Positions 1-64,000 of a DNA stretch of 64,000 nt are shown here, piece after piece; within the stretch, counting starts at the first letter, position 1; every line of letters begins with the position of its first letter. The position numbers were made by a program, and so were the translations under genes. The notes beneath the pieces were generated by a model. The model did not search any database, was not told the origin of the DNA, and saw only the letters and a list, made by a program, of their open reading frames with translations. The stretch comes from Terriglobia bacterium (lineage in GTDB: Bacteria; Acidobacteriota; Terriglobia; Bryobacterales; UBA6623): NCBI GenBank assembly GCA_963824095.1, contig CAWGNS010000008.1:755627-819626 (forward strand). The letters are read 5' to 3'.

Positions 1-711
1 AACAGTCTCGGCATCGCCCTGATGTCGCGGGGTAAACGCGATGAAGGAATCGCGCACTTTCGCGAAGCGCTCCGGCTCGACCCTGGCTATGCGCGAGCGC
101 ACGCGAATCTCGGCAGCGCCCTCGCTTCGCAAAGCCAATACGACGAAGCAATCCCCCACTACAAGCAAGCTCTGCTCATCAACCCGCGCTACACCGACGC
201 GCGCACGAACCTAGGCCTCGCGTTGCTGGCTCAACGGCGCCCGGACGAAGCTCTCGAACAATTTCGAGAAGCGCTGAGGATCGACCCCAACGACGCAAGG
301 ACGCACTTCGCGATGGCAACGGCCTTCGACGACACAGGCCACACACGCGAATCCGTAACCCATCTCCAAAAGGCCGCCCACCTCGAGCCCGACTGGACCC
401 CGCCGCTCACACAGCTAGCCTGGATTCTGGCCACGAATCCAAACCCGGCCATTCGCAATGGAGAGGAAGCGCTGCGCCGAGCGGAGAAAGCAGCGCAGCT
501 AACCAACCACAAAGACCCGCTGATTCTCGAAACGCTGGCAGCAACCTACGCCGAAACAAAACAATTCGATGAAGCGGTAACGACAGCCGAGAAAGCCCTG
601 AGGCTAACGCCGGAAGGCAACGAACTCGCCGCCAGAATCCAGCACGAACTGGAGCTTTACAAACAGAAAAAACCGTACCGCGAATCCCTCCAGTCCCCTA
701 GCGCCCTGTAG
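1..711 (+). CDS. Tetratricopeptide repeat protein, C-terminal part (5' truncated by window)
   Basis: Frame open from base 1. Repeated TPR units (AHANLGSAL, ARTNLGLAL, EALRIDP) and a C-terminal LAWILAT..RNGEEA..LETLAATYA module. Confidence 0.9.
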   Translation, partial: NSLGIALMSRGKRDEGIAHFREALRLDPGYARAHANLGSALASQSQYDEAIPHYKQALLINPRYTDARTNLGLALLAQRRPDEALEQFREALRIDPNDARTHFAMATAFDDTGHTRESVTHLQKAAHLEPDWTPPLTQLAWILATNPNPAIRNGEEALRRAEKAAQLTNHKDPLILETLAATYAETKQFDEAVTTAEKALRLTPEGNELAARIQHELELYKQKKPYRESLQSPSAL

Positions 712-805
712 CGAAAAGAGCCGGTATCCCGTAGGAAATCCCCGTGCCCAACGGCGCCGAGCGCGGAAGCGCTAAAGACGACGAAGGGACTAACGGCCCA
801 CCCAA

Positions 806-829
806 GTAGCGGCAGCGCTCCCGCCTGTC
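806..829 (+). repeat. REP-like family D, degenerate copy
   Basis: GCGCTCCCGCCTGTC core shared with 25009-25030 and 49342-49361, preceded by GTAG; lies between convergent genes. Confidence 0.5.
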
Positions 830-923
830 AGCCGCTCTGGAACCTTGGCCCCACTCCTCTCCGGCCCAAAGCGTCCGAGCCAAACCGACGCCCAAACTAT
901 TCCTCCCCCAAAGCAACAACAAA

Positions 924-2849
924 TCATGGAAACGACCGCGAAAACCGTCCGACGAACCCGCCGCCCGACCGCATCGTGATAAAAACCGAATCCCCGCGAG
1001 ATACAGTCTTCCGCTCAATCTTCACCGCAGCCGCCTCGGTAGCATCCCGAACCATCGTCGCGTAGTAAGTCGGAGCCCGGCCGCGTTCCGCGCCGTCCAA
1101 GAACGACAAATCCAGTTCGATCGTCCGCGCATTCGGCCCATTCGTCACAGCCAGAAACCACGTATCTCCACTCCGCCGGGCGAAAGCCGCGACTTCACCG
1201 ATATCCGAAACCGGCAGCACCACCGTTTCATCCCAAACGCTCGGAATCTCCTTGATCAAATCCACCGCCGGGTTCGCCAGAATATTCGCCGGATGCGCCG
1301 CGTAAACCAGCAATGGCGCCCAGAGAATCACCGCATTGGCGATCTGGTGCGGCCAGGTCGTATCCGCCAGCCGCCGCCCAAAGTGCATTGGCGTATAGTC
1401 CGCCAGCCCCGCCAGCATGCGCGTGAACGGCAATGTCGTGTCGTGCTGCGCGTACGGAGGACCCATCTCGAGCCCGCGAATCGCCTCCAACCCCAACAGA
1501 TTCGGATACGTACGCTCCAGCCCCGTCGGTTTATTCGCGCCATGAAAGTCGAGGATAAGTTCGTACTCCGCCGCCATCTTCAGCAGCCTCTCGTAGTGAT
1601 CGATGATGTCCTTGTGTTCGTGGTCGAAAAAGTCGATCTTCGCGCCCGCCACGCCCGTGCGCCGGCACATCTCAAAGAACTCCCGCATGACCTTCGGGTC
1701 GCGCAATTCCGCGCTACGCTTCCAGATCAAAATGCGAATGCCGCGCTCGCGCGAGTAGTCGACAAGCTCCTTCAAGTCACTCTCCGGCCACCGCGCCCAA
1801 AACCCTTCCAGGACGCTGTATTCAAAACCTAACTCGCCCGCCAGCCGCGAGAACTCCTTCATTCCGTCGAGCGTCCCCGATCCGCCATCGAGATAGTTCC
1901 AAACCGAGCGCCCAGGCCGGATCCACTGGGTCTTGATTCCTTGCGGGAACAACTTCGGATCGGGTGGCGCGGCAACGTTGTGAACGATGTCGCTATTCGC
2001 AAGCGCGTTCAGATCGGCGCCAACCAGCACCACGCGCCAAGGCGTGGTAATCGTGCCGCTGATCACGGCGGGCTTCGACATTCGCTCCACCTCATCTTCG
2101 AACCGTAAGCGGAACGGCCACGAAGCCGGGACCGCATGTCCCAGCCGCGCATGAAAGCCGGCCTCACCGTCGCCCTGCAGCATCATGCCGCTGTAGCCGC
2201 GCAAGCCGCCTTCTGTAATCGCGGCATATCCCGCGTCATCCGGCAGCCGCACCGTCAGCGGAGGAGCCACCCAGCCTCCGCGAGGCACCGCCCGCACGGA
2301 CTTGGCTACATAGCGCCCCTCGTAGTGGTCCTCGGCATCGTGAAACCAAACCCGCCCCTGCTCGGGCAGTCGAAACACGGTCGCCTCGGTCGGAACGCGG
2401 TCGCCCTCGCCCGGCACAACATACCGGAAGGCAACCCCGGAATCATAGGCGCGAACATCGAGCGTGTAGACCGTGCCCGACTCGCGATGCTTGACGGCAA
2501 CCCGCGCGCCATTGCATTTGTCGATCGCCGTCGAATGCGCGCCATACCAGGGGTATGTCTCGTCCACCTGATACCGCGTGGCATTTCCAACCTCAACTCC
2601 GTCACCCAGATCGACGCCGTCGACAACAATGCCGACACGCGAAGTCTCGACCACGGGCTTGCCACGAAAGCGCACCTCGTATCCAAGCTGCCCTGTCTCG
2701 ATGACGACGAGCCGAAACTCAACCCGCCCATCCGGACTTGCGACTGGAATGGCCTCGAAGGTCAAACCCATTTGGGGGAAGCAAAGTAGTCCAAGCAAAA
2801 AAAAGATCCCCTTCAATGCAGTCGGGGCAGTCTTGAAGGGATTTATCAT
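924..2849 (-). CDS. Glycoside hydrolase family 97 (secreted; retaining alpha-galactosidase-like subgroup)
   Basis: Signal peptide; motifs SPDG, TPWRV, KIDFFD, FHGANKPTGLERTYPN, PFTRMLAGLADYTP, WDET, ARRSG. Confidence 0.92.
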   Translation of the reverse strand: MINPFKTAPTALKGIFFLLGLLCFPQMGLTFEAIPVASPDGRVEFRLVVIETGQLGYEVRFRGKPVVETSRVGIVVDGVDLGDGVEVGNATRYQVDETYPWYGAHSTAIDKCNGARVAVKHRESGTVYTLDVRAYDSGVAFRYVVPGEGDRVPTEATVFRLPEQGRVWFHDAEDHYEGRYVAKSVRAVPRGGWVAPPLTVRLPDDAGYAAITEGGLRGYSGMMLQGDGEAGFHARLGHAVPASWPFRLRFEDEVERMSKPAVISGTITTPWRVVLVGADLNALANSDIVHNVAAPPDPKLFPQGIKTQWIRPGRSVWNYLDGGSGTLDGMKEFSRLAGELGFEYSVLEGFWARWPESDLKELVDYSRERGIRILIWKRSAELRDPKVMREFFEMCRRTGVAGAKIDFFDHEHKDIIDHYERLLKMAAEYELILDFHGANKPTGLERTYPNLLGLEAIRGLEMGPPYAQHDTTLPFTRMLAGLADYTPMHFGRRLADTTWPHQIANAVILWAPLLVYAAHPANILANPAVDLIKEIPSVWDETVVLPVSDIGEVAAFARRSGDTWFLAVTNGPNARTIELDLSFLDGAERGRAPTYYATMVRDATEAAAVKIERKTVSRGDSVFITMRSGGGFVGRFSRSFP

Positions 2850-3237
2850 CGTCTTCTCCTACAAACCAAATACATTGTACCCGGCGAAGCTTCTTTGTTG
2901 ACACGGCAGGGATCAGAGCGAGTTCAGTGCCTGCGTCCGCTTTCCCTCTCTTTCCGAAAAGCAACAGTGAGGGCTGTGCGTAGACAAAACCGAATCCGAT
3001 TAGCCCTTGTGCGTGGTCAAGCCCAGATCTGAGGCAGACGCCGTCCAGTCGCGACGACCTACCGGTTATTTGGGATGCTCGAAGCTCAGGGATTGGAGTC
3101 GGGCAAGCGTTAGAGTTCAGACAGAGCTTTAGAGTCCGCGGCGACTTTGGCCCGCCGCCTTCGGGGACCTGTCGGGCCGAACTGCATCCGTTCCAAGGTT
3201 CTTGCCCACGGTTCAGAGATCGAAACATTCCGAACGG

Positions 3238-3566
3238 CTAGGCCGCTTCGGCCCAAGAATAGCGATGATGCAGACCGCCCAAGCGCTCTTCTCGGCTGAC
3301 CGACGATGTGGTGTGTCTTTGTTGAGCGCGTCATGAATACGGTCTCGGTGAAACTAGGCGATGTATTCCCGGACCAGCCGCCGCAGCTGGATTGTAACTG
3401 TCGGCACGGTAAAGAAGTCGAACGCGACCGGCGCGTCGCGGTGATTAGCCAGGAGGGTGCGCCAGGTGTCGCCTGCATCACCGCGCCGCCGGAAAGAACG
3501 CAGGTAGCGAGCGACAGTTCGTTCGGAGACGACGAACCCCAGCTTCTGGAGCTCGCTGTTCTCCGG
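3238..3566 (-). pseudogene. Decayed integrase-core (rve) transposase remnant
   Basis: Manual minus-strand translation: ELQKLGFVVSERTVARYL..WRTLLANHRDAPVAFDFFTVPT joined to LRRLVREYIA*FHRDRIHDALNKDTP, then frameshifted RLGGLHHRYSWAEAA*. In-frame TAG at 3354-3356. Confidence 0.85.
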
Positions 3567-3761
3567 ATAGTGAACCCTATTCGCATGCTCTAGAAGTCCC
3601 GTGTAGACCGCTGGCCCATCGGGCCACGGTCATTCTCCGCGCGGAACTCTCGCTGTAGTTGTTGCTTCCTATTGATCTTGAAGGAAACCACCGTCTACAA
3701 AATCGTCTACGGTGGGCTTCGGCAGGACGGCCGCAATTGGCCGTAAGCCATTGAAAAGAAA

Positions 3762-3838
3762 TGGTAGGCGCGGCTGGACTCGAACCAGCGACCCTCTGCT
3801 TAGAAGGCAGATGCTCTATCCGCCTGAGCTACGCGCCC
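3762..3838 (-). tRNA. tRNA-Arg (anticodon TCT)
   Basis: GGGCGCG/CGCGCCT acceptor stem, D-arm GCTCAGGCGGATAGAGC, anticodon arm TCTGC-CTTCTAA-GCAGA, T-loop GTTCGAGTC, encoded CCA. Confidence 0.97.
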
Positions 3839-4135
3839 TCGGGTAGGTCTTTACTGATTCTAGATCACTTGATTGTCTCGCTTCCAGCTCAAATCCCCCC
3901 TGGCCTTGCTCGGAATGCTCGACCACCAGCGCGGATCCGCGCCACGGGGCAACGGGCTAACCACTGTAGCTGTTCCGTAGGAAGCGTCGTAGACGCCGGC
4001 GCGCCGCGCGTGAACCCGGGGCCCAGGGCGGATGCCAAGTGGAGACGAGCATTCGCGCCAGTCCCTCGGCGCGAAGTGATGGGACGCCCCGCATGCTATT
4101 CTGAAACCGCTTTCCAGCACCCCGGGAGGGTCCCC

Positions 4136-5056
4136 ATGCAACGTCGTGATTTCCTGAAAGCTACCGTCGCAGGCGCTGTCGCTATCCGTGAATTGGCTGC
4201 CGATACCCCCATGCCGATGCGCACTCTGGGCAAGAGCGGGCTTGAAGTTTCGCATTTCTGCCTCGGCGGGTATCACATGGCGGTCCAGGGAAAAGAAAAC
4301 GGCGTCAAGATCGTTCACCGCGCGATCGACCTGGGCGTCACGTTCTTTGACAGCGCTGCGAAGTATCACGACGGTAAGAGCGACGAATACTACGGTGCTG
4401 CGCTGCAGGGCGGCCTGCGCAAGAAGGTATTACTAATGAGTAAGGCGCATCTGCGCGATGCCGACAGCGCCATGAAGCAGCTCGAAGGCACGCTCAAGGC
4501 CATGAAGACCGACTACCTCGACCTCTGGCAATGCCACGAGGTCTCCTACATGGAAGAGGTGGAAAAGATTTTCGGCCCTAAGGGTTCGCTGGAAGCGTTC
4601 GTCAAGGCCAAGGAGCAGGGCAAGGTCCGCCACATCGGCTTCACGGGCCATCACGATCCGCAGGTCCATCTGGCTTTGCTCAACGGTTTCGACGGCTGGG
4701 AAACGGTGCAGCATCCTGTCAACCTGATCGACCCACACTACCTCAGCTTCATCCGCAACGTATTTCCCAAGGTGCGCGAAAAAGGGTTGGGCCGCCTCGC
4801 CATGAAAACCAACGCCATCGGCAACATCACGGGTAACAAGATTGCGACGATTCCTGAATGCTTGCGTTTCGCCATGGCCCAGGGTCCCGATACCATCGTC
4901 TCGGGGGTCGAGACGATCGAGCAACTCGAACAAAATGTGGCCACCATCAAGACGGCAGAACCGTTCACCGACGCGGAAATCAAGGCCCTGCTCAGCCGCA
5001 CCAAGAACGGTCCGATCGGCCCCGCGGTCGAGCAATACAAACGCAAACAGGCATAG
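4136..5056 (+). CDS. Aldo/keto reductase with twin-arginine signal
   Basis: MQRRDFLK Tat motif after a GGGAGG RBS; RTLGKSGLEVS, FFDSAAKY, TDYLDLWQCH, GKVRHIGFTGH. The ORF-track extension to 3761 is spurious. Confidence 0.9.
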   Translation: MQRRDFLKATVAGAVAIRELAADTPMPMRTLGKSGLEVSHFCLGGYHMAVQGKENGVKIVHRAIDLGVTFFDSAAKYHDGKSDEYYGAALQGGLRKKVLLMSKAHLRDADSAMKQLEGTLKAMKTDYLDLWQCHEVSYMEEVEKIFGPKGSLEAFVKAKEQGKVRHIGFTGHHDPQVHLALLNGFDGWETVQHPVNLIDPHYLSFIRNVFPKVREKGLGRLAMKTNAIGNITGNKIATIPECLRFAMAQGPDTIVSGVETIEQLEQNVATIKTAEPFTDAEIKALLSRTKNGPIGPAVEQYKRKQA

Positions 5057-5146
5057 CGCGAACGCCCGCCCGGCACCGTGGGATGGCTCCGGCCGCATTC
5101 CGCGTCGCGGTGTTCGCGAGGTCCACGGACGCGGCGATAGCAATCT

Positions 5147-5698
5147 TTAGGGTTCTTGCGTTGTGCCGGGCCCGCCGAGCTTGTTGCGGTGCAGGTAGGC
5201 ATAGAAGCCCAGGTCCTCACCCGTCATTCCCTTGGTGGCCCAAAGAATCTGACCGGTATGCTCGCTGAAGTGCACCACCACATGATGGACTGCGTGCAAC
5301 ACCGTTACCTCGTACACCTGAATCTTGCGCTCCGAAAGCAAATCCTGCGGCGTCAGACGCTCCAACACGCGGTCCGCCTCAGCAAGGGTTTCCCGGAGCC
5401 GCGAGAGCAATTCCTCGGCCCCTAGCGGTTCACGCCGCGCAAACTCGGCATCGCGGTCGCGTCGATCTTCCGCGCCGCCGACACCGCACAGGATCCACTG
5501 CCGCACGTTCCCGCAAAGATGCAGCACAAGGTTGCCGATCGCATTCTCGTTTTCGTGCCGCCGCGTCCAGATCTGTTCCATCGTCAACTTCCGGACACAG
5601 GTCTCGATGCGCTCGCCCCGCGTGTGCAATTCCCTGCGTGAGTTGTGGAGAAACTCTTCGGCCAACGCCGTGGCGTAGTCTTCCGACTCCATTGACAT
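5147..5698 (-). CDS. DinB-like / DUF1572 family protein
   Basis: NAIGNLVLHLCGNVRQWI, RDRDAEF, HFSEHTGQI His pattern. Confidence 0.85.
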   Translation of the reverse strand: MSMESEDYATALAEEFLHNSRRELHTRGERIETCVRKLTMEQIWTRRHENENAIGNLVLHLCGNVRQWILCGVGGAEDRRDRDAEFARREPLGAEELLSRLRETLAEADRVLERLTPQDLLSERKIQVYEVTVLHAVHHVVVHFSEHTGQILWATKGMTGEDLGFYAYLHRNKLGGPGTTQEP

Positions 5699-5844
5699 GG
5701 TTGTACCTACCTTGCGCTAACGATTCCGTTCCAAGATCGCGGTCGAAGAGGACCGCTGCCCACGCTTCTCCAAGAGCCGCGCTAACCGCCGCGATTCGTC
5801 CGGCCCGAGTAGCCGGTTCACCCAACCAACGAGTCCATTACAGC

Positions 5845-5884
5845 AAAAAAAATGACGGGCCGCCCGCAAAGGCATGCCCGTCAT
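5845..5884 (-). terminator. Rho-independent terminator of ppdK
   Basis: Stem ATGACGGGC/GCCCGTCAT followed by T8 on the minus strand, about 30 nt after the ppdK stop. Confidence 0.85.
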
Positions 5885-5915
5885 CGAGTCCCGAAACGGA
5901 CCGGCGTTCAGCGGC

Positions 5916-8600
<2,685 letters not shown>

Positions 8601-8782
8601 CGTGATTCTCTCCGTATTCTGGTTACGTTGGGTTCCGGAACGGGCCCCCGACAGAGACGTTCCGCAGTTGCACGCTGATCAACGGATGGCCGGAAGGTGG
8701 ATGCCCAACTGCGTGCATCCGAACACTTCCGCGACTGCACTCGACATCTTCTTCACTGGACCCAAAGATGTTTCACTCACCG

Positions 8783-10852
8783 TCAGGCGGACACAATCTC
8801 CGCGAAATCGGCGATCGTGGAAAACTCGCGCAGTAGTTGCGCCAAAAACGTGAGCCGGTTGCGGCGGACGCTCTCGTCCTTGGCATTCACCAGCACATCG
8901 TCGAAAAACTTGTCCACCGCCGGCCGCAGCGACGCGATCGCCGCCAGCGCCTCGGCATAGGCGCCGTCGTGCTTGTAGCCGGCTACCTTGCTCTTGACCT
9001 GCTCAAAGGCGGCATAGAGTTGCTGTTCGGCCCCTGCTTCGAGCAGCGCGCCGTCCACTGCCGCGGTAGCAAACGGCTCGACGCCGCCGGCCTGCTCCAA
9101 GATGTTCTTGATGCGCTTGAAACTGACCGCCAGCGGCTCGAAATCGGCGATGCCGCGCATCTGCGAGATCGCCGTCACGCGCTCGCTGGCATCGAGCGGC
9201 ACCTCGCTCGACGCGCTCAACACCGCGTTCACTTCGTCGTATTTGTGCCCGCGCACGTCGCGCAGGTAATACCGCAGGCGGTCGACCAGGAACTCGCGCA
9301 GCGCCGCTTCGTTGTCGCCGGCGACCGCCAACCCGCAAAGCTTCGGGATCGAGAGCGCGTGGCCGCCTTCGACCAGAATGCGAATCACGCCGAACGCCGC
9401 CCGACGCAGCGCGAAAGGATCTTTCGATCCGCTGGGAATCATCCCCAGCCGAAAAAATCCGCCCAGCGTATCCAGCTTATCGGCAAGCGCAACGATTTGC
9501 CCGACCTTGGCGCCCGGGATGCGGTCATCGGCGCCGCCCGGCCGGTAATGGTCGTAGATCGCGTTGGCGACTTCCTCGGCCTCTCCCTGATGCTTCGCGT
9601 AAAGGCCGCCGACCACGCCCTGCAGTTCGGGAAATTCGCCAACGAGTTCCGTCGTCAGGTCGCATTTCGCCAGCTCGGCGGCGCGCCGCGCGTGGGCGGC
9701 CTGTTCAGAAGCCAAGCCCGCGGCCTGCGCAACGGCCTCGGCCAGCCGCATGTTGCGCTCCGTCTTTTCGTGATAGGTGCCGAGCTTGGCTTGAAACGTC
9801 ACGCCGCGCAGGTTCTCGACCCGCTCGCTGAGTTTCTTGCGCTGATCGTTGCCCCAGAAGAACTGCGCGTCGTTGAAGCGTGCCCGCAACACACGCTCAT
9901 GCCCGCGGCGAATGATGCCCTCGGGATCGCCGTCGAGGTTCGCAACCGCGACAAAAGCGGGCGCTAGCTTGCCGTCGGCCTCTTCCACCGCGAAGTAGCG
10001 CTGGTGATGCAGCATCACCGTTTCGAGCACTTCCTCGGGCAGACCGAGGTATGCCGGGTCGAAACCGCCAAGCAGCGGCGTCGGATACTCGGTGAGATAC
10101 GCTAGCGTCTGCAGCAGCCGCGCATTGCCGCGCACGCGCCGCCCGCCGTCCATCCACGCGGCCGATTGCTGCTCGATCCTGCTCCGCCGTTCCTCGGTGG
10201 ACACCAGTACGCAGTTTTCCCGCAGCTTCTGCCCGTAGTCCTTCCAGCCCGAAACCGCAATCGTAGTCGATGCCTTGCTGAGCCGGCGGTGTCCCTGCGT
10301 GGTATTGCCCGACCGAACGCCGGCGATTTCAAACGGCACAACCTCGCCGCCCAACAGCGCCACCAGCCAGCGAATCGGGCGGATAAAACGCGGCCCCGAC
10401 CTGCCGGTCCAATACATCGTCTTCGGGAAGTGAATCCCTTCGATGACGCCAGGGAGTATCTCGCTGAGAATGTCTTTCGTGGTGCGGCCCTCGACGTGTT
10501 TGGTGATCGTCAGGCGGCCGTTCTCGTCCGTCTTCAAATCCTCGACCGCAACTCCGGCGCGCTGCGCGAAACCGGTCGCCGCCTTGGTCGGATTCCCCTT
10601 GTCGTCGAAAGCGATCTTGCGGGGCGGCCCGGTGACCGTTTCGTCGCGGTCCTGCTGCCGCACAGGCATCTTTTCGACCACCAGCACCAGGCGCCGCGGC
10701 GTTGCCGCCAACACCGGTTCGCCCTCGGGCGTCAGGTTGAAACTCTCGAGTGCCGCCAGAAACCGCCGCTTCCAATCGGCGAGGGCCGGCTCGATCATCC
10801 AGTCGGGAATCTCTTCGGAGCCGATTTCGAGCAGCAATTCCGCGGTCTGCAT
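8783..10852 (-). CDS. glyS: Glycine--tRNA ligase beta subunit
   Basis: LLLEIGSEEIP, TPRRL, FIRPIRW, EFPELQG, GSKDPFALRRAA, DKFFDDVLVN. ATG at 10852 overlaps the glyQ stop (TGATG). Confidence 0.96.
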   Translation of the reverse strand: MQTAELLLEIGSEEIPDWMIEPALADWKRRFLAALESFNLTPEGEPVLAATPRRLVLVVEKMPVRQQDRDETVTGPPRKIAFDDKGNPTKAATGFAQRAGVAVEDLKTDENGRLTITKHVEGRTTKDILSEILPGVIEGIHFPKTMYWTGRSGPRFIRPIRWLVALLGGEVVPFEIAGVRSGNTTQGHRRLSKASTTIAVSGWKDYGQKLRENCVLVSTEERRSRIEQQSAAWMDGGRRVRGNARLLQTLAYLTEYPTPLLGGFDPAYLGLPEEVLETVMLHHQRYFAVEEADGKLAPAFVAVANLDGDPEGIIRRGHERVLRARFNDAQFFWGNDQRKKLSERVENLRGVTFQAKLGTYHEKTERNMRLAEAVAQAAGLASEQAAHARRAAELAKCDLTTELVGEFPELQGVVGGLYAKHQGEAEEVANAIYDHYRPGGADDRIPGAKVGQIVALADKLDTLGGFFRLGMIPSGSKDPFALRRAAFGVIRILVEGGHALSIPKLCGLAVAGDNEAALREFLVDRLRYYLRDVRGHKYDEVNAVLSASSEVPLDASERVTAISQMRGIADFEPLAVSFKRIKNILEQAGGVEPFATAAVDGALLEAGAEQQLYAAFEQVKSKVAGYKHDGAYAEALAAIASLRPAVDKFFDDVLVNAKDESVRRNRLTFLAQLLREFSTIADFAEIVSA

Positions 10853-11752
10853 CAGGCGGCCACCTCGCTCGGCTGATTCTGCGCCGTCCAGGCCTCGGCC
10901 ACGCCGACCGCCAGCGCACGAACGCGCTGGATCACCGCCACACGCTCGGTGACGCTGATCGCCCCGCGCGCGTCGAGAATGTTGAACAGGTGCGAGCACT
11001 TCAGCACCTGGTCGTAAGCCGCCAGCAGCGGGAACCGCAGCTTCTCGGGCCCAGCCTCGAGCGCGCCGAACTCGGCCAACAGCCGTTTCGCCTCACGCCT
11101 CGTGCAGATCGAACTCTTGCCACACGGCCGCCACATCGGCCTTCTCGAAGTTGTAGACCGAATACTGCTGCTCGTCCTGAAAGCGCACGTCGCGGTAAGT
11201 CCAGGTATCGTTCCACTGAATGTCGTAGACGCTCTCGACGTTCTGCAAAAACGCCACCAGGCGCTCCAGCCCGTAGGTCAACTCGACCGGAACCACGTCG
11301 AGGTCGATGCCGCCGCACTGCTGAAAATAGGTGAACTGCGAAATTTCGAGGCCGTCGAGCATCACCTGCCAGCCAATACCCCAGGCGCCCAGCGTCGGCG
11401 CTTCCCAGTTGTCTTCCTCGAGCTTGAAATCGTGCTTCCGCAGATCGATGCCGATCCGCTCCAGGCTTTGCATGTACTGCTCGATGATGTCGTCGGGCGA
11501 GGGCTTCAGGATCACCTGAAGCTGCATGTGTTTATACAGCCGGTTGGGATTCTCGCCGTAGCGCCCATCGGCGGGCCGCCGGCTCGGCTGCACGTACGCC
11601 ACCCGATACGGCTTGGGACCCAGCACGCGCAAAAACGTCTCCGGGCACATCGTCCCCGCGCCGACTTCGACGTCGAGGGGTTCCTGGATCACGCAGCCGC
11701 GCTCCGCCCAATAGGATTTCAACTGCAGAATCGTGTCTTGAAAGGTGGGCAT
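10852..11752 (-). CDS. glyQ: Glycine--tRNA ligase alpha subunit, split by a 1-nt insertion near 11095
   Basis: N-part [35 protein letters not shown] ends at TGA 11093-11095. The C-part [20 protein letters not shown] is in the +1 frame (ORF 10852..11136). Confidence 0.93.
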
Positions 11753-11807
11753 GAGTCTCGGTGAATTCTTCTCCGGCCTCGGGGCCATGCGCGACAAAGC
11801 GTCGAAA

Positions 11808-11974
11808 CAAACAGAGCCGCACCCGGGACGGTGCGGGCCTTTGCCATGCGGTCTACAGCCCGATCAAAAGGCAACTTCGCCAGAAAACTGCGACCAACAA
11901 AACAAGGGAACAGCAGTGCCCATGGTTACGACACCGTGCCGCTTCAGCCCACAGGCTCCCGTCCGCGGCTCTGT
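11808..11974. repeat. REP-like family C, inverted pair (degenerate)
   Basis: ACAGAGCCGC near 11811 is inverted to CGTGCCGCTTCAGCCCACAGGCT..GCGGCTCTGT at 11935-11974. Confidence 0.65.
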
Positions 11975-12006
11975 CTGCCCAACGGAACATTCGTTGCCCC
12001 AGGGCG

Positions 12007-12861
12007 CTACAACTGAGCCAAAACCGCCGCCGTTTTCAAGCGCCCCTCGACCTGCGCCTCCAGACGCTGGTTGAGAAACCGCCGCAAATCCTCGGCCGTC
12101 TTCGAATCCCAGGGCCGTTCGCGCAAATCCGCTAGCGGCTTCCGAAGCATCTCCGCTGCGATCGCCCGCGACTCGGGCGACATCACCCAGGAATCCCGCG
12201 TGCGATACTCCGCCAGGAACAGCCCCGGCTGTGAACGCTCGAAATACGCCGGCTGATCCGGCTCCAACTCCACGCCCGACTGCTCGCAAACCTGCAGCGG
12301 AGGCAGCCAGCCGCCCAGCCGCAGCGACCACAACGAAAAATACGTCAGCGCCCGCCACAGCCAGCCCGGCACCCCGCCGCCCGTGCCCGGCGCGGCCGTG
12401 GGGCGGGGCGAGCCGCCCGGCTTTGCCGAAACCCCGTTCGCCGCGGCGGCCTTGCCGGAATCCACACCGCCGCCGAGCGCCAGCCGAATCTCCTCCACCA
12501 CAGACAGCAACAGCCGAAAGAACTTTTCGTTCGGCTCGTGGTCGGGCAAAAGATGTTCGGTGACTTCGGTGAGGAAGTCCAGCGCCACCAGTGCCGGGTA
12601 GTCGGCCCGCAGGAAAACCGGCGGAGCCATCAGCTCGCAGCGATCCAGCTTGACCAGTTCCTGGGTTTCCTTCTGATAGTAGAAGGCTCGGACGTGCGAA
12701 AGCCGCTCCAGCCCGGAGCCAAAGCGACTTTTCGGCCGGCGGACTCCGTTGGCGATCCCGCGCAGCTTGCCCCGGTCGCGCGCCAGAAAGCTCACGACCA
12801 AGTCTGCCTCCCTGTATGGATACGTGCGTAGAACGAACGCTTCGCTTTGTCGGGCAGGCAT
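12007..12861 (-). CDS. recO: DNA repair protein RecO
   Basis: EAFVLRTYPYREADLVV, GKLRGIANGVRRPKSRFGSGLE; upstream of glyQS as commonly seen. Confidence 0.93.
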   Translation of the reverse strand: MPARQSEAFVLRTYPYREADLVVSFLARDRGKLRGIANGVRRPKSRFGSGLERLSHVRAFYYQKETQELVKLDRCELMAPPVFLRADYPALVALDFLTEVTEHLLPDHEPNEKFFRLLLSVVEEIRLALGGGVDSGKAAAANGVSAKPGGSPRPTAAPGTGGGVPGWLWRALTYFSLWSLRLGGWLPPLQVCEQSGVELEPDQPAYFERSQPGLFLAEYRTRDSWVMSPESRAIAAEMLRKPLADLRERPWDSKTAEDLRRFLNQRLEAQVEGRLKTAAVLAQL

Positions 12862-13010
12862 TGCTGCGCGTAGACGCCGCGCTTAATCCAACAGGATAGC
12901 AGTTTCCGGCCACCGGCCGGCCGCTAGTGGCGGAGTTTGCCGTTTCGCCAGGCCCCAAGCCCCTGGCCGCCTGCGGCGCGGGCCCTTGCCCGGCAGGTCA
13001 AACTCTTCCC

Positions 13011-13415
13011 TCACCCGCGACGCCGCTTGCGCAGGCCGCTCCACTCCTCGCAAACAATGATCGAGTTGTAAGGGTTCTTCGAGTGATATTTGACGTACAC
13101 CGAGCCAATCAGCGCCGCCGGATCCTCGCCAATTTGCTCGATCAGCGTGGAAACGTCCTGGCAGGTCGAATAGTCGACTCCGCCGATCGAGTAGGTGTAA
13201 TAGAGAAGACGCACCGCCCCGAGGCTCTCGCTGGCCCCGGGCTCGTCGACATCGAACACGGTCCCGTCGGTGATGCGGCCCTGGCGATAGACACTCAGCC
13301 GCCGCCGCCGTTCGCGTTCGGCGGCGGACGGCCGCTTCAGGATGTAGAAGACAGCACCGCCTATGAGGGCCGCCGCGGCGACCCCTGCCGTGATCAGAAC
13401 CGGCGAAGCTGTCAA
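13011..13415 (-). CDS. Small single-TM membrane protein (DUF3592-like)
   Basis: TTG start with GGAG RBS right after the transaldolase stop; hydrophobic N-terminus, ERERRRR, YYTYSIGGVDY, VKYHSKNPYNSII. Confidence 0.7.
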   Translation of the reverse strand: MTASPVLITAGVAAAALIGGAVFYILKRPSAAERERRRRLSVYRQGRITDGTVFDVDEPGASESLGAVRLLYYTYSIGGVDYSTCQDVSTLIEQIGEDPAALIGSVYVKYHSKNPYNSIIVCEEWSGLRKRRRG

Positions 13416-13432
13416 GGCTGTCTCCAGCGGAG

Positions 13433-14092
13433 TTAGCCGACCGGGGCTGTTTCGAGCGTCTTGCGGTAGTCCGCCAGAAACTTCGCAAGGCCAATGTCCG
13501 TCAGCGGGTGATTGAAGAGTTGGTCGAGCACTTTGAACGGCATCGTGCTGATGTGCGAACCGGCCAGTGCCGCCTCTTTGATGTGCAGCGGGCTGCGGAT
13601 CGACGCGGATAGCACCTGCGTCGGGTAACCGTAGTTCTCGTAGATCGTGACGATCTCGCGAATCAGATCCATGCCTTCCTGCGCAATATCGTCGAGCCGG
13701 CCCAGAAACGGGCTGATGATGTAAGCGCCGGCCTTGGCGGCCAACAGCGCCTGCACCGGGCTGAAGCACAGCGTCACGTTGACGCGAATGCCTTCCGACG
13801 ACAGCACCTTGGTGGCGCGAATGCCATCGCGCGTCAGCGGGCACTTGACCACGACGTTGTCGTGAATCTTGGCCAGCTTGCGGCCCTCCGGGACCATCTC
13901 CTCGGCGACGGTCGATACCACCTCGGCGCTGATGTCGCCGTCGATGATATCGCAGATCGCGCGGATCTGGTCGACCTGTGAGTTCCCTTCCTTGGCGATC
14001 AGCGACGGGTTGGTGGTGACGCCATCGACAATGCCATATGACGCGGCTTTGCGTAGTTCATCCAGGTTTGCGGAATCGACAAACAGTTTCAT
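13433..14092 (-). CDS. tal: Transaldolase / fructose-6-phosphate aldolase family
   Basis: MKLFVDSAN, GVTTNPSLI, VVKCP, NVTLCFS, SPFLGRLDD, ASIR. TAAGGAG RBS and an upstream TATAAT near 14140. Confidence 0.93.
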   Translation of the reverse strand: MKLFVDSANLDELRKAASYGIVDGVTTNPSLIAKEGNSQVDQIRAICDIIDGDISAEVVSTVAEEMVPEGRKLAKIHDNVVVKCPLTRDGIRATKVLSSEGIRVNVTLCFSPVQALLAAKAGAYIISPFLGRLDDIAQEGMDLIREIVTIYENYGYPTQVLSASIRSPLHIKEAALAGSHISTMPFKVLDQLFNHPLTDIGLAKFLADYRKTLETAPVG

Positions 14093-14289
14093 TTGCGGGG
14101 GTCTCCTTACCGGTATTTCCGTCGGCTTCCCAAACCTCAATTATATCAGCCGGCTCGAATGCTTCCGGAGAACCTGCCGTATCGATTCCGGCCCCAAGAT
14201 TACCAAACCGCTACGGAGACGGCCGGCGACGCCAACCTCCACTCCGGCGAGCTCCCGCTCTAACCAAGGGCTACCCTCGGGTATCCCCC

Positions 14290-14324
14290 GTAGCGCAGGG
14301 CTGGCATCTTGCCAGACCTGCGGC
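14290..14324 (+). repeat. REP-like family B copy
   Basis: GTAGCGCAGGGCT..AGACCTGCGGC, also at 52443-52477 and inverted at 58759-58787. Confidence 0.75.
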
Positions 14325-14483
14325 CTCTTTACAGACGTGCGTGTCACCGCCGCCGCGAAAACGTTACCGTCATCGTCGTGCGTCACCGTCACCGTCGTGC
14401 AACCCGATTCGCGGAATAGGTGGAAATTCCCCGTCCTTGTTGCAAACCCCCGGCGGCCGAACCATAGCTGCTATCCTATTCGC

Positions 14484-14564
14484 GACTACATAGCCGGACG
14501 GGCAACGCAGACCTACGAGGCGAAAGGCTTGCGTACCCGAAGGAAGCCGGCTACGTGTACTTTT
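14484..14564 (+). ncRNA. Candidate structured small RNA or leader, unassigned family
   Basis: Extended -10 TGCTATCCT at 14469-14477, nested stems TAGCCGG/CCGGCTA, CGGG/CCCG, ACGCAGACCT/AGGCTTGCGT, then a short T-tract. Confidence 0.4.
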
Positions 14565-14770
14565 CAGATCGGGCGGGTTAATCGTGCAACGGGCGCAAAA
14601 TCGGCGACACGGCTAGATAAATTCCCCGAGCAGGTGAGAAAACCGCAAAATCGAAACCTGCCCGCACAGGCGGCGGGAGGCGTCTCGGTCTATTCAACGA
14701 ATCTGGTTTTCGAAGAATCTGTCTGAGTAGAAGTTGACGACCGGCGGAGGCCGGAAAGGGAGGAGACAGG

Positions 14771-15811
14771 ATGCCTGAAGCTCGGCTTGCATCCCAAAGT
14801 CCGGTAGCCGACCTGCGTGAGGCGATGTTGCAGGTCATCAACGGCGGCTTTGCTGCGCAGTGCGTCTATGTCGCGGCCAAGCTCGGCATCGCTGATTTTC
14901 TCAGCGAGGGGCCCAAAAGCTGCGACGAACTGGCTGTTGAAACAAGCACCCACGGCCCTTCGCTGTATCGCGTGATGCGCGCCCTGTCGGGCCTGGGAAT
15001 TTTCCACCAGGAGAACGACGGCCGCTTCGCGCTGACGCCGCGATCGGAACTGCTTTGCTCCGGCGTCGAGGGTTCGCTGCGCGACTGGGCCATCCTGCGC
15101 GGCGAAGATTTCGTTTGGCGCCCCTGGGGGGCCATCCTCGAAACCGTGCGCACGGGAAGCTCGGCGTTTCGGCAGGTATTCGAGAGTGACCCCTTCGAAT
15201 ACTTGCGGCACGACGCCGAAGCGGCGCGCATTTTCGACCGCGCCATGAGCTCGATCTCGGCGCCAAAATTCGCGGCCGTGGCGGCGGCTTATGATTTCTC
15301 GGGCATCCAAACCCTAGTGGATGTGGCGGGCGGTACCGGAGGAATGCTCGCCGCAATTCTCGCATCCCATCCGGGAATGCGGGGCATTTTAGCGGATCTG
15401 CCGCGTGTCATCGCGAACGCCCGGCAACAAATCGAGGAAGCCGGTCTCGCCGGCCGCTGCCAATGCGTCGAAACCGACATGTTCGAGAGCATCCCGCCGG
15501 GCGGTGACGCCGTAATATTGTGCGGCGTCATCCACAACTGGGACGACGAGCGCTCCGTTGAGATCCTGGGGCAGTGCCGGCGGGCGCTGCGCCCCGGAGC
15601 AAAGTTGTTGCTGGTCGAACTACTGATCGCCGCACCCAACCAGCCGCACATCGGCAATTTCGCCGATCTCGACATGCTGCTGTTGACCGACGGAGGCCGC
15701 GAGCGCACCCAAGCCGAATACGCCGCCTTGTGTGAAGCTGCCGGATTCCGCCTCACCCGCGTCCTGGCCACCAACTCGCCCTGGAGCATTCTCGAAGGCA
15801 CCGCGGTCTGA
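14771..15811 (+). CDS. SAM-dependent O-methyltransferase (dimerisation domain plus Methyltransf_2)
   Basis: AAKLGIAD HTH, LVDVAGGTG, DLP, IHNWDD, GGRERT; GGAGGAG RBS. Confidence 0.92.
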   Translation: MPEARLASQSPVADLREAMLQVINGGFAAQCVYVAAKLGIADFLSEGPKSCDELAVETSTHGPSLYRVMRALSGLGIFHQENDGRFALTPRSELLCSGVEGSLRDWAILRGEDFVWRPWGAILETVRTGSSAFRQVFESDPFEYLRHDAEAARIFDRAMSSISAPKFAAVAAAYDFSGIQTLVDVAGGTGGMLAAILASHPGMRGILADLPRVIANARQQIEEAGLAGRCQCVETDMFESIPPGGDAVILCGVIHNWDDERSVEILGQCRRALRPGAKLLLVELLIAAPNQPHIGNFADLDMLLLTDGGRERTQAEYAALCEAAGFRLTRVLATNSPWSILEGTAV

Positions 15812-15849
15812 ACGCCAATCGACGAAGGAGCACGCCCGCGGGAAATCCC

Positions 15850-17460
15850 CTACGGGGACGCCACATACCCCTGGCGCGAACGCACCTGGGCGCCGGGCCG
15901 CCGCACCTGAATATCCACCGAGTGCCAGGCGCCGTCGAGCTTTTGATCCTCGGGGTAGTAGGCCAGCGCGTACACCGCCCGCAACTCGCTTTCGACCTGC
16001 GCATAGACCGGATCGAGCTGCTGCAGTGAGCGCGCCGGAAACAGCCGGCCGCCGGTGGCCTCGGAGAGTTGTTCCATGCGCTCGCGGGCGCGCCGCGACC
16101 AACCTGTCGTGTTGCTGCCGGGCTCGGCCGCGTTGAGCAGAATGGGGTAGATCAGCGCATCGAACCGCCGCGCCGCCTTGCGCAGCCGTTCAAAGGAAAC
16201 TTCCGACGGCGTCAACTCTCCGTAGAGCTGGTTGTCGACGCCGTCGCTGATGACGATCAGTGCATTGCGTTCGCCTTCGTGTTGCATGAGTTCCTCGGCG
16301 TAGGAAAGCACGAGCGCGTCATACAGCGGCGTTCCCCCCGAGACCTGCGGCAGCGCTTCGATCAGGCTCTTGAGCTGCTCGCGGTTGTTCGTCAGCGGCG
16401 AGACGACATGGAAGCGGTCGTGGGCCAGCGCGTAAACCGCTACCCGGTCGTTGGGCCGGGCGATGTCGAGAAAGCGCAGCGCGGCGGCCTTCATGTCCTC
16501 ACGGTTCTGTTTGGTACTGCCGCTCAGGTCGAGCAGCAGCACTAGATTGAAGGGCGCCTCCTCCGCCGAGGCAAATGCGATATCCTGCCGCACTCCATCC
16601 TCGATCAGAGTAAAGTCGCTCGCCTTGAGTCCGGTCATCGGGTGCCCGTTGGCGTCGTAAACAGCCGCGGCCAGATTCACCATTCGCACCGAGGAGGTGA
16701 ACAAGGCTTCGCCGTCGGCCGCCAGCGCCGATCCGTCGGGTTTCGCCGCCGGCAGACTTTTCGTCTGAGGAGACGGGTGAGCGCTCTTCGGCTTGCTTTT
16801 TTCGCCGGCCACGATCGCATCGAGCACCGCCGGCGCTTGCCATGGCAGCTTGACCGGCGAATCCTGCGGAATCGGTATGTTGCGCAAGGTGACCCGCTCC
16901 GAGTTCCCGGCGTCGACCAGAAACTGTCCGTAGGTCACGTGCGTTTTCGACAGGCGGTCTTCGAGCACCCAGGAATTGCCCCGCTCCGGCGACGTTTGGT
17001 ACGTCGTGAAGCGAAACCCTTTTGGCAGATTGACCGAGTTGGGCTTTTGGCGCGCGATCACCCGCACGCGGCTGGCATTCCAGGGCGCTTCAAGCGCGAG
17101 TTCCCCGGTTTCGGTGACCAACTCCGCGGAGGCGAACATACCGCTCGCCGAAATCGGCCCCGCTTTGGTGATGACCTGGAGGCGTGCCCCGTACGGTAGC
17201 TCCACGTGAAGGTCGATGCGCGCGTTGTCGGCCGGGTGGGTCTTGATCAGCAGCACACCAGGCTGCTGTGTGCTGCCGGCATCGGTGGCGGTTACGGCGC
17301 GGTCGGGGCTGGAGGCCTGCACCTGGAGCTGCCCGGAAGCAGTTACCTCGACCGATACCCCACCGTTGGGATTTTCGATCCGCACCGTTTGCGCCGGGGC
17401 GTTCGAAGCCGCCCATGCCAGCGGCACGCATAGCAGTAACGCTCTCAGGATCAGAAACAT
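15850..17460 (-). CDS. Secreted VWA-domain protein (acidobacterial VWFA family) with N-terminal beta-rich domain
   Basis: Signal peptide; MIDAS DLSGS, GTPLYDA, ISDGVD, TGGR, RSRQGY. Confidence 0.88.
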   Translation of the reverse strand: MFLILRALLLCVPLAWAASNAPAQTVRIENPNGGVSVEVTASGQLQVQASSPDRAVTATDAGSTQQPGVLLIKTHPADNARIDLHVELPYGARLQVITKAGPISASGMFASAELVTETGELALEAPWNASRVRVIARQKPNSVNLPKGFRFTTYQTSPERGNSWVLEDRLSKTHVTYGQFLVDAGNSERVTLRNIPIPQDSPVKLPWQAPAVLDAIVAGEKSKPKSAHPSPQTKSLPAAKPDGSALAADGEALFTSSVRMVNLAAAVYDANGHPMTGLKASDFTLIEDGVRQDIAFASAEEAPFNLVLLLDLSGSTKQNREDMKAAALRFLDIARPNDRVAVYALAHDRFHVVSPLTNNREQLKSLIEALPQVSGGTPLYDALVLSYAEELMQHEGERNALIVISDGVDNQLYGELTPSEVSFERLRKAARRFDALIYPILLNAAEPGSNTTGWSRRARERMEQLSEATGGRLFPARSLQQLDPVYAQVESELRAVYALAYYPEDQKLDGAWHSVDIQVRRPGAQVRSRQGYVASP

Positions 17461-17992
17461 CGGACGCGGACTCCAGGGGCGGGCGGTGGTCCCGTCTCAA
17501 TGGTACCAACCAGGTCGGGGGCCTCGAATGCTGGTATCTGGCGCGAGTGCCGTGCTAACCCATCGACGTTTGAGGCACACCGTTCGTTGCGTCCACCTCC
17601 CGGCACCGAGCGCCGAAAATGTTCTTCCCGCCCCCACCCGGGCCCGTCAAAACCCGCCGCAGCGTCAAGACGCGAAATCCGAGCCGCAAGAGGACCAGAC
17701 GGGCGAAAAAAGCACCCAGCAGGGCTAGCCCAGGTCAAGCTTGGGCGGACCGAAAAAGGCACGGAAGCAAAAAAGCGCACCCGTGGCGCCCAGCTAGATT
17801 TCCATCCAAGCCACAGCCGTTCCCGGGTGGCGCACGACAACCCGGGTGAAGGTGCTATCCTCCGGATTCGCCGCGCCCAAATTTAGGCCGGTGGTGCGAG
17901 AAGTCCGGGCTTCGGGCGGCACGCGGAGGAACGGGCGACAGCGAATCGCCGGCTCTCCCCCAACACCGTCGCGAAGGTTCTGCATCAACACC

Positions 17993-19237
17993 ATGAAACT
18001 CAGTCGTTGGCAAAAGATTCTGGCGGCGCTTGCCTCCGTCGGTCCGGGGATTTTCCTGATCGGGTACAACATCGGCACCGGCAGCGTCACCACGATGGCC
18101 AAGGCGGGCGCCGAGCACGGCATGGCGTTGTTCTGGGCCGTCGTCGTTTCGTGCGTGCTGACTTACGTTCTGATGGTTGCCTACGGCCGAGTAACCCTGG
18201 TTACGGGGCGAACCGCGCTCGCCAACTTCCGGTCGTGCTTTCGCTTCGGTACGCTGCTCGCTATCTACATCCTGATCGCCCTGATTCTGGGCGAGTTGCT
18301 GGCGCTGATCGGGATCATGGGCATTGTCGGGGACTTGCTGCAGGAAGCCTCGCGCATCTTGTTCGGCGGCCAGGGCGTCGATCCGTTCTGGATGATCACC
18401 GCCTGTACGGCCGGCATCTACGGCCTACTGTGGTACGGCCGCTACGGCTTCTTCGAAAAAATCCTCACCGTCCTGGTCGCTCTGATGGCGCTGTGTTTCC
18501 TGCTCGAGCTGGTATTGCTCAAACCGAGCATGGGGGTGATTCTCGAGGGCTTGGTTCCGCGCATCCCCAACGTTCCCGGAGCCTTCGGGCTGGTTGCGGC
18601 GATCGCGGGCACCACCTGCTCGGCGGCGGTTTTTGTGATGCGCAGCATCGTCGTCAGCGAGAAAGGCTGGGGACCGGGCGATCTCGCGCAAGAACGGCGC
18701 GACAGCTTCGTATCGGCCGCCGTAATGCTGTTGCTGAGTGGAGCGATCATGGCCGTGGCCGCGGGAACGCTCCACGTGATGGGGCTGCGGCTCGACAACA
18801 CCGTCGAGATGGTGCGCCTGTTCGAGCCGATGGGAGGCAAGGTCGCCGCGCTGGTTCTAATCCTGGGCGTGACCGGGGCCGGGCTCTCGAGCGCCTTCCC
18901 GATCGTACTCATCGCACCGTGGTTGGTCTGCGACTACACCGGCCGCCCGCGCAACATCCGCTCTCCGCTGTTCCGTGTTCTCGGCCTGGTCGGAATCCTG
19001 TTCGCCTTCGGCAGTCAGTTGCTCAGCCAGCGCCCGCCGGCTCTGATGGTCTTCTCCCAAGCGTTTCAGGCCTGCATCCTACCGGCCGTCGTCATCCCCA
19101 TCATGATCCTGATCAACTCGCGGAAGGTCATGGGAGACAACCGCGCCGGGACCGCCATGAATGTCGGCCTTGTCGCCTCGCTGCTGTTCTCGCTATTGAC
19201 GACCTACCTAGCCATCGCCGAGCTCGTGGCTGCATAG
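17993..19237 (+). CDS. Nramp/MntH-like divalent metal transporter
   Basis: GPGIFLIGYNIGTGSVTT..AGA..G N-terminal motif, many TM segments, AGTT. Confidence 0.8.
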   Translation: MKLSRWQKILAALASVGPGIFLIGYNIGTGSVTTMAKAGAEHGMALFWAVVVSCVLTYVLMVAYGRVTLVTGRTALANFRSCFRFGTLLAIYILIALILGELLALIGIMGIVGDLLQEASRILFGGQGVDPFWMITACTAGIYGLLWYGRYGFFEKILTVLVALMALCFLLELVLLKPSMGVILEGLVPRIPNVPGAFGLVAAIAGTTCSAAVFVMRSIVVSEKGWGPGDLAQERRDSFVSAAVMLLLSGAIMAVAAGTLHVMGLRLDNTVEMVRLFEPMGGKVAALVLILGVTGAGLSSAFPIVLIAPWLVCDYTGRPRNIRSPLFRVLGLVGILFAFGSQLLSQRPPALMVFSQAFQACILPAVVIPIMILINSRKVMGDNRAGTAMNVGLVASLLFSLLTTYLAIAELVAA

Positions 19238-19900
19238 AAACCAAAACAAAGCAGGCCCGCCGCCGCCCGTCAAGGCACGAGCGTGTTACCGACACACTGA
19301 CCTCCCAATGCCACGGCGACCATCACTTCAGTAACCCCAACCAGGCAGTAGCCTGACCCCTCACTCGTGGCGCGAATGTCCAGGTTTACCGCGTCCCGAT
19401 TCCTCGGGAAGTAGGGCCCCAACCCACCATGCCCGCACCGCACTCACAAGAGACTCAAACACACGGTAGATCTAAACCAACCACCACCCGCACACAGTGC
19501 GCCAATCCCCGTCGACCGAAACGCAACAAGCCCGGGCAACTCCAACAACCATTCCAAGAACACAAACCCGCGTAACCTTTGAAAACTCTTTCCTGAAAAT
19601 CGGGTTAGACCCCAGGGGAGGCCCATTCCGTCGAAACCAGAATGTTCCGCGGCCAGTCTGACTCCCAGGGGCTACCCGACAGTCTCGTCAGAGTCGAGAG
19701 CGCACCTCCGGGCGCGTGCGGAAATCGCCGCGCGTCCGGTGGAGCGTATGCCCCGTTTGCGCCTTCGGTGAGGCTGGCCGAAGGCCTGGTTCGCCCGCCA
19801 TCGTCCGCGTCGTGAAGCGTGCCGGCTCTCGCGCCGGTGCCCCGGCTGGAAGTGCGCCAAGCCGCGCGTCCAATCCCTTTTCAACAACAAAGGATTCCGG

Positions 19901-21337
19901 ATGAGCTCTCAACGCATCGTTGTCACCATCGCACTGACCTTTTTCTTTTGCGTGCCCGTCTATCTGATTTCGAACGAAGACGGCCCCCTGCCCCGCCACA
20001 CCGGCGGGCCATTTCCAGGCGAGCAGACCTGCGCCATCACCGACTGCCACATCGGCACTCCCATCAACAGCGCCGGCGGTAGCGTCAGTATTAGCATCGA
20101 CGGTATGCCCGCCGGACAACAGGCTTATGTCCCCGGCGCTACGGTGCCGGTCGTCGTGCGCATCGAAGACCCCACACAGATGCGCTGGGGTTTTGAGTTG
20201 AGCGCGCGCGGCGCCGACGGTTGTTCCCAGGCCGGCAGCTTTTCGACCTCGGCGAACGAAAGCCCTGGAGCCGTGCAGATCTATCCCACCAACTCCATGG
20301 ACAACATAGCGGGGTGCCCGCCCGAGACCCTGCAGTTCCCCATCCACATGGTGCCCAAGGCCGGCCCCGGCGGAGCCAGCTACGAGTTCGACTGGACCGC
20401 CCCTACCTCGGCGGGCTTCGGCCCGGTCACCTTCGCCGCGGCTGGCAACGCCGCCAACGGCAATCGCGAGCCCACCGGAGACCACATCTACACCACCAGC
20501 GCCGTCGTGTCGCCGGCGGCCGTCGAGCCCGCTCCCAAACCCTCGATCACCTCCGGGGGCGTGGTCGTCGCCACCGGCACGCCCGTGGTTTCCAGCGTCT
20601 CGCCCAACGCTATCCTGACCATCTTCGGGCAGGATTTCGCGCCCCAGGGCACCCAGGCCCTCAACCCCGCCGTCGATATCGAGGGCAATGTCGATACCCG
20701 GCTGGCCGACACCTGTGTCGAAATCAACAACGTCCGCTCCCCGATCTTCGCGGTGTTTCCGACGCAGATCAATCTGCAGGGCCCGACAATCGACGCCAGC
20801 GGCCCGGTCTCGGTGGTGGTCATCCGCGCCTGCGGCCTGCCCGAGGAGAACCGCAGCGATCCGGAAATGGTGAACATGGCCGCTGTTACGCCAGCATTTT
20901 TCAACTTCGTGAACAACCAGAACGGGGAGAACCCGATCGCCACCCTGCACGGCGGCGGACCCGCGCTGGTGGGCCCTTCCGGGCTGTTTGGCGGCAGTGT
21001 CGAGACCACCCCAGCCACCCCCGGTGAGTTCGTGAGCTTGTTCGCCACCGGGCTTGGGCCCACCAACCCAGCGCTGCTGGCGGGCCAGATTCCCCAGTCC
21101 GTCCGGGAAGCGAACCCGCTGGCGCCGGTGACCGGCAATGTTGCCCTTATGATCGGCGGAATCGCGGTAGTGGGGGACGACCTCTTCTATGTCGGCGTCG
21201 CGCCCTGCTGCGCGGGGCTGTATCAAATCGTCGCCAAGGTGCCCGACGCCGCCCCGGACGGCAACCTGCCCGTCGTGGTGACGGTGGATGGCGTCCCGAG
21301 CCCCACGGGGCCGTTTATCGCCGTCGCACGGCCCTGA
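19901..21337 (+). CDS. Secreted protein: Reeler/choice-of-anchor V domain plus TIGR03437-like C-terminal domain
   Basis: TGGPFPGEQTC..CH, WGFELSAR, FDWTAP, AGNAANG..GDHIY; then TIFG, QIN, SLFATGLGPT, GLYQI. Confidence 0.8.
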   Translation: MSSQRIVVTIALTFFFCVPVYLISNEDGPLPRHTGGPFPGEQTCAITDCHIGTPINSAGGSVSISIDGMPAGQQAYVPGATVPVVVRIEDPTQMRWGFELSARGADGCSQAGSFSTSANESPGAVQIYPTNSMDNIAGCPPETLQFPIHMVPKAGPGGASYEFDWTAPTSAGFGPVTFAAAGNAANGNREPTGDHIYTTSAVVSPAAVEPAPKPSITSGGVVVATGTPVVSSVSPNAILTIFGQDFAPQGTQALNPAVDIEGNVDTRLADTCVEINNVRSPIFAVFPTQINLQGPTIDASGPVSVVVIRACGLPEENRSDPEMVNMAAVTPAFFNFVNNQNGENPIATLHGGGPALVGPSGLFGGSVETTPATPGEFVSLFATGLGPTNPALLAGQIPQSVREANPLAPVTGNVALMIGGIAVVGDDLFYVGVAPCCAGLYQIVAKVPDAAPDGNLPVVVTVDGVPSPTGPFIAVARP

Positions 21338-21431
21338 TCGCCGCCGGCCGCAACGATTCTCGCGCGGACCTGTCCCCCCGGGTCCGCGCGAGTCCGCAAC
21401 CGCGAAGCCGACCCCCGCCCGGCCTTTCCTC

Positions 21432-21451
21432 TTTGCCTTTTGCCTTTTGCC
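21432..21451 (+). repeat. Short heptamer tandem repeat (TTTGCCT, about 3 copies)
   Basis: Seen directly in the sequence. Confidence 0.7.
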
Positions 21452-21473
21452 TCGCCAACGCCGCCAGCGACAA

Positions 21474-21607
21474 GTGGCGCGGGCCTCCGGCCGGCAGTGT
21501 CGACCTGAGGTCGACATCTCCTTGCATTCTTCGATATCCCGCACAAACTGCCAACTCCCAAAAACGTCGACCCCAGGTCGACGCTACCGACCAGAGGTCC
21601 GCGCCAC
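21474..21607. repeat. REP-like family A, inverted doublet
   Basis: GTGGCGCGGGCCTCCGGCCGGCAGTGTCGACCTGAGGTCGAC (21474-21515) with an inverted copy at 21566-21607. Confidence 0.85.
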
Positions 21608-21916
21608 AAGTGCGTCCCGCCACAGCCCGCCGCGCCTTGCCCCGCCGCTTCTTCCCCGCTTTGTGCCTGGCCCATCAAAAAGACCGGCCGATCCGCCAAA
21701 AAAGACCTATACTACGAACTGGACTATTCCCCGGCGCAGGGCAGCACGCCGCCGTGGTGCTACAGGCCGGGTTCAGGCCATGCCAAGTGCCGGCGCGAAG
21801 GCGAACCGGCCGCGTGCCGCGCGCTACTGACGGTGTCAGCTAGATCTTCCTTTGCCCGTCTCGGGCTTTATTTTTTATCCCATTGATTCTAAACCTGTTA
21901 CATGGCGGGCCAGCCC

Positions 21917-21932
21917 TGGCTGGCGGATTGCC
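21917..21932 (+). promoter_or_regulatory. Possible sigma54 (-24/-12) promoter with upstream IHF-like tract
   Basis: TGGCTGGCGGATTGCC has the GG-N10-GC spacing. An AT-rich tract with TTGATTCTAAACCTGTTA lies at about 21867-21900. Confidence 0.45.
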
Positions 21933-21999
21933 TTCTCCCATCGCCCAGGGAACCGTACGCAGCGGCCCGCTTGGGCGAGCCGGGAAGGCAGTGTCCAAC

Positions 22000-22941
22000 A
22001 TGTTCAGCTTCAGAATGAATTGCAGGCCTGTTTGGCTATATCTTGTTGCCGGCGCGATCCTGACCCCGGCAGCGGTGGCGGCGGCAAAACTCCAGCCCGA
22101 AACCGTGCAAGCGTTTGAGCGGCAGGTGGCCGCGGTCGACCGGCTGCGCGAGGCCCAGGTCGACGGGCAGGCCCCGTTTTTGTGGAGCACTGCCTCGGCC
22201 GATCGCCGCCGCAGCCTGCTCGACGGCGACCTTGTCATCCATCCGCTTCAAGGTAAAGGAGATATTGGGGTCGACAAAGGAATCGTCCACCATTGGATCG
22301 GGGGCGTTTTTGTGCCCGGCCGCGACGCCGCCGGGGCGGTCGCTCTATTGCGCGACTTCGACAAGTACAACCGCCTCTACCCGTCCTCGATCGAGGATTC
22401 CAAGACTTTGGGGCGTAACGGCAACCATTACCGGGCCTATCTACGGCTCAGGCAGCACCGCATCGTGACCGTCGTGCTCAATACCGAATACCAGGTCGAG
22501 TTTGCGCGCGTCGACGCCCGCCGCTGGTGCAGCCGCTCGGCGAGCACCCGTATCGCGCAAGTCGCCGATCCGGGCAGTCCCCAAGAGCAGGAGCTGCCGG
22601 TGGGCGACGACAGCGGGTTCTTGTGGCGCATCGTCACCTTCTGGCGCTTTGAGGAAGCCGACGGCGGCGTTTATCTGGAGTGCGAGGTGCTGGGCCTAAC
22701 GCGCGGCGTGCCCTACGGGCTGGGCTGGCTGGTCCGGCCGATCATTCGCAGCTTCCCGCGCGAATCGCTCGCCGAAACCCTGCTGGATACGCGCAACGCC
22801 CTGCTCGCCAGGGCCGGGGACAACCACGCCGGCGATCCCCAGCAAAGCCGTCAGGAAGCGCCGCCTCTCGCCCTTTTGCGACTGGCGCGGCAACGCGGAA
22901 CCCACCCGGGTGCGGCCGCCGCCGAAGCGGCTCTGCCATGA
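22000..22941 (+). CDS. Secreted hypothetical protein (acidobacterial family)
   Basis: Signal peptide; HHWIGGVFVPG, VVLNTEY, GFLWR..WRFEE.DGGVYLECE. Start is approximate; stop overlaps the next start (ATGA). Confidence 0.75.
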   Translation: MFSFRMNCRPVWLYLVAGAILTPAAVAAAKLQPETVQAFERQVAAVDRLREAQVDGQAPFLWSTASADRRRSLLDGDLVIHPLQGKGDIGVDKGIVHHWIGGVFVPGRDAAGAVALLRDFDKYNRLYPSSIEDSKTLGRNGNHYRAYLRLRQHRIVTVVLNTEYQVEFARVDARRWCSRSASTRIAQVADPGSPQEQELPVGDDSGFLWRIVTFWRFEEADGGVYLECEVLGLTRGVPYGLGWLVRPIIRSFPRESLAETLLDTRNALLARAGDNHAGDPQQSRQEAPPLALLRLARQRGTHPGAAAAEAALP

Positions 22942-23576
22942 GTTTGCCCAAGAACGCAATGGCCGCCTTGTTCGCCGCCCTGGGTCCCTGGGCGCCTTTC
23001 TGGATCGCCCTGGCCGACTCGAGCTTCGTCCCGCTGGCTCAAGCCGTGGACGTCATGGTCGTGGCGCAGGCTATTTTGGCCCCTCACCAGGCCTACGAGA
23101 CCGCCGCGATGGCTGTGGCAGGCTCTACCTTGGGCTGCTTTGCCGCTTATCTGGCTGCCCGGCGGGCCGGTCCGCGGCTGCTCGGGCGCTATCTGGCCCC
23201 GGCGCGGCAGCAAGCACTGCAGGAATCGTTCCGGCGCCACGGCCCCTGGCATCTGCTGGTTCAGGCGATGGTTCCCTTGCCGCTGCCGCTGCGGGTTTCG
23301 CTGCTCGGCGCCGGAATCTTTCGGATGCACCCGCTGCGGTTCCTCGCCGCGATTCTGTTCGCCCGCGGGGTCCGCTATTTCGGGCTCACGCTGGCTACCC
23401 TGACCTTCGGCGAGCGTGCCATCCTATTCTGGAGAGACCGCGCCGGTGCCCTGGTAGGCCTGATCCTGGCGGCGGGAGCGCTCTGGCTGATCTGGCAGAC
23501 ATTGCCTCCCGTTCGCGACTGGGTGCGCAAGACGTGTGGCTGGCTGACCGCCCGCCGCAGTGAAACCCCGGTCTAG
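22938..23576 (+). CDS. DedA/VTT (YqaA-like) membrane protein
   Basis: ADSSFVPL, AVAGSTLG, PLPLPL, FARGVRYFG; ATGA coupling to the upstream gene. Confidence 0.8.
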   Translation: MSLPKNAMAALFAALGPWAPFWIALADSSFVPLAQAVDVMVVAQAILAPHQAYETAAMAVAGSTLGCFAAYLAARRAGPRLLGRYLAPARQQALQESFRRHGPWHLLVQAMVPLPLPLRVSLLGAGIFRMHPLRFLAAILFARGVRYFGLTLATLTFGERAILFWRDRAGALVGLILAAGALWLIWQTLPPVRDWVRKTCGWLTARRSETPV

Positions 23577-23672
23577 AGCGCGCAGTTCCGATCGGAACCG
23601 CGAAACGCCGACCTGAGTTCCGGCCCAAACCCGGAAACACCAGGCCTGGACCGTCCGCGATCTCCAAACGCG

Positions 23673-24719
23673 ATGAGCAAGCCGCAGAAAACGTGGCCCA
23701 AACGCCTGCGCGCCGGGTACCGGCGCGTCCAGCGGGCGCTGCGTGAATTCCGCGCGGTTGCCGACAGCCTCGCTTCGCCCGACCACCCCATCCTCGTGCA
23801 TATGATTCCGGTGCGCCGTTGTAATCTGGCCTGCACCTACTGCAACGAGTTCGACGATGTTTCGCAGCCGGTCCCTCTCGCCGAGCTTTGCCGCCGTGTC
23901 GATCACTTGGCCGAGCTGGGCACGAGCATTCTGACGCTGAGCGGCGGCGAGCCCACCCTGCATCCCGAGCTGGACGATCTGATTACCCATATTCGGCGCC
24001 GGGGCATGATCGCCGGCCTGATCACCAATGGATACCTGCTCACGCCCGAGCGCATCGAGCGGCTGAACCGCGCCGGGCTCGATCACCTGCAGATCAGCAT
24101 CGACAACGTGCAGCCCGACGAGATTTCGAAGAAAAGCCTGAAGGTGCTCGACAAGAAACTGCAGTGGCTCGCCGAGCACGCCGAATTTCACGTCAACATC
24201 AACTCGGTGCTCGGGTCGGGAACCATCAACCCCGAGGACGCCTCGGTGATCGCCCACCGCGCGGTCGAGCTGGGGCTGGCCAGCACCGTCGGCATCATCC
24301 ACGACGGCTACGGCCAGTTGCGTCCCCTGAGCGAACCCGAGCGCCGCATCTACGACGAGGTCCGCCATCTCGGCAAGAGCTCTTTCGGGCGCATCAACCA
24401 ATACAACCCGTTTCAAGAAAAGCTGGCGGCCGGCAAGCCCAACAACTGGTGGCGCTGCCGCGCCGGCGCCCGCTATCTCTATATCTGCGAGGACGGACTG
24501 GTGCACTACTGCTCGCAGCAGCGCGGCTACCCCGGCATCCCGCTCCAAAACTACAGCCGAGACGACATCCGCCGCGAATATTTCACCGAAAAAAGCTGCG
24601 CCCCCTACTGCACCATCTCCTGCGTGCACCAGGTCTCGATCGTCGACCGCTGGCGCGACCCGCAGACGATCAAGTTCCAGCCGCCGGTCGAAGAAGCCGC
24701 CACCGAGCCGCGCGTGTAG
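23673..24719 (+). CDS. Radical SAM protein with Cys-rich C-terminal (SPASM/Twitch-like) domain
   Basis: [21 protein letters not shown]; C-terminal [22 protein letters not shown]. Confidence 0.9.
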
Positions 24720-24855
24720 GCCAAGGTTCGTGAGCGTTTCAAGCGCCATGCCATCGATGTGCTTACGGGCGAACTCGGGGGCGCCGTGCCTCGGCACAAA
24801 CGGATCGGAGGCTAGCCAGCATTTTCCTAGGTCCCAACGGGGCGATGCCATCTCC

Positions 24856-24924
24856 TAGCCCACCGCTTCAGCGGTGGGTTATGTCGACCGGAGGTCGACA
24901 CCGCCGGCCAGAGGCCCGCGCCAC
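24856..24924. repeat. Composite REP: family E palindrome plus family A copy
   Basis: AGCCCACCGCTTCAGCGGTGGGT directly followed by GTCGACCGGAGGTCGAC..GAGGCCCGCGCCAC. Confidence 0.75.
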
Positions 24925-25008
24925 ACCGCCGCCCAGCGTTGGCGCGTGACGCGGTGATGTCGTCTTCGGGGGCTTGCTTGCTACACTTTCAGGCGGTGCG
25001 CGGCGCGG

Positions 25009-25030
25009 GACAGGCGGGAGCGCCTGTTAC
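25009..25030 (-). repeat. REP-like family D copy
   Basis: GACAGGCGGGAGCGCCTGT hairpin, also at 49342-49361. Confidence 0.65.
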
Positions 25031-25063
25031 TGGGGGAGCTGCCGCTCTTTTTCGGGAGGACCC

Positions 25064-26377
25064 ATGATGTTGCGGTTCGTGGTTGCATTGCTGCTCGGAA
25101 CATTTAGTCTGGCGGCTCAGGTGGTGGTGCTCAACCACGCCACCGTCATCGACGGCACGGGGAACGCCCCGCAGCAGGACATCGCCATCGTCATGGCCAA
25201 CGGTAAGATCCGTGAAATGGGGCCGTCAACCGGGGTCGACATTCCCGAAGGCGCCCAGGTCGAGGACGTTTCGGGCAAGTACATCATCCCGGGCATTATG
25301 AACCTGCACGGCCACGTTGGCTTGACCAAAGGGCTCGTGCAGGACATGAAGAACTACACGCGTGAGAACGCCGAGCAGAACCTCAAAACCTACGCGATCT
25401 ACGGCGTCACAACGACCACCAGCATGGGGACGGACAACGATCTCATCCTGGAAATCCGCGACGAGCAACGACGCGGCATCGTCAACGGCGCGCGTGTTTT
25501 CACTGCGCTGCAGGGCTTCACCGCGCTGGGTGGATACCCGACCAAGGTGCCCGGCGTCAAAGGCGTCGCGCAGGAAGTCGCCAGCGCCGCGCAGGCCCGC
25601 GCCCGCGTCGATCAGCTCGCCGACAAGGGGGCCGACATCGCCAAGATGTGGGTCGACACGCACCACGGCGAATATCCCAAGATCGCCGAGCCCATCTGCA
25701 AGGCGATCATCGACGAAGCCCACAAGCGCAAGATGCTCGCCTTCGCGCATCTCTACGAACTGGCCGACGCCAAGAGCCTGGTCGACGACGGGCTCGACAT
25801 GATCGCCCACAGCGTCCGCGACAAGCCGGTGGACAAGGAGCTGATCGCGAAGATCAAGAAGCACAACGTCACCTACGTGCCGACGTTGGTGCGCGAGCTG
25901 TCCACTTACATCTACTCGGAATCGCCGGTCTGGCTCGACGACCCGTTTTTCACCAAGCGCGTGGACGCGGCGACGATTCAGGCCGTCAAGACGACGCTCA
26001 AAGAGACGCAGTCGAACCCGAAGACGATCGAGGAGGGCAAGCAGGATCTCAAAATGGCGATGCGCAACCTCAAGACGCTGGCCGACAGCGGCGTGCGTAT
26101 CGGCTTCGGCACCGACACCGGCCCGCCGGCGCGGTTTCCGGGCTATTTCGAGCACATGGAGATGGAGCTGATGGTGGAGGCCGGGCTCAAGCCGATGGAC
26201 GTCATCGTGGCGTTTTCGAAAACTGCCTCCGAGACGCTCCGCGTGCAGAACGAATTCGGGACGCTGGCGAAAGGCAAGGCCGCCGACCTGATCGTGCTCG
26301 ACAAGAACCCGCTCGACAACATCCGCAATTCGCGATCGATCGACGCGGTATACCTGGCGGGGAAAAAAGTCGAATAG
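25064..26377 (+). CDS. Secreted amidohydrolase family protein
   Basis: GGAGGA RBS, signal peptide, VIDGTG, IPGIMNLHGH, GVTT, GTDTG, GKAADLIVLDKNPL. Confidence 0.9.
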   Translation: MMLRFVVALLLGTFSLAAQVVVLNHATVIDGTGNAPQQDIAIVMANGKIREMGPSTGVDIPEGAQVEDVSGKYIIPGIMNLHGHVGLTKGLVQDMKNYTRENAEQNLKTYAIYGVTTTTSMGTDNDLILEIRDEQRRGIVNGARVFTALQGFTALGGYPTKVPGVKGVAQEVASAAQARARVDQLADKGADIAKMWVDTHHGEYPKIAEPICKAIIDEAHKRKMLAFAHLYELADAKSLVDDGLDMIAHSVRDKPVDKELIAKIKKHNVTYVPTLVRELSTYIYSESPVWLDDPFFTKRVDAATIQAVKTTLKETQSNPKTIEEGKQDLKMAMRNLKTLADSGVRIGFGTDTGPPARFPGYFEHMEMELMVEAGLKPMDVIVAFSKTASETLRVQNEFGTLAKGKAADLIVLDKNPLDNIRNSRSIDAVYLAGKKVE

Positions 26378-26387
26378 CGAAGCCGGT

Positions 26388-27236
26388 TCACACCTTCACG
26401 GCTTTGTTGACCAGCTTGCCGATCTCCGGTACTTCGATCGTCACGACGTCGCCGGGCTTCAGCGCCGACTTTTCGGTGACGATGATCCCGGTGCCCGTCA
26501 GCACCACTGTCGGCGAAGGAATCGGATTGCTGCGCAGCAGATACTTCACCAACTCTTCCACCTTGCGGCGCAGCTTGCTGGTGGAAACCGAGCCCTCGAA
26601 GGTCTTCTTCTTGCCGCGCGTGATCGTACACTTCATTTCGAGCTTGTAGAGGTTGGGGATCTCGTCGGGAGTAACGATCACCGGACCCAGCGAGCAGCAC
26701 GCCTTATAGACCTTCGATTGCGGCAGATAGAGCGCATTCTCTCGCTCGATATCCCAGGCCGAAACGTCGTTGGCGAGCGTATAGCCCAGCACCTTGCCCT
26801 TGCTGTTGATGACCACGGCCAACTCGGGCTCGGGCGCGGTGAACTTGGAGTCCGCGCGGATGCCAATGTCTTCCTCGGGACCCACGCAATGGCGGTCGGT
26901 GCCCTTGAAGAAAATCTCGGGGCGGTGCTTGGGATTGTGCACGTAGGCGTACATCCCCTCGCGCGTGCCCAATTCACCGTCGCGGAATTCGGCGCTGGGC
27001 GCGTAGGTGCAACCGCAGGCCCAAACCTCTTCGGGATTCACCGGAATGATCGCTTCGCCGTGGACGGCCTCCGAAGCCGCCATTTCGTCTGCCAGCGTCG
27101 CCAGGTCGCGGTCCTGCCGCTCCGCTTCGAGGATGAGCGAGGCAATGGTTTCGCCGCCGATCAGGCGATATCCGTCGTCGGCCGCGATCGCCGCGGTGAC
27201 ACCACCGGCGGCGTTGCGAATTTGTGCCAGTTTCAT
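26388..27236 (-). CDS. Fumarylacetoacetate hydrolase family, 2-keto-3-deoxy-pentonate dehydratase (KdaD/XylX-like)
   Basis: EVWACGCTY, RPEIFFKG, PEPELA, ANDVSAWDIERENALYLPQSKVY, LTGTGI. Confidence 0.85.
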   Translation of the reverse strand: MKLAQIRNAAGGVTAAIAADDGYRLIGGETIASLILEAERQDRDLATLADEMAASEAVHGEAIIPVNPEEVWACGCTYAPSAEFRDGELGTREGMYAYVHNPKHRPEIFFKGTDRHCVGPEEDIGIRADSKFTAPEPELAVVINSKGKVLGYTLANDVSAWDIERENALYLPQSKVYKACCSLGPVIVTPDEIPNLYKLEMKCTITRGKKKTFEGSVSTSKLRRKVEELVKYLLRSNPIPSPTVVLTGTGIIVTEKSALKPGDVVTIEVPEIGKLVNKAVKV

Positions 27237-27243
27237 CGAGACC

Positions 27244-28695
27244 TCAATACTTCAGATAGACCGTTTTCCAGTCGCTGTAAAAATCGAGCGCGGAAGGACC
27301 CTGCTCTTTGGGGCCGAAGCTCGACCCCTTGGTGCCGCCGAAGGGAAGCTGATATTCGACGCCCGCGCTGGGCAGGTTGACGGTGATCAGCCCGGCTTCG
27401 ATCTTCTGCACGTACTCGAAGATGCGCGAGACGTTGTTGGTCTGGATCGAGGCCGACAGCCCGAACTCGATGCCGTTGGCCATCTGCATGGCGTGGTCGA
27501 AGTCCTTGGCCTTCATCACGGCCAGCACCGGCCCGAACACTTCCTCCTGCGCGATGCGCATGTCTTCGGTGACGCCGGTGAAGACGGTGGGCTCGAAAAA
27601 GTAGCCCTTGGCGTAGTCGCCGTCTTTGAGAATCTTGCCGCCACACTCCAGCTTGGCGCCTTCTTTCTGGGCGATCTCGCAGTAGCGGGCGTTGGTTTCG
27701 AGCTGCGCCTTGTCGATGGCGGGGCCGATCTGCACGCCCGCCTCCAGGCCATTGCCGACTTTGAGGGCCTTGGTCTGCGCGACGACGCCCTTGACGAATT
27801 CGTCGTAGACCGCCTCTTCAACGATCACGCGGCTGGTGGCGGTGCATTTCTGGCCGGTGGAAAACATCGCGGCGTTGACCGTATTGGCGATGGCGGCCTG
27901 CAGGTCGGCGTCGGCGAGCACGATGGTGGGGTTCTTGCCGCCCATCTCGAGCTGGATGCGCAGCTTGCGCTTCGAAGCGCGCTCATGAAGCCAGCTACCG
28001 ACGTCGCACGAGCCGGTGAACGAAATCGCTTTCAGCGGTTTGGCGTTGACCAGCGCGTCGCCCAACTCGCCGCCCGAGCCGGCCACAAAGTTCACCACGC
28101 CCTTGGGAAGACCGGCTTCGTGGCATGCCTCGATGATGCGCCAGGCGCTCAGCGGCGCCGCCGAAGCGGGCTTGAGAACGACCGTGTTGCCGGCGATCAG
28201 CGCCGGGGCCAGCTTCCAGGCCGGAATCGCGCTGGGGAAATTCCAGGGCGTCACCAGGCCGACCACGCCGATCGGCTTGCGGATGGCGTACATGAACACG
28301 CGATCGCGCTCGGAGGGCACCAGCATACCCGGCATGCGCGCGCCTTCCCCCGCGAAATAGCGGAAGATGTTGATCGAGCGCATCGTCTCGCCGGTGGCCT
28401 CGGGCACCGTTTTGCCTTCCTCGCGGGTCATTTCGCGGGCCAGGTCGCCGAGGCGGCTTTCGAGGATGTCGGCGATCTTGAACAGGAACTTGGCGCGGGC
28501 CGGAGCGTTCGTCGCCGCCCAAGCCGGGAACGCCGCCGCGGCAGCATCGGCGGCCTGAGCGATGTCGGCTGCCGATCCCTTCGCGAAAACGCCGACGATA
28601 TCGTCGGTATCGGCGGGATTGCGGTTTTCGAACGTCTTAGCCGATTCGACCCATCCTCCGTTGATGTAATTCGGATACTGCTGCGGCTGACTCAT
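27244..28695 (-). CDS. Aldehyde dehydrogenase, likely 2,5-dioxopentanoate (KGSA) dehydrogenase
   Basis: TPWNFP, FTGS, LEMGGKNP, GQKCTATSR, EEVFGPV. Substrate is inferred from the neighbouring gene. Confidence 0.88.
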   Translation of the reverse strand: MSQPQQYPNYINGGWVESAKTFENRNPADTDDIVGVFAKGSAADIAQAADAAAAAFPAWAATNAPARAKFLFKIADILESRLGDLAREMTREEGKTVPEATGETMRSINIFRYFAGEGARMPGMLVPSERDRVFMYAIRKPIGVVGLVTPWNFPSAIPAWKLAPALIAGNTVVLKPASAAPLSAWRIIEACHEAGLPKGVVNFVAGSGGELGDALVNAKPLKAISFTGSCDVGSWLHERASKRKLRIQLEMGGKNPTIVLADADLQAAIANTVNAAMFSTGQKCTATSRVIVEEAVYDEFVKGVVAQTKALKVGNGLEAGVQIGPAIDKAQLETNARYCEIAQKEGAKLECGGKILKDGDYAKGYFFEPTVFTGVTEDMRIAQEEVFGPVLAVMKAKDFDHAMQMANGIEFGLSASIQTNNVSRIFEYVQKIEAGLITVNLPSAGVEYQLPFGGTKGSSFGPKEQGPSALDFYSDWKTVYLKY

Positions 28696-28748
28696 CATCT
28701 TCTCCTCGGGGTTTGGCAAGCTTTCCTTTGTACTACAATTGGTCGGCT

Positions 28749-29510
28749 ATGCCCAAGTTCCCATCTTCTCACGTCACGCTCGTTACAGGCGCCAGCACCG
28801 GCATCGGAGCCGCCACCGCGGCGGCCTTCGCGCAGGCAGGCTCGCAAGTGGCGGTGCACTACAACACGAGCGAAGCCGCTGCCCGCCAGGTGGTCGATGG
28901 CATCGCCGCCGCGGGCGGAAAAGCCTCGCTGTTCCAGGCCGATCTGTCGAAAGCCGAAGCATGCCGCCGGCTCGTCGGCGACGTGCTCGAAACCTGCGGC
29001 CGCATCGACGCGCTGGTCAACAACGCCGGCACTCTGATCGATCGCAAGATGCTGTTCGAAATCGACGACGAGTTCTGGCAGCGCGTGCTCGACGTCAACC
29101 TGAACAGCGCCTTCTGGACGACGCAGGCCGCCGCGCGGCACATGGCCGAGCGCGGCTCGGGCGCCATCATCAACGTCAGCTCGATCGCGGCACGCAACGG
29201 CGGCGGACCGGGCGCGACGCCCTACGCGGCGGCGAAAGCCGCCATGACCGCCATGACCAAAGGGCACGCCAAGGAGCTCATCGCCCGCGGCGTGCGCGTG
29301 AACGCCGTCAATCCGGGCGTGATCCTGACGCCGTTTCACGAGCGTTTCAGCCCGCCCGAGCGCATGAAGGCGATGGTGGCGATGATTCCGCAAGGCCGCG
29401 CGGGCAAGCCCGAGGAGATCGCGGGGACGATCGTGTTTCTGGCAAGCGAGGCCGCCTCGCACATTGTCGGCGAGTCGATCGAGATCAACGGCGGGATGTT
29501 GATGGAGTAG
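28749..29510 (+). CDS. Short-chain dehydrogenase/reductase
   Basis: TGASTGIG, NNAG, YAAAK, VNPG; divergent from the ALDH. Confidence 0.92.
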   Translation: MPKFPSSHVTLVTGASTGIGAATAAAFAQAGSQVAVHYNTSEAAARQVVDGIAAAGGKASLFQADLSKAEACRRLVGDVLETCGRIDALVNNAGTLIDRKMLFEIDDEFWQRVLDVNLNSAFWTTQAAARHMAERGSGAIINVSSIAARNGGGPGATPYAAAKAAMTAMTKGHAKELIARGVRVNAVNPGVILTPFHERFSPPERMKAMVAMIPQGRAGKPEEIAGTIVFLASEAASHIVGESIEINGGMLME

Positions 29511-29676
29511 GCTTGGCGCAGGGCTGGGGGCCTTTCGCGGAGGGGCGGAGCGCCGCATTGCAGGCGGTTGCAAATTCGCGGCGGAATTGCCCTGAAGTCG
29601 TCGCCGTTTGGGGCTCCGCCTGGGTTTTGGGCAGGCCGGAGCCCTGCCCCACTGGGCTAGAGACCCGCCGACTTTG

Positions 29677-31446
29677 TCAATCGCTGGTTCCGGGCAGGGG
29701 TTTTTCTTCGATGGTGAGCATCTTGTTGGGCTCGACCTGCTCCATGACCTGTTGTGCTCCGCTGGGCCAGGTGATTTCCACGCGGTCCACGATGGCGTCT
29801 TTGCCGAGGCCGAAAGTCAGCGGCAGCTCGCTTTGCGAAAGATAGCTCGAGCCGCTGTGAACGGTCCGCCACTGCTCACCCGAGGCGCTCTGGATGCGAG
29901 CCACGGCGCCGATGCCGGCACGGTTGGATTGCTTGCCGACCAGTTTCAGGCGCAGGTAGGAGTTGGCATTGCCGCCGTCGTTGCGGAACAGGTGGGCCGG
30001 GCCGTTATTGGTGGAGATCAGCAGATCGAGATCGCCGTCGCGGTCGTAATCGCCGTAGGCCGCGCCACGCGCCACCAATGGCTTGAACAGGTCGGAAGTT
30101 TCCCCGGAACCGGCCTCCGGCGCCGCCGCGGAGCCCACCCGCACGAACTTGCCGTTGCCGGCGTTGCGGAACAGTAGCGGCGGCTGGGCGTATTTTACGT
30201 TCGGCTGCACGTTGTTGATCTGTTCGTCGAGATGGCCGTTGGCGCCGAACACGTCGAGGCGGCTATCGAGGTCGTAATCGAAAAAGAACATCGCGAAGGT
30301 CAGCGAGAGCAGACTCTCGCGGCCGACGGCGCTGGCCGGCGCCTCGTCGACGAACAGCCCCGTCCCTTCGTTGTGATAGAGCGTGATCATCTCGTTCGAG
30401 AAGTTTCCGATGACCAGATGCGGCCGGCCCGAGTGGTCGTAGTCGGCGGCGTCGACGCCCATCGCGCCGCGCGCCCGGCCGTCTTCGGCGAAGGCCACGC
30501 CGGCCGAGACGCCCATATCCGCGAAGGTTCCGTCGCCTTTGTTGCGATAGAGCTTGTTGGGCTGGGTGTCGTTGGCCTGGAAGATATCGGGGAAGCCGTC
30601 GCCGTCGTAGTCAAACACGGCGATTCCGAGGGCCTTGCTGGTGGGGTCGTAAAGGCCCGCCTGGCGGGTCACGTCGACGAAATGGCCGTTGCCCGTGTTG
30701 CGGTAAAGCACCGACGAGGTGCCGTTGTAAGACTCGGGCGTGCAGTAGGATTTCGTCTCGCCGTCGAGCGAGCACCACAGGTCCTTTTCGGGGCTCCAAT
30801 CCACGTAGTTTTCGACGAACACGTCGAGCTTTCCGTCGCGGTCGTAATCGAGCCAGGCCACGCCGGTTCCAAACTTGGCATTGGTGATGCCCGACGGGCC
30901 GGTGACGTCGCGAAACGTGCCGTTGCCTTCGTTGTGGAACAGGCGGTCGCCGTCGAGCGCGGTGACGTAGAGGTCGAGGTAGCCGTCGTTGTCGTAGTCG
31001 CCGGCGGCGACGCCCATGCCGTACATCTCCACCGCCAGGCCCGAGGCGGCGGTGACGTCGGTAAAGGTTCCGTCGCGATTGTTGCGATAGAGCTTGGAGG
31101 TGACCTTCTCGCCGGCGGCGGGCGTCCAGGGCTTGCTATTGATGAGCAGGATATCGGGCCAGTCGTCGTTGTTATAGTCGAAAAAGGCGCAGCCGGAACC
31201 AAGCGTTTCGGGCAGCCATTTCTTTCCGGAACGTCCGTTGTTGTGTTCGAATTGAATGCCGACGGCGGCGGTGACGTCACGAAAAACGACGTCGGCCGCT
31301 GGCGCTTCCGGCGCCTTGGCCTGGCTTTCGCGGCTCGCCGATCCACCGCAGCCGGCCGCGCAAACCGCCGCGACAGCCCACAGCACCGCCGCGGGCAGGA
31401 GAAGAACTCCCGTCCGTTCCTTGTAACGCATCGCTCGAAGCCTCAC
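29677..31446 (-). CDS. CRTAC1 family protein (FG-GAP/VCBS repeats plus ASPIC/UnbV), probable lipoprotein
   Basis: AAGC lipobox-like motif; repeated DYDNDG/DYDRDG and LYRN.G.GTF.DV; GSSYLSQSE..FGLG, WPSG. Confidence 0.9.
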   Translation of the reverse strand: MRLRAMRYKERTGVLLLPAAVLWAVAAVCAAGCGGSASRESQAKAPEAPAADVVFRDVTAAVGIQFEHNNGRSGKKWLPETLGSGCAFFDYNNDDWPDILLINSKPWTPAAGEKVTSKLYRNNRDGTFTDVTAASGLAVEMYGMGVAAGDYDNDGYLDLYVTALDGDRLFHNEGNGTFRDVTGPSGITNAKFGTGVAWLDYDRDGKLDVFVENYVDWSPEKDLWCSLDGETKSYCTPESYNGTSSVLYRNTGNGHFVDVTRQAGLYDPTSKALGIAVFDYDGDGFPDIFQANDTQPNKLYRNKGDGTFADMGVSAGVAFAEDGRARGAMGVDAADYDHSGRPHLVIGNFSNEMITLYHNEGTGLFVDEAPASAVGRESLLSLTFAMFFFDYDLDSRLDVFGANGHLDEQINNVQPNVKYAQPPLLFRNAGNGKFVRVGSAAAPEAGSGETSDLFKPLVARGAAYGDYDRDGDLDLLISTNNGPAHLFRNDGGNANSYLRLKLVGKQSNRAGIGAVARIQSASGEQWRTVHSGSSYLSQSELPLTFGLGKDAIVDRVEITWPSGAQQVMEQVEPNKMLTIEEKPLPGTSD

Positions 31447-31492
31447 ATCAAAGACCCGACTCGCGGGTCAAAATTCAGAAGCAAATAGCAGA

Positions 31493-34400
31493 TCAGGGCC
31501 CTTGCAAAGGACGAATCAGCCGCAATGCGGGCCTTGTTATATATTCTCGACGGTAAGCCTCATAGGCTGGTCCCGCCGGATAGCTTTCCCGCGGCCCGTA
31601 AGGGTAAGCCGACATCCGATGGAACGGCAACGGCTCGACGCTGTCGCCGAAGGCGGTGTTGGCATCCTGCTCTTTCGCCCAGCCGTCCACGAAGAGTAGA
31701 AAATCGCGCCGCCAGCCCTTCGCCACGGGCGGCAGCGGGGCGGCGTCGAAGCGCAGCGCCACTTCGTCGCCGGCGCCCATGATCACCATGCGATCGTCGA
31801 CGGCGCCGAGCAGCTCGCGGACATCGCCGAAGCGCGTGTAGAGTCCCGGGGTCGGGTTCCACATCGAGGTCGGCCGCAGGCGCGCGTAGTGGAACATCTC
31901 GGGCTGCTTGCGCTGCGGGTCGACGTCGACCTGCGAGAAGCCGCGGAAGTGCAGGCGGCTCTCCGCCGGTGACAGCTCGGTCAGCTTCGCTTGCGGCGCG
32001 GAGGTGCCCGTCGCGGCGAAAATCTCATCCCAATAGACGCACATGTTGCTGGTGATGCGGATGCGCCGGGAGGCCGAGGGAAACTTACCGCTGAGGTCGA
32101 CTGCGATGGTGCGCGGGCGGCCGGCGGGCAGGCCGACATCGGCCACGGCCTTGACCCAATGGCCCTGGCCGTCCTCGACTTCGAGGTAAGGACCGAACAT
32201 GGCGTCGCGCGGATTCTGCCCGGCGGCGGTGATCGCGCTGGCGTCGGCCCAGTCGACCCACCCGCGCAGGAACAGCACGGCATCGTTGCGCCCCGCCAGC
32301 TCCGGGAAATCCAGCGTAATCGAGTGCGTCTCGGCGCGCGCCGCGAAATCCCTCTGGAACTGGTCGGGATAGCGATCGTCGGTCTTGACGACGCGGTCGA
32401 GAACGTCGCGGCCCCGGTTGTCGACGGCCGACGAGGGGTGCAACCGCCCGGAAACTCCATACAGCTTGAAGGCGGGGAACGGCGGAAACTTGAATTTTTC
32501 GCTGCTGTAGATTTCGAGATCGTCGGGGTGATCGACGGCGATCAGCTTGATCTGATCGAGATAGGCGACCTCGCGCAGTTCCTCGGTGATGCGCACCTCG
32601 TAGGAGCCATCCTGCTCGCGCAGTTGGTTGCGGTCGATCCAGACGTACTCGTCGTGATCGACCGGGAAGAACTTGCCGTCGCCCATGCCGGCGCCCAGCG
32701 GCGCGACGCCGAGCACTTCGCTGATGAACTCGAACTGGCTGCCGTTCCAGGTGTAGATCATCGGGCAGGAGCCCGACAGGCGCGGCTTTTCCTCGTAGTG
32801 CTGCGGCGCGCCGACCGGCTGCTCGGTTTCGTTCTGGATCAGCCCGTTGGGCCAGGTGATGCGCACGGTTTCGAGCGACCGCGCGCCGCCGACGCCGAAG
32901 TGTAACGGCACGCCCTGGTAGACCTTCTTGCTGTAAACTTCGCCCGCCTTGACCTCGACCCGCGCGCCCTCAGCCAGCTTGGGACTCTTGACGCCCTCGA
33001 GCGAGATCGCCACATAGCCGTTGGGGGTCTCGGTGGCGTTCGAGAGCAGGTGCATACCGCCCGAAGCATCGAGCGCGGCAAGATCGGCGCGGCCGTCGGC
33101 ATCGAAATCGGCGGCGGCCGCCGCGGCGAGATTGGAGGGCATTCCGGCAACCTGGCCGGCTTGCAGGCGCGCCACCTGGAAGCCGCCGTGGGGCGAGCCG
33201 GCCGCGCCCTGGTTCACCAGCAGCTCGCCGGCGGCGACGGCGTCGCTCCAGCCGCGGTTCTGCACGTCTTCCCACGCCAGCACCGGCGCATCGAAGCGTT
33301 TCACCGGCGCGCAGCGAGCCCTCGTGGTTCTCGAGAATCTGGGTCCAGCCGCCGGTCTCGGCGAGCGAGGTTAGCGCCAGGTCGAGATAGCCGTCGTCGT
33401 TGTAGTCGACGACGTCAAGGCGCAACCGTCCGGAGGCCGTCTTGGCGCCGTCGAGGCGATGCGGCTCGAAGACCGCCATCTTGCGGTCGTCGTAGTACAC
33501 GACCTTGTCCTCATAGGCGATCACGATGTCGAAGGTGTTGTCCTCGAACAGTTCGCCCGAGGCGGCCGCCAGCGCCCGCGATCCCTTGTCGAACGGAAAC
33601 GAATCGCTGACGTCGAGGAACGTGCCGTCGCCGTTATTGCGCAGCAGGACCTGATCGGCGCCCACCAACATCAGATCGAGATCGTAATCGTGGTCGTAGT
33701 CGATCCACAGAGCCTGCTCGAAATTGCCTTGCGCGACCGGCTGCGGCTTCGCCGAAAACGAGCCCTGTTGGTTGACCAGAACCATCGCGCCCCGCGGGCC
33801 GACCCAGGCCAGGTCGGGGAAACCATCGTTGTTGAAATCGCCCGGCGCGATATCGCGGATCTCTCCTTCGGGAGGCGTCAGCGGCGCCGCCTGCAGCGTC
33901 CCACCAGCGTTGAGCAACAGCTCCGCCGCGCTATCGGACCAGGCCACAACGTCGGGCTTGCGGTCGCCATTCGCGTCGAGCACGGCGATGCCCCGCGGCT
34001 TGCCGGCAAGAGGGCCGGGCAGCGCCTGGTCGCGGAAGGTGGTCTCGGCTTTCAACGCCGCCGGCGCCACCGGCTCCTTCGGGTCATACAGCTCGGCGTA
34101 GAAGCTCCAGTCCACGTCCTCGCCGACGGCGGCGCCTTCCTGCGCCTTCTTGAGGCGTTGAAAATCGACCATCGCCTGCTTGGCGGCGGCGGGGTCGCTG
34201 CGCCGCAGGATGTTATACATCTGGAACTGCGGAGCGGCCATGCTGGGGTCGAGCTTTGCCGCCAGCCGAAACTCGGCGAGCGCCCTTTCGTTATCGTCCT
34301 TGAGCTTGTAGAGCTGCCCCAGGTTGTAGTGGGCCTTGGCTTCGTGGGGCGTGAGCTTCAGCATCTGCTCGAATTCGGTGATCGAGCGGTCGATGTCGCC

Positions 34401-34760
34401 GGTCTTCTTGAACTCGATGCCGAGATTGAAATAGGTGTGCGGCAGCGACGGGTCGATCTGCTTGGCCTTTTCGATCTCGGCGACGCCTTCCTCGCTTTGT
34501 CCGGCACGCAACAAGGCCAGGCCGAGATTGAGGTGCTCCTGGGCCGAGGAAGGATTGATTTCCAACGCCTTGCGCAGCGCGTCGACCGCCTGCGTTTGGG
34601 CTCCGGGATTCTCGTAGAAAGCTTTGCCGAGATTGCGCAGCTCCTGCAGGCGCGCGCGTTGCTCGGCGGTCAGCGGCGCGCGTGAGGAGGGAGCAAACTG
34701 CAGCACAGCGGCCCCCAGCGCGCCCAGCGCCACGACGACCGCAACCAATTGAGCCTTCAT
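31493..34760 (-). CDS. Large TPR plus VCBS plus ASPIC/UnbV protein, split by a 1-nt insertion near 33297
   Basis: The TPR and DFNNDG repeats in ORF 32970..34961 stop making sense after GSLRAGETL; the VCBS/ASPIC part and SCPMIYTWNG continue in ORF 31493..33304. Confidence 0.8.
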
Positions 34761-34882
34761 GAGTTTGCCTATCATGGTAGCGAAGTCCCCCAGTGGGGGC
34801 AGTAGTGTATTTACGCGAGGGGAACCAGCGTCGCCCGGGGGGCTAGGGCGCCTCGGGGTAAGCCAGCCGCTCTTCCGACAGG

Positions 34883-35617
34883 CTAGCAGTATCCCAGCAA
34901 CGACAGGATCCGTTTCGGGTCGGCCAGCCGAAACGCAGCGGTCGGTGCGCAACGCGGGCACACCTCGTCGGTGTCTTTCGAGTATTCGACCGTGGCCAAC
35001 AGGTGCTGACGGGCAGGAATCAACTCCTGCAACACACGGTTGGCCTCGCGAAATGTCGCCGGATGATCCGGCTTGCGGTGATCCTGCCAGGACGCCTCCA
35101 CCTCGGCGGGGTCGACAAGTTCCGCCAACCGCAGAAAATCGCTGGCGTGCTTGGCGGGTACGGGCAAACCCTCGGCGACATCGAGCGCCAGACGGGCCGA
35201 CCTCGCCACCAGGTCTTCGAGAGAGACGACCTGGATCGCACCGGCCGGACTATCCAGGCGCAACGTGCGGCTCATGGTTGCGCCAGAGGCGCGAAAAACG
35301 TCGACGCGAAGCGCGCTATCGGGGTCGACGAACTGCAGCAGGATTTTGCCGGCAGGGTCCGACGGATGGATATGCCGGAACAGGAAATCCTCGGCCAGTG
35401 TCTCGGGGAAGCAGTCGAACGCGCCGGTGACGAAATCGAGGTCGTTTAGGGCGCGGAGGGAGGGTACGCGGCCCAGCCGCAGGCAATGAAGCTCGATGGC
35501 AAGCCCGCCCGTGAGTACCCACTGCCCAATGGCGTGACGGGCAAGCTTCCGAAACGTGGCCCTTGCCCGGTCCGCGTCGCGGGTGGACAGAAATTGCTCG
35601 ATCCCGTTTAGATCCAC
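34883..35617 (-). CDS. Hypothetical protein with nucleotidyltransferase-like motifs
   Basis: GTG start after GAGGA; WVLTGGLA..RALNDLDFV..RVDVF..VSLEDL; C-terminal CPRC. Confidence 0.6.
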   Translation of the reverse strand: MDLNGIEQFLSTRDADRARATFRKLARHAIGQWVLTGGLAIELHCLRLGRVPSLRALNDLDFVTGAFDCFPETLAEDFLFRHIHPSDPAGKILLQFVDPDSALRVDVFRASGATMSRTLRLDSPAGAIQVVSLEDLVARSARLALDVAEGLPVPAKHASDFLRLAELVDPAEVEASWQDHRKPDHPATFREANRVLQELIPARQHLLATVEYSKDTDEVCPRCAPTAAFRLADPKRILSLLGYC

Positions 35618-35680
35618 ATCCTCTTGTCGTCGTGCCTTGGCCCGGCCGCTTGGGACCCCGCCGGCCATGGCCCGCCCAAG

Positions 35681-37174
35681 TCAGTCGCCCTGCTTGATCT
35701 GCTTCTCGATGGTCTGCAGAGCGGCCTGGATCGGCGCGTCGCGGCGTGCCTCCACCTCATCCCCCTTGGCCACCCCCAACGTCAGGTTGAAAACCTCCTG
35801 CTGCAGCCGCTCGCGAATGTACTCCACGGTGGAGGACCACTCGGAAAGACTGGGCTGGATGCGCCGCTCGGAAAGGAAGAGCTGGAAGGCGTCGAGCATC
35901 CGCGGGCCAACCTCGAAATCTTCGGAAATGCCGGGGTGTTCGCGCACGTAACGCCGCGCGAAATCGAGGAACGAATTGCTGGCTTCCATCACGGTCTCGA
36001 GCCGGTTGGTGTAGCCGCGCGGCAGCACGAACTGGTCGGGTTGGATGCCGCCCTTTTCCGCGACCACGCGGCCGGCGTCGGTCTTGAATACCTTGGAAGA
36101 GTCCTTCTTGTCGTCGCCGCACGGCACCAACTGGTAGAGCCGGCAGTCGCCGAGATTGCGCTGGATCGAGCGGCCGCTGGGCGTCAGATACTGCGCGGTG
36201 GTGATCGCCAGCGCGGTGCCTTCCGACAGCTCGAATACGCTCTGCACCAGGCCCTTGCCGAAACTCGGCTCGCCAATGATGGTGGCCCGGTCATGGTCCT
36301 GCAGCGCGCCCGACACCAGCTCGGCGGCGCTGGCGCTGTGGCTGTTCACCAGCACGGCCATCGGAAATGCGTAGGGCTCGACGCCCTCGGGCACGCGCAC
36401 TTCCTCCTGCGGCCCGTCGCGGCCCTGGATCCAGAGAATTCGCTGATCGGGCTTGAGGAAAAACGAGGCGATGCGCACGGCGGCTTCGACCACCCCGCCC
36501 GGATTGTCGCGCATGTCGAGCACCAGCCCTTGGAGAGCGTGGCCGCCCAGCTCCTCGATCGCCACCGAGAGATCCTCGGCGGTGTGGACGTCAAAATTGG
36601 CGACTTTGACGTAGCCAATGCCCGGCTTGAGAAGGAATTTCCGCGGCACGCTGGGGTCGGCCAGCTCCGCCGGAACCAGCGTGATCGGAATCAGCCGCGC
36701 AAAACCGGCCCGTCGCACCAGCAGCTCCGCCTTGGCATGGCGCGATTGTCCCAACACCGCGGCGAGTTGGTTGATGTCCATCTCGGTGAGCGAGAAGTTG
36801 TTAACGGCGACAATCTCGTCGCCGGGCGCCAGTCCGGCCCGCGCCGAGGGGCTACCCTCCAGCGTCTGCAGCACCACGACGCGGCCGGGCACGAGTTGCA
36901 GCACGCTGCCGAAGCCGGTTTCGGTCGACGTCTGCATGTGCTTGAGCGACGCGTATTGGTCGCGGTCGAGGAACGCCGAGTGCGGGTCGAGCGTGTGCAC
37001 CATGCCGGGGATGGCGCCCTGATAAAAAGCCGCTTCGGGGTCGGTAATCGGGTCGGCGAGGTTCTTTTCGAGCGCCGTATAGACGTCGATGAGACGCTTG
37101 ACTTGGGGTTCCAGATCGCCCGCTAGAGCGCGCAGGGGAAACGTAACCAGCAGAAAGGAAAGAAGAAAACGCAT
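35681..37174 (-). CDS. S41 family carboxyl-terminal processing protease (PDZ)
   Basis: LDPHS, LDMRDNPGG, SASAAELVSGALQD, FGKGLVQ. Confidence 0.93.
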   Translation of the reverse strand: MRFLLSFLLVTFPLRALAGDLEPQVKRLIDVYTALEKNLADPITDPEAAFYQGAIPGMVHTLDPHSAFLDRDQYASLKHMQTSTETGFGSVLQLVPGRVVVLQTLEGSPSARAGLAPGDEIVAVNNFSLTEMDINQLAAVLGQSRHAKAELLVRRAGFARLIPITLVPAELADPSVPRKFLLKPGIGYVKVANFDVHTAEDLSVAIEELGGHALQGLVLDMRDNPGGVVEAAVRIASFFLKPDQRILWIQGRDGPQEEVRVPEGVEPYAFPMAVLVNSHSASAAELVSGALQDHDRATIIGEPSFGKGLVQSVFELSEGTALAITTAQYLTPSGRSIQRNLGDCRLYQLVPCGDDKKDSSKVFKTDAGRVVAEKGGIQPDQFVLPRGYTNRLETVMEASNSFLDFARRYVREHPGISEDFEVGPRMLDAFQLFLSERRIQPSLSEWSSTVEYIRERLQQEVFNLTLGVAKGDEVEARRDAPIQAALQTIEKQIKQGD

Positions 37175-37371
37175 CAAAGCGCCAGTGGGGGTGGAATCTC
37201 TGCTCCCTGATTATATATCCCCTTTCGCGGCCGGGGGTTTCATCGATTTCGGGGATCTCGAGGGATCGGCCCTCCCGGAGGCCTCGTTGGGCGGGACTCT
37301 GGTGGGCTGCGCCGGCGTGTTCGCCGGGTTTATTTGCCTGGCGACGTTGGCTTGTCGGGTGGGTGGGGAAC

Positions 37372-37413
37372 GTCCGCCTCAGGCGGACGCTGCCGGACGG
37401 AGACCCGCGCCAC
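37372..37413 (-). repeat. REP-like family A variant
   Basis: Reverse complement reads GTGGCGCGGGTCTCCGTCCGGCA, with the alternative hairpin GTCCGCCTGAGGCGGAC. Confidence 0.65.
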
Positions 37414-37645
37414 TACGAGGGTCACCCGTAGCGTCTCGCCGCATAGAGTCGCGCCCAACATAGCCACCGCGAGCCACACTGACACAACGCGCTCCGGGGC
37501 GTGGCCGGCCGGGGCATGTCATCATAACTACGATAGAAAACTATGATCGGCGGCGTAACTACAGTCCGCGGGGGCCGGCGGATGCCGGCCGAATCGCAGC
37601 GCCGGCGAAGCTTGGCGCGGAAGACGCAGGGAGATTCGATACTCG

Positions 37646-39031
37646 ATGAAACGGCATGACATGGTGATCATCGGCGCCGGCCCGGGCGGGTATGTGGCTG
37701 CTATCCGGGCGGCGCAGTTGGGTCTCGACGTCGCCTGCATCGAGAAAGAGAAAGCGCTGGGCGGCACCTGCCTGCGCATCGGCTGCATCCCCAGCAAGGC
37801 GATGCTCGAATCAAGCGAGCTGTACCACGAAGCGTCCAGCGGGTTTTCCGAACATGGGCTGGTGCTCAACCAGGTCGGGCTCGACCTGAAAAAGATGCTC
37901 GACCGCAAGGAACGCGTCGTCAAGCAGCTCACCGGCGGCGTCGGCCAGTTGTTCCGCAAGAACAAGGTGACCCGCTATGAGGGCCAAGCCCGCTTGGCGG
38001 GCGGCGGCCGCGTAGTGGTCACCGGCCCAGAAGGCGAAACCGAACTCGAAGCCGCGCACATCGTCGTCGCCACCGGCAGCAAGAGCGCGCCCTTGCGCGG
38101 CGTGGAGTTCCATGGCGACCGCATCGGGACGAGCACCGAGGCGCTGAGCTACGACGAAGTTCCGCGGCGGCTGGTGGTAATCGGCGCGGGCTATATCGGC
38201 CTCGAGATGGGTTCGGTATGGAAGCGGCTCGGCTCGCAGGTCACGATGCTCGAATACCTCGACCGCATCCTGCCGGGGATGGACTCGGAGCTGGCCGGCG
38301 AGGCGCGCAAGATTTTCGAAAAGCAGGGCCTGGAGTTCCGCCTGGGGACCAAGGTCACCGCCGCGCACGTCAAGGGAGATGTGTGTATCGTCGAACGCGA
38401 GGGGGCCGAGCCGATCGAGTGCGACCGGGTGCTGGTTGCTGTAGGACGCCAGCCCAATACCGAGGGTCTGGATCTCGCAGCGGCCGGGGTCGAGCTCGAC
38501 GACAAGGGCCGGATCCAGGTCGATGACCGCTTCGCCACCTCGGCCGAGGGCATCTACGCGATCGGCGACGTCATTCGCGGTCCGATGCTGGCCCACAAGG
38601 CCGAGGAGGAAGGTATCGCCTGCGTGGAAGGCATTGTGACCGGCTACGGGCACGTCAACTACGACGTGATTCCGGCCGTGGTGTACACGCACCCCGAAAT
38701 CGGCTCGGTCGGCAAGACCGAAGACGAGCTGAAAGCGGCAGGCGTCGAGTACCGCAAGGGCGAATTCCCCTTCCGCGCCAACGCGCGCGCCAAAACGCTC
38801 GCCCAGGTGGAAGGTAAGGTGAAAATCCTCGCCAACGCCAAGACCGACCGCGTGCTGGGAGTCCATATTTTCGGCCCGCGGGCGGGCGATCTGATCGCCG
38901 AGGCTGCGCTCGCCATGGAGTTTGGGGCCAGCAGCGAAGACATCGCCCGAACCAGCCACGCGCACCCCACCCTGGCCGAAGCCGTCAAGGAAGCCGCCCT
39001 GGCCGTGGACGGCCGAACGATCAATTTCTAG
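37646..39031 (+). CDS. lpdA: Dihydrolipoyl dehydrogenase
   Basis: GAGPGGY, GGTCLRIGCIPSK, GAGYIGLE, HPTLAE. Confidence 0.97.
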   Translation: MKRHDMVIIGAGPGGYVAAIRAAQLGLDVACIEKEKALGGTCLRIGCIPSKAMLESSELYHEASSGFSEHGLVLNQVGLDLKKMLDRKERVVKQLTGGVGQLFRKNKVTRYEGQARLAGGGRVVVTGPEGETELEAAHIVVATGSKSAPLRGVEFHGDRIGTSTEALSYDEVPRRLVVIGAGYIGLEMGSVWKRLGSQVTMLEYLDRILPGMDSELAGEARKIFEKQGLEFRLGTKVTAAHVKGDVCIVEREGAEPIECDRVLVAVGRQPNTEGLDLAAAGVELDDKGRIQVDDRFATSAEGIYAIGDVIRGPMLAHKAEEEGIACVEGIVTGYGHVNYDVIPAVVYTHPEIGSVGKTEDELKAAGVEYRKGEFPFRANARAKTLAQVEGKVKILANAKTDRVLGVHIFGPRAGDLIAEAALAMEFGASSEDIARTSHAHPTLAEAVKEAALAVDGRTINF

Positions 39032-39262
39032 GCCAACCACCCCTGGGCGTCCAACCCGCGAAGCGAACGAACAGGGCCCCACCCGGGGAGGGTGCGGGCC
39101 GAGGCGGCACGGTGGCGGGGAGAGACGGGTGCCGGGGGAGAAGAGGCGGCCGGGGTGAGCCCGTGGCTGTAAGGCGGCCTTTGACCGTCTGTCGCGATCC
39201 ATACCGTTTTGAACCGGATCTGTTCCACTTTGAAATGGTTCTTTGCCGGTTTGGCGTGGTTT

Positions 39263-39316
39263 CGTGCCGCTTCGGCCCGCAGGCTTCCGCCAGCGGCTCC
39301 GTTTCCTGGGGCCTAG
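39263..39316 (+). repeat. REP-like family C copy
   Basis: CGTGCCGCTTCGGCCCGCAGGCTTCCGCCAGCGGCTCCGTTTC, nearly identical to 47370-47423. Confidence 0.8.
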
Positions 39317-39404
39317 ATTTCGTGCCTCTGGGGGGCTTTGGTGGGGCGCCTTGGCAGACCCTGCCACTACCGGGCCGCCAATTCGCTACAATGATCGGAA
39401 ACCT

Positions 39405-39539
39405 ATGGCAGACGAAAGCAAGCTCTATCAGGCCGAATACTTGGGCAGCGGGACGTTCCACGTCACCAAGCCGAAACGTAAACCCAAGAAGCAGCGCCAG
39501 ACGCGCGTCAAGAACCGCCAGCGCGGCGCCCGCAAGTAG
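39405..39539 (+). CDS. 44-aa Lys/Arg-rich microprotein
   Basis: MADESKLYQAEYLGSGTFHVTKPKRKPKKQRQTRVKNRQRGARK; TACAAT -10 at 39387-39392; mostly G/C-ending codons. Confidence 0.6.
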   Translation: MADESKLYQAEYLGSGTFHVTKPKRKPKKQRQTRVKNRQRGARK

Positions 39540-39959
39540 GCCCGACGCAGCGGAGCCAACCGCGGGCCCCACTCACCTCGGGCGGTCGCCCATCCCGGCT
39601 GGAAAGTCCATGTCCTGCGCGTGCTGGATACGCCCGGGGCAAATCTCCCCCAAGCGGCTCGCGTAGATTTCTGGGCGTTTGGCCCGAGTCCGTGCAGGCC
39701 TAAGCGTCTACGCGGGTATGTCCATGTGGGTCTAACGGGACAGCGCGACCCAGCGTGGGCCGGGCGGCCTGCTGGCATGTGGGCGGCGATCCCGCACCTG
39801 CGCCGACCACCCAGCTCGGGTATATCGCATCGAGCATGCTACACCCATCGGAAAACGGTCGCGGTCAATCAGAGACACCGGACCCCTCGTGTTGAATATC
39901 TCAGCTTGAACGAATTTCCCGGCCGATTTGCGGATTTCTCTTCCCTGGGGAGGCTTTTG

Positions 39960-40128
39960 TTCCGGAGACTGCTGGCTGAGATAACGCCCCACGGAGGGGG
40001 GAGGCGGTTCGTCAGGAAGTTGGGGGGGAAGAACCCCGCAGGGCGTCTCTCAGGTCAGCACTTCCGAAATGACGCCCTGCAGGGTGAGGCGTTTTGGGTC
40101 GTCGGGGGGGAATCCCTGCAGGGCGCAT
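39960..40128 (-). ncRNA. Two tandem homologous hairpins with C-rich loops (candidate sRNA or 3' UTR module)
   Basis: Stems at 40073-40125 and 39984-40046 start CGCCCTGC on the minus strand. Both loops carry TTCCCCCCC and CGCCTC. Stem mismatches are G-U only on the minus strand. Confidence 0.6.
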
Positions 40129-40141
40129 ATCGCAGAAGGAG

Positions 40142-40297
40142 CTATCTCCTCTTGGTCGGAGATCTATGGTCTGGCCGTTGGTCCTGACCCACCGCTCGGA
40201 CGATGAGTGCGAGAACCCCCCACTCCAGAGCCAGGGCGAGGGAGAAGGATGGAACGAGCGCCCCAAGCACCAGAGCAAGTGACCAGATGGGATCCAT
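40142..40297 (-). CDS. 51-aa small membrane protein, leaderless (absent from ORF track)
   Basis: MDPIWSLALVLGALVPSFSLALALEWGVLALIVRAVGQDQRPDHRSPTKRR; ATG about 2 nt after the predicted sigma54 +1. Confidence 0.65.
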   Translation of the reverse strand: MDPIWSLALVLGALVPSFSLALALEWGVLALIVRAVGQDQRPDHRSPTKRR

Positions 40298-40309
40298 GCC
40301 GCGCTACGA

Positions 40310-40325
40310 AGCAAGCTGGATGCCA
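40310..40325 (-). promoter_or_regulatory. Sigma54 (-24/-12) promoter
   Basis: Minus strand TGGCATCCAGCTTGCT versus consensus TGGCACG-N4-TTGCW, with exact spacing. Confidence 0.7.
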
Positions 40326-40420
40326 AACGAAAACAGGCCTATTTCCGTAATATGCCCGCCCTTAGGTCGCCTTGGCCGCAGGCCGCAAATGGTACTTCTT
40401 ACCACCTGTACGCGCCTGAT

Positions 40421-40437
40421 TGTGTAAAAATTTCACA
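40421..40437. promoter_or_regulatory. Possible enhancer-binding protein site (TGT-N11-ACA)
   Basis: TGTGTAAAAATTTCACA, an AT-rich dyad about 125-140 bp upstream of the sigma54 start. Confidence 0.45.
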
Positions 40438-40466
40438 CTAGGGTACGTAGAACGCCCAGGGTCCGT

Positions 40467-40751
40467 ATGACACCGAAATCGCCGGCTGCTCGCCGATACG
40501 TCGTCCATGGCCGCGTGCAAGGGGTCGGCTTTCGCTATTTCGTGGAGCGGGAGGCCCGGCGGCTGGGGCTGGACGGCTATGTCAAGAACCGCGCCGACGG
40601 CACCGTCGAGGTCTACGCCAGCGGCTCCGAGAAGCAGGTGAGCGAGCTCAAGAGCCTGTTATGGACCGGGCCCGGCCTGGCCCGCGTCGACAACGTCGAG
40701 GAACGTGAAAGCGAAGCCGGGCAGCGCAGCGGCTTCAGGGTGGAATTCTAA
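40467..40751 (+). CDS. acyP: Acylphosphatase
   Basis: GRVQGVGFR, GYVKN..DGTVE, GP..ARV. Confidence 0.95.
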   Translation: MTPKSPAARRYVVHGRVQGVGFRYFVEREARRLGLDGYVKNRADGTVEVYASGSEKQVSELKSLLWTGPGLARVDNVEERESEAGQRSGFRVEF

Positions 40752-40865
40752 AGGGCCGGGGAAGCCTTCCCGCCCCCGGGAACGGCATTTCCAGCCTGGA
40801 TTCTGCCGCCGCCGGCGACCCGCTGCGCTACACTGGAAGGCCTTGTTACCGAACTCTCACAACCG

Positions 40866-41387
40866 ATGAACGACCTGAAAAAGCTAATCCGCGAGGTCCC
40901 GGACTTTCCCAAGCCGGGCATTCTTTTCTACGACATCACGACTCTGTTGAAGGACCCCGGGGGCCTGGGACGGCTCACCGAGGCGATAGCGGCTCACTAC
41001 CGCGACAACCCCCCGGACGTGATCGCCGGCATCGAGGCCAGGGGCTTTATGTTCGGCCCGACGCTGGCCGTCCAGCTCAAGCTGGGTTTTGTGCCCATCC
41101 GCAAGCCGGGCAAGCTGCCGGCGGCGAGCATCCGGGTCACCTATGACCTGGAATACGGTAGCGACTGCCTCGAAGTCCACCAGGACGCCATCGAGCCCGG
41201 CCAGCGGGTGCTGATCGTCGACGACCTGCTGGCGACCGGCGGCACGGCCCTGGCGACCTGCCAGCTCGTCGAAAAGCTCGGCGGGGTGGTCAGCGGCGTG
41301 GCTTTTGTCATCGAGCTGGACTTTCTCAAAGGCCGCGACAAGCTCGCCAAATACGACGTCTTTTCCGTTCTTCAATACGACAAGTAG
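40866..41387 (+). CDS. apt: Adenine phosphoribosyltransferase
   Basis: PDFPKPGILFYDIT, EARGF, RKPGKLP, LEYG, VDDLLATGGT. Confidence 0.97.
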   Translation: MNDLKKLIREVPDFPKPGILFYDITTLLKDPGGLGRLTEAIAAHYRDNPPDVIAGIEARGFMFGPTLAVQLKLGFVPIRKPGKLPAASIRVTYDLEYGSDCLEVHQDAIEPGQRVLIVDDLLATGGTALATCQLVEKLGGVVSGVAFVIELDFLKGRDKLAKYDVFSVLQYDK

Positions 41388-41388
41388 C

Positions 41389-42312
41389 ATGCGCACGCTG
41401 CACGGCTGGGCCCCGGCCAAGATCAATCTCGGTCTTCGTGTATTGGGGCGCCGTGAGGACGGCTACCACGAGCTGCGCACCGTGCTGCAGACGATCTCGC
41501 TGGCCGACCGGCTCAGCGTGGGCTACGATCCCGCGGGCGAGGCGGGCGTCGCGCTGGACTGCAGCGACCCGGAACTGTCGGGGCCCGAAAACCTGGCGGC
41601 GCGGGCGGCCCGCGACCTGCTGGCGCGCGGCGATTGGCCGGGGTCGGTGCGGATCCACCTGGAGAAGAAAATCCGGCCCGGCAGCGGCCTGGGGGGCGGA
41701 TCGAGCGACGCCGCCGCGGTGCTGCGGGCCCTGGGCCGGCTGCTCCAGCCGCGCCCGGACCCGACGCTGCTCCACGAGGTGGCGGCCGGGGTCGGCAGCG
41801 ACGTGCCGTTTTTCCTGGTCGGAGGAGCCGCCGTGGGGGTGGGGCGGGGCGAGGAAGTCTATCCGCTGCCCGATCCGCCCCGGCAGCGCTGCCTGCTGCT
41901 GCTGATTCCCGATTTCGGGGTTTCGACCGCCGAAGCCTACGCCCAATTGAGCGCCCAGCGCCGGGACGGTTTGACACCTGCCCAGCGGCGGAATATCATA
42001 AGTGTTTTCGTCTCCACTACCAGTGTGTCTGCCTGTGGCGACGCCCGGAACGCCACTGGGTTGCTCTCAAACGACTTCGAAGCGGCCGTCTTCCCCAGAT
42101 TTCCTCGTTTGTCTGAGTGGAAGGAGCGCCTTGTCAAAGCGGGGGCGCTGCCGGCTATGTTGTCGGGCAGCGGTTCGGCGTTGTTCGGCGTGTTCGCCAG
42201 CCGCCGTGAGGCCGCCCTGGCGCGGCAACTTTTTTTCGAGGAGTTTACGGGCGAGGCTTTGGTAGTGAGCGAGATGAGCCGCAAGTCGTATGGCGTGTTG
42301 TGGAGCGCCTAG
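41389..42312 (+). CDS. ispE: 4-diphosphocytidyl-2-C-methyl-D-erythritol kinase
   Basis: PAKINLGL, DGYHEL, GLGGGSSDAA, GSDVPFF, GRGE, NDFE, LSGSGS. Confidence 0.95.
   Translation: MRTLHGWAPAKINLGLRVLGRREDGYHELRTVLQTISLADRLSVGYDPAGEAGVALDCSDPELSGPENLAARAARDLLARGDWPGSVRIHLEKKIRPGSGLGGGSSDAAAVLRALGRLLQPRPDPTLLHEVAAGVGSDVPFFLVGGAAVGVGRGEEVYPLPDPPRQRCLLLLIPDFGVSTAEAYAQLSAQRRDGLTPAQRRNIISVFVSTTSVSACGDARNATGLLSNDFEAAVFPRFPRLSEWKERLVKAGALPAMLSGSGSALFGVFASRREAALARQLFFEEFTGEALVVSEMSRKSYGVLWSA
41971..41999 (+). promoter_or_regulatory. Sigma70 promoter inside ispE
   Basis: TTGACA (41971-41976), 17-bp spacer, TATCAT (41994-41999). Confidence 0.8.
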
Positions 42313-42327
42313 CCGGGCGATAAGACC

Positions 42328-43299
42328 ATGGCCGCAACTGCTCCTGTATTGGCAATGGACCGCGAACGGCTGAAAGTATTCACGGGAACGGCCCACCCGG
42401 CGCTGGCGGAGGAAATCTGCCGGCACCTTCATGTTCCCCTGGGCGATTGTCTGGTCAAGACGTTCTCCGACGGCGAGATCTACCTGCAGATCAACGAGAA
42501 CGTCCGCGGAACCGACGTGTTTGTGGTGCAGCCGACCTGCACGCCGGTCGACCGCAACCTGATGGAGCTGTTGTTGATGATGGACGCCCTGCGGCGGGCG
42601 TCGGCGAAGCGGATTACGGCGGTATTGCCCTACTACGGCTATTCGCGCCAGGACCGCAAGGATAAGCCCCGCGTGCCGATCTCGGCTAAGCTGGTGGCGA
42701 GCCTGCTGGTGACCGCGGGCGCCGACCGCGTGCTCAGCCTGGACTTGCACGCGGCGCAGATTCAAGGTTTCTTTGACATCCCGGTCGACCATCTGTTTGC
42801 GGCGCCGGTGATGGTGGAATACATTCAGGGCCTGAACCTGGACGACATCACGGTGGTGTCGCCCGACGCCGGCGGAGTGGAACGCGCGCGCGCCTTTGCC
42901 AAGCACCTGGAGGCGCCGCTGGCGATTATCGACAAGCGCCGCGTGCAGCCCAACGTCGCCGAGGTGATGCACGTGATCGGCGAGGTCGAGGATCGCGTGT
43001 GCATGATCGTCGACGATCTGGTGGACACCGCCGGCACGCTGGTGAAGGCCGCCGAGGCGTTGTTCAGCCGCGGCGCCAAAGAGGTCTACGCCTGTTGCAC
43101 GCACGCCGTACTTTCCGGCTCGGCGCTGCACCATATTGAGAACTCGGCCCTGACCGAACTGGTCGTGAGCAATTCGATCCCACTGCGTGAGGAAGCGCGC
43201 AACTGCAGGAAAATCCGGCAGCTCTGCGTGGCACCGCTGCTCGCCGAAGCGATCCGATCGATTTACGAGGAAACCTCGATCAGCCGTTTGTTTGTGTAG
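42328..43299 (+). CDS. prs: Ribose-phosphate pyrophosphokinase
   Basis: [42 protein letters not shown]. Confidence 0.97.
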
Positions 43300-43386
43300 A
43301 CGCCGGGATACCCGGAGATTGGCTGGGGAAGCGACCCGGCCGGCCGGCGGCGGCGAAACCGCGGCGAGCGCTCGAGGGAGGTTATT

Positions 43387-44064
43387 GTGAAGCAACAACT
43401 GGATCTTGAAGGAAGCCTGCGCAGCGAGCGCGGCAAGAATGCTTCGCGCCGGCTGCGCGTGGCCGGCCGTGTGCCGGCTGTCGTGTACGGCCTGGGCGAG
43501 GACGCCCTCGCGATCACGCTCGACCGCAAGGAGATGACCCGCATTCTGAGCTCTCCCGCCGGGCACAATCGCATCCTGAACCTGAAGCTCGCCGACGGCG
43601 GTAACACCTCCGGCATGGCGGTGGACTGGCAGGTCGATCCGCTCCGCGGCGATCTGCTGCACGTCGACGTCAAGCGCGTGGACCTGACGAAGAAGGTCAT
43701 CGTGACGGTGCCCGTGCAGACGGCGGGCGTCGCGATCGGCGTCAAGGAGCAGGGTGGCTTCGAAGAGGTGGTCACCCGCGAGCTCGAGATTGAATGTCTG
43801 CCGCTGGATGTTCCCGAGAAAATCGAAATCGACATCACCAACCTGGAGGTCGGCAAGGCGATTCGGGCCGGCGACCTGGCGGCGAACCAGGAATGGACCG
43901 TGCTCACCACGGCCAGCCGTGTGCTGGTGCACGTGGTGATGAAGAAAGCCGAGGTCGAGGCTGCGGAAGCGGCCGCGACGGCGGTCACCACGGCTGTGGT
44001 GGCCGAGGCTCCCAAGGCGGAAGAGGGCAAGCCGAAGGAGGGCAAGTCCAAGGACAAGTCCTAA
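43387..44064 (+). CDS. rplY: 50S ribosomal protein L25 (Ctc form)
   Basis: GKNASRRLR..GRVPAVVYG, HVD, GVKEQGG; GGGAGG RBS. Confidence 0.95.
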   Translation: MKQQLDLEGSLRSERGKNASRRLRVAGRVPAVVYGLGEDALAITLDRKEMTRILSSPAGHNRILNLKLADGGNTSGMAVDWQVDPLRGDLLHVDVKRVDLTKKVIVTVPVQTAGVAIGVKEQGGFEEVVTRELEIECLPLDVPEKIEIDITNLEVGKAIRAGDLAANQEWTVLTTASRVLVHVVMKKAEVEAAEAAATAVTTAVVAEAPKAEEGKPKEGKSKDKS

Positions 44065-44158
44065 CGCGGGCTGGCGAGAGGCGCTTAGCGCGGTCGCCGC
44101 CCTGCCCGCACGGATCGCCGGTTATGGCCGGAGCTTTTCTTGGGTGTGCCGTTAGCCG

Positions 44159-44782
44159 GTGGAATCCGCGGAGCGATCGACATTGCCACCGACGTTGCTG
44201 ATTGTGGGGCTGGGAAATCCGGGCGAGGAGTACCGCCATACGCCGCACAATCTGGGCTTTATGACCGTGGATCGGCTGGCCGCCGATGCGGGCATTCGGG
44301 TCAGCCGCCCCGAGGCCAACGCGCTGGTGGGACGAGGCGAAATCGGCGGGGCGGCGGTGATCCTGGCCAAGCCGCTCTCGTTCATGAATCTGAGCGGCGG
44401 GCCGCTGAAGGGCCTGCTGGAGAAGTACGAGCTCGAGCTGGACAATTTGCTGGTGATTCACGACGAGCTCGACCTGCCTTGGGGCACGCTGCGATTGCGC
44501 CAGCGCGGCTCGGCGGCCGGGCACAACGGCGTGATTTCGATCATCAGCGCGGTGAAGAGCCAGGAGTTTTTGCGGCTACGCATGGGTATACACCCTGGGC
44601 GCCGCATCGCGGATGGAGCGGCCTACGTGCTGCAGCCGTTCCGGCGAGCCCAGGAACAGGAATTGGACGCCATACTCGGGCGAGCGGCGGACATAGTCCG
44701 CTTACTAATTTCCGACGGCGCCGCTAAGGCCATGACGGTCTGCAACCGTCGCGCCGAAGGATCAGACACCGAGGGAAAATGA
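44159..44782 (+). CDS. pth: Peptidyl-tRNA hydrolase
   Basis: VGLGNPG, TPHNLGF, KPLSFMNLSG, HDELDL, GHNG. Confidence 0.96.
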   Translation: MESAERSTLPPTLLIVGLGNPGEEYRHTPHNLGFMTVDRLAADAGIRVSRPEANALVGRGEIGGAAVILAKPLSFMNLSGGPLKGLLEKYELELDNLLVIHDELDLPWGTLRLRQRGSAAGHNGVISIISAVKSQEFLRLRMGIHPGRRIADGAAYVLQPFRRAQEQELDAILGRAADIVRLLISDGAAKAMTVCNRRAEGSDTEGK

Positions 44783-45255
44783 GAATCTACGAAGTTATCT
44801 TCATCCTCAGGCCGGACCTGCCGGAAGAGGAAATCGAGCAGGTGATCGAACACGTCAAAACGACGATCACCGCTGGCGGAGGAACGATCGACAAGGTCGA
44901 TCCGTGGGGCAAGCGCCGGCTTGCCTACCGTGTTCAAAAAAACAGCGAAGGCTACTACGTGCTCGTCCAGTACAGTCTGGAAGAGGGTAGCGCGGGCATC
45001 GCCAAGGAAGTGGAACGGCGGCTGCGCGTCACCGATCCCGTCATCAAGTTTCTCACCGTGCGCATTGACGAAGACCTCAAGCGGATGGAGAAACTGAAAG
45101 CGAAGCGGGATAAGCGCGTGGCCCGCAAGCCGTCGGCGAAATCGTCGGCTTCTTCCCCCGCTCCGGGCAGGCCCGCGGCGCCCGAGCCCTCACCGGCTCC
45201 GGCCACGCCCGCAGCCCCGGCGGCTCCGGCCGCGCCGGCGGCAGCCGAGGAGTAA
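44779..45255 (+). CDS. rpsF: 30S ribosomal protein S6
   Basis: YEVIFILRPD, WGKRRLAY, GYY; Pro/Ala-rich tail. Confidence 0.96.
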   Translation: MRIYEVIFILRPDLPEEEIEQVIEHVKTTITAGGGTIDKVDPWGKRRLAYRVQKNSEGYYVLVQYSLEEGSAGIAKEVERRLRVTDPVIKFLTVRIDEDLKRMEKLKAKRDKRVARKPSAKSSASSPAPGRPAAPEPSPAPATPAAPAAPAAPAAAEE

Positions 45256-45389
45256 AGTGGGGCGCCCGGCCGCCGGACGCAGCCTCGATGGAGGCTTGCC
45301 ACGGCATGCCAGGTGCGGTTGACGACCGGTTTGGCAACGCCCGCCGGTTGGCGCACGTAGCGTGAGCAGGAAGATACAAGGGAGCATTT

Positions 45390-45749
45390 ATGGCTGACGA
45401 ACAGAGTGGGGAAAGCTCGAGGGATTCGCGCCCCGAACGGCAGAATAGCAGCGACCGGCCCGAACGGTCGGATAGGGACCGCGGTCCCCGCGGCGGCGGT
45501 GGCGGTGGCGGAGGACGCTCCGGCCGGCGCTTTTTCCGGCGCAAGAAGGTCGATTACTTCAGCGTCAATCGAATCGACAACATCGACTACAAAGACGTCG
45601 ATACGCTGCGCAACTTCGTGGGCGACCGCGGCAAAATTCTGCCGCGGCGGCACACCGGCCTCAGCGCCGAACACCAGCGCCGCCTGCGGCGGGCCATCAA
45701 GCGGGCGCGCAACATCGCCTTGCTGCCTTTTGCCGCCGACGCCGGCTAG
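45390..45749 (+). CDS. rpsR: 30S ribosomal protein S18
   Basis: IDYKD, GKILPRR.TG, QR....AIKRAR.IALLP. Confidence 0.96.
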
Positions 45750-45810
45750 CGGCAAGCGCGGCCGCGGTCGCGATAGGAAAACAACGGAAAACTGAATCGA
45801 GGGCGAGCCA

Positions 45811-46479
45811 ATGACCGAAGTGATTTTGAAACGGGAAGTTCCCAGGCTGGGCGATCGCGGAGACGTGGTGCGGGTCGCCGCCGGGTTCGCCCGCAACTAT
45901 CTGTTTCCGCAGCAGCTGGCGATTCCGGCAACGGCCGCCAGCAAGAAGAACATCAAGGACATGAAGGCCTCGGCCGAGCGCGAATCGGCGCGGCTGAAAG
46001 GCGACGCCGAAAAATTGGCAGCGCTGCTGCAAGACCTGACCATCAAGATCGTGGCCCGCGCCGGCGAGTCCAACCAGTTGTTCGGGTCGGTGACCTCGCG
46101 CGACATCGCCGCCGAGATCGAGAAGCAGGGTTACCAGATCGACCGCCACAAGATCTTTCTTGCCAAGCCGATCCGTCTGGTCGGCGACCACGAGACGACA
46201 ATCCACCTGCACCGCGACATCGACCTCAAGCTGTTGGTGAAGGTACGGGCCGAGGGGCGTGAGGACGAGGAATTCGTCGCCGGTGAGACGGCGGAAGCCG
46301 AAGCCGCGACCGAAACCGCAGAAGCGGAAGCGGCTGCCGAAGAAACGGTAGCTGAAGTTGCAGAGGCCGCCGCCGACGAAGCCGAGCCGGCCAATGCCGA
46401 GGCTGTATCGGGCAAGGCAAGTGGCGCGGCGGCCAAGAAAAGCGGCAAGCGCTCGAAGAAGGCCGAGGACGAAGAGTAA
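45811..46479 (+). CDS. rplI: 50S ribosomal protein L9
   Basis: LG..GDVVRV..GFARNYLFP, LFGSVT; acidic C-terminal extension. Confidence 0.96.
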   Translation: MTEVILKREVPRLGDRGDVVRVAAGFARNYLFPQQLAIPATAASKKNIKDMKASAERESARLKGDAEKLAALLQDLTIKIVARAGESNQLFGSVTSRDIAAEIEKQGYQIDRHKIFLAKPIRLVGDHETTIHLHRDIDLKLLVKVRAEGREDEEFVAGETAEAEAATETAEAEAAAEETVAEVAEAAADEAEPANAEAVSGKASGAAAKKSGKRSKKAEDEE

Positions 46480-47234
46480 TGGCGTTGTTCGACCTCTCGG
46501 GGCAGACGGCAATCGTCACCGGCGGGGCGCAAGGGATTGGAGAGGGAATTGTCGACCGCCTGGCTCGAGCCGGCGCTCAGGTTGGTGTTGTCGATCTCAA
46601 CTTTGAGCAGGCCGGTGTCGTGGCGGCGCGGCTCGAAAAGCAAGGCTACCGGGCGTTTCCGGCGCAGGCCGACGTCGGCGACCGCGCCTCGGTCGAAAAG
46701 ATGGTTCAACTGGCGCTCGACCGCACCGGGCGCATCGACATCCTGGTGAGCAACGCCGGTATCGCCGGGCGCGCTGCCCCGATCTGGGAGCAGAGCGACC
46801 AGGACTGGCAGCGCGTCATCGATATCAACCTGACCGGTGTGTTCTACTGTTGCCGCGCCGTGATGCCCCATATGCTGCAGCGCGGCTACGGGCGCATCGT
46901 CAACATCGCCTCGCTGGCCGGCAAAGAGGGCAACCCCAACATGACGGCCTACTCGGCCTCGAAGGCCGGGGTTATCGCCATGAGCAAGTCGATGGCGAAG
47001 GAAACGGCCCAGGTCGATATTTGCGTCAACGCCGTGACGCCGACGGTGATTCGCACACCGATCCTCGACCAGCTCACCCCCGAGCAGATCGAATACATGA
47101 CCTCGCGCATTCCCCGCGGCCGCACCGGAACCGTGGAAGAAGTCGCCGCCGTGGTACACTTCCTGGCCAGTCCCGACTGCTCGTTCGTGACCGGGCAGGT
47201 TTACGACGTCAGCGGCGGCCGCGCCACCTACTAA
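46479..47234 (+). CDS. Short-chain dehydrogenase/reductase (FabG-like)
   Basis: TGGAQGIG, NAGI, YSASK, SGGRATY; TAATG overlap with rplI. Confidence 0.92.
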   Translation: MALFDLSGQTAIVTGGAQGIGEGIVDRLARAGAQVGVVDLNFEQAGVVAARLEKQGYRAFPAQADVGDRASVEKMVQLALDRTGRIDILVSNAGIAGRAAPIWEQSDQDWQRVIDINLTGVFYCCRAVMPHMLQRGYGRIVNIASLAGKEGNPNMTAYSASKAGVIAMSKSMAKETAQVDICVNAVTPTVIRTPILDQLTPEQIEYMTSRIPRGRTGTVEEVAAVVHFLASPDCSFVTGQVYDVSGGRATY

Positions 47235-47270
47235 GCGCCCACCTTATCGCCAAACCCGGCGAAGCGAGAG

Positions 47271-47423
47271 ACAGAGCCGCTGGCGGAAGCCTGCGGCCGG
47301 AGTCCGCGCGCTGCCGGTCCGACTGGGGCATTGCCTCATCCAGCATCCGTCCGGGTTTCCCCACGCTTTCGTGCCGCTTCAGCCCGCAGGCTTCCGCCAG
47401 CGGCTCTGTTTCTGTGGGCCTGG
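47271..47423. repeat. REP-like family C, inverted doublet between convergent genes
   Basis: ACAGAGCCGCTGGCGGAAGCCTGCGG is the exact reverse complement of CCGCAGGCTTCCGCCAGCGGCTCTGT. Confidence 0.85.
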
Positions 47424-47462
47424 CCTTCGGTGGCGAATCGATTAGGCTCGGGCGGTGGTGGA

Positions 47463-48284
47463 TCAGCCGCCGTGGATGGTGATCTTGCGGGCCATCAGGT
47501 GCCAGAACTTCGACCCCAAGGCCAGCAGGGCAACCGCCCATAGCGTCTGAATCCCCAGGGCCTGCAGGGCGGCCGGTCCTTGCAGCTTGCCCAGATAGAT
47601 CCGCAGCGGCGTATAGGCGATGTGCTCGAACGGCAAATAGGCCATCACCGTTTGCAGCGACGGCGGAAACATCGTCATCGGCACCAGCAGCCCCGACAGC
47701 AATTCCTGCACGTAAAATTTCGCGCGCAACAACCCCAGGATCGATTTCAGCCGCACCGCGCAGCAGCCAACGATGAAATTCAACGCCCCGGTCAGCACGA
47801 CGCTGGCCCCCAGCGAGAGCAGAAACAGGCCGAAGGCTTGGGCGCTCGCCGGCCCCTGCACCGGGAACAACAGCGTCACGACCAGACCCGCCGGCAGCGT
47901 CAGCATGATCAGCCGGAAGGAGGCCTCGCCCAGCGCGCGGCCGACATAGATCGACTGCACGCTCACCGGCTTGAGCATCGAGTTGGCGATGTTGCCTTCG
48001 AGGATGTCGGTCGCCATGTTCTGGTCGATGTTGTTGAAATAGACCGAGCGGATCACCCAGCCGACGGCCACGTAGGTGACCATTTCCTCGAAGCCGAATC
48101 CGGCGGCGAAATGGGGGTCGGCGGTGTAGAGCGCCTTCCAGATGAAGTAGTAGACGGTGACGTTGATGAGATAGGTGACGATGCCGGTGTAATAGCGCAG
48201 CCGGAACGCCAGGATGTTGACGAAGCCCACGCGGGCGTACTGCAGCGTGTTGCGCAGCGGCAGGGCGATGGCCGGGGCGCTCAT
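47463..48284 (-). CDS. ABC-2 family transporter permease (DUF990-type)
   Basis: IWKALY, EMVTY, G.IANSMLKP, LSGLLVP..MFP, LPF..IAYTP, C-terminal IHGG; ATGA overlap with the ATPase. Confidence 0.88.
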   Translation of the reverse strand: MSAPAIALPLRNTLQYARVGFVNILAFRLRYYTGIVTYLINVTVYYFIWKALYTADPHFAAGFGFEEMVTYVAVGWVIRSVYFNNIDQNMATDILEGNIANSMLKPVSVQSIYVGRALGEASFRLIMLTLPAGLVVTLLFPVQGPASAQAFGLFLLSLGASVVLTGALNFIVGCCAVRLKSILGLLRAKFYVQELLSGLLVPMTMFPPSLQTVMAYLPFEHIAYTPLRIYLGKLQGPAALQALGIQTLWAVALLALGSKFWHLMARKITIHGG

Positions 48285-49303
48285 CGGCTCTTCTGCAGCT
48301 CCGCCAGCGCACCGCCGGTGTAGATGCGCCGCACGATCTCTTCGATCGACTCCTCCTCGATATAGATATCGCGGACGTCGACCACGGCGACGACCGGGCG
48401 GATCACCTCGCCGGCGGTATAGTCGTCGCGATCGAAAGAGGCGCGGTAGCTCAGCTCGTCGAGCTTTTCGAAGCGGATATTCGGCAGCGTGAGCGCTTCG
48501 AGCACCGCGCCTTGGTCGCTGCTTTTCAGCTCGAAGCGAATATGACCCTGGCGCCACAGCATCCGTTTGAGTTCGTGGAGCGGCCCGTCGAACAGGATCC
48601 GGCCGTGATCGACGATCATCAGGCGGCGGCAGAGTTCCTCGATGTCGGAAAGGTCGTGGGTGGTGAGCAGGACCGTGGTGTTGAAGTCGCGGTTGACTTC
48701 CTTGAGGAACAGGCGGATGTTCTCTTTCGCCAGCAGGTCGAGGCCGATGGTGGGCTCGTCAAGATAGAGCAGCGGCGGATTGTGGATCAGCGCCGCGGCC
48801 ATGTCGCAGCGCATCCGCTCGCCGAGACTGAGCTTGCGGACCGGCTGGTGCAGGTAGCGGTTCAGCTCCAGAATCTCGTCGAAGCGGGCCATGCGCGCGC
48901 GGTAGTCGGCGTCGCTGACCTCGTAGATTTCCTTGAGCAGACGGAAGGACTCGACGACGGCGATATCCCACCACAACTGCGTGCGCTGCCCGAATACGAC
49001 TCCCACCGTGCGCGTGAAGGCCATGCGCTGGCGGTAGGGCTCAAAACCGTTGGCGATGACCTTGCCGGAGGTAGGCACCAGAATCCCGGTGAGCATCTTG
49101 ACCGAGGTGGATTTGCCGGCGCCGTTGGGGCCGATGTAGCCCACCATCTCGCCCGGGTTGATCGTGAACGAAACGTCGTTGACGGCGCGTAAAGTGTTGT
49201 AATGGCGGGAGAACAGGTCCTGGACGGCGCCCCATAGCCCCTCCCGCCGCTGGAAGCTGCGGAATTCCTTGACCAGTTGGATGGCTTCGACGCGCCCGAG
49301 CAT
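48281..49303 (-). CDS. ABC transporter ATP-binding protein
   Basis: GPNGAGKST, FGQRTQLWWD, LSLGERMR, LDEPTIGLD, TTHD. Confidence 0.95.
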   Translation of the reverse strand: MLGRVEAIQLVKEFRSFQRREGLWGAVQDLFSRHYNTLRAVNDVSFTINPGEMVGYIGPNGAGKSTSVKMLTGILVPTSGKVIANGFEPYRQRMAFTRTVGVVFGQRTQLWWDIAVVESFRLLKEIYEVSDADYRARMARFDEILELNRYLHQPVRKLSLGERMRCDMAAALIHNPPLLYLDEPTIGLDLLAKENIRLFLKEVNRDFNTTVLLTTHDLSDIEELCRRLMIVDHGRILFDGPLHELKRMLWRQGHIRFELKSSDQGAVLEALTLPNIRFEKLDELSYRASFDRDDYTAGEVIRPVVAVVDVRDIYIEEESIEEIVRRIYTGGALAELQKSR

Positions 49304-49336
49304 GAACCGAACGTCATTCTAACAGTCGCAGCGAAG

Positions 49337-49523
49337 GTAGAGACAGGCGCTCCCGCCTGTCCCAGGGCGCGAAGCGCCCTTGCTCCCAGGCGCAAATCGC
49401 CCCGCCTCTCGCCCGCTGTTTCCGGTCGATCCCGTCCCCTCCCCTTCCAAGGCGGATTGTTCGATGGGAGCCGACCCACGGCTGAAGCCGTCGGCCATTC
49501 GATGGTATCGCCCCTACGGGGCT
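49337..49523. repeat. REP-like family D and family E copies
   Basis: GTAG..GACAGGCGCTCCCGCCTGTC (49337-49361); CCCACGGCTGAAGCCGT (near 49475) and CGCCCCTACGGGGCT (49509-49523). Confidence 0.6.
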
Positions 49524-49587
49524 CAGGAGCCGCCGGCCTACGCAGCCCAGTAGCCGCCGCTCCGGCAATTCCCGCAAACGTGTGCGC

Positions 49588-50754
49588 TTACTTGCCGCCT
49601 TGCGGTTGCGCCAGGGGTGCCGCCGTCTTGCCGCCAGGTTGGCTGCTGCCAGGCGCCGTGCTGCCGGGTGCGGCGCCACCGGGCTCGCCGCTGTCAGAGT
49701 CATCATCGGGTAGCGGCGCCAGGCCGTCGATCTCGTCGAACGAGATGGACGCCTCGGCGCTGAACTTGCGGTAGAGCCGGAATTCCACGTCGTTGCGGCT
49801 GAGGTAGCGGCCGTCGCGCATGAATACGCGGGCCTTGAGCGGCAGCAGGTAGTTGCCGCCGCCGACTTCAATGAAGTCGTAGTCAAGCCGCGTGCGGGCG
49901 TCTTGCAGCGGGAAGTCGGGGGGAACGTCCTGCGCTTCGGTCACGATGCGGATGACCCGCCCGGTCTCTTTGTCGATGTAGACCAAGCCTGTGTAGCCGG
50001 CAGTGATCTCCTGCTGTTTCTGGTAGGTCAGATGCCAGTGCGAGCGCGCCTTGGGGACGCGCAGCGAGAAAACCCAGACGCCGCGGCCGCGCAACAGGGC
50101 ATGGCGGGCCCAGTGGAACTCGGCGGCGGTGTCGGGCGAGAAGATCTCGGCCAGGATGCTGCCGAATTCGCCGGTGCTCGTCGCGCCGCCGATGTCATCG
50201 AGGCCCTTGTTGGTCACCTTGTTGTTGACGCTGATCAGCTCGTAGTTCTCGTGCTGGTCGACGTAGCTGACGCGCGTCTTGACCTCGTCGTACTTGAGCC
50301 AGTCCATCTCGAGACCGCTGGGGTCGACGTAGCGGCGCGTGAGCTGCAGGCAGAGATAGTCGGGCAGGTTGCGGGTGTATTCGAGCGCGCCGCGGCGGGC
50401 TTCGGCCAGAATTTGCTTTTGCTCCTCGGCGGAGGGCGGCGGCGGCTGACGGCGCTCCGGGGGGATCGCCTCGGCCGTTTCCGGGTCGGGCAAGCCCTGC
50501 GATTCGGTTTTCAGCTTCTCGAGGGCGTTGATGGTCTTGGGCCCGATGCCCATGCCCACGAAGTCTTCGATCAGCTTCTCGTCGAGCGCAAAGGTCAGTT
50601 TTTGGGTTTTCAGGAAATCCGCGATGTCGCGGTCGCGGTGGTGCTGCTCCATCGACGAACGAATCAGATCCCGAAGCTGTTTGTAGGTGAGCGGACTCTG
50701 CGCCTGCAGCAAAAGCCCCGCTACCAACAGAACCAGCAAGACCCGAACCCGCAT
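49588..50754 (-). CDS. Secreted hypothetical protein (acidobacterial family)
   Basis: Signal peptide; AL.Y...LPDYLC, STGEFGS, GLVYIDKETG, YRKFSAEASISF; TACAAT 6 nt before the ATG. Confidence 0.8.
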   Translation of the reverse strand: MRVRVLLVLLVAGLLLQAQSPLTYKQLRDLIRSSMEQHHRDRDIADFLKTQKLTFALDEKLIEDFVGMGIGPKTINALEKLKTESQGLPDPETAEAIPPERRQPPPPSAEEQKQILAEARRGALEYTRNLPDYLCLQLTRRYVDPSGLEMDWLKYDEVKTRVSYVDQHENYELISVNNKVTNKGLDDIGGATSTGEFGSILAEIFSPDTAAEFHWARHALLRGRGVWVFSLRVPKARSHWHLTYQKQQEITAGYTGLVYIDKETGRVIRIVTEAQDVPPDFPLQDARTRLDYDFIEVGGGNYLLPLKARVFMRDGRYLSRNDVEFRLYRKFSAEASISFDEIDGLAPLPDDDSDSGEPGGAAPGSTAPGSSQPGGKTAAPLAQPQGGK

Positions 50755-50937
50755 GGCCTCATTGTAGCCAACGTTTTCGGGTTGCTGTCCGGCGGCAGAG
50801 AGAGAAATACAACCTTGCCGGCGCTCTTGGGGGGCTGGATCGATCGTCGGGTTTCGCGGTTTTGCCTCGGGAAATAGACCCTCGACGGCCCGCCTTTCCG
50901 ATATAATCGGCCCGGACGCTATGGAGCGGAAATTCTC

Positions 50938-52023
50938 ATGAGCAAATACCTTCGCATCCGACTCGCCGTGCTGTTCGTCTGCGCCGCCGGGCTGGCCCTG
51001 GCCTACCATCAGGCGCGGCTGGAAGAGATGATGGCCCAGAGCGCGCAGCATCTGGTGAACGCGCTGACTCCCGAGCAGGCGCAGAAGACCCAGTTTGCGT
51101 TCGACGCCGCCGACCGCACGCTATGGCATTTCGTGCCCGACAACAATTTTGAGCAGGTCCACGGCCACCCCCGCCCGGGGCTGACTTTCGGCCAATTGGA
51201 GCCCTACCAGCGGCGGCTCGCCGACGCCTTGCTCAGCAGCGGCCTCAGCCGGATCGGCTTCCAGAAGGCGGTGACGATCATGAGCCTGGAAGACGTCTTG
51301 CGCCAGAAGGAAAACGACACCACCGGGCGGCGCGACCCGCTGCGTTATCACGTCTCGATCTATGGCAAACCCGAGCCGCAGGGCACCTGGGCGTGGCGCG
51401 TGGAGGGCCATCACGTGTCGGTGAACTACACCATCAAAGACGGCCACATCGTCGGTTCGAGCCCGTCGTTTTTCGGGTCGAATCCCAACGAGGTTCGCGA
51501 GGGCCCGCGGAAGGGCCTGCGCGTGCTGGCCGACGAGCAGGACCTGGCCCACAAGCTGATGAATTCTTTGAACGAGCAGCAGCGCAAGGTCGCCCTGATC
51601 GATCCCAAGGCGTATCCGGAAATTCTGACGGCCTATCAAACGCGCGCCAAGCTCGAAAACCAGCCGCCGGGGATTGCGGCTTCCAAGCTGACCGCCGAGC
51701 AGTTCGAGACCCTGGTCAGCGTGCTCGAAACCTACGCCAACAACATGCCCGCCGAAGTGGCCGAAAAGCGCGTCAAGCAGATCCACGCCACGCCCAAGGA
51801 TAAGATGCTGTTTGCCTGGGCCGGCAGCACCGAGCCGGGCAAGGGCGAGTACTACCGCATTCAGGCGCCGACCTTCCTGGTCGAATACGACAACACGCAA
51901 GACCACAACAACCACAGCCACACGGTGTGGCGCGACTTCAACGGCGATTTCGGCTTTGACGTGCTGGCGATGCACCACCGCCTGTTCAACCATGGACAGG
52001 AGTTGCTCGCGGCCGCGGACTAG
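50938..52023 (+). CDS. DUF3500 domain protein (secreted)
   Basis: WHFVP, WRVEGHHVSVN, FFGSNP, YYRIQ..LVEYDN, NHSHTVWRD..GDFG; TATAAT at 50902-50907. Confidence 0.85.
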   Translation: MSKYLRIRLAVLFVCAAGLALAYHQARLEEMMAQSAQHLVNALTPEQAQKTQFAFDAADRTLWHFVPDNNFEQVHGHPRPGLTFGQLEPYQRRLADALLSSGLSRIGFQKAVTIMSLEDVLRQKENDTTGRRDPLRYHVSIYGKPEPQGTWAWRVEGHHVSVNYTIKDGHIVGSSPSFFGSNPNEVREGPRKGLRVLADEQDLAHKLMNSLNEQQRKVALIDPKAYPEILTAYQTRAKLENQPPGIAASKLTAEQFETLVSVLETYANNMPAEVAEKRVKQIHATPKDKMLFAWAGSTEPGKGEYYRIQAPTFLVEYDNTQDHNNHSHTVWRDFNGDFGFDVLAMHHRLFNHGQELLAAAD

Positions 52024-52033
52024 ATGGCGGCGG

Positions 52034-52411
52034 TTATTCGCGGTTGATCATGAAGGTGGCGGTTCCGGCGAAGAACTGAAGCAGAGTGCCGGCAACCTCC
52101 GGCGGTAGTTCGGCTTGCTCGATCGCCCGCTGCATCAAAGCCATCCAGCGGTCGCGCGCCGTCTGGTCGATAGAGAACGGCATGTGACGCATGCGCAACC
52201 GCGGGTGGCCGCGCTGCTCGGCGTAACGCGTTGGACCGCCGAAGCGCATCACCAGGAAGTCGCGCAGCCGCTGCTCGGCTCCCGCAAGGTCGCCGGCGGG
52301 GTACATCGGCCCCAGGATGTCGTCGCCAGGCACCTGACTGTAGAACGCCCGCACTAGACGGTGGAATCCATCCTCGCCGATGACTTCGTAGAGATTCTCG
52401 TTCAATAACAT
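52034..52411 (-). CDS. Group II truncated haemoglobin (GlbO-like)
   Basis: LYEVIG...F..LV.AFY, FGGP..Y...RGHPRLRMRH, RDRW, FMIN. Confidence 0.9.
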   Translation of the reverse strand: MLLNENLYEVIGEDGFHRLVRAFYSQVPGDDILGPMYPAGDLAGAEQRLRDFLVMRFGGPTRYAEQRGHPRLRMRHMPFSIDQTARDRWMALMQRAIEQAELPPEVAGTLLQFFAGTATFMINRE

Positions 52412-52442
52412 TGTGTTTGGTTGCCGGCGGACGATTGTCCCC

Positions 52443-52592
52443 GTAGCGCAGGGCTGGTGCCTTTCCAGACCCGCGGCTTTTGGGGACGGCAGGGTCCCCT
52501 CATCCGTTTCCACGGGCAGCCCATTCCTACGGCGGCGCGTGTGCGCTTTCCGGCCTGATGGAATGCCGCAGGTCTGCGAAAAACACCCAGCC
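52443..52592. repeat. REP-like family B, inverted doublet
   Basis: GTAGCGCAGGGCTGG..AGACCCGCGGC with a partial inverted copy GCCGCAGGTCTG..CAGCC. Confidence 0.7.
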
Positions 52593-52610
52593 AAGCGCGA
52601 CGGGCGCCGC

Positions 52611-53534
52611 CTAGACGGGCACGGTTCGCAGGTATTGGTAGCTCTGGCGCAGGCTGGCTACCGGGTCGCCGGGCGTCTGGTCCTGCTCGACGAAATAGTG
52701 CTCCACGCCCGATTCCCCGGCCGCCTTGAGAATCGCGGCAAAGTCGAGCGTGCCGCTGCCGACTTCCTTGAAATCTTCGGCGGGAAGGCCCTCTTTGAAC
52801 TGCTGCGGCGTGTCGGCGGCCTTGTCTTTCAAGTGAACCAGCGGCGCGCGGCCGGCGTAGGTATGCAGCATCTCGACCGGATCCTGCCCGGCGACGCTGA
52901 CCCAAAACACGTCGATCTCCAACGCCAGCAGAGCGGGGTCGCTGCTGCTCATCAACGTGCCCAGCGGCGTCGAGCCGTCGATCGGCTCGAAGTCGAAGGC
53001 GTGATTGTGATAGCACAGCCGCAGGCCGGCGTCCTTGGCCGCTTGGCCGACCTTGTTGAGCCGTTCGCCCAGCGCGCGGTAGACGTCGAGGCCGCCGCGC
53101 TTCTCGTTGGGGACGTAAGGCATCACGACGTAGCTGATCCCGGCGGTGTGGGCCTTCTCGAATGTCGCGGCCAGGGCCGAGGCCGGGTCGGAGCTGCCGA
53201 GAACCTGATTGGAGTCCAGGTGCATGCTGACCGCTTTGAGTCCCATCTCCGACGCCAGCGGCGGCACGGTGTCCAGATTGGCTTGCAGCATCTCGACCTC
53301 TTTGTAGCCGATGTCGGCGATGGCCTGCAGTGTCTCCTTCATCTTGTCAGGGAAAACAGTCCGCACGGTATAGAGCTGGGCCCCGAGGTCTTTGGAGAAG
53401 GTCGTGGGGGCGACGGGCTCGGTCTTGGCCTCGGGCGCGCTCGGGGGCGAGGAGCAGGCGGCCAACAGGCCCGCGCCGCCGGCCGCGGCGGTCCATTTGA
53501 CGAAATCACGACGTGACGTGGTCTGGCGATTCAT
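52611..53534 (-). CDS. Sugar phosphate isomerase/epimerase (xylose isomerase-like TIM barrel), Tat lipoprotein
   Basis: SRRDFVK plus LAAC lipobox; QLYTVR, YHNHAFDF, HLKD, VGSG.LDF, VEQD. Confidence 0.88.
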   Translation of the reverse strand: MNRQTTSRRDFVKWTAAAGGAGLLAACSSPPSAPEAKTEPVAPTTFSKDLGAQLYTVRTVFPDKMKETLQAIADIGYKEVEMLQANLDTVPPLASEMGLKAVSMHLDSNQVLGSSDPASALAATFEKAHTAGISYVVMPYVPNEKRGGLDVYRALGERLNKVGQAAKDAGLRLCYHNHAFDFEPIDGSTPLGTLMSSSDPALLALEIDVFWVSVAGQDPVEMLHTYAGRAPLVHLKDKAADTPQQFKEGLPAEDFKEVGSGTLDFAAILKAAGESGVEHYFVEQDQTPGDPVASLRQSYQYLRTVPV

Positions 53535-53592
53535 TGCACAACCTCTCTTGGGGTAGCACGCGCGCGAAACAGCTCGCTCGCGTGAGTCACAC

Positions 53593-54042
53593 TCAGCCCG
53601 GCGGAAAATCCGGGCGCAATTGAACGAACTCCACCAACAACCCATCGGGGTCGAGCGCGCATACAACGCCCGCCGCATCGGGCGCCGTCACCGGCTCGGC
53701 CAGGAACTTCACTCCCTTGGCGCTAAGCTCATCGTACGTCTTCCAGGCGTCGTCGACGAAAAACGTCAGCCAACGGACGCCGGCCGCGAAGTCGGGCGAG
53801 CGGCGCGCCGGCGGGCCCTGGATCTCCATCAGTTTGATGAGCGTTTCCCCGGCTTTGAGGCGCACTTGCCGGAACGGGCGGGGCGCCAGGCCGGCCCCCA
53901 CGGCGACTGCGGCGGGAATCTGGATGTCGAGCGCCAGCGGCAGGCCGAGCAGGTCGCGGTAGAAATGCAGGGACTCCTCGAAGTGACTACAGACGATGCC
54001 AACGTCGACGAACGGGCGCTTGGGCGTGGAGGTGTTTTCCAT
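53593..54042 (-). CDS. VOC/glyoxalase family protein
   Basis: VGIVC...EESLHFYRDLLGL, DPDGLLVEF. Confidence 0.88.
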   Translation of the reverse strand: MENTSTPKRPFVDVGIVCSHFEESLHFYRDLLGLPLALDIQIPAAVAVGAGLAPRPFRQVRLKAGETLIKLMEIQGPPARRSPDFAAGVRWLTFFVDDAWKTYDELSAKGVKFLAEPVTAPDAAGVVCALDPDGLLVEFVQLRPDFPPG

Positions 54043-54212
54043 GTTGCTTCGATGCGGGGCCGGGACACAAGCGGTTGGATGCGATAACCGGCGGATCGCA
54101 AACAATGTAACACCTTCTGTTGTTCCGGCGGCTGGACTCCCTTTCGGCGATGTGTGTTTCGTGGTGTGCGGGACCGGCCTGGATGGGAGCCTGGCGCGTC
54201 TCCGCAGTTCCG

Positions 54213-55028
54213 CTAGCGCATACCTTGATAGGCTTCGTCGCGGTGAAAGAAGTTAGGGGTTCCGCAGTGAGGGCAGGTATAGGTCCAGCCCAGCGGCGAA
54301 CGGCGGCGGGCGCGCCCGCTGGCGAGCAAATCGCGGGAATCGCAGCCCGACCCGCAACGCACGCAGGTATTCACCCAGATGCGCGCGCTCACCGGCTCGG
54401 GCACGGCGCCGAAGTAAAGCGCCCAACCGTAGACGCTGAGCCGCGTTCCCAGCCAGCGGTCGCAGACGCGAAACAGGCGGTTGGCCCAACGCAGAATGCC
54501 TTCGCGGCCGCCGCCGAGCAGCCAGAGCCTTCGCGGCGCCGGCTCGGTGTGATTGCGCGCGTTGAGAAACGAAAGCGAGCTGCAGAGTACGCGCCCGCCC
54601 GCGTAGCCGAACCCGGTTTTTGCGGTGACACGCTCGATGACGTCCGACGCCGAGCGGAAAGCGTTGACGTGGCCGCCGCCGCGGCCCAGCCAGCGATAGA
54701 CGCGGTCGGTGAGGGTCGAGGCGTCGGGTACGGCGACGAACAACGAGCCGCCGGGGGCGAGCACGCGGCCGATTTCGCTCAAGGCGGCGTCGAGCTGTTC
54801 GAAATGTTCCAGGCTGTGGTTGGAGATGACGCTGTTGCAACAATGATCGCGAAACGGGAGGCGGGAAGCATCGGCTCGAACCGCGGCGGCGCCGTCTTGC
54901 GGCAGGGGCGGGTTCAGGTCCACGCGGACGGTGACGGCGGCAACGGCGGAGGCGTCAAAGCTGCCGGACTTGCTGCCCAGGTCGAGAACGATTTGGCCCG
55001 CCCGCAGGTGGCGCAGGATTTCATGCAC
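54213..55028 (-). CDS. Class I SAM-dependent methyltransferase with C-terminal Zn-ribbon
   Basis: VLDLGSKSG, ADASRLPF, HSLEH, RVLAPGG; CVRC..CPHC. Confidence 0.8.
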   Translation of the reverse strand: MHEILRHLRAGQIVLDLGSKSGSFDASAVAAVTVRVDLNPPLPQDGAAAVRADASRLPFRDHCCNSVISNHSLEHFEQLDAALSEIGRVLAPGGSLFVAVPDASTLTDRVYRWLGRGGGHVNAFRSASDVIERVTAKTGFGYAGGRVLCSSLSFLNARNHTEPAPRRLWLLGGGREGILRWANRLFRVCDRWLGTRLSVYGWALYFGAVPEPVSARIWVNTCVRCGSGCDSRDLLASGRARRRSPLGWTYTCPHCGTPNFFHRDEAYQGMR

Positions 55029-55097
55029 GGGAGTCGATTCTACTGCACGCCGGCGGCTGGGATCGACTGCCTCCGGAGGCTCAGCGCGCCCTCGCGC

Positions 55098-55436
55098 TCA
55101 TGCGGCCGGTTCGATCAAGGCCGCCATCGATCCGGCCGAGCGCGGCAGCCGCCAGTCAGCGCCGTAGGAATGAATCTGATCGCGCTTTTTCTCGGCCTCG
55201 GTCAGCGGATACGTCGCCAGGCGGCTATGGCCCTTGGTGTCGACCTCCACGGTGTGCTCGTACGCTTTGGTCTCGTCGAAGGCGAAAATCTCGACGAGCA
55301 TCTCGACGACGTAATCGTAGGTGTGATCGTCGTCGTTGAGCAGAATGACGTGATAAAGCCGGTCGGTATCGTCGTGGGTTTTCTCGCCCTCGACGATCTC
55401 CTCTTCGACTTCGGGAAGCACGACTGCCGAACTCAT
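55098..55436 (-). CDS. clpS: ATP-dependent Clp protease adaptor ClpS
   Basis: YHVILLNDDDHTYDYVV, C-terminal IEPA. Confidence 0.88.
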   Translation of the reverse strand: MSSAVVLPEVEEEIVEGEKTHDDTDRLYHVILLNDDDHTYDYVVEMLVEIFAFDETKAYEHTVEVDTKGHSRLATYPLTEAEKKRDQIHSYGADWRLPRSAGSMAALIEPAA

Positions 55437-55682
55437 ATCCGTGAACGACCGCGAAAATTGCCCCGCAAAGAACAGGGGGCTGGAAGTTTGATCTGACTAC
55501 ACCCGGCGACAGCGGATCGCGTGCGCGACCCTGGCCGGCTAGGGGCCGGCCTTGGAACGTCGAAATGTATGGTAACACGGCCCTTGCCGCCTCAGGGGCG
55601 TGTGAGATCCGCCCGTTCCCGACACTCCGTGGAGAACGGTCCGATGTTGGCCCCTTGGGAGTCCGATTACAATGAGTCTGGC

Positions 55683-55955
55683 ATGACGGTTCACCTCACC
55701 CCGGAACTGCAACGGCTGATTGAGAGCAAACTCAAGACCGGCCGCTACGGTTCGGCCAGCGAAGTCGTTCGCGTCGCGTTGCGGCTCTTGGAAGAGCACG
55801 ACCGCCTGCAGCAGGTTTCGATCGAGGACGCGCGAGAGAAGATCGCCGAAGGCCTCGATCAGCTCCGCCGCGGGGAGCGTTGGGACGGCGAGCAGGTTTT
55901 TGAAGAACTGGAAGCCGAACTCGACAGGCAGACCAAGCCCGCAGCGTCCGGATGA
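55683..55955 (+). CDS. parD: Type II antitoxin, ParD (RHH, CC2985-like)
   Basis: MTVHLTPEL...GRYGSASEVVRVALRLLE; ATGA overlap with the toxin. Confidence 0.9.
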   Translation: MTVHLTPELQRLIESKLKTGRYGSASEVVRVALRLLEEHDRLQQVSIEDAREKIAEGLDQLRRGERWDGEQVFEELEAELDRQTKPAASG

Positions 55956-56242
55956 GCCGCTATTATCTTTCGGCCGCCGCCCGCCAAGACCTTCGCGATA
56001 TCCAAAGCTACATCGCCGCCGACAACATCGACGCGGCGCGCAAAGTCATGCGCGACTTGAGGTCGTCGTTTCGGCGGCTGGCGCGGCACCCCCAGATCGG
56101 TCACAGCCGGCGCGACCTGACCGACCAACCCGTGCGCTTCTGGTCCGTTTACTCCTATCTCGTCGTCTACAGGGACGACGTTCGGCCGATTGAGGTCGTA
56201 CGCGTCTTGCATGGCGCCCGCGCCGTGGAGCGCTTGCTCTAG
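55952..56242 (+). CDS. parE: Type II toxin, RelE/ParE family
   Basis: LS..ARQDL.DI..YIA.DN, P.IG..R.DL, YLVVY, VVRVLHGAR. Confidence 0.9.
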   Translation: MSRYYLSAAARQDLRDIQSYIAADNIDAARKVMRDLRSSFRRLARHPQIGHSRRDLTDQPVRFWSVYSYLVVYRDDVRPIEVVRVLHGARAVERLL

Positions 56243-56271
56243 CTGCCGGTTTGCCGCCTCGCTCAGGTGGT

Positions 56272-58581
56272 TTATTCGCTCGACTCGGCGTCGCCGAGCC
56301 AGGAAAACTCGGTGCGGGTTTCCGGATAGGCGACGCGGTCGGCGCGCACGCGCACGCGGTCGCCGATGGTGAGGCGCTTCTTGCCGCGCGGGCTCACGAA
56401 CGCGCGCTGGTTCTCGCGGTATTCGAAGCGCTCGCACGCGAACGAGGCGAGCGGCACGATCCCTTCGATGAACAGGTCGAGCAGTTCGACAAACAGGCCG
56501 TAGGGGGTTGCGGCGACGATGATGGCGTCGAACTCTTCGCCCAGCCGCGCCTCCATGAAGCGGGCTTTCTTCCAGTCGAGCAGAGCCCGCTCGGCGTCGG
56601 CGGCGCGGCGCTCGGTCATCGAGGTCTCGGTGGCGATCCCGGCCAATTCGCGCTCGCGCAGCGGGCCGGACTCTTTCGGGTCGGTGTAGGGGCTGGCCGG
56701 GCCCTGGTCGAGCAGCCACGTCAGCAGGCGATGCACCACCAGGTCGGGATAGCGCCGGATCGGCGAGGTGAAATGCGTGTAGCTGGCGGCGGCCAGGGCG
56801 AAGTGGCCGGCGTTCTTCTCGCTGTAGCGCGCCTGCTTGAGCGACCGCAGCATCTGGTAGCTCAGGATGCGCTCTTCGGGTTTGCCGGCGATCCGCGCGA
56901 TGAGCTTCTGGTAGTGGCGCGGCGAGATCTCCATTTCGCCGCCGGCGATCGTCACGGGCGGCCGCTTGGAGCCGTCGCGGCGGCGGGGCCGGTACGACAG
57001 CCGTTTGCGCGGCACGTCGACGCCGAGCGAATAGCCGAATTTCGACGCCAGGTCTTCGAACTCCAGCACGCGTTGCGGGTCCGGCTCTTCGTGGATGCGG
57101 TAGAGCGAGGGAATCCCCTTCTTCTCCAGGCGCTGCGCGACCGCCTCGTTGGCCGCCAGCATGAACTCCTCGATCAGGCGGTGGGCGATGTTGCGCTCGC
57201 GGCGCCCGACTCCGCTCATCATGCCCAGCTCGTCGAATTCGATCACCGGCTCGGGCAGGTCGAAATCGATCGAGCCACGGCGGTCGCGCTTGCGATGGAG
57301 AATCGTCGCCAGCTCTTTCATCAGCCGGAAGCGCTCGACGAGCTTTTCGTAGCGGCGGCACTGTTCGGGGTCGTCTTCGAGCACCAGGTTGACGTTGGTG
57401 TAGGTCATGCGCTCGACGCTGCGGATGACGCCGCGGCAGAACTCGGCGCTCCGCGTTGTGCCCTGCGCATCGATCTCGAGCAGCGCCGAGACCACCAGAC
57501 GGTCGACGCCGGGGTTCAGCGAGCAGATCCCGGTGGAAAGCTCGGTGGGCAGCATCGGCACGGCGCGGTCGGGGAAATAGACGCTGGTGCCGCGCAGATG
57601 GGCTTCCTGATCGATCGCCGAGCCCGGCCGCACATAGTGGCTGACGTCGGCGATGTGCACCTGGAGCTGGAAGCCGCCGTTGGCGAGCCGCTCGACCCAG
57701 ACCGCATCGTCGAAATCGCGGGCCGTCTCGCCGTCGATGGTCACGATATCGAGATCGCGGAAGTCGCGGCGGTGTTTTCGCTCTTCCTCGCCGATCGCTT
57801 CCGAGACGCGCATCACCTCGTCCTGCACTTCCGGCGGGAAGCGGTAGGGCAGGTGGAATTTGCGGATGATCACCTCGACGTCGACGCCGAAATCGCCGGG
57901 CCGGCCGAGGATTTCGACGACGCGTCCGCGCGCTTCCTGCAGGCGGGTCGGGAACTGCGTCACCGCCACGTTGACGATCAGCCCGTCGAGGTCCTGGGGG
58001 GAGTGCACTTCGACAGCGCGCGCGTCGCCCAGCCGTTCGCCGGCGGAGGTCGAGCGCGGCAGTTCCTCGCCGGCCGGAATGACGATCTGCTGCTGCACGC
58101 GTTCGTCGTGGGGAATGACGTGGCTGCCGCGGGGCGAATAGCGGAACTCGCCCACGATATAGTCGTGGGCGCGGCTGAGAATGCGCTGAACCTTGCCCTC
58201 GGCGCGGCCGTCGCCGCGCAGTTTCGCCACTTTCGCCATCACCCGGTCGCCGTGCATGGCGTCGGCCGTGGCGGTGTGGGGGATGTAGAGATCGCCGTCG
58301 AGACCCACGATGGGCCGGTCGGGAATGACGAAGCCGAAACCGCGGCGATGGAGGCTGAAGCGTCCCGTGATCAGCTCGGAATCCTCGCCGGGCACGGCGT
58401 AGTGCCCCGCGCGCACCTCGGCCAGCCGGCCTTGCTCGACAAGCCGTTCGAGGTTGGCGGCCAGTGCGGTGCGCCGCGGGCCTCTCGCCCCCAACTGCTT
58501 CACCAGATGCTTGAAGGTGGCACGGCCGTGCGGCTGCCGCCGGATATGCTCCACCAGATCGTAAGCGTCCACTGGTTCCAC
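56272..58581 (-). CDS. rnr: Ribonuclease R
   Basis: GFGFV cold-shock domain, TIDGETARDFDDA, VHIADVS, EEFMLAANE, YTHFTSPIRRYPDL, S1 domain. Confidence 0.95.
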   Translation of the reverse strand: MEPVDAYDLVEHIRRQPHGRATFKHLVKQLGARGPRRTALAANLERLVEQGRLAEVRAGHYAVPGEDSELITGRFSLHRRGFGFVIPDRPIVGLDGDLYIPHTATADAMHGDRVMAKVAKLRGDGRAEGKVQRILSRAHDYIVGEFRYSPRGSHVIPHDERVQQQIVIPAGEELPRSTSAGERLGDARAVEVHSPQDLDGLIVNVAVTQFPTRLQEARGRVVEILGRPGDFGVDVEVIIRKFHLPYRFPPEVQDEVMRVSEAIGEEERKHRRDFRDLDIVTIDGETARDFDDAVWVERLANGGFQLQVHIADVSHYVRPGSAIDQEAHLRGTSVYFPDRAVPMLPTELSTGICSLNPGVDRLVVSALLEIDAQGTTRSAEFCRGVIRSVERMTYTNVNLVLEDDPEQCRRYEKLVERFRLMKELATILHRKRDRRGSIDFDLPEPVIEFDELGMMSGVGRRERNIAHRLIEEFMLAANEAVAQRLEKKGIPSLYRIHEEPDPQRVLEFEDLASKFGYSLGVDVPRKRLSYRPRRRDGSKRPPVTIAGGEMEISPRHYQKLIARIAGKPEERILSYQMLRSLKQARYSEKNAGHFALAAASYTHFTSPIRRYPDLVVHRLLTWLLDQGPASPYTDPKESGPLRERELAGIATETSMTERRAADAERALLDWKKARFMEARLGEEFDAIIVAATPYGLFVELLDLFIEGIVPLASFACERFEYRENQRAFVSPRGKKRLTIGDRVRVRADRVAYPETRTEFSWLGDAESSE

Positions 58582-58650
58582 TATATCGTTCGCGATGGTT
58601 TGGAGCGCTGCGGCCGAGGGAACCGCCTAAGAAGCCGGGCCCGGCTCGAA

Positions 58651-58787
58651 GTGGCGCGGGCCTCAGGCCGGCGGCGTCGACCTAAGGGTCGACGTTCTTG
58701 TCCCGTTGGCATATTCCGCGCAGATCCCCGACGCAGCGCGCCGCCGGGTGGTTCGAAAGCCGCAGGTCTCTGCGAGCCCTGCGCTAC
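58651..58787. repeat. Mixed REP cluster: family A (+) and family B (-)
   Basis: GTGGCGCGGGCCTCAGGCCGGCGGCGTCGACCTAAGGGTCGAC (58651-58693) and GCCGCAGGTCT..AGCCCTGCGCTAC (58759-58787). Confidence 0.8.
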
Positions 58788-58999
58788 GGGTTGGACCAAC
58801 CCTGGGTTCCGTTCGGGTCGTTCTGACGGTTTGCGCCGCACTATCCCATCGAATGCGCTAAGATATCCGGCGAACTGGGCCTGGTCTTGGTGCACGCGGT
58901 ACGGGGCGCATCGAACCGGCAACGGCCCTGGGGTTTCGGATCCAAGTCGATACCGGCGGGAGCACCACCAACCCGCACAACAGCACAGCGAGGTAGCCA

Positions 59000-59779
59000 G
59001 TGTTCCTGCGGACCGCTGCTGTTCTATTCGCTTTCTCGGCCACGGCTTTGTGGGCACAGCCCAAGCCGGTGACGAATCCGCATACCACCGCCGAAGACGT
59101 TGCCGCCGGCGGGCGCATCTTCCACGCCCATTGCGCGGTGTGCCACGGTCCCGACGGCAGCGGCGGCCGGGGCGCTAACCTGACCCGCGGCGCATTCCGC
59201 CACGGCAGCAGCGACGAAGATCTCTACACCATCGTCTCCGAAGGTATTCCCGGCACCGAGATGCCCGGCGTTTTTTTCAACGGCACGCAGTTGTGGCAGG
59301 TGGTCGCCTACGTGCGCTCGCTCAACCAACGCAGCGCTCCCACGGCGCTGCCCGGCGACGCAGGGCGGGGCAAACAGCTCTTTTCCGGGAAGGGCGGCTG
59401 CGCGATGTGCCACATGGTGAACGGCGAGGGCGGTCGGCTGGGGCCCGACCTGAGCCTGATCGGCGAGACGCGCTCGGCCGAACATCTGCGAACTTCCCTG
59501 TTGAAACCCAACGCGCGCATCATCCCCTCGGACCGCTCGGTCCGCGCGGTCACCCGCGACGGCAAAACGATCACGGGCCGCAGGCTGAACGAGGATACCT
59601 ACTCCGTGCAGCTTCTCGATTCGCGTCAGAATCTGGTCTCGCTGCTCAAGGATGACCTGGCCGAATACGAAGTGATTCGAGAATCGGCGATGCCGTCTTA
59701 CGAGGGCAAGCTCAGCGACGCCGAGCTCGACGACCTGGTGGCCTATCTGGCGAGTCTGCAAAGGAAGGGAAACCGATGA
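59000..59779 (+). CDS. Di-haem c-type cytochrome (putative haem-binding domain)
   Basis: Signal peptide; CAVCH and CAMCH; GPDLS, SAMP, DLVAYL. Confidence 0.9.
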   Translation: MFLRTAAVLFAFSATALWAQPKPVTNPHTTAEDVAAGGRIFHAHCAVCHGPDGSGGRGANLTRGAFRHGSSDEDLYTIVSEGIPGTEMPGVFFNGTQLWQVVAYVRSLNQRSAPTALPGDAGRGKQLFSGKGGCAMCHMVNGEGGRLGPDLSLIGETRSAEHLRTSLLKPNARIIPSDRSVRAVTRDGKTITGRRLNEDTYSVQLLDSRQNLVSLLKDDLAEYEVIRESAMPSYEGKLSDAELDDLVAYLASLQRKGNR

Positions 59780-61383
59780 AGCTTACGGGGCTGGCCTGTA
59801 TCCTTCTGGCGGCGGCGACGGCCTCGCCGGCCCAGGTGACCTACGAGCGGTTGTTGCACGCCGACAAGGAGCCCGGCAACTGGCTGACCTACAACGGCGC
59901 CTATCACAGCCGGCACTTCAGCACGCTGAACCAGATCACGCGCGAGAACGTCGGCGACCTCGAGTTGAAGTGGGTGTTTCAGGCGCAGTCGCTCGAAAAG
60001 TTCGAATCGACGCCGCTGGTGGTCGATGGTGTGATGTACGTCGTGCAGATGCCGGACGATGTGGTGGCGCTCGATGCGCGTACCGGCCGCACGTTCTGGA
60101 AATACGAGCACGTGCTGCCCAAGACCATCAACGTCTGCTGCGGGCGCATCAACCGCGGCCTGGCGATCCTCGGCGACCGGCTGTTTCTGGCGACCATCGA
60201 CGGCCAGTTGATCGCGCTCGACGCCAAGACCGGGGCCGTTGCGTGGAAGAAGCAGATCGTCGACCCGACCGGCGGCTATTCGCTCACGGTTGCGCCGCTG
60301 GTGGTCAAGGACAAGATTCTTCTCGGCAGCGCCGGCGGTGAGTATGGCATCCGCGGTTTTCTCGACGCCTATGACGCCAAGACCGGCGAGCGCGTCTGGC
60401 GCTTCAACACGATTCCGGGGCCCGGCGAGCCCGGCCACGAGACCTGGAGCGGCGATGCCTGGCAGCACGGCGGCGGCTCGGTCTGGCTCACCGGCAGCTA
60501 CGATCCCGAGCTCAACCTCACTTACTGGGGCGTCGGCAATCCTTCCCCGGATTGGAACTCCGACGTGCGGCCCGGCGACAACCTCTACACTGACTCGGTG
60601 CTGGCGATCGATCCGGACACGGGCAAATTGAAGTGGCACTACCAATTCACGCCGCACGATTCGTATGACTACGACTCGGTGCAGATTCCGGTGCAGGCCG
60701 ATATCCAATTCCAGGGGCGCGACCGCAAGGTTCTGTTGTGGGGCAACCGCAACGGATTTTTCTACGTGATCGATCGCGTCAGCGGCGAGTTCCTGCTCGG
60801 CAAGCCGTTCGTGAAAGTGACCTGGGCCGACGGGCTCGACGAGAAGGGCCGGCCCAAACGGCGCGCCGACGCCGAGCCTTCCCACGAAGGAACGCGCGTC
60901 TACCCGGCTGTGCAGGGCGCGACCAACTGGTATGCGCCTTCGTTCAGCCCCAAGACCGGGCTGTTCTATCTTTCCGCTTGGGAATACTCGAGCATCTATC
61001 ACAAAGGCGACCCGACCTATACCCGCGGCAACCGCTTCATCGGAAGCCTGCCGGAAGGCATCTGGCCCGATCCGGTGAACGATGAGGTGCCCGGATACGG
61101 CGCGGTGTTGGCCATCGACCCGCAGACCGGCGAGAAGGAATGGGAGTTCACCCTGAGCCGCGCCACCGAGAGCGGCTTGCTCTCTACTGACGGCGACGTG
61201 CTGTTTGGCGGCAGCCGCGAAGGCTACTTTTTCGCGCTCGACCCCCACAACGGCAAGCTGTTGTGGCGGGTGAGCCTGGGCGGCGTGATTGCCAATTCGA
61301 CCATCACCTACCTGGTGGGCAGCAAACAATACGTTTCGGTCGCCTCGGGGAATTCGCTGTTCACCTTCGGACTCAGGGACTAG
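59776..61383 (+). CDS. PQQ-dependent dehydrogenase, methanol/ethanol family
   Basis: Signal peptide; ESTPLVVDG, vicinal CC (VCCGRINRG), GGEYGIRG, GGGSVW, GNPSP, TPHDSYDYD, GATNW. Confidence 0.92.
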   Translation: MKLTGLACILLAAATASPAQVTYERLLHADKEPGNWLTYNGAYHSRHFSTLNQITRENVGDLELKWVFQAQSLEKFESTPLVVDGVMYVVQMPDDVVALDARTGRTFWKYEHVLPKTINVCCGRINRGLAILGDRLFLATIDGQLIALDAKTGAVAWKKQIVDPTGGYSLTVAPLVVKDKILLGSAGGEYGIRGFLDAYDAKTGERVWRFNTIPGPGEPGHETWSGDAWQHGGGSVWLTGSYDPELNLTYWGVGNPSPDWNSDVRPGDNLYTDSVLAIDPDTGKLKWHYQFTPHDSYDYDSVQIPVQADIQFQGRDRKVLLWGNRNGFFYVIDRVSGEFLLGKPFVKVTWADGLDEKGRPKRRADAEPSHEGTRVYPAVQGATNWYAPSFSPKTGLFYLSAWEYSSIYHKGDPTYTRGNRFIGSLPEGIWPDPVNDEVPGYGAVLAIDPQTGEKEWEFTLSRATESGLLSTDGDVLFGGSREGYFFALDPHNGKLLWRVSLGGVIANSTITYLVGSKQYVSVASGNSLFTFGLRD

Positions 61384-61445
61384 CCAACCGCGCCGCATTG
61401 GCACGCGGTTTCGTGGAACTCGCCCCGCGGACCGGGGCCGGGAAG

Positions 61446-64000
61446 CTATTCGCTCTCCAGACCGGGGATCTTACTCTTGGGCAGAAACCAGCCGTAGAGG
61501 GCCGGCAGCACCAGTAGCGTCAGGATCGTCGAGCTGACCAGCCCGCCGATCACGACCGTCGCCAGCGGGCGTTGAATCTCGGCGCCGATCGAGGTTGCCG
61601 TGGCCATCGGCAGGAAGCCAAGACTCGCCAGAAGGGAAACCATCAGCACGGGCCGCAGGCGGGTGACCGCTCCCTCGATGGTTGCTTCGCGCAGCGGCCG
61701 GCCGCGGTCAAGCAGGGAGTTCGTGGTCGAGACCAGCACCAGCCCGTCGAGTACGGCCACGCCGAAAACCGCGATGAAGCCGATCGAGGCCGACACGTTC
61801 AGATTCATCCCGCGCAGCCAGAGGGCGGCGATGCCTCCAACCATGGTGAAGGGGACCACCAGTAGCACCAGCAGCGATTGCTTGGCCGACTGGAAGGTCG
61901 AAAACAGCAGGATGAAAATCACCAACAGCACGGCCGGCAACACCAGCATCAGCCGCTGCATGGCGCGCTGCTGGTTCTCAAACTGGCCACCCCAGTCAAT
62001 GTAGTAGCCGGTGGGTAGTTTGACGGCCTGGTCGATGCGTCGTTGGGCCTCGGCGACAAAACTACCCATGTCCCGGCCGCGGACGTTGCATTGCACCACG
62101 ATACGGCGCTGGCTGTCTTCCCGCTGTACGACCTCGGGCCCGCTGGTGCGGTGAATCTCGGCCACACTCTCCAGCGGCACCTGTTCGCCGCCCGGGGCGG
62201 TGAGCAGGATGCTTCCCAGCGCCTCTTGATCCTTGCGATAGTCCTGCGGCAGGCGCACCACAATCTGAAAGCGCCTGCGGCCATCGATCAGCTCGGTTAC
62301 CGGCTTGCCGCCCACCGCCGCCTGAACCACGTCGCGCACGTCGGAAACATTCAGGCCATAGCGAGCCAGTTCGTCGCGATTGACGACCACCTGCCACTCC
62401 GCGGCGCCCGAAAACACCTGCTTCTGCGTGTCCGCGGCTCCGGGTACCTGGCCGAGAACGCGTAACACCTCGTCGGCCTTGCGGTCCAGGATGTGTTCGT
62501 CGGGCCCGAAGATCTTGACGGCGATGTCGGCCCGCACGCCCGATATGGTCTCGTCCAGCCGCATCGCCATCGGTTGCGTGAAGTTGTAGACGACGCCGGG
62601 AATCTTGCTCAACTCGCCCGCCATGGCCTCGGTTAGCCCTTCCTTGGTGCTCGCGGTGGTCCATTCCGCGTGCGGCTTGAGGTTTACATACACGTCGCTT
62701 TCGTAGATTCCCATCGCTTCGGTGGCGAGATCGGGCCGGCCCAGCTTGCTGACCACGCCGGTTACCTCCGGAAACGTCAGCAGGGCGCGCTCGACATCGA
62801 GACCGATATCGACCGACTCGGGCAACGAGATGCTGGGCAGCCGCAGCGTTTGAACCAGCACGGAGCCTTCGTCGAGCCGCGGCATGAACTCGGTGCCGAT
62901 GAAGTGAACCGATCCGATCGCGACGAGGACCATCACCAGGCCAAGGGAGACGACAGCCCCACGGTGATCGAGAACGCGATCCAGGACGCGTTGGTAGAAC
63001 ATCCTGAGGCGATCCATGTACGGCTCCCGGGACTCCTTGGTGCGGTGGCCCAACAGCAGCCGCGAAGCGGCCGGCACCACGGTCAATGTCAACGCCAGCG
63101 AGCCCAGCAACGCCGCACAAACGGTGACCGCCATGGGGCGATACATGCGGCCCTCGAGGCCTTGGAGACTCAGGATTGGCACATAGACGGCGACGATGAT
63201 TCCCACGCCCATCAGGATCGGACGGGCGACCTCGTGTGCAGCGGAGCGTACCAGGCCGAGGCTTTCCTCCTTGCTCAAGGGTGTATCGTGGCTCGGACGC
63301 GAATGCAGCCGCCTCACGTAGTTCTCGACCATGATCACCGCGCCGTCGACGATCATGCCGAAATCGATCGCCCCCAGGCTCATGAGGTTTGCAGTGATAT
63401 CGAAGCGGCGCATGCCCAGAAAGGCAACCAGCATCGCCAGCGGAATCACCGCGGCCACGACCAGTGCGGCGCGCAGGCTGCCCAGGAACAGGAACAGAAT
63501 CACCAGAACGAGCGCTCCCCCCTCGAGCAGATTGTTGCGGACGGTGCGGATCGTGCCATCGATGACGTCGGACTGGTCATAGAAGGGAACGATACTCACG
63601 CCTTTGGGAAGCGTGTTGCGGATACCCTGCAAGGCCTGCTTGACCCGTTCGATGACGGTCTTGCTATTCTGCCCCTTGAGCATGATCACCATGCCCGACA
63701 CCGTTTCTCCGCGCCCGTCGCGCGTGACGGCGCCCTGCCGCGGCATGGGTCCGACCTGGACCTTGGCCACGTCGCGCAGATAGACGGCGGTGCCCTGGTG
63801 CGCCGCCAGCACGATGGACTCCAGGTCTTTCTCGGATTCCACGCGGCCGAGTCCGCGCACGGTGTACTGCTCGGAGGCGTGCTCCACGAACCCGCCGCCG
63901 AAGTTGTCGTTGTTGTCGCGGACGCGCTGAAATACGTCGCGCAGCGTCAGCCCGTGGGCCCGCAGGCGGTATGGGTCGACCTCGATTTCGTATTGCCGGG
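61446..64000 (-). CDS. CusA/CzcA family heavy-metal efflux RND permease (5' truncated by window)
   Basis: ANLMSLGAIDFGMIVDG, GTEFMPRLDEG, WGGQFEN, RLRPVLM, GAEIQRPLATVVIGG; frame stays open to the window end. Confidence 0.95.
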   Translation of the reverse strand, partial: RQYEIEVDPYRLRAHGLTLRDVFQRVRDNNDNFGGGFVEHASEQYTVRGLGRVESEKDLESIVLAAHQGTAVYLRDVAKVQVGPMPRQGAVTRDGRGETVSGMVIMLKGQNSKTVIERVKQALQGIRNTLPKGVSIVPFYDQSDVIDGTIRTVRNNLLEGGALVLVILFLFLGSLRAALVVAAVIPLAMLVAFLGMRRFDITANLMSLGAIDFGMIVDGAVIMVENYVRRLHSRPSHDTPLSKEESLGLVRSAAHEVARPILMGVGIIVAVYVPILSLQGLEGRMYRPMAVTVCAALLGSLALTLTVVPAASRLLLGHRTKESREPYMDRLRMFYQRVLDRVLDHRGAVVSLGLVMVLVAIGSVHFIGTEFMPRLDEGSVLVQTLRLPSISLPESVDIGLDVERALLTFPEVTGVVSKLGRPDLATEAMGIYESDVYVNLKPHAEWTTASTKEGLTEAMAGELSKIPGVVYNFTQPMAMRLDETISGVRADIAVKIFGPDEHILDRKADEVLRVLGQVPGAADTQKQVFSGAAEWQVVVNRDELARYGLNVSDVRDVVQAAVGGKPVTELIDGRRRFQIVVRLPQDYRKDQEALGSILLTAPGGEQVPLESVAEIHRTSGPEVVQREDSQRRIVVQCNVRGRDMGSFVAEAQRRIDQAVKLPTGYYIDWGGQFENQQRAMQRLMLVLPAVLLVIFILLFSTFQSAKQSLLVLLVVPFTMVGGIAALWLRGMNLNVSASIGFIAVFGVAVLDGLVLVSTTNSLLDRGRPLREATIEGAVTRLRPVLMVSLLASLGFLPMATATSIGAEIQRPLATVVIGGLVSSTILTLLVLPALYGWFLPKSKIPGLESE

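Follow-up and report, generated by a model that had tools for sequence, protein, structure and literature searches.

Regulatory RNAs with C-rich or anti-Shine-Dalgarno (anti-SD) seeds are known from Alphaproteobacteria, Firmicutes, and Actinobacteria. RNAIII, from Firmicutes, is a 514-nt, agr-controlled RNA of 14 hairpins that bears the delta-hemolysin ORF and of which hairpin 14 is the terminator. As described for Staphylococcus aureus, it is the C-rich loops 7, 13, and 14 of this RNA that pair with G-rich Shine-Dalgarno (SD) regions (PMC2837412). With the CcsR1-4 or ‘cuckoo’ RNAs (alpha-r14), each loop is described instead as carrying CCUCCUCCC (PMC8034643). The 6C sRNA of high-GC Actinobacteria is presented in its description as having loops of at least six C that bind mRNA directly, that is, with no chaperones (PMC6486639). 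NrsZ of Pseudomonas aeruginosa, by its published account, is an RpoN/NtrC-dependent, modular sRNA consisting of similar, repeated stem-loops (PMC4253122).

The locus considered here is that of a Bryobacterales acidobacterium, found within a 64-kb stretch of DNA (the ‘window’, meaning the whole of the sequence that was analyzed). On the minus strand, at 40125-40073 and 40046-39984, are two strong hairpins with C-rich loops. A first-pass annotation had viewed these as a candidate tandem, cuckoo-like sRNA module. The hairpins are the 3' end of a unit of approximately 325 nt rather than a stand-alone module, and the tandem arrangement is seen in just 2 of the 35 genomes, among 77 of the same family, that have matches to a covariance model of the element, both being of the window's genus (g1). 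It is a previously undescribed RNA element which ends a small membrane-protein gene in one soil and sediment family of Acidobacteria. Its features, as based on sequence reading, motif matching, and predicted folding, are as follows.

40310-40325, minus strand: sigma-54-type promoter, by motif match, TGGCAT-N5-TTGCT (-24 GG, -12 GC)
40142-40297, minus strand: small ORF of 51 codons plus stop, hydrophobic predicted membrane protein, MDPIWSLALVLGALVPSFSLALALEWGVLALIVRAVGQ...
40144-40163, minus strand: small hairpin over the stop codon, by predicted fold, AUCUCC-GACCAAGA-GGAGAU
40126-40141, minus strand: CU-rich linker, by sequence reading, CUCCUUCUGCGAUAUG
40125-40073, minus strand: hairpin 1, a 12-bp perfect stem and 29-nt loop with a C7 run and CGCCUCA
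40047-40072, minus strand: inter-hairpin spacer, by sequence reading, UCAUUUCGGAAGUGCUGACCUGAGAG
39975-40053 (extension included), minus strand: hairpin 2, 37-nt loop with a C7 run and CCGCCUCCCCCCUCC
40011-40288, strand not assigned: stretch covered by RNA-library contigs from 4 runs of 4 studies
39405-39539, plus strand: gene for a 44-aa, Lys/Arg-rich, very basic protein, the convergent neighbor

In its architecture this element resembles both the cuckoo/CcsR RNAs and RNAIII, but it is a member of neither family. What it has in common with CcsR is tandem hairpin modules found behind a small-protein gene, an alternative sigma factor, and anti-SD-like, C/U-rich loops (PMC8034643). CcsR loops contain CCUCCUCCC, whereas the window's loops (...ACGCCUCA and ...CCGCCUCCCCCCUCC) and the family consensus ACGCCUCC do not, the motif here being GCCUCC or instead C-runs. 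CcsR RNAs consist of two hairpins per unit across four units, versus one hairpin per gene here in most genera, and neighbor an Arg-rich DUF1127 protein (CIN1 subgroup) rather than a hydrophobic membrane protein with no Pfam match. They depend as well upon RpoHI/HII, versus a predicted sigma-54 promoter here, and are processed from a 3' UTR by RNase E into separate sRNAs; the assembled RNA-library contigs here show a joined, ORF-to-hairpin fragment. CcsR furthermore is alphaproteobacterial, while the element here is from Acidobacteriota and is without an Rfam match.

The likeness to RNAIII is that of one RNA combining a small membrane-active peptide with C-rich-loop 3' hairpins. Pairing with SD regions would here be by analogy, and between the two RNAs there is no sequence or structural homology. 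With 6C the locus shares a high-GC organism and, in the window's loops, C7 runs. The 6C RNA, however, is a stand-alone sRNA of Actinobacteria rather than the end of a coding transcript in an acidobacterium, and among the copies here it is only those of g1, g8, and one g6 locus that have long C-runs. NrsZ is similar in its sigma-54-type control and repeated stem-loop modules (PMC4253122), but is non-coding, with three modules and a loop motif of ACAGGCAG, whereas here the unit is coding and two modules are found in two genomes only. Lastly, intrinsic terminators likewise end a gene in a G+C-rich stem with a U-tract behind it, as do 16 of 29 aligned copies, but the element's interior, at 24 to 37 nt, is of conserved sequence and contains an inner hairpin, and neither the window's copies nor those of g2 have a U-tract.

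The arms of hairpin 1 are 5' CGCCCTGCAGGG (40125-40114) and 3' CCCTGCAGGGCG (40084-40073), its perfect inverted repeat having been recovered by a repeat search as well. These enclose the loop ATTCCCCCCCGACGACCCAAAACGCCTCA (40113-40085), which is alignable to the family consensus CCCGACGGACCACGGGAACGCCUCC. The arms of hairpin 2 are 5' ACGCCCTGCGGGG (40046-40034) and 3' CTCCGTGGGGCGT (39996-39984), with the loop at 40033-39997. Its core stem consists of 13 pairs, and the annotation's observation that three of these are G-U on the minus strand only is correct, their plus-strand equivalents being A-C mismatches. RNAfold extends this stem via CUGAGA/UCUCAG (40053-40048 with 39980-39975), close to the 39970/40060 originally estimated. 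Both loops contain TTCCCCCCC and also CGCCTC (within ACGCCTCA and CCGCCTCC), which is the recurrence of loop motifs that had been pointed out. TTCCCCCCC nevertheless is not general to the family, as C-runs of at least six are seen only in g1 and in three further rows of the alignment (L013 and L022 of g8; L031 of g6). The conserved motif instead is GCCUCC, found as GCCTCC in 21 of 29 copies with GCCTCA in 2 more, and hairpin 1 itself has CCUCA rather than CCUCC.

Folded as minus-strand RNA, positions 39950-40150 reach -82 kcal/mol (z = -4.81), and none of 200 shuffles folds equally well; for the plus strand z is -1.68, and 13 of 200 shuffles do so. The covariance model, R1, as built from homologues, gives 51.6 bits to hairpin 1 and 48.4 bits to hairpin 2, with its next best match in the 7.67-Mb genome at 18 bits (E 0.23). 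In homologues, scores are 68-82 bits when the ORF strand is read, versus 22-31 bits in reverse. That the functional strand is the minus strand is supported by the G-U pairs, the fold z, and these model scores. Sequence and covariance-model searches of the organism's own genome found no further copies of the element. A dispersed repeat was among the candidates considered and is rejected, as that genome holds this locus alone. Rfam gave no match at gathering score either in the window or in 10 homologous loci, and over 39000-40500, at E up to 10, nothing relevant and no 6C match. The supposition that these hairpins are neither a known Rfam family nor a dispersed repeat has stood up.

Upstream of the hairpins the sigma-54 motif, TGGCAYNNNNNTTGCW, is the sole match in the window, versus 0.07 expected. 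The predicted promoter has the -24 GG and -12 GC elements of TGGCAC-N5-TTGCW at their fixed spacing, and rpoN is found in the genome. In 28 of 30 homologous loci, TGG-N9-TGC precedes the inferred start codon by 27-34 nt. Given standard sigma-54 geometry, transcription would start near 40299, i.e., 2 nt upstream of the ATG, and the small ORF (40297-40142) is apparently leaderless. The hairpins do lie, as had been proposed, at the 3' terminus of a gene for a small protein. The ORF's substitution pattern is of a coding type, with differences by codon position of 597/312/747 and with 459 synonymous codon changes in frame versus 229 and 111 in shifted frames. The predicted product has a conserved core of SFxLALxxEWGxLxxIxRA. 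It has no match in Pfam (E up to 1) or NCBIfam, a public-record search with the single protein returned no relative, and a protein atlas offers ‘hypothetical protein’ clusters only (scores of 0.85-0.88).

Small hairpins comparable to that spanning the stop codon are found at or just past the stop elsewhere, as GUCUCC..GGAGAC in g8 and L031 and as GACUC..GAGUC in g7 and g12. Related to the CU-rich linker is GGCUCCUCCUGCGAC(U), a motif read directly from the sequences of g8, g9, and L031 and of which other g6 loci have variants. The locus as a whole is single, conserved, and syntenic, lying between acylphosphatase/apt and the basic-protein gene. The latter is the convergent neighbor in 7 of 10 loci inspected and occurs also in f2, a second family of the order and one that lacks the hairpin.

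The unit is represented in RNA libraries by nine contig pieces of 62-291 nt, with word depths of 7-293. Cover was examined over 39400-40500, of which the uncovered portions (39400-40010 and 40289-40500) are uninformative. Although 24 runs of 16 studies contain 7-22% of sampled words, evidence of expression is that of four runs only, and the other 20 indicate neither expression nor habitat. In one X9 contig a 236-nt insert (40020-40255) is flanked directly on either side by sequencing adapters, meaning that one cDNA molecule carried the ORF, hairpin 1, and the loop of hairpin 2 together. Strand, as implied by adapters, is mixed, with X7 and X9 fitting minus-strand RNA under the dUTP convention while X3 does not.

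Contigs end at 40011, 40020, and 40022, all in the loop of hairpin 2, and two of these ends have adapters directly attached. Such ends, near AA/CUUCC, may represent an RNA 3' end or a cleavage, but equally may reflect library fragmentation.

Within the window's family (f1; Bryobacterales, Acidobacteriota), the small ORF is found in 33 of 77 genomes and in 9 of 12 genera. Homologous hairpins, as same-strand R1 matches no more than about 200 nt past the ORF, are found in 29 of those 33, with one ORF-hairpin locus per genome. The alignment of the element consists of 29 copies from 8 genera, and three ORF-bearing loci without a comparable hairpin (L023/G011, L030/G020, L039/G014) are left out. Other than with g1, the aligned genera have just one hairpin, with which the gene ends. 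Of alignment cells in the 14-bp outer stem, 92.6% are paired, and in 7 of the 14 pairs both partners have changed. Covariation scores 0.321, versus 0.187 for shuffles, none of 500 of which attains that value, and no more than 0.148 for slid registers. RNAalifold agrees. GCCUCC sits in a large loop and is accompanied by an inner mini-hairpin, with a 19-nt loop consensus common to g2, g7, and g12. The motif is missing from 6 of the 29 copies (g9 and four g6 loci), where the hairpin is kept nonetheless.

The first-pass annotation had argued from the lack of a U-tract that the hairpins are not terminators. The lack itself is real in the window, where there are 3 T in the 8 nt 3' of each stem and where an intrinsic-terminator consensus scan, as limited to loops of 3-8, calls neither hairpin. 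The conclusion, though, does not hold up in view of the homologues, 16 of 29 of which have at least 5 T in those 8 nt. With a U-tract following in most genera, the hairpin looks like an intrinsic terminator, and most copies indeed look like ordinary ones that have an unusually large interior. The copies of g1 and g2, 11 of 29 in all, are conserved despite lacking a good U-tract. Only in g1 is a tandem pair found along with long C-runs and the absence of a U-tract.

The same-genus genome G001 is 86% identical over 326 nt. Both stems are invariant there, while the spacer (40047-40072) differs by several substitutions and indels from G001 and from relatives' RNA contigs. A 1-nt indel in G001 shifts the tail of the ORF, but the nucleotides downstream are nearly identical, as is, indeed fully so, the region of the small stop-codon hairpin. 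This retention of nucleotides despite a shifted frame suggests conservation at the level of RNA.

Outside of f1, a search of the order gave weak matches of 25.6-34.4 bits in 5 of 71 f2 and 2 of 7 f3 genomes. A search of the phylum with a protein profile gave 2 more matches in 400 genomes, one with the sigma-54 motif but with a leader containing AGGAG and no hairpin, the other without a clear promoter. The 19-nt loop pattern matched 83 public records, of which 80 were examined and 13 are true elements by the model, all from records titled Bryobacterales or Acidobacteria, consistent with the acidobacterial system that had been envisaged. The remaining 67 are not elements by the model and were treated as chance matches. 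A literature search found no description of the element, nor any paper on regulatory RNA in Bryobacterales or on sigma-54-dependent sRNA in Acidobacteria, and ‘apparently undescribed’ continues to apply.

The reading we prefer, with a probability of roughly 0.5, is that the tandem hairpins are a genus-specific duplication of the conserved, 3'-terminal RNA element of a Bryobacterales unit, and that this unit is an RNA of dual function, using its terminator domain to pair with SD regions. We infer here the start site, termination, and, above all, pairing in trans along with its targets. The sigma-54 promoter, which by its nature requires an enhancer-binding activator and a signal, would fire about 2 nt upstream of the start codon. 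The resulting leaderless RNA would encode the membrane protein, of about 50 aa, and would end in a long, G+C-rich hairpin that in most genera would be the terminator. The enlarged interior of that hairpin, i.e., inner mini-hairpin plus 3' internal loop, would display GCCUCC. Whether within full-length RNA or once processed, the 3' domain would then pair with the G-rich SD regions of other mRNAs and lower their translation, making the unit both the source of a small protein and a riboregulator. In the window's genus the domain would have been doubled, C7 runs gained, and the U-tract lost. The element, in short, may be a regulatory RNA that masks ribosome-binding sites.

In favor of this reading we count a loop that appears to be conserved beyond the needs of a terminator (GCCTCC in 21 of 29 copies; the 19-nt consensus). 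We count also the covarying stem, the linkage of hairpin to ORF, the strand evidence, the promoter motif, the coding pattern, the RNA-level conservation in G001, and the RNA-library contigs. Precedents for C-rich or anti-SD loops that pair with SD regions are CcsR (PMC8034643), RNAIII (PMC2837412), and 6C (PMC6486639). Against it stand the six copies without GCCUCC, the CCUCA of hairpin 1, the three ORF-bearing loci that lack a hairpin, the terminator-like look of most copies, and the mixed strand of the adapters. The characterization of these loops as anti-SD-like holds as well, as GCCUCC shares its CCUCC core with the tail of the organism's own 16S rRNA, the 3' end of which is ...GGCTGGATCACCTCCTTTCT (L145). 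CCUCC, though, is a highly generic sequence, so that complementarity between it and an SD discriminates little. A crude target scan, of exact complements to the loops at 11,054 SD-supported candidate starts, as compared with composition-matched shuffles, found no excess for the loop of hairpin 1 (176 vs 204 +/- 88; k = 8) or that of hairpin 2 (418 vs 345 +/- 140). The excess for the CU-rich linker (148 vs 46 +/- 27; k = 8) is circular because candidate starts had been selected for GGAG, GAGG, or AGGA. A fuller version of the dual-function reading is more tentative, possible rather than probable. This is that a short and abundant, leaderless, sigma-54-controlled RNA, made upon an enhancer-binding-protein signal, would both insert a 50-aa membrane protein and damp the initiation of translation of a set of mRNAs, doing so via an anti-SD mimic that is found inside of a terminator and that is doubled and C-enriched in the window's genus.

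A serious rival, one that is possible although we do not consider it probable, is that the element acts solely in cis, terminating the small-protein mRNA and protecting its 3' end, with no regulation in trans. The interior then would reflect constraints of folding or stability, or instead recent descent, with the second copy in g1 offsetting a decayed U-tract. Consistent with this are the U-rich tails of 16 of 29 copies, the hairpin being in most loci the sole strong one between ORF and convergent neighbor, and the six copies lacking GCCUCC, in which the motif evidently is not indispensable to the hairpin's role. As the element is confined to one family, some sequence identity also may be inherited rather than selected. 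Interiors of 24-37 nt are not needed by terminators, however, and the loop motif is fixed where the stem covaries freely from genus to genus, which is the pattern of a sequence-specific function. Conservation of those 11 copies that lack a good U-tract likewise speaks against this rival.

Distinctly less probable is that the loop and C-runs are a platform for protein, whether Rho (rut-like, in replacement of the U-tract lost from g1), a ribonuclease, or some protein that binds RNA, the convergent basic one for example. The C-rich, G-poor, single-stranded loops beside U-less hairpins in g1 would suit such binding, and that 44-aa protein is a frequent neighbor; CcsR RNA, moreover, is described as bound by a neighboring small, Arg-rich protein (PMC8034643). 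But f2 has the basic protein without the hairpin, and in most genera the U-tract is normal and C-runs are absent. Less probable again is a resemblance to type I toxin-antitoxin systems, with the mRNA of a small hydrophobic toxin using 3' structures to control its own translation or stability, as with a hok-like fold-back. The product is indeed hydrophobic, about 50 aa, and of no known family, and the mRNA is predicted to be highly structured (z = -2.38). That fold is without 5'-3' pairing, though, no antisense promoter was found (0 sigma-70-like sites on either strand over 39500-40500), and the single, syntenic locus is neither mobile nor multicopy. Disfavored, and very improbable, is a DNA-level feature, the palindromic arms CCCTGCAGGG being paired operator sites or a REP-like repeat. 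The self-complementary CCCTGCAGGG does occur in two copies spaced 39 nt apart, but the arms of other genera are not palindromic and yet are mutually complementary, e.g., GCCCTGCCGGG / CCCGGCGGGGT in g9, with G-U pairs on the ORF strand only, and the genome lacks further copies.

The locus offers a single-copy, conserved RNA element that has covariation support, and links that element to a predicted small membrane protein without a known family. With the type of promoter defined, its regulator and signal can be sought, and an apparently leaderless start from a sigma-54 promoter, with the motif kept in 28 of 30 loci, is itself unusual. Should GCCUCC act in trans, then C-rich or anti-SD seeds would extend to another phylum, and a terminator hairpin would have been enlarged into a regulatory domain and later duplicated. 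Should the dual-function reading be true, Acidobacteriota would have in this unit their first described riboregulator.

Two tandem hairpins are encoded on the minus strand, within a 1.4-kb gap between lpdA and an acylphosphatase gene. On that strand their order is ...GAUAUG-CGCCCUGCAGGG-[ AUUCCCCCCCGACGACCCAAAACGCCUCA ]-CCCUGCAGGGCG-UCAUUUCGGAAGUGCUGACCUGAGAG-ACGCCCUGCGGGG-[ UUCUUCCCCCCCAACUUCCUGACGAACCGCCUCCCCC ]-CUCCGUGGGGCGU-UAUCUCAG, with loops in single brackets. The hairpins, along with the features around them, are as follows:

40467-40751, plus strand: acylphosphatase gene (Pfam E 3.8e-27), then apt, ispE, and prs
40325-40310, minus strand: TGGCATCCAGCTTGCT, a sigma-54-type promoter motif ending 13 nt upstream of the ATG of the open reading frame (ORF)
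40297-40142, minus strand: 51-codon ORF encoding a hydrophobic peptide, directly upstream of the hairpins
40125-40114 with 40084-40073, minus strand: stem of hairpin 1, a perfect 12 bp, also found by inverted-repeat search
40046-40034 with 39996-39984, minus strand: stem of hairpin 2, 13 pairs, three of them G-U
37646-39031, plus strand: lpdA

The three G-U pairs of hairpin 2 exist as such on the minus strand and thus are A-C mismatches on the opposite strand, and this stem is predicted by RNAfold to reach 40053/39975. The 201-nt minus-strand segment with the hairpins folds at -82 kcal/mol (z = -4.81, 0 of 200 shuffles being as good), versus z = -1.68 for the plus strand. Directly after each stem three of eight nucleotides are T. 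The first-pass annotation, which had described tandem hairpins without a U-tract, is correct in every detail checked. A further pairing, absent from that annotation, is possible between hairpin 1's 3' arm and the 5' arm of hairpin 2, as both stems are near-copies of a palindromic core, CCCUGCAGGG. The resulting 15-bp alternative hairpin (40033-40047 with 40071-40085, 23-nt loop) and the two-hairpin fold are mutually exclusive, and the same alternative can form in G001, another genome of this genus.

Within the 64-kb window the sigma-54 consensus, TGGCAY-N5-TTGCW, is matched by this promoter motif alone, with 0.07 matches expected by chance, and an rpoN gene is present in the genome. Transcription with this class of promoter usually starts some 12 nt downstream of the C in the -12 GC. 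Given that geometry, the start would fall at about 40299, 2 nt upstream of the ATG, and the message therefore would be leaderless; among the papers listed on leaderless mRNAs and sigma-54, no title concerns such a unit. Across the family, 28 of 30 loci (all but L018 and L039) have TGG-N9-TGC 27-34 nt ahead of the inferred start codon. Roughly 70-105 nt further upstream, an inverted repeat whose spacer varies from 5 to 22 nt, (T)CTTAC(AC)...GTAAGA(A), is common to most genera. It is seen at about 40391-40430 (minus strand) in the window, where it includes a palindrome, GGTAAGAAGTACC, conserved with G001, and at the same relative place in loci L012-L040. This repeat could be an activator (enhancer) site or, instead, the divergent acylphosphatase gene's promoter region.

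The ORF we take as coding. Six-frame searches with its peptide find homologues in 33 of 77 family genomes and nine of 12 genera, though in none of the 31 genomes of the largest genus, g10. Differences between loci by codon position 1/2/3 number 597/312/747, in-frame synonymous codon changes total 459, versus 229 and 111 in shifted frames (pairs not being independent), and the peptide retains a conserved core, SFxLALxxEWGxLxxIxRA. This predicted small membrane protein belongs to no Pfam or NCBIfam family, and its protein-atlas neighbours are unnamed clusters only.

Synteny is maintained in all ten loci inspected. Acylphosphatase and apt genes are divergently upstream in nine (not discernible in L018), and a small basic-protein gene is convergently downstream in seven. 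In the window that convergent neighbour (39405-39539, plus strand) encodes a 44-aa very basic protein, MADESKLYQAEYLGSGTFHVTKPKRKPKKQRQTRVKNRQRGARK, which is present next to the unit also in another Bryobacterales family, f2. It falls in no Pfam or NCBIfam family and, in the phylum sample, is order-restricted (4 of 401 genomes, own genome counted; 3 of 3 in f2). The approximately 435 nt between it and hairpin 2 (39540-39975) are unconserved in G001, are much shorter in other genera, and contain a plus-strand terminator-like site (39937-39953, tail CTTTTGTTCC). In one relative, G054, the unit has a group II intron (L034:228-836, minus strand; RF02005 177 bits, RF00029 49 bits) at a distance of about 700 nt.

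Within the genus, the whole block recurs in G001, at 86% identity. Pairwise conservation runs from the promoter motif to just past hairpin 2, with both stems invariant. A 1-nt indel in G001 shifts the frame of the ORF's C-terminal tail, yet the next 60 nt are almost identical, so this region is conserved as nucleic acid rather than as protein.

Parts of 39400-40500 are found in 24 public sequencing runs from 16 studies. Four RNA-library runs, from four studies, were mapped onto the region, all as assembled contigs, which cannot reveal true RNA ends or levels; nine contig pieces (62-291 nt, word depth 7-293) cover 40011-40288, a stretch that comprises the ORF, hairpin 1, and hairpin 2 in its 5' half. 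Several match the window without a difference. Others derive from relatives and differ at 8-13 places, in the ORF, in the spacer (40060-40071), at 40110 and 40113 within the loop of hairpin 1, and at 40126-40128, but never in a stem. A contig from run X9 has a 236-nt insert (40020-40255) flanked immediately on either side by Illumina adapter. A single cDNA molecule thus extended from the ORF into hairpin 2, an argument for ORF and hairpins being co-transcribed. Adapter orientation, by the usual dUTP convention, fits minus-strand RNA for runs X7 and X9 and does not for X3; this orientation was not counted as evidence of strand.

In other genera the first strong hairpin 3' of the stop codon (5-50 nt) displays the same design in 25 of 28 loci. 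Its parts are:

Outer stem: G+C-rich, GCCCUGCAGGG... or a covarying version
5' internal loop: between outer stem and inner mini-hairpin
Inner mini-hairpin: CCCG-ACGGACCA-CGGG or CCGA-(C)GGCCCA-UCGG
3' internal loop: AACGCCUCC(C...), then the closing arm
U-tract: after the closing arm, in most genera

No comparable hairpin was found in L023/G011, L030/G020, or L039/G014, which were left out of an alignment of 29 copies (two each from the window and G001, plus the 25 others). Over the 14-bp outer stem 92.6% of alignment cells are paired, and double changes affect seven of the 14 pairs, e.g., U-A to C-G, A-U to G-C, and G-C to C-G. The stem's covariation score is 0.321, versus 0.187 +/- 0.014 in shuffles (0 of 500 reaching 0.321) and no more than 0.148 for slid registers, and RNAalifold recovers the same stem. 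The inner helix is less regular, 71.6% paired, because registers differ among genera. GCCTCC is present in 21 of the 29 copies and GCCTCA in two; GCCTCC is missing from genus g9 (2 copies) and from four copies of genus g6. The window's hairpin 1 loop, CCCGACGACCCAAAACGCCUCA, aligns to the consensus CCCGACGGACCACGGGAACGCCUCC. In the window's genus, g1, the inner hairpin is decayed in its 3' half, which frees the C-run.

The first-pass annotation had proposed searches with Rfam and with a covariance model. The hairpins match no Rfam family. A covariance model built from the 29-copy alignment, R1, finds in the window's own genome the two tandem copies only (51.6 and 48.4 bits, the next best being 18 bits). 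It matches 35 of 77 family genomes, with one strong locus per genome, and two tandem same-strand matches occur in the window's genome and G001 only. Under stricter filters G042 has no match, yet the hairpin is visible in L029. Of the 33 ORF-bearing genomes, 29 have the match shortly after the ORF and on its strand. R1 yields weak matches only in the order outside the family, f1, and a protein profile matches 2 of 400 genomes in the rest of the phylum. In one of those two, a homologue from the neighbouring family f2 (G027, L143 at about 1455-1620), a TGGCAT-N5-TTGCT motif and the convergent basic-protein gene are both retained, but AGGAG occurs in a 24-nt leader and a conserved 3' hairpin is absent. 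Both the leaderless arrangement and the hairpin may thus have arisen in f1. A 19-nt loop pattern matches 83 public genome records, and 13 of the 80 fetched qualify under the model as true elements (68-82 bits), 12 titled Bryobacterales bacterium and one Acidobacteria bacterium.

What, then, might the hairpin do? A purely cis role, i.e., termination plus 3'-end protection, is the main rival explanation, one that we consider possible if somewhat unlikely. A tail of at least 5 T in 8 nt follows 16 of the 29 copies, those of g1 and g2 being without. Persistence of the element in genera with a decayed U-tract argues that it is more than a terminator, as does an interior of 24-37 nt that is sequence-conserved while the stem covaries. 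Arguing likewise is the conserved, predictedly single-stranded GCCUCC, which shares its CCUCC core with the genome's own 16S 3' tail, ...GGAUCACCUCCUUUCU (L145). Among lesser rivals, a DNA-level palindrome is contradicted by the g9 arms, which are non-palindromic yet complementary; a protein- or Rho-binding platform and a toxin-type mRNA are the others. A crude target scan did not discriminate among functional readings.

Hairpin loops whose C-rich or anti-Shine-Dalgarno (anti-SD) motifs pair with SD regions are well documented (PMC8034643, PMC2837412, PMC6486639). CcsR/cuckoo RNAs have such loops behind a small-protein gene (PMC8034643), loops 7, 13, and 14 of RNAIII pair with SD regions (PMC2837412), as do the C-rich hairpin loops of 6C sRNA (PMC6486639), and NrsZ is a sigma-54-dependent RNA made of repeated modules (PMC4253122). 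These analogues, the conserved interior, persistence without a U-tract, and the anti-SD core together favour a dual-function RNA, to which we give a probability of about one half. That is, sigma-54 would trigger a leaderless mRNA for a small membrane protein, and the terminator domain of this mRNA would cover the ribosome-binding sites of further mRNAs. In genus g1 that domain would have undergone duplication and enrichment in C.

Outside the window, on contig C8 of the same genome (G000) at about 2010211-2010229 (L144:1498-1516), 18-19 nt are identical to the 16S 3' tail, GCTGGATCACCTCCTTTC. The context is non-rRNA, the flanking sequence differs from that of the genuine 16S end (L145), and the surrounding 3-kb locus has no Rfam match. 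This stretch may be another anti-SD mimic.

The unit resembles CcsR and RNAIII in architecture. The first-pass annotation's idea of a cuckoo-like module of acidobacterial origin holds in part. Matches are concentrated in f1 and public copies are acidobacterial, so the origin was guessed rightly; cuckoo-family membership is rejected, the element differing in every testable respect, i.e., motif, Rfam model, DUF1127 neighbour, and taxon. Membership in 6C is rejected as well, on the features by which it can be tested. No published description of the element was found in full-text literature on Acidobacteria small or noncoding RNAs and Bryobacter sRNAs. We rate it a new RNA family, of the type in which a transcript for a small protein carries an anti-SD or C-rich loop at its 3' end. 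Within that type the sigma-54 and leaderless features of the unit would be unusual, and by its distribution the element appears to be a lineage-specific invention of one Bryobacterales family.
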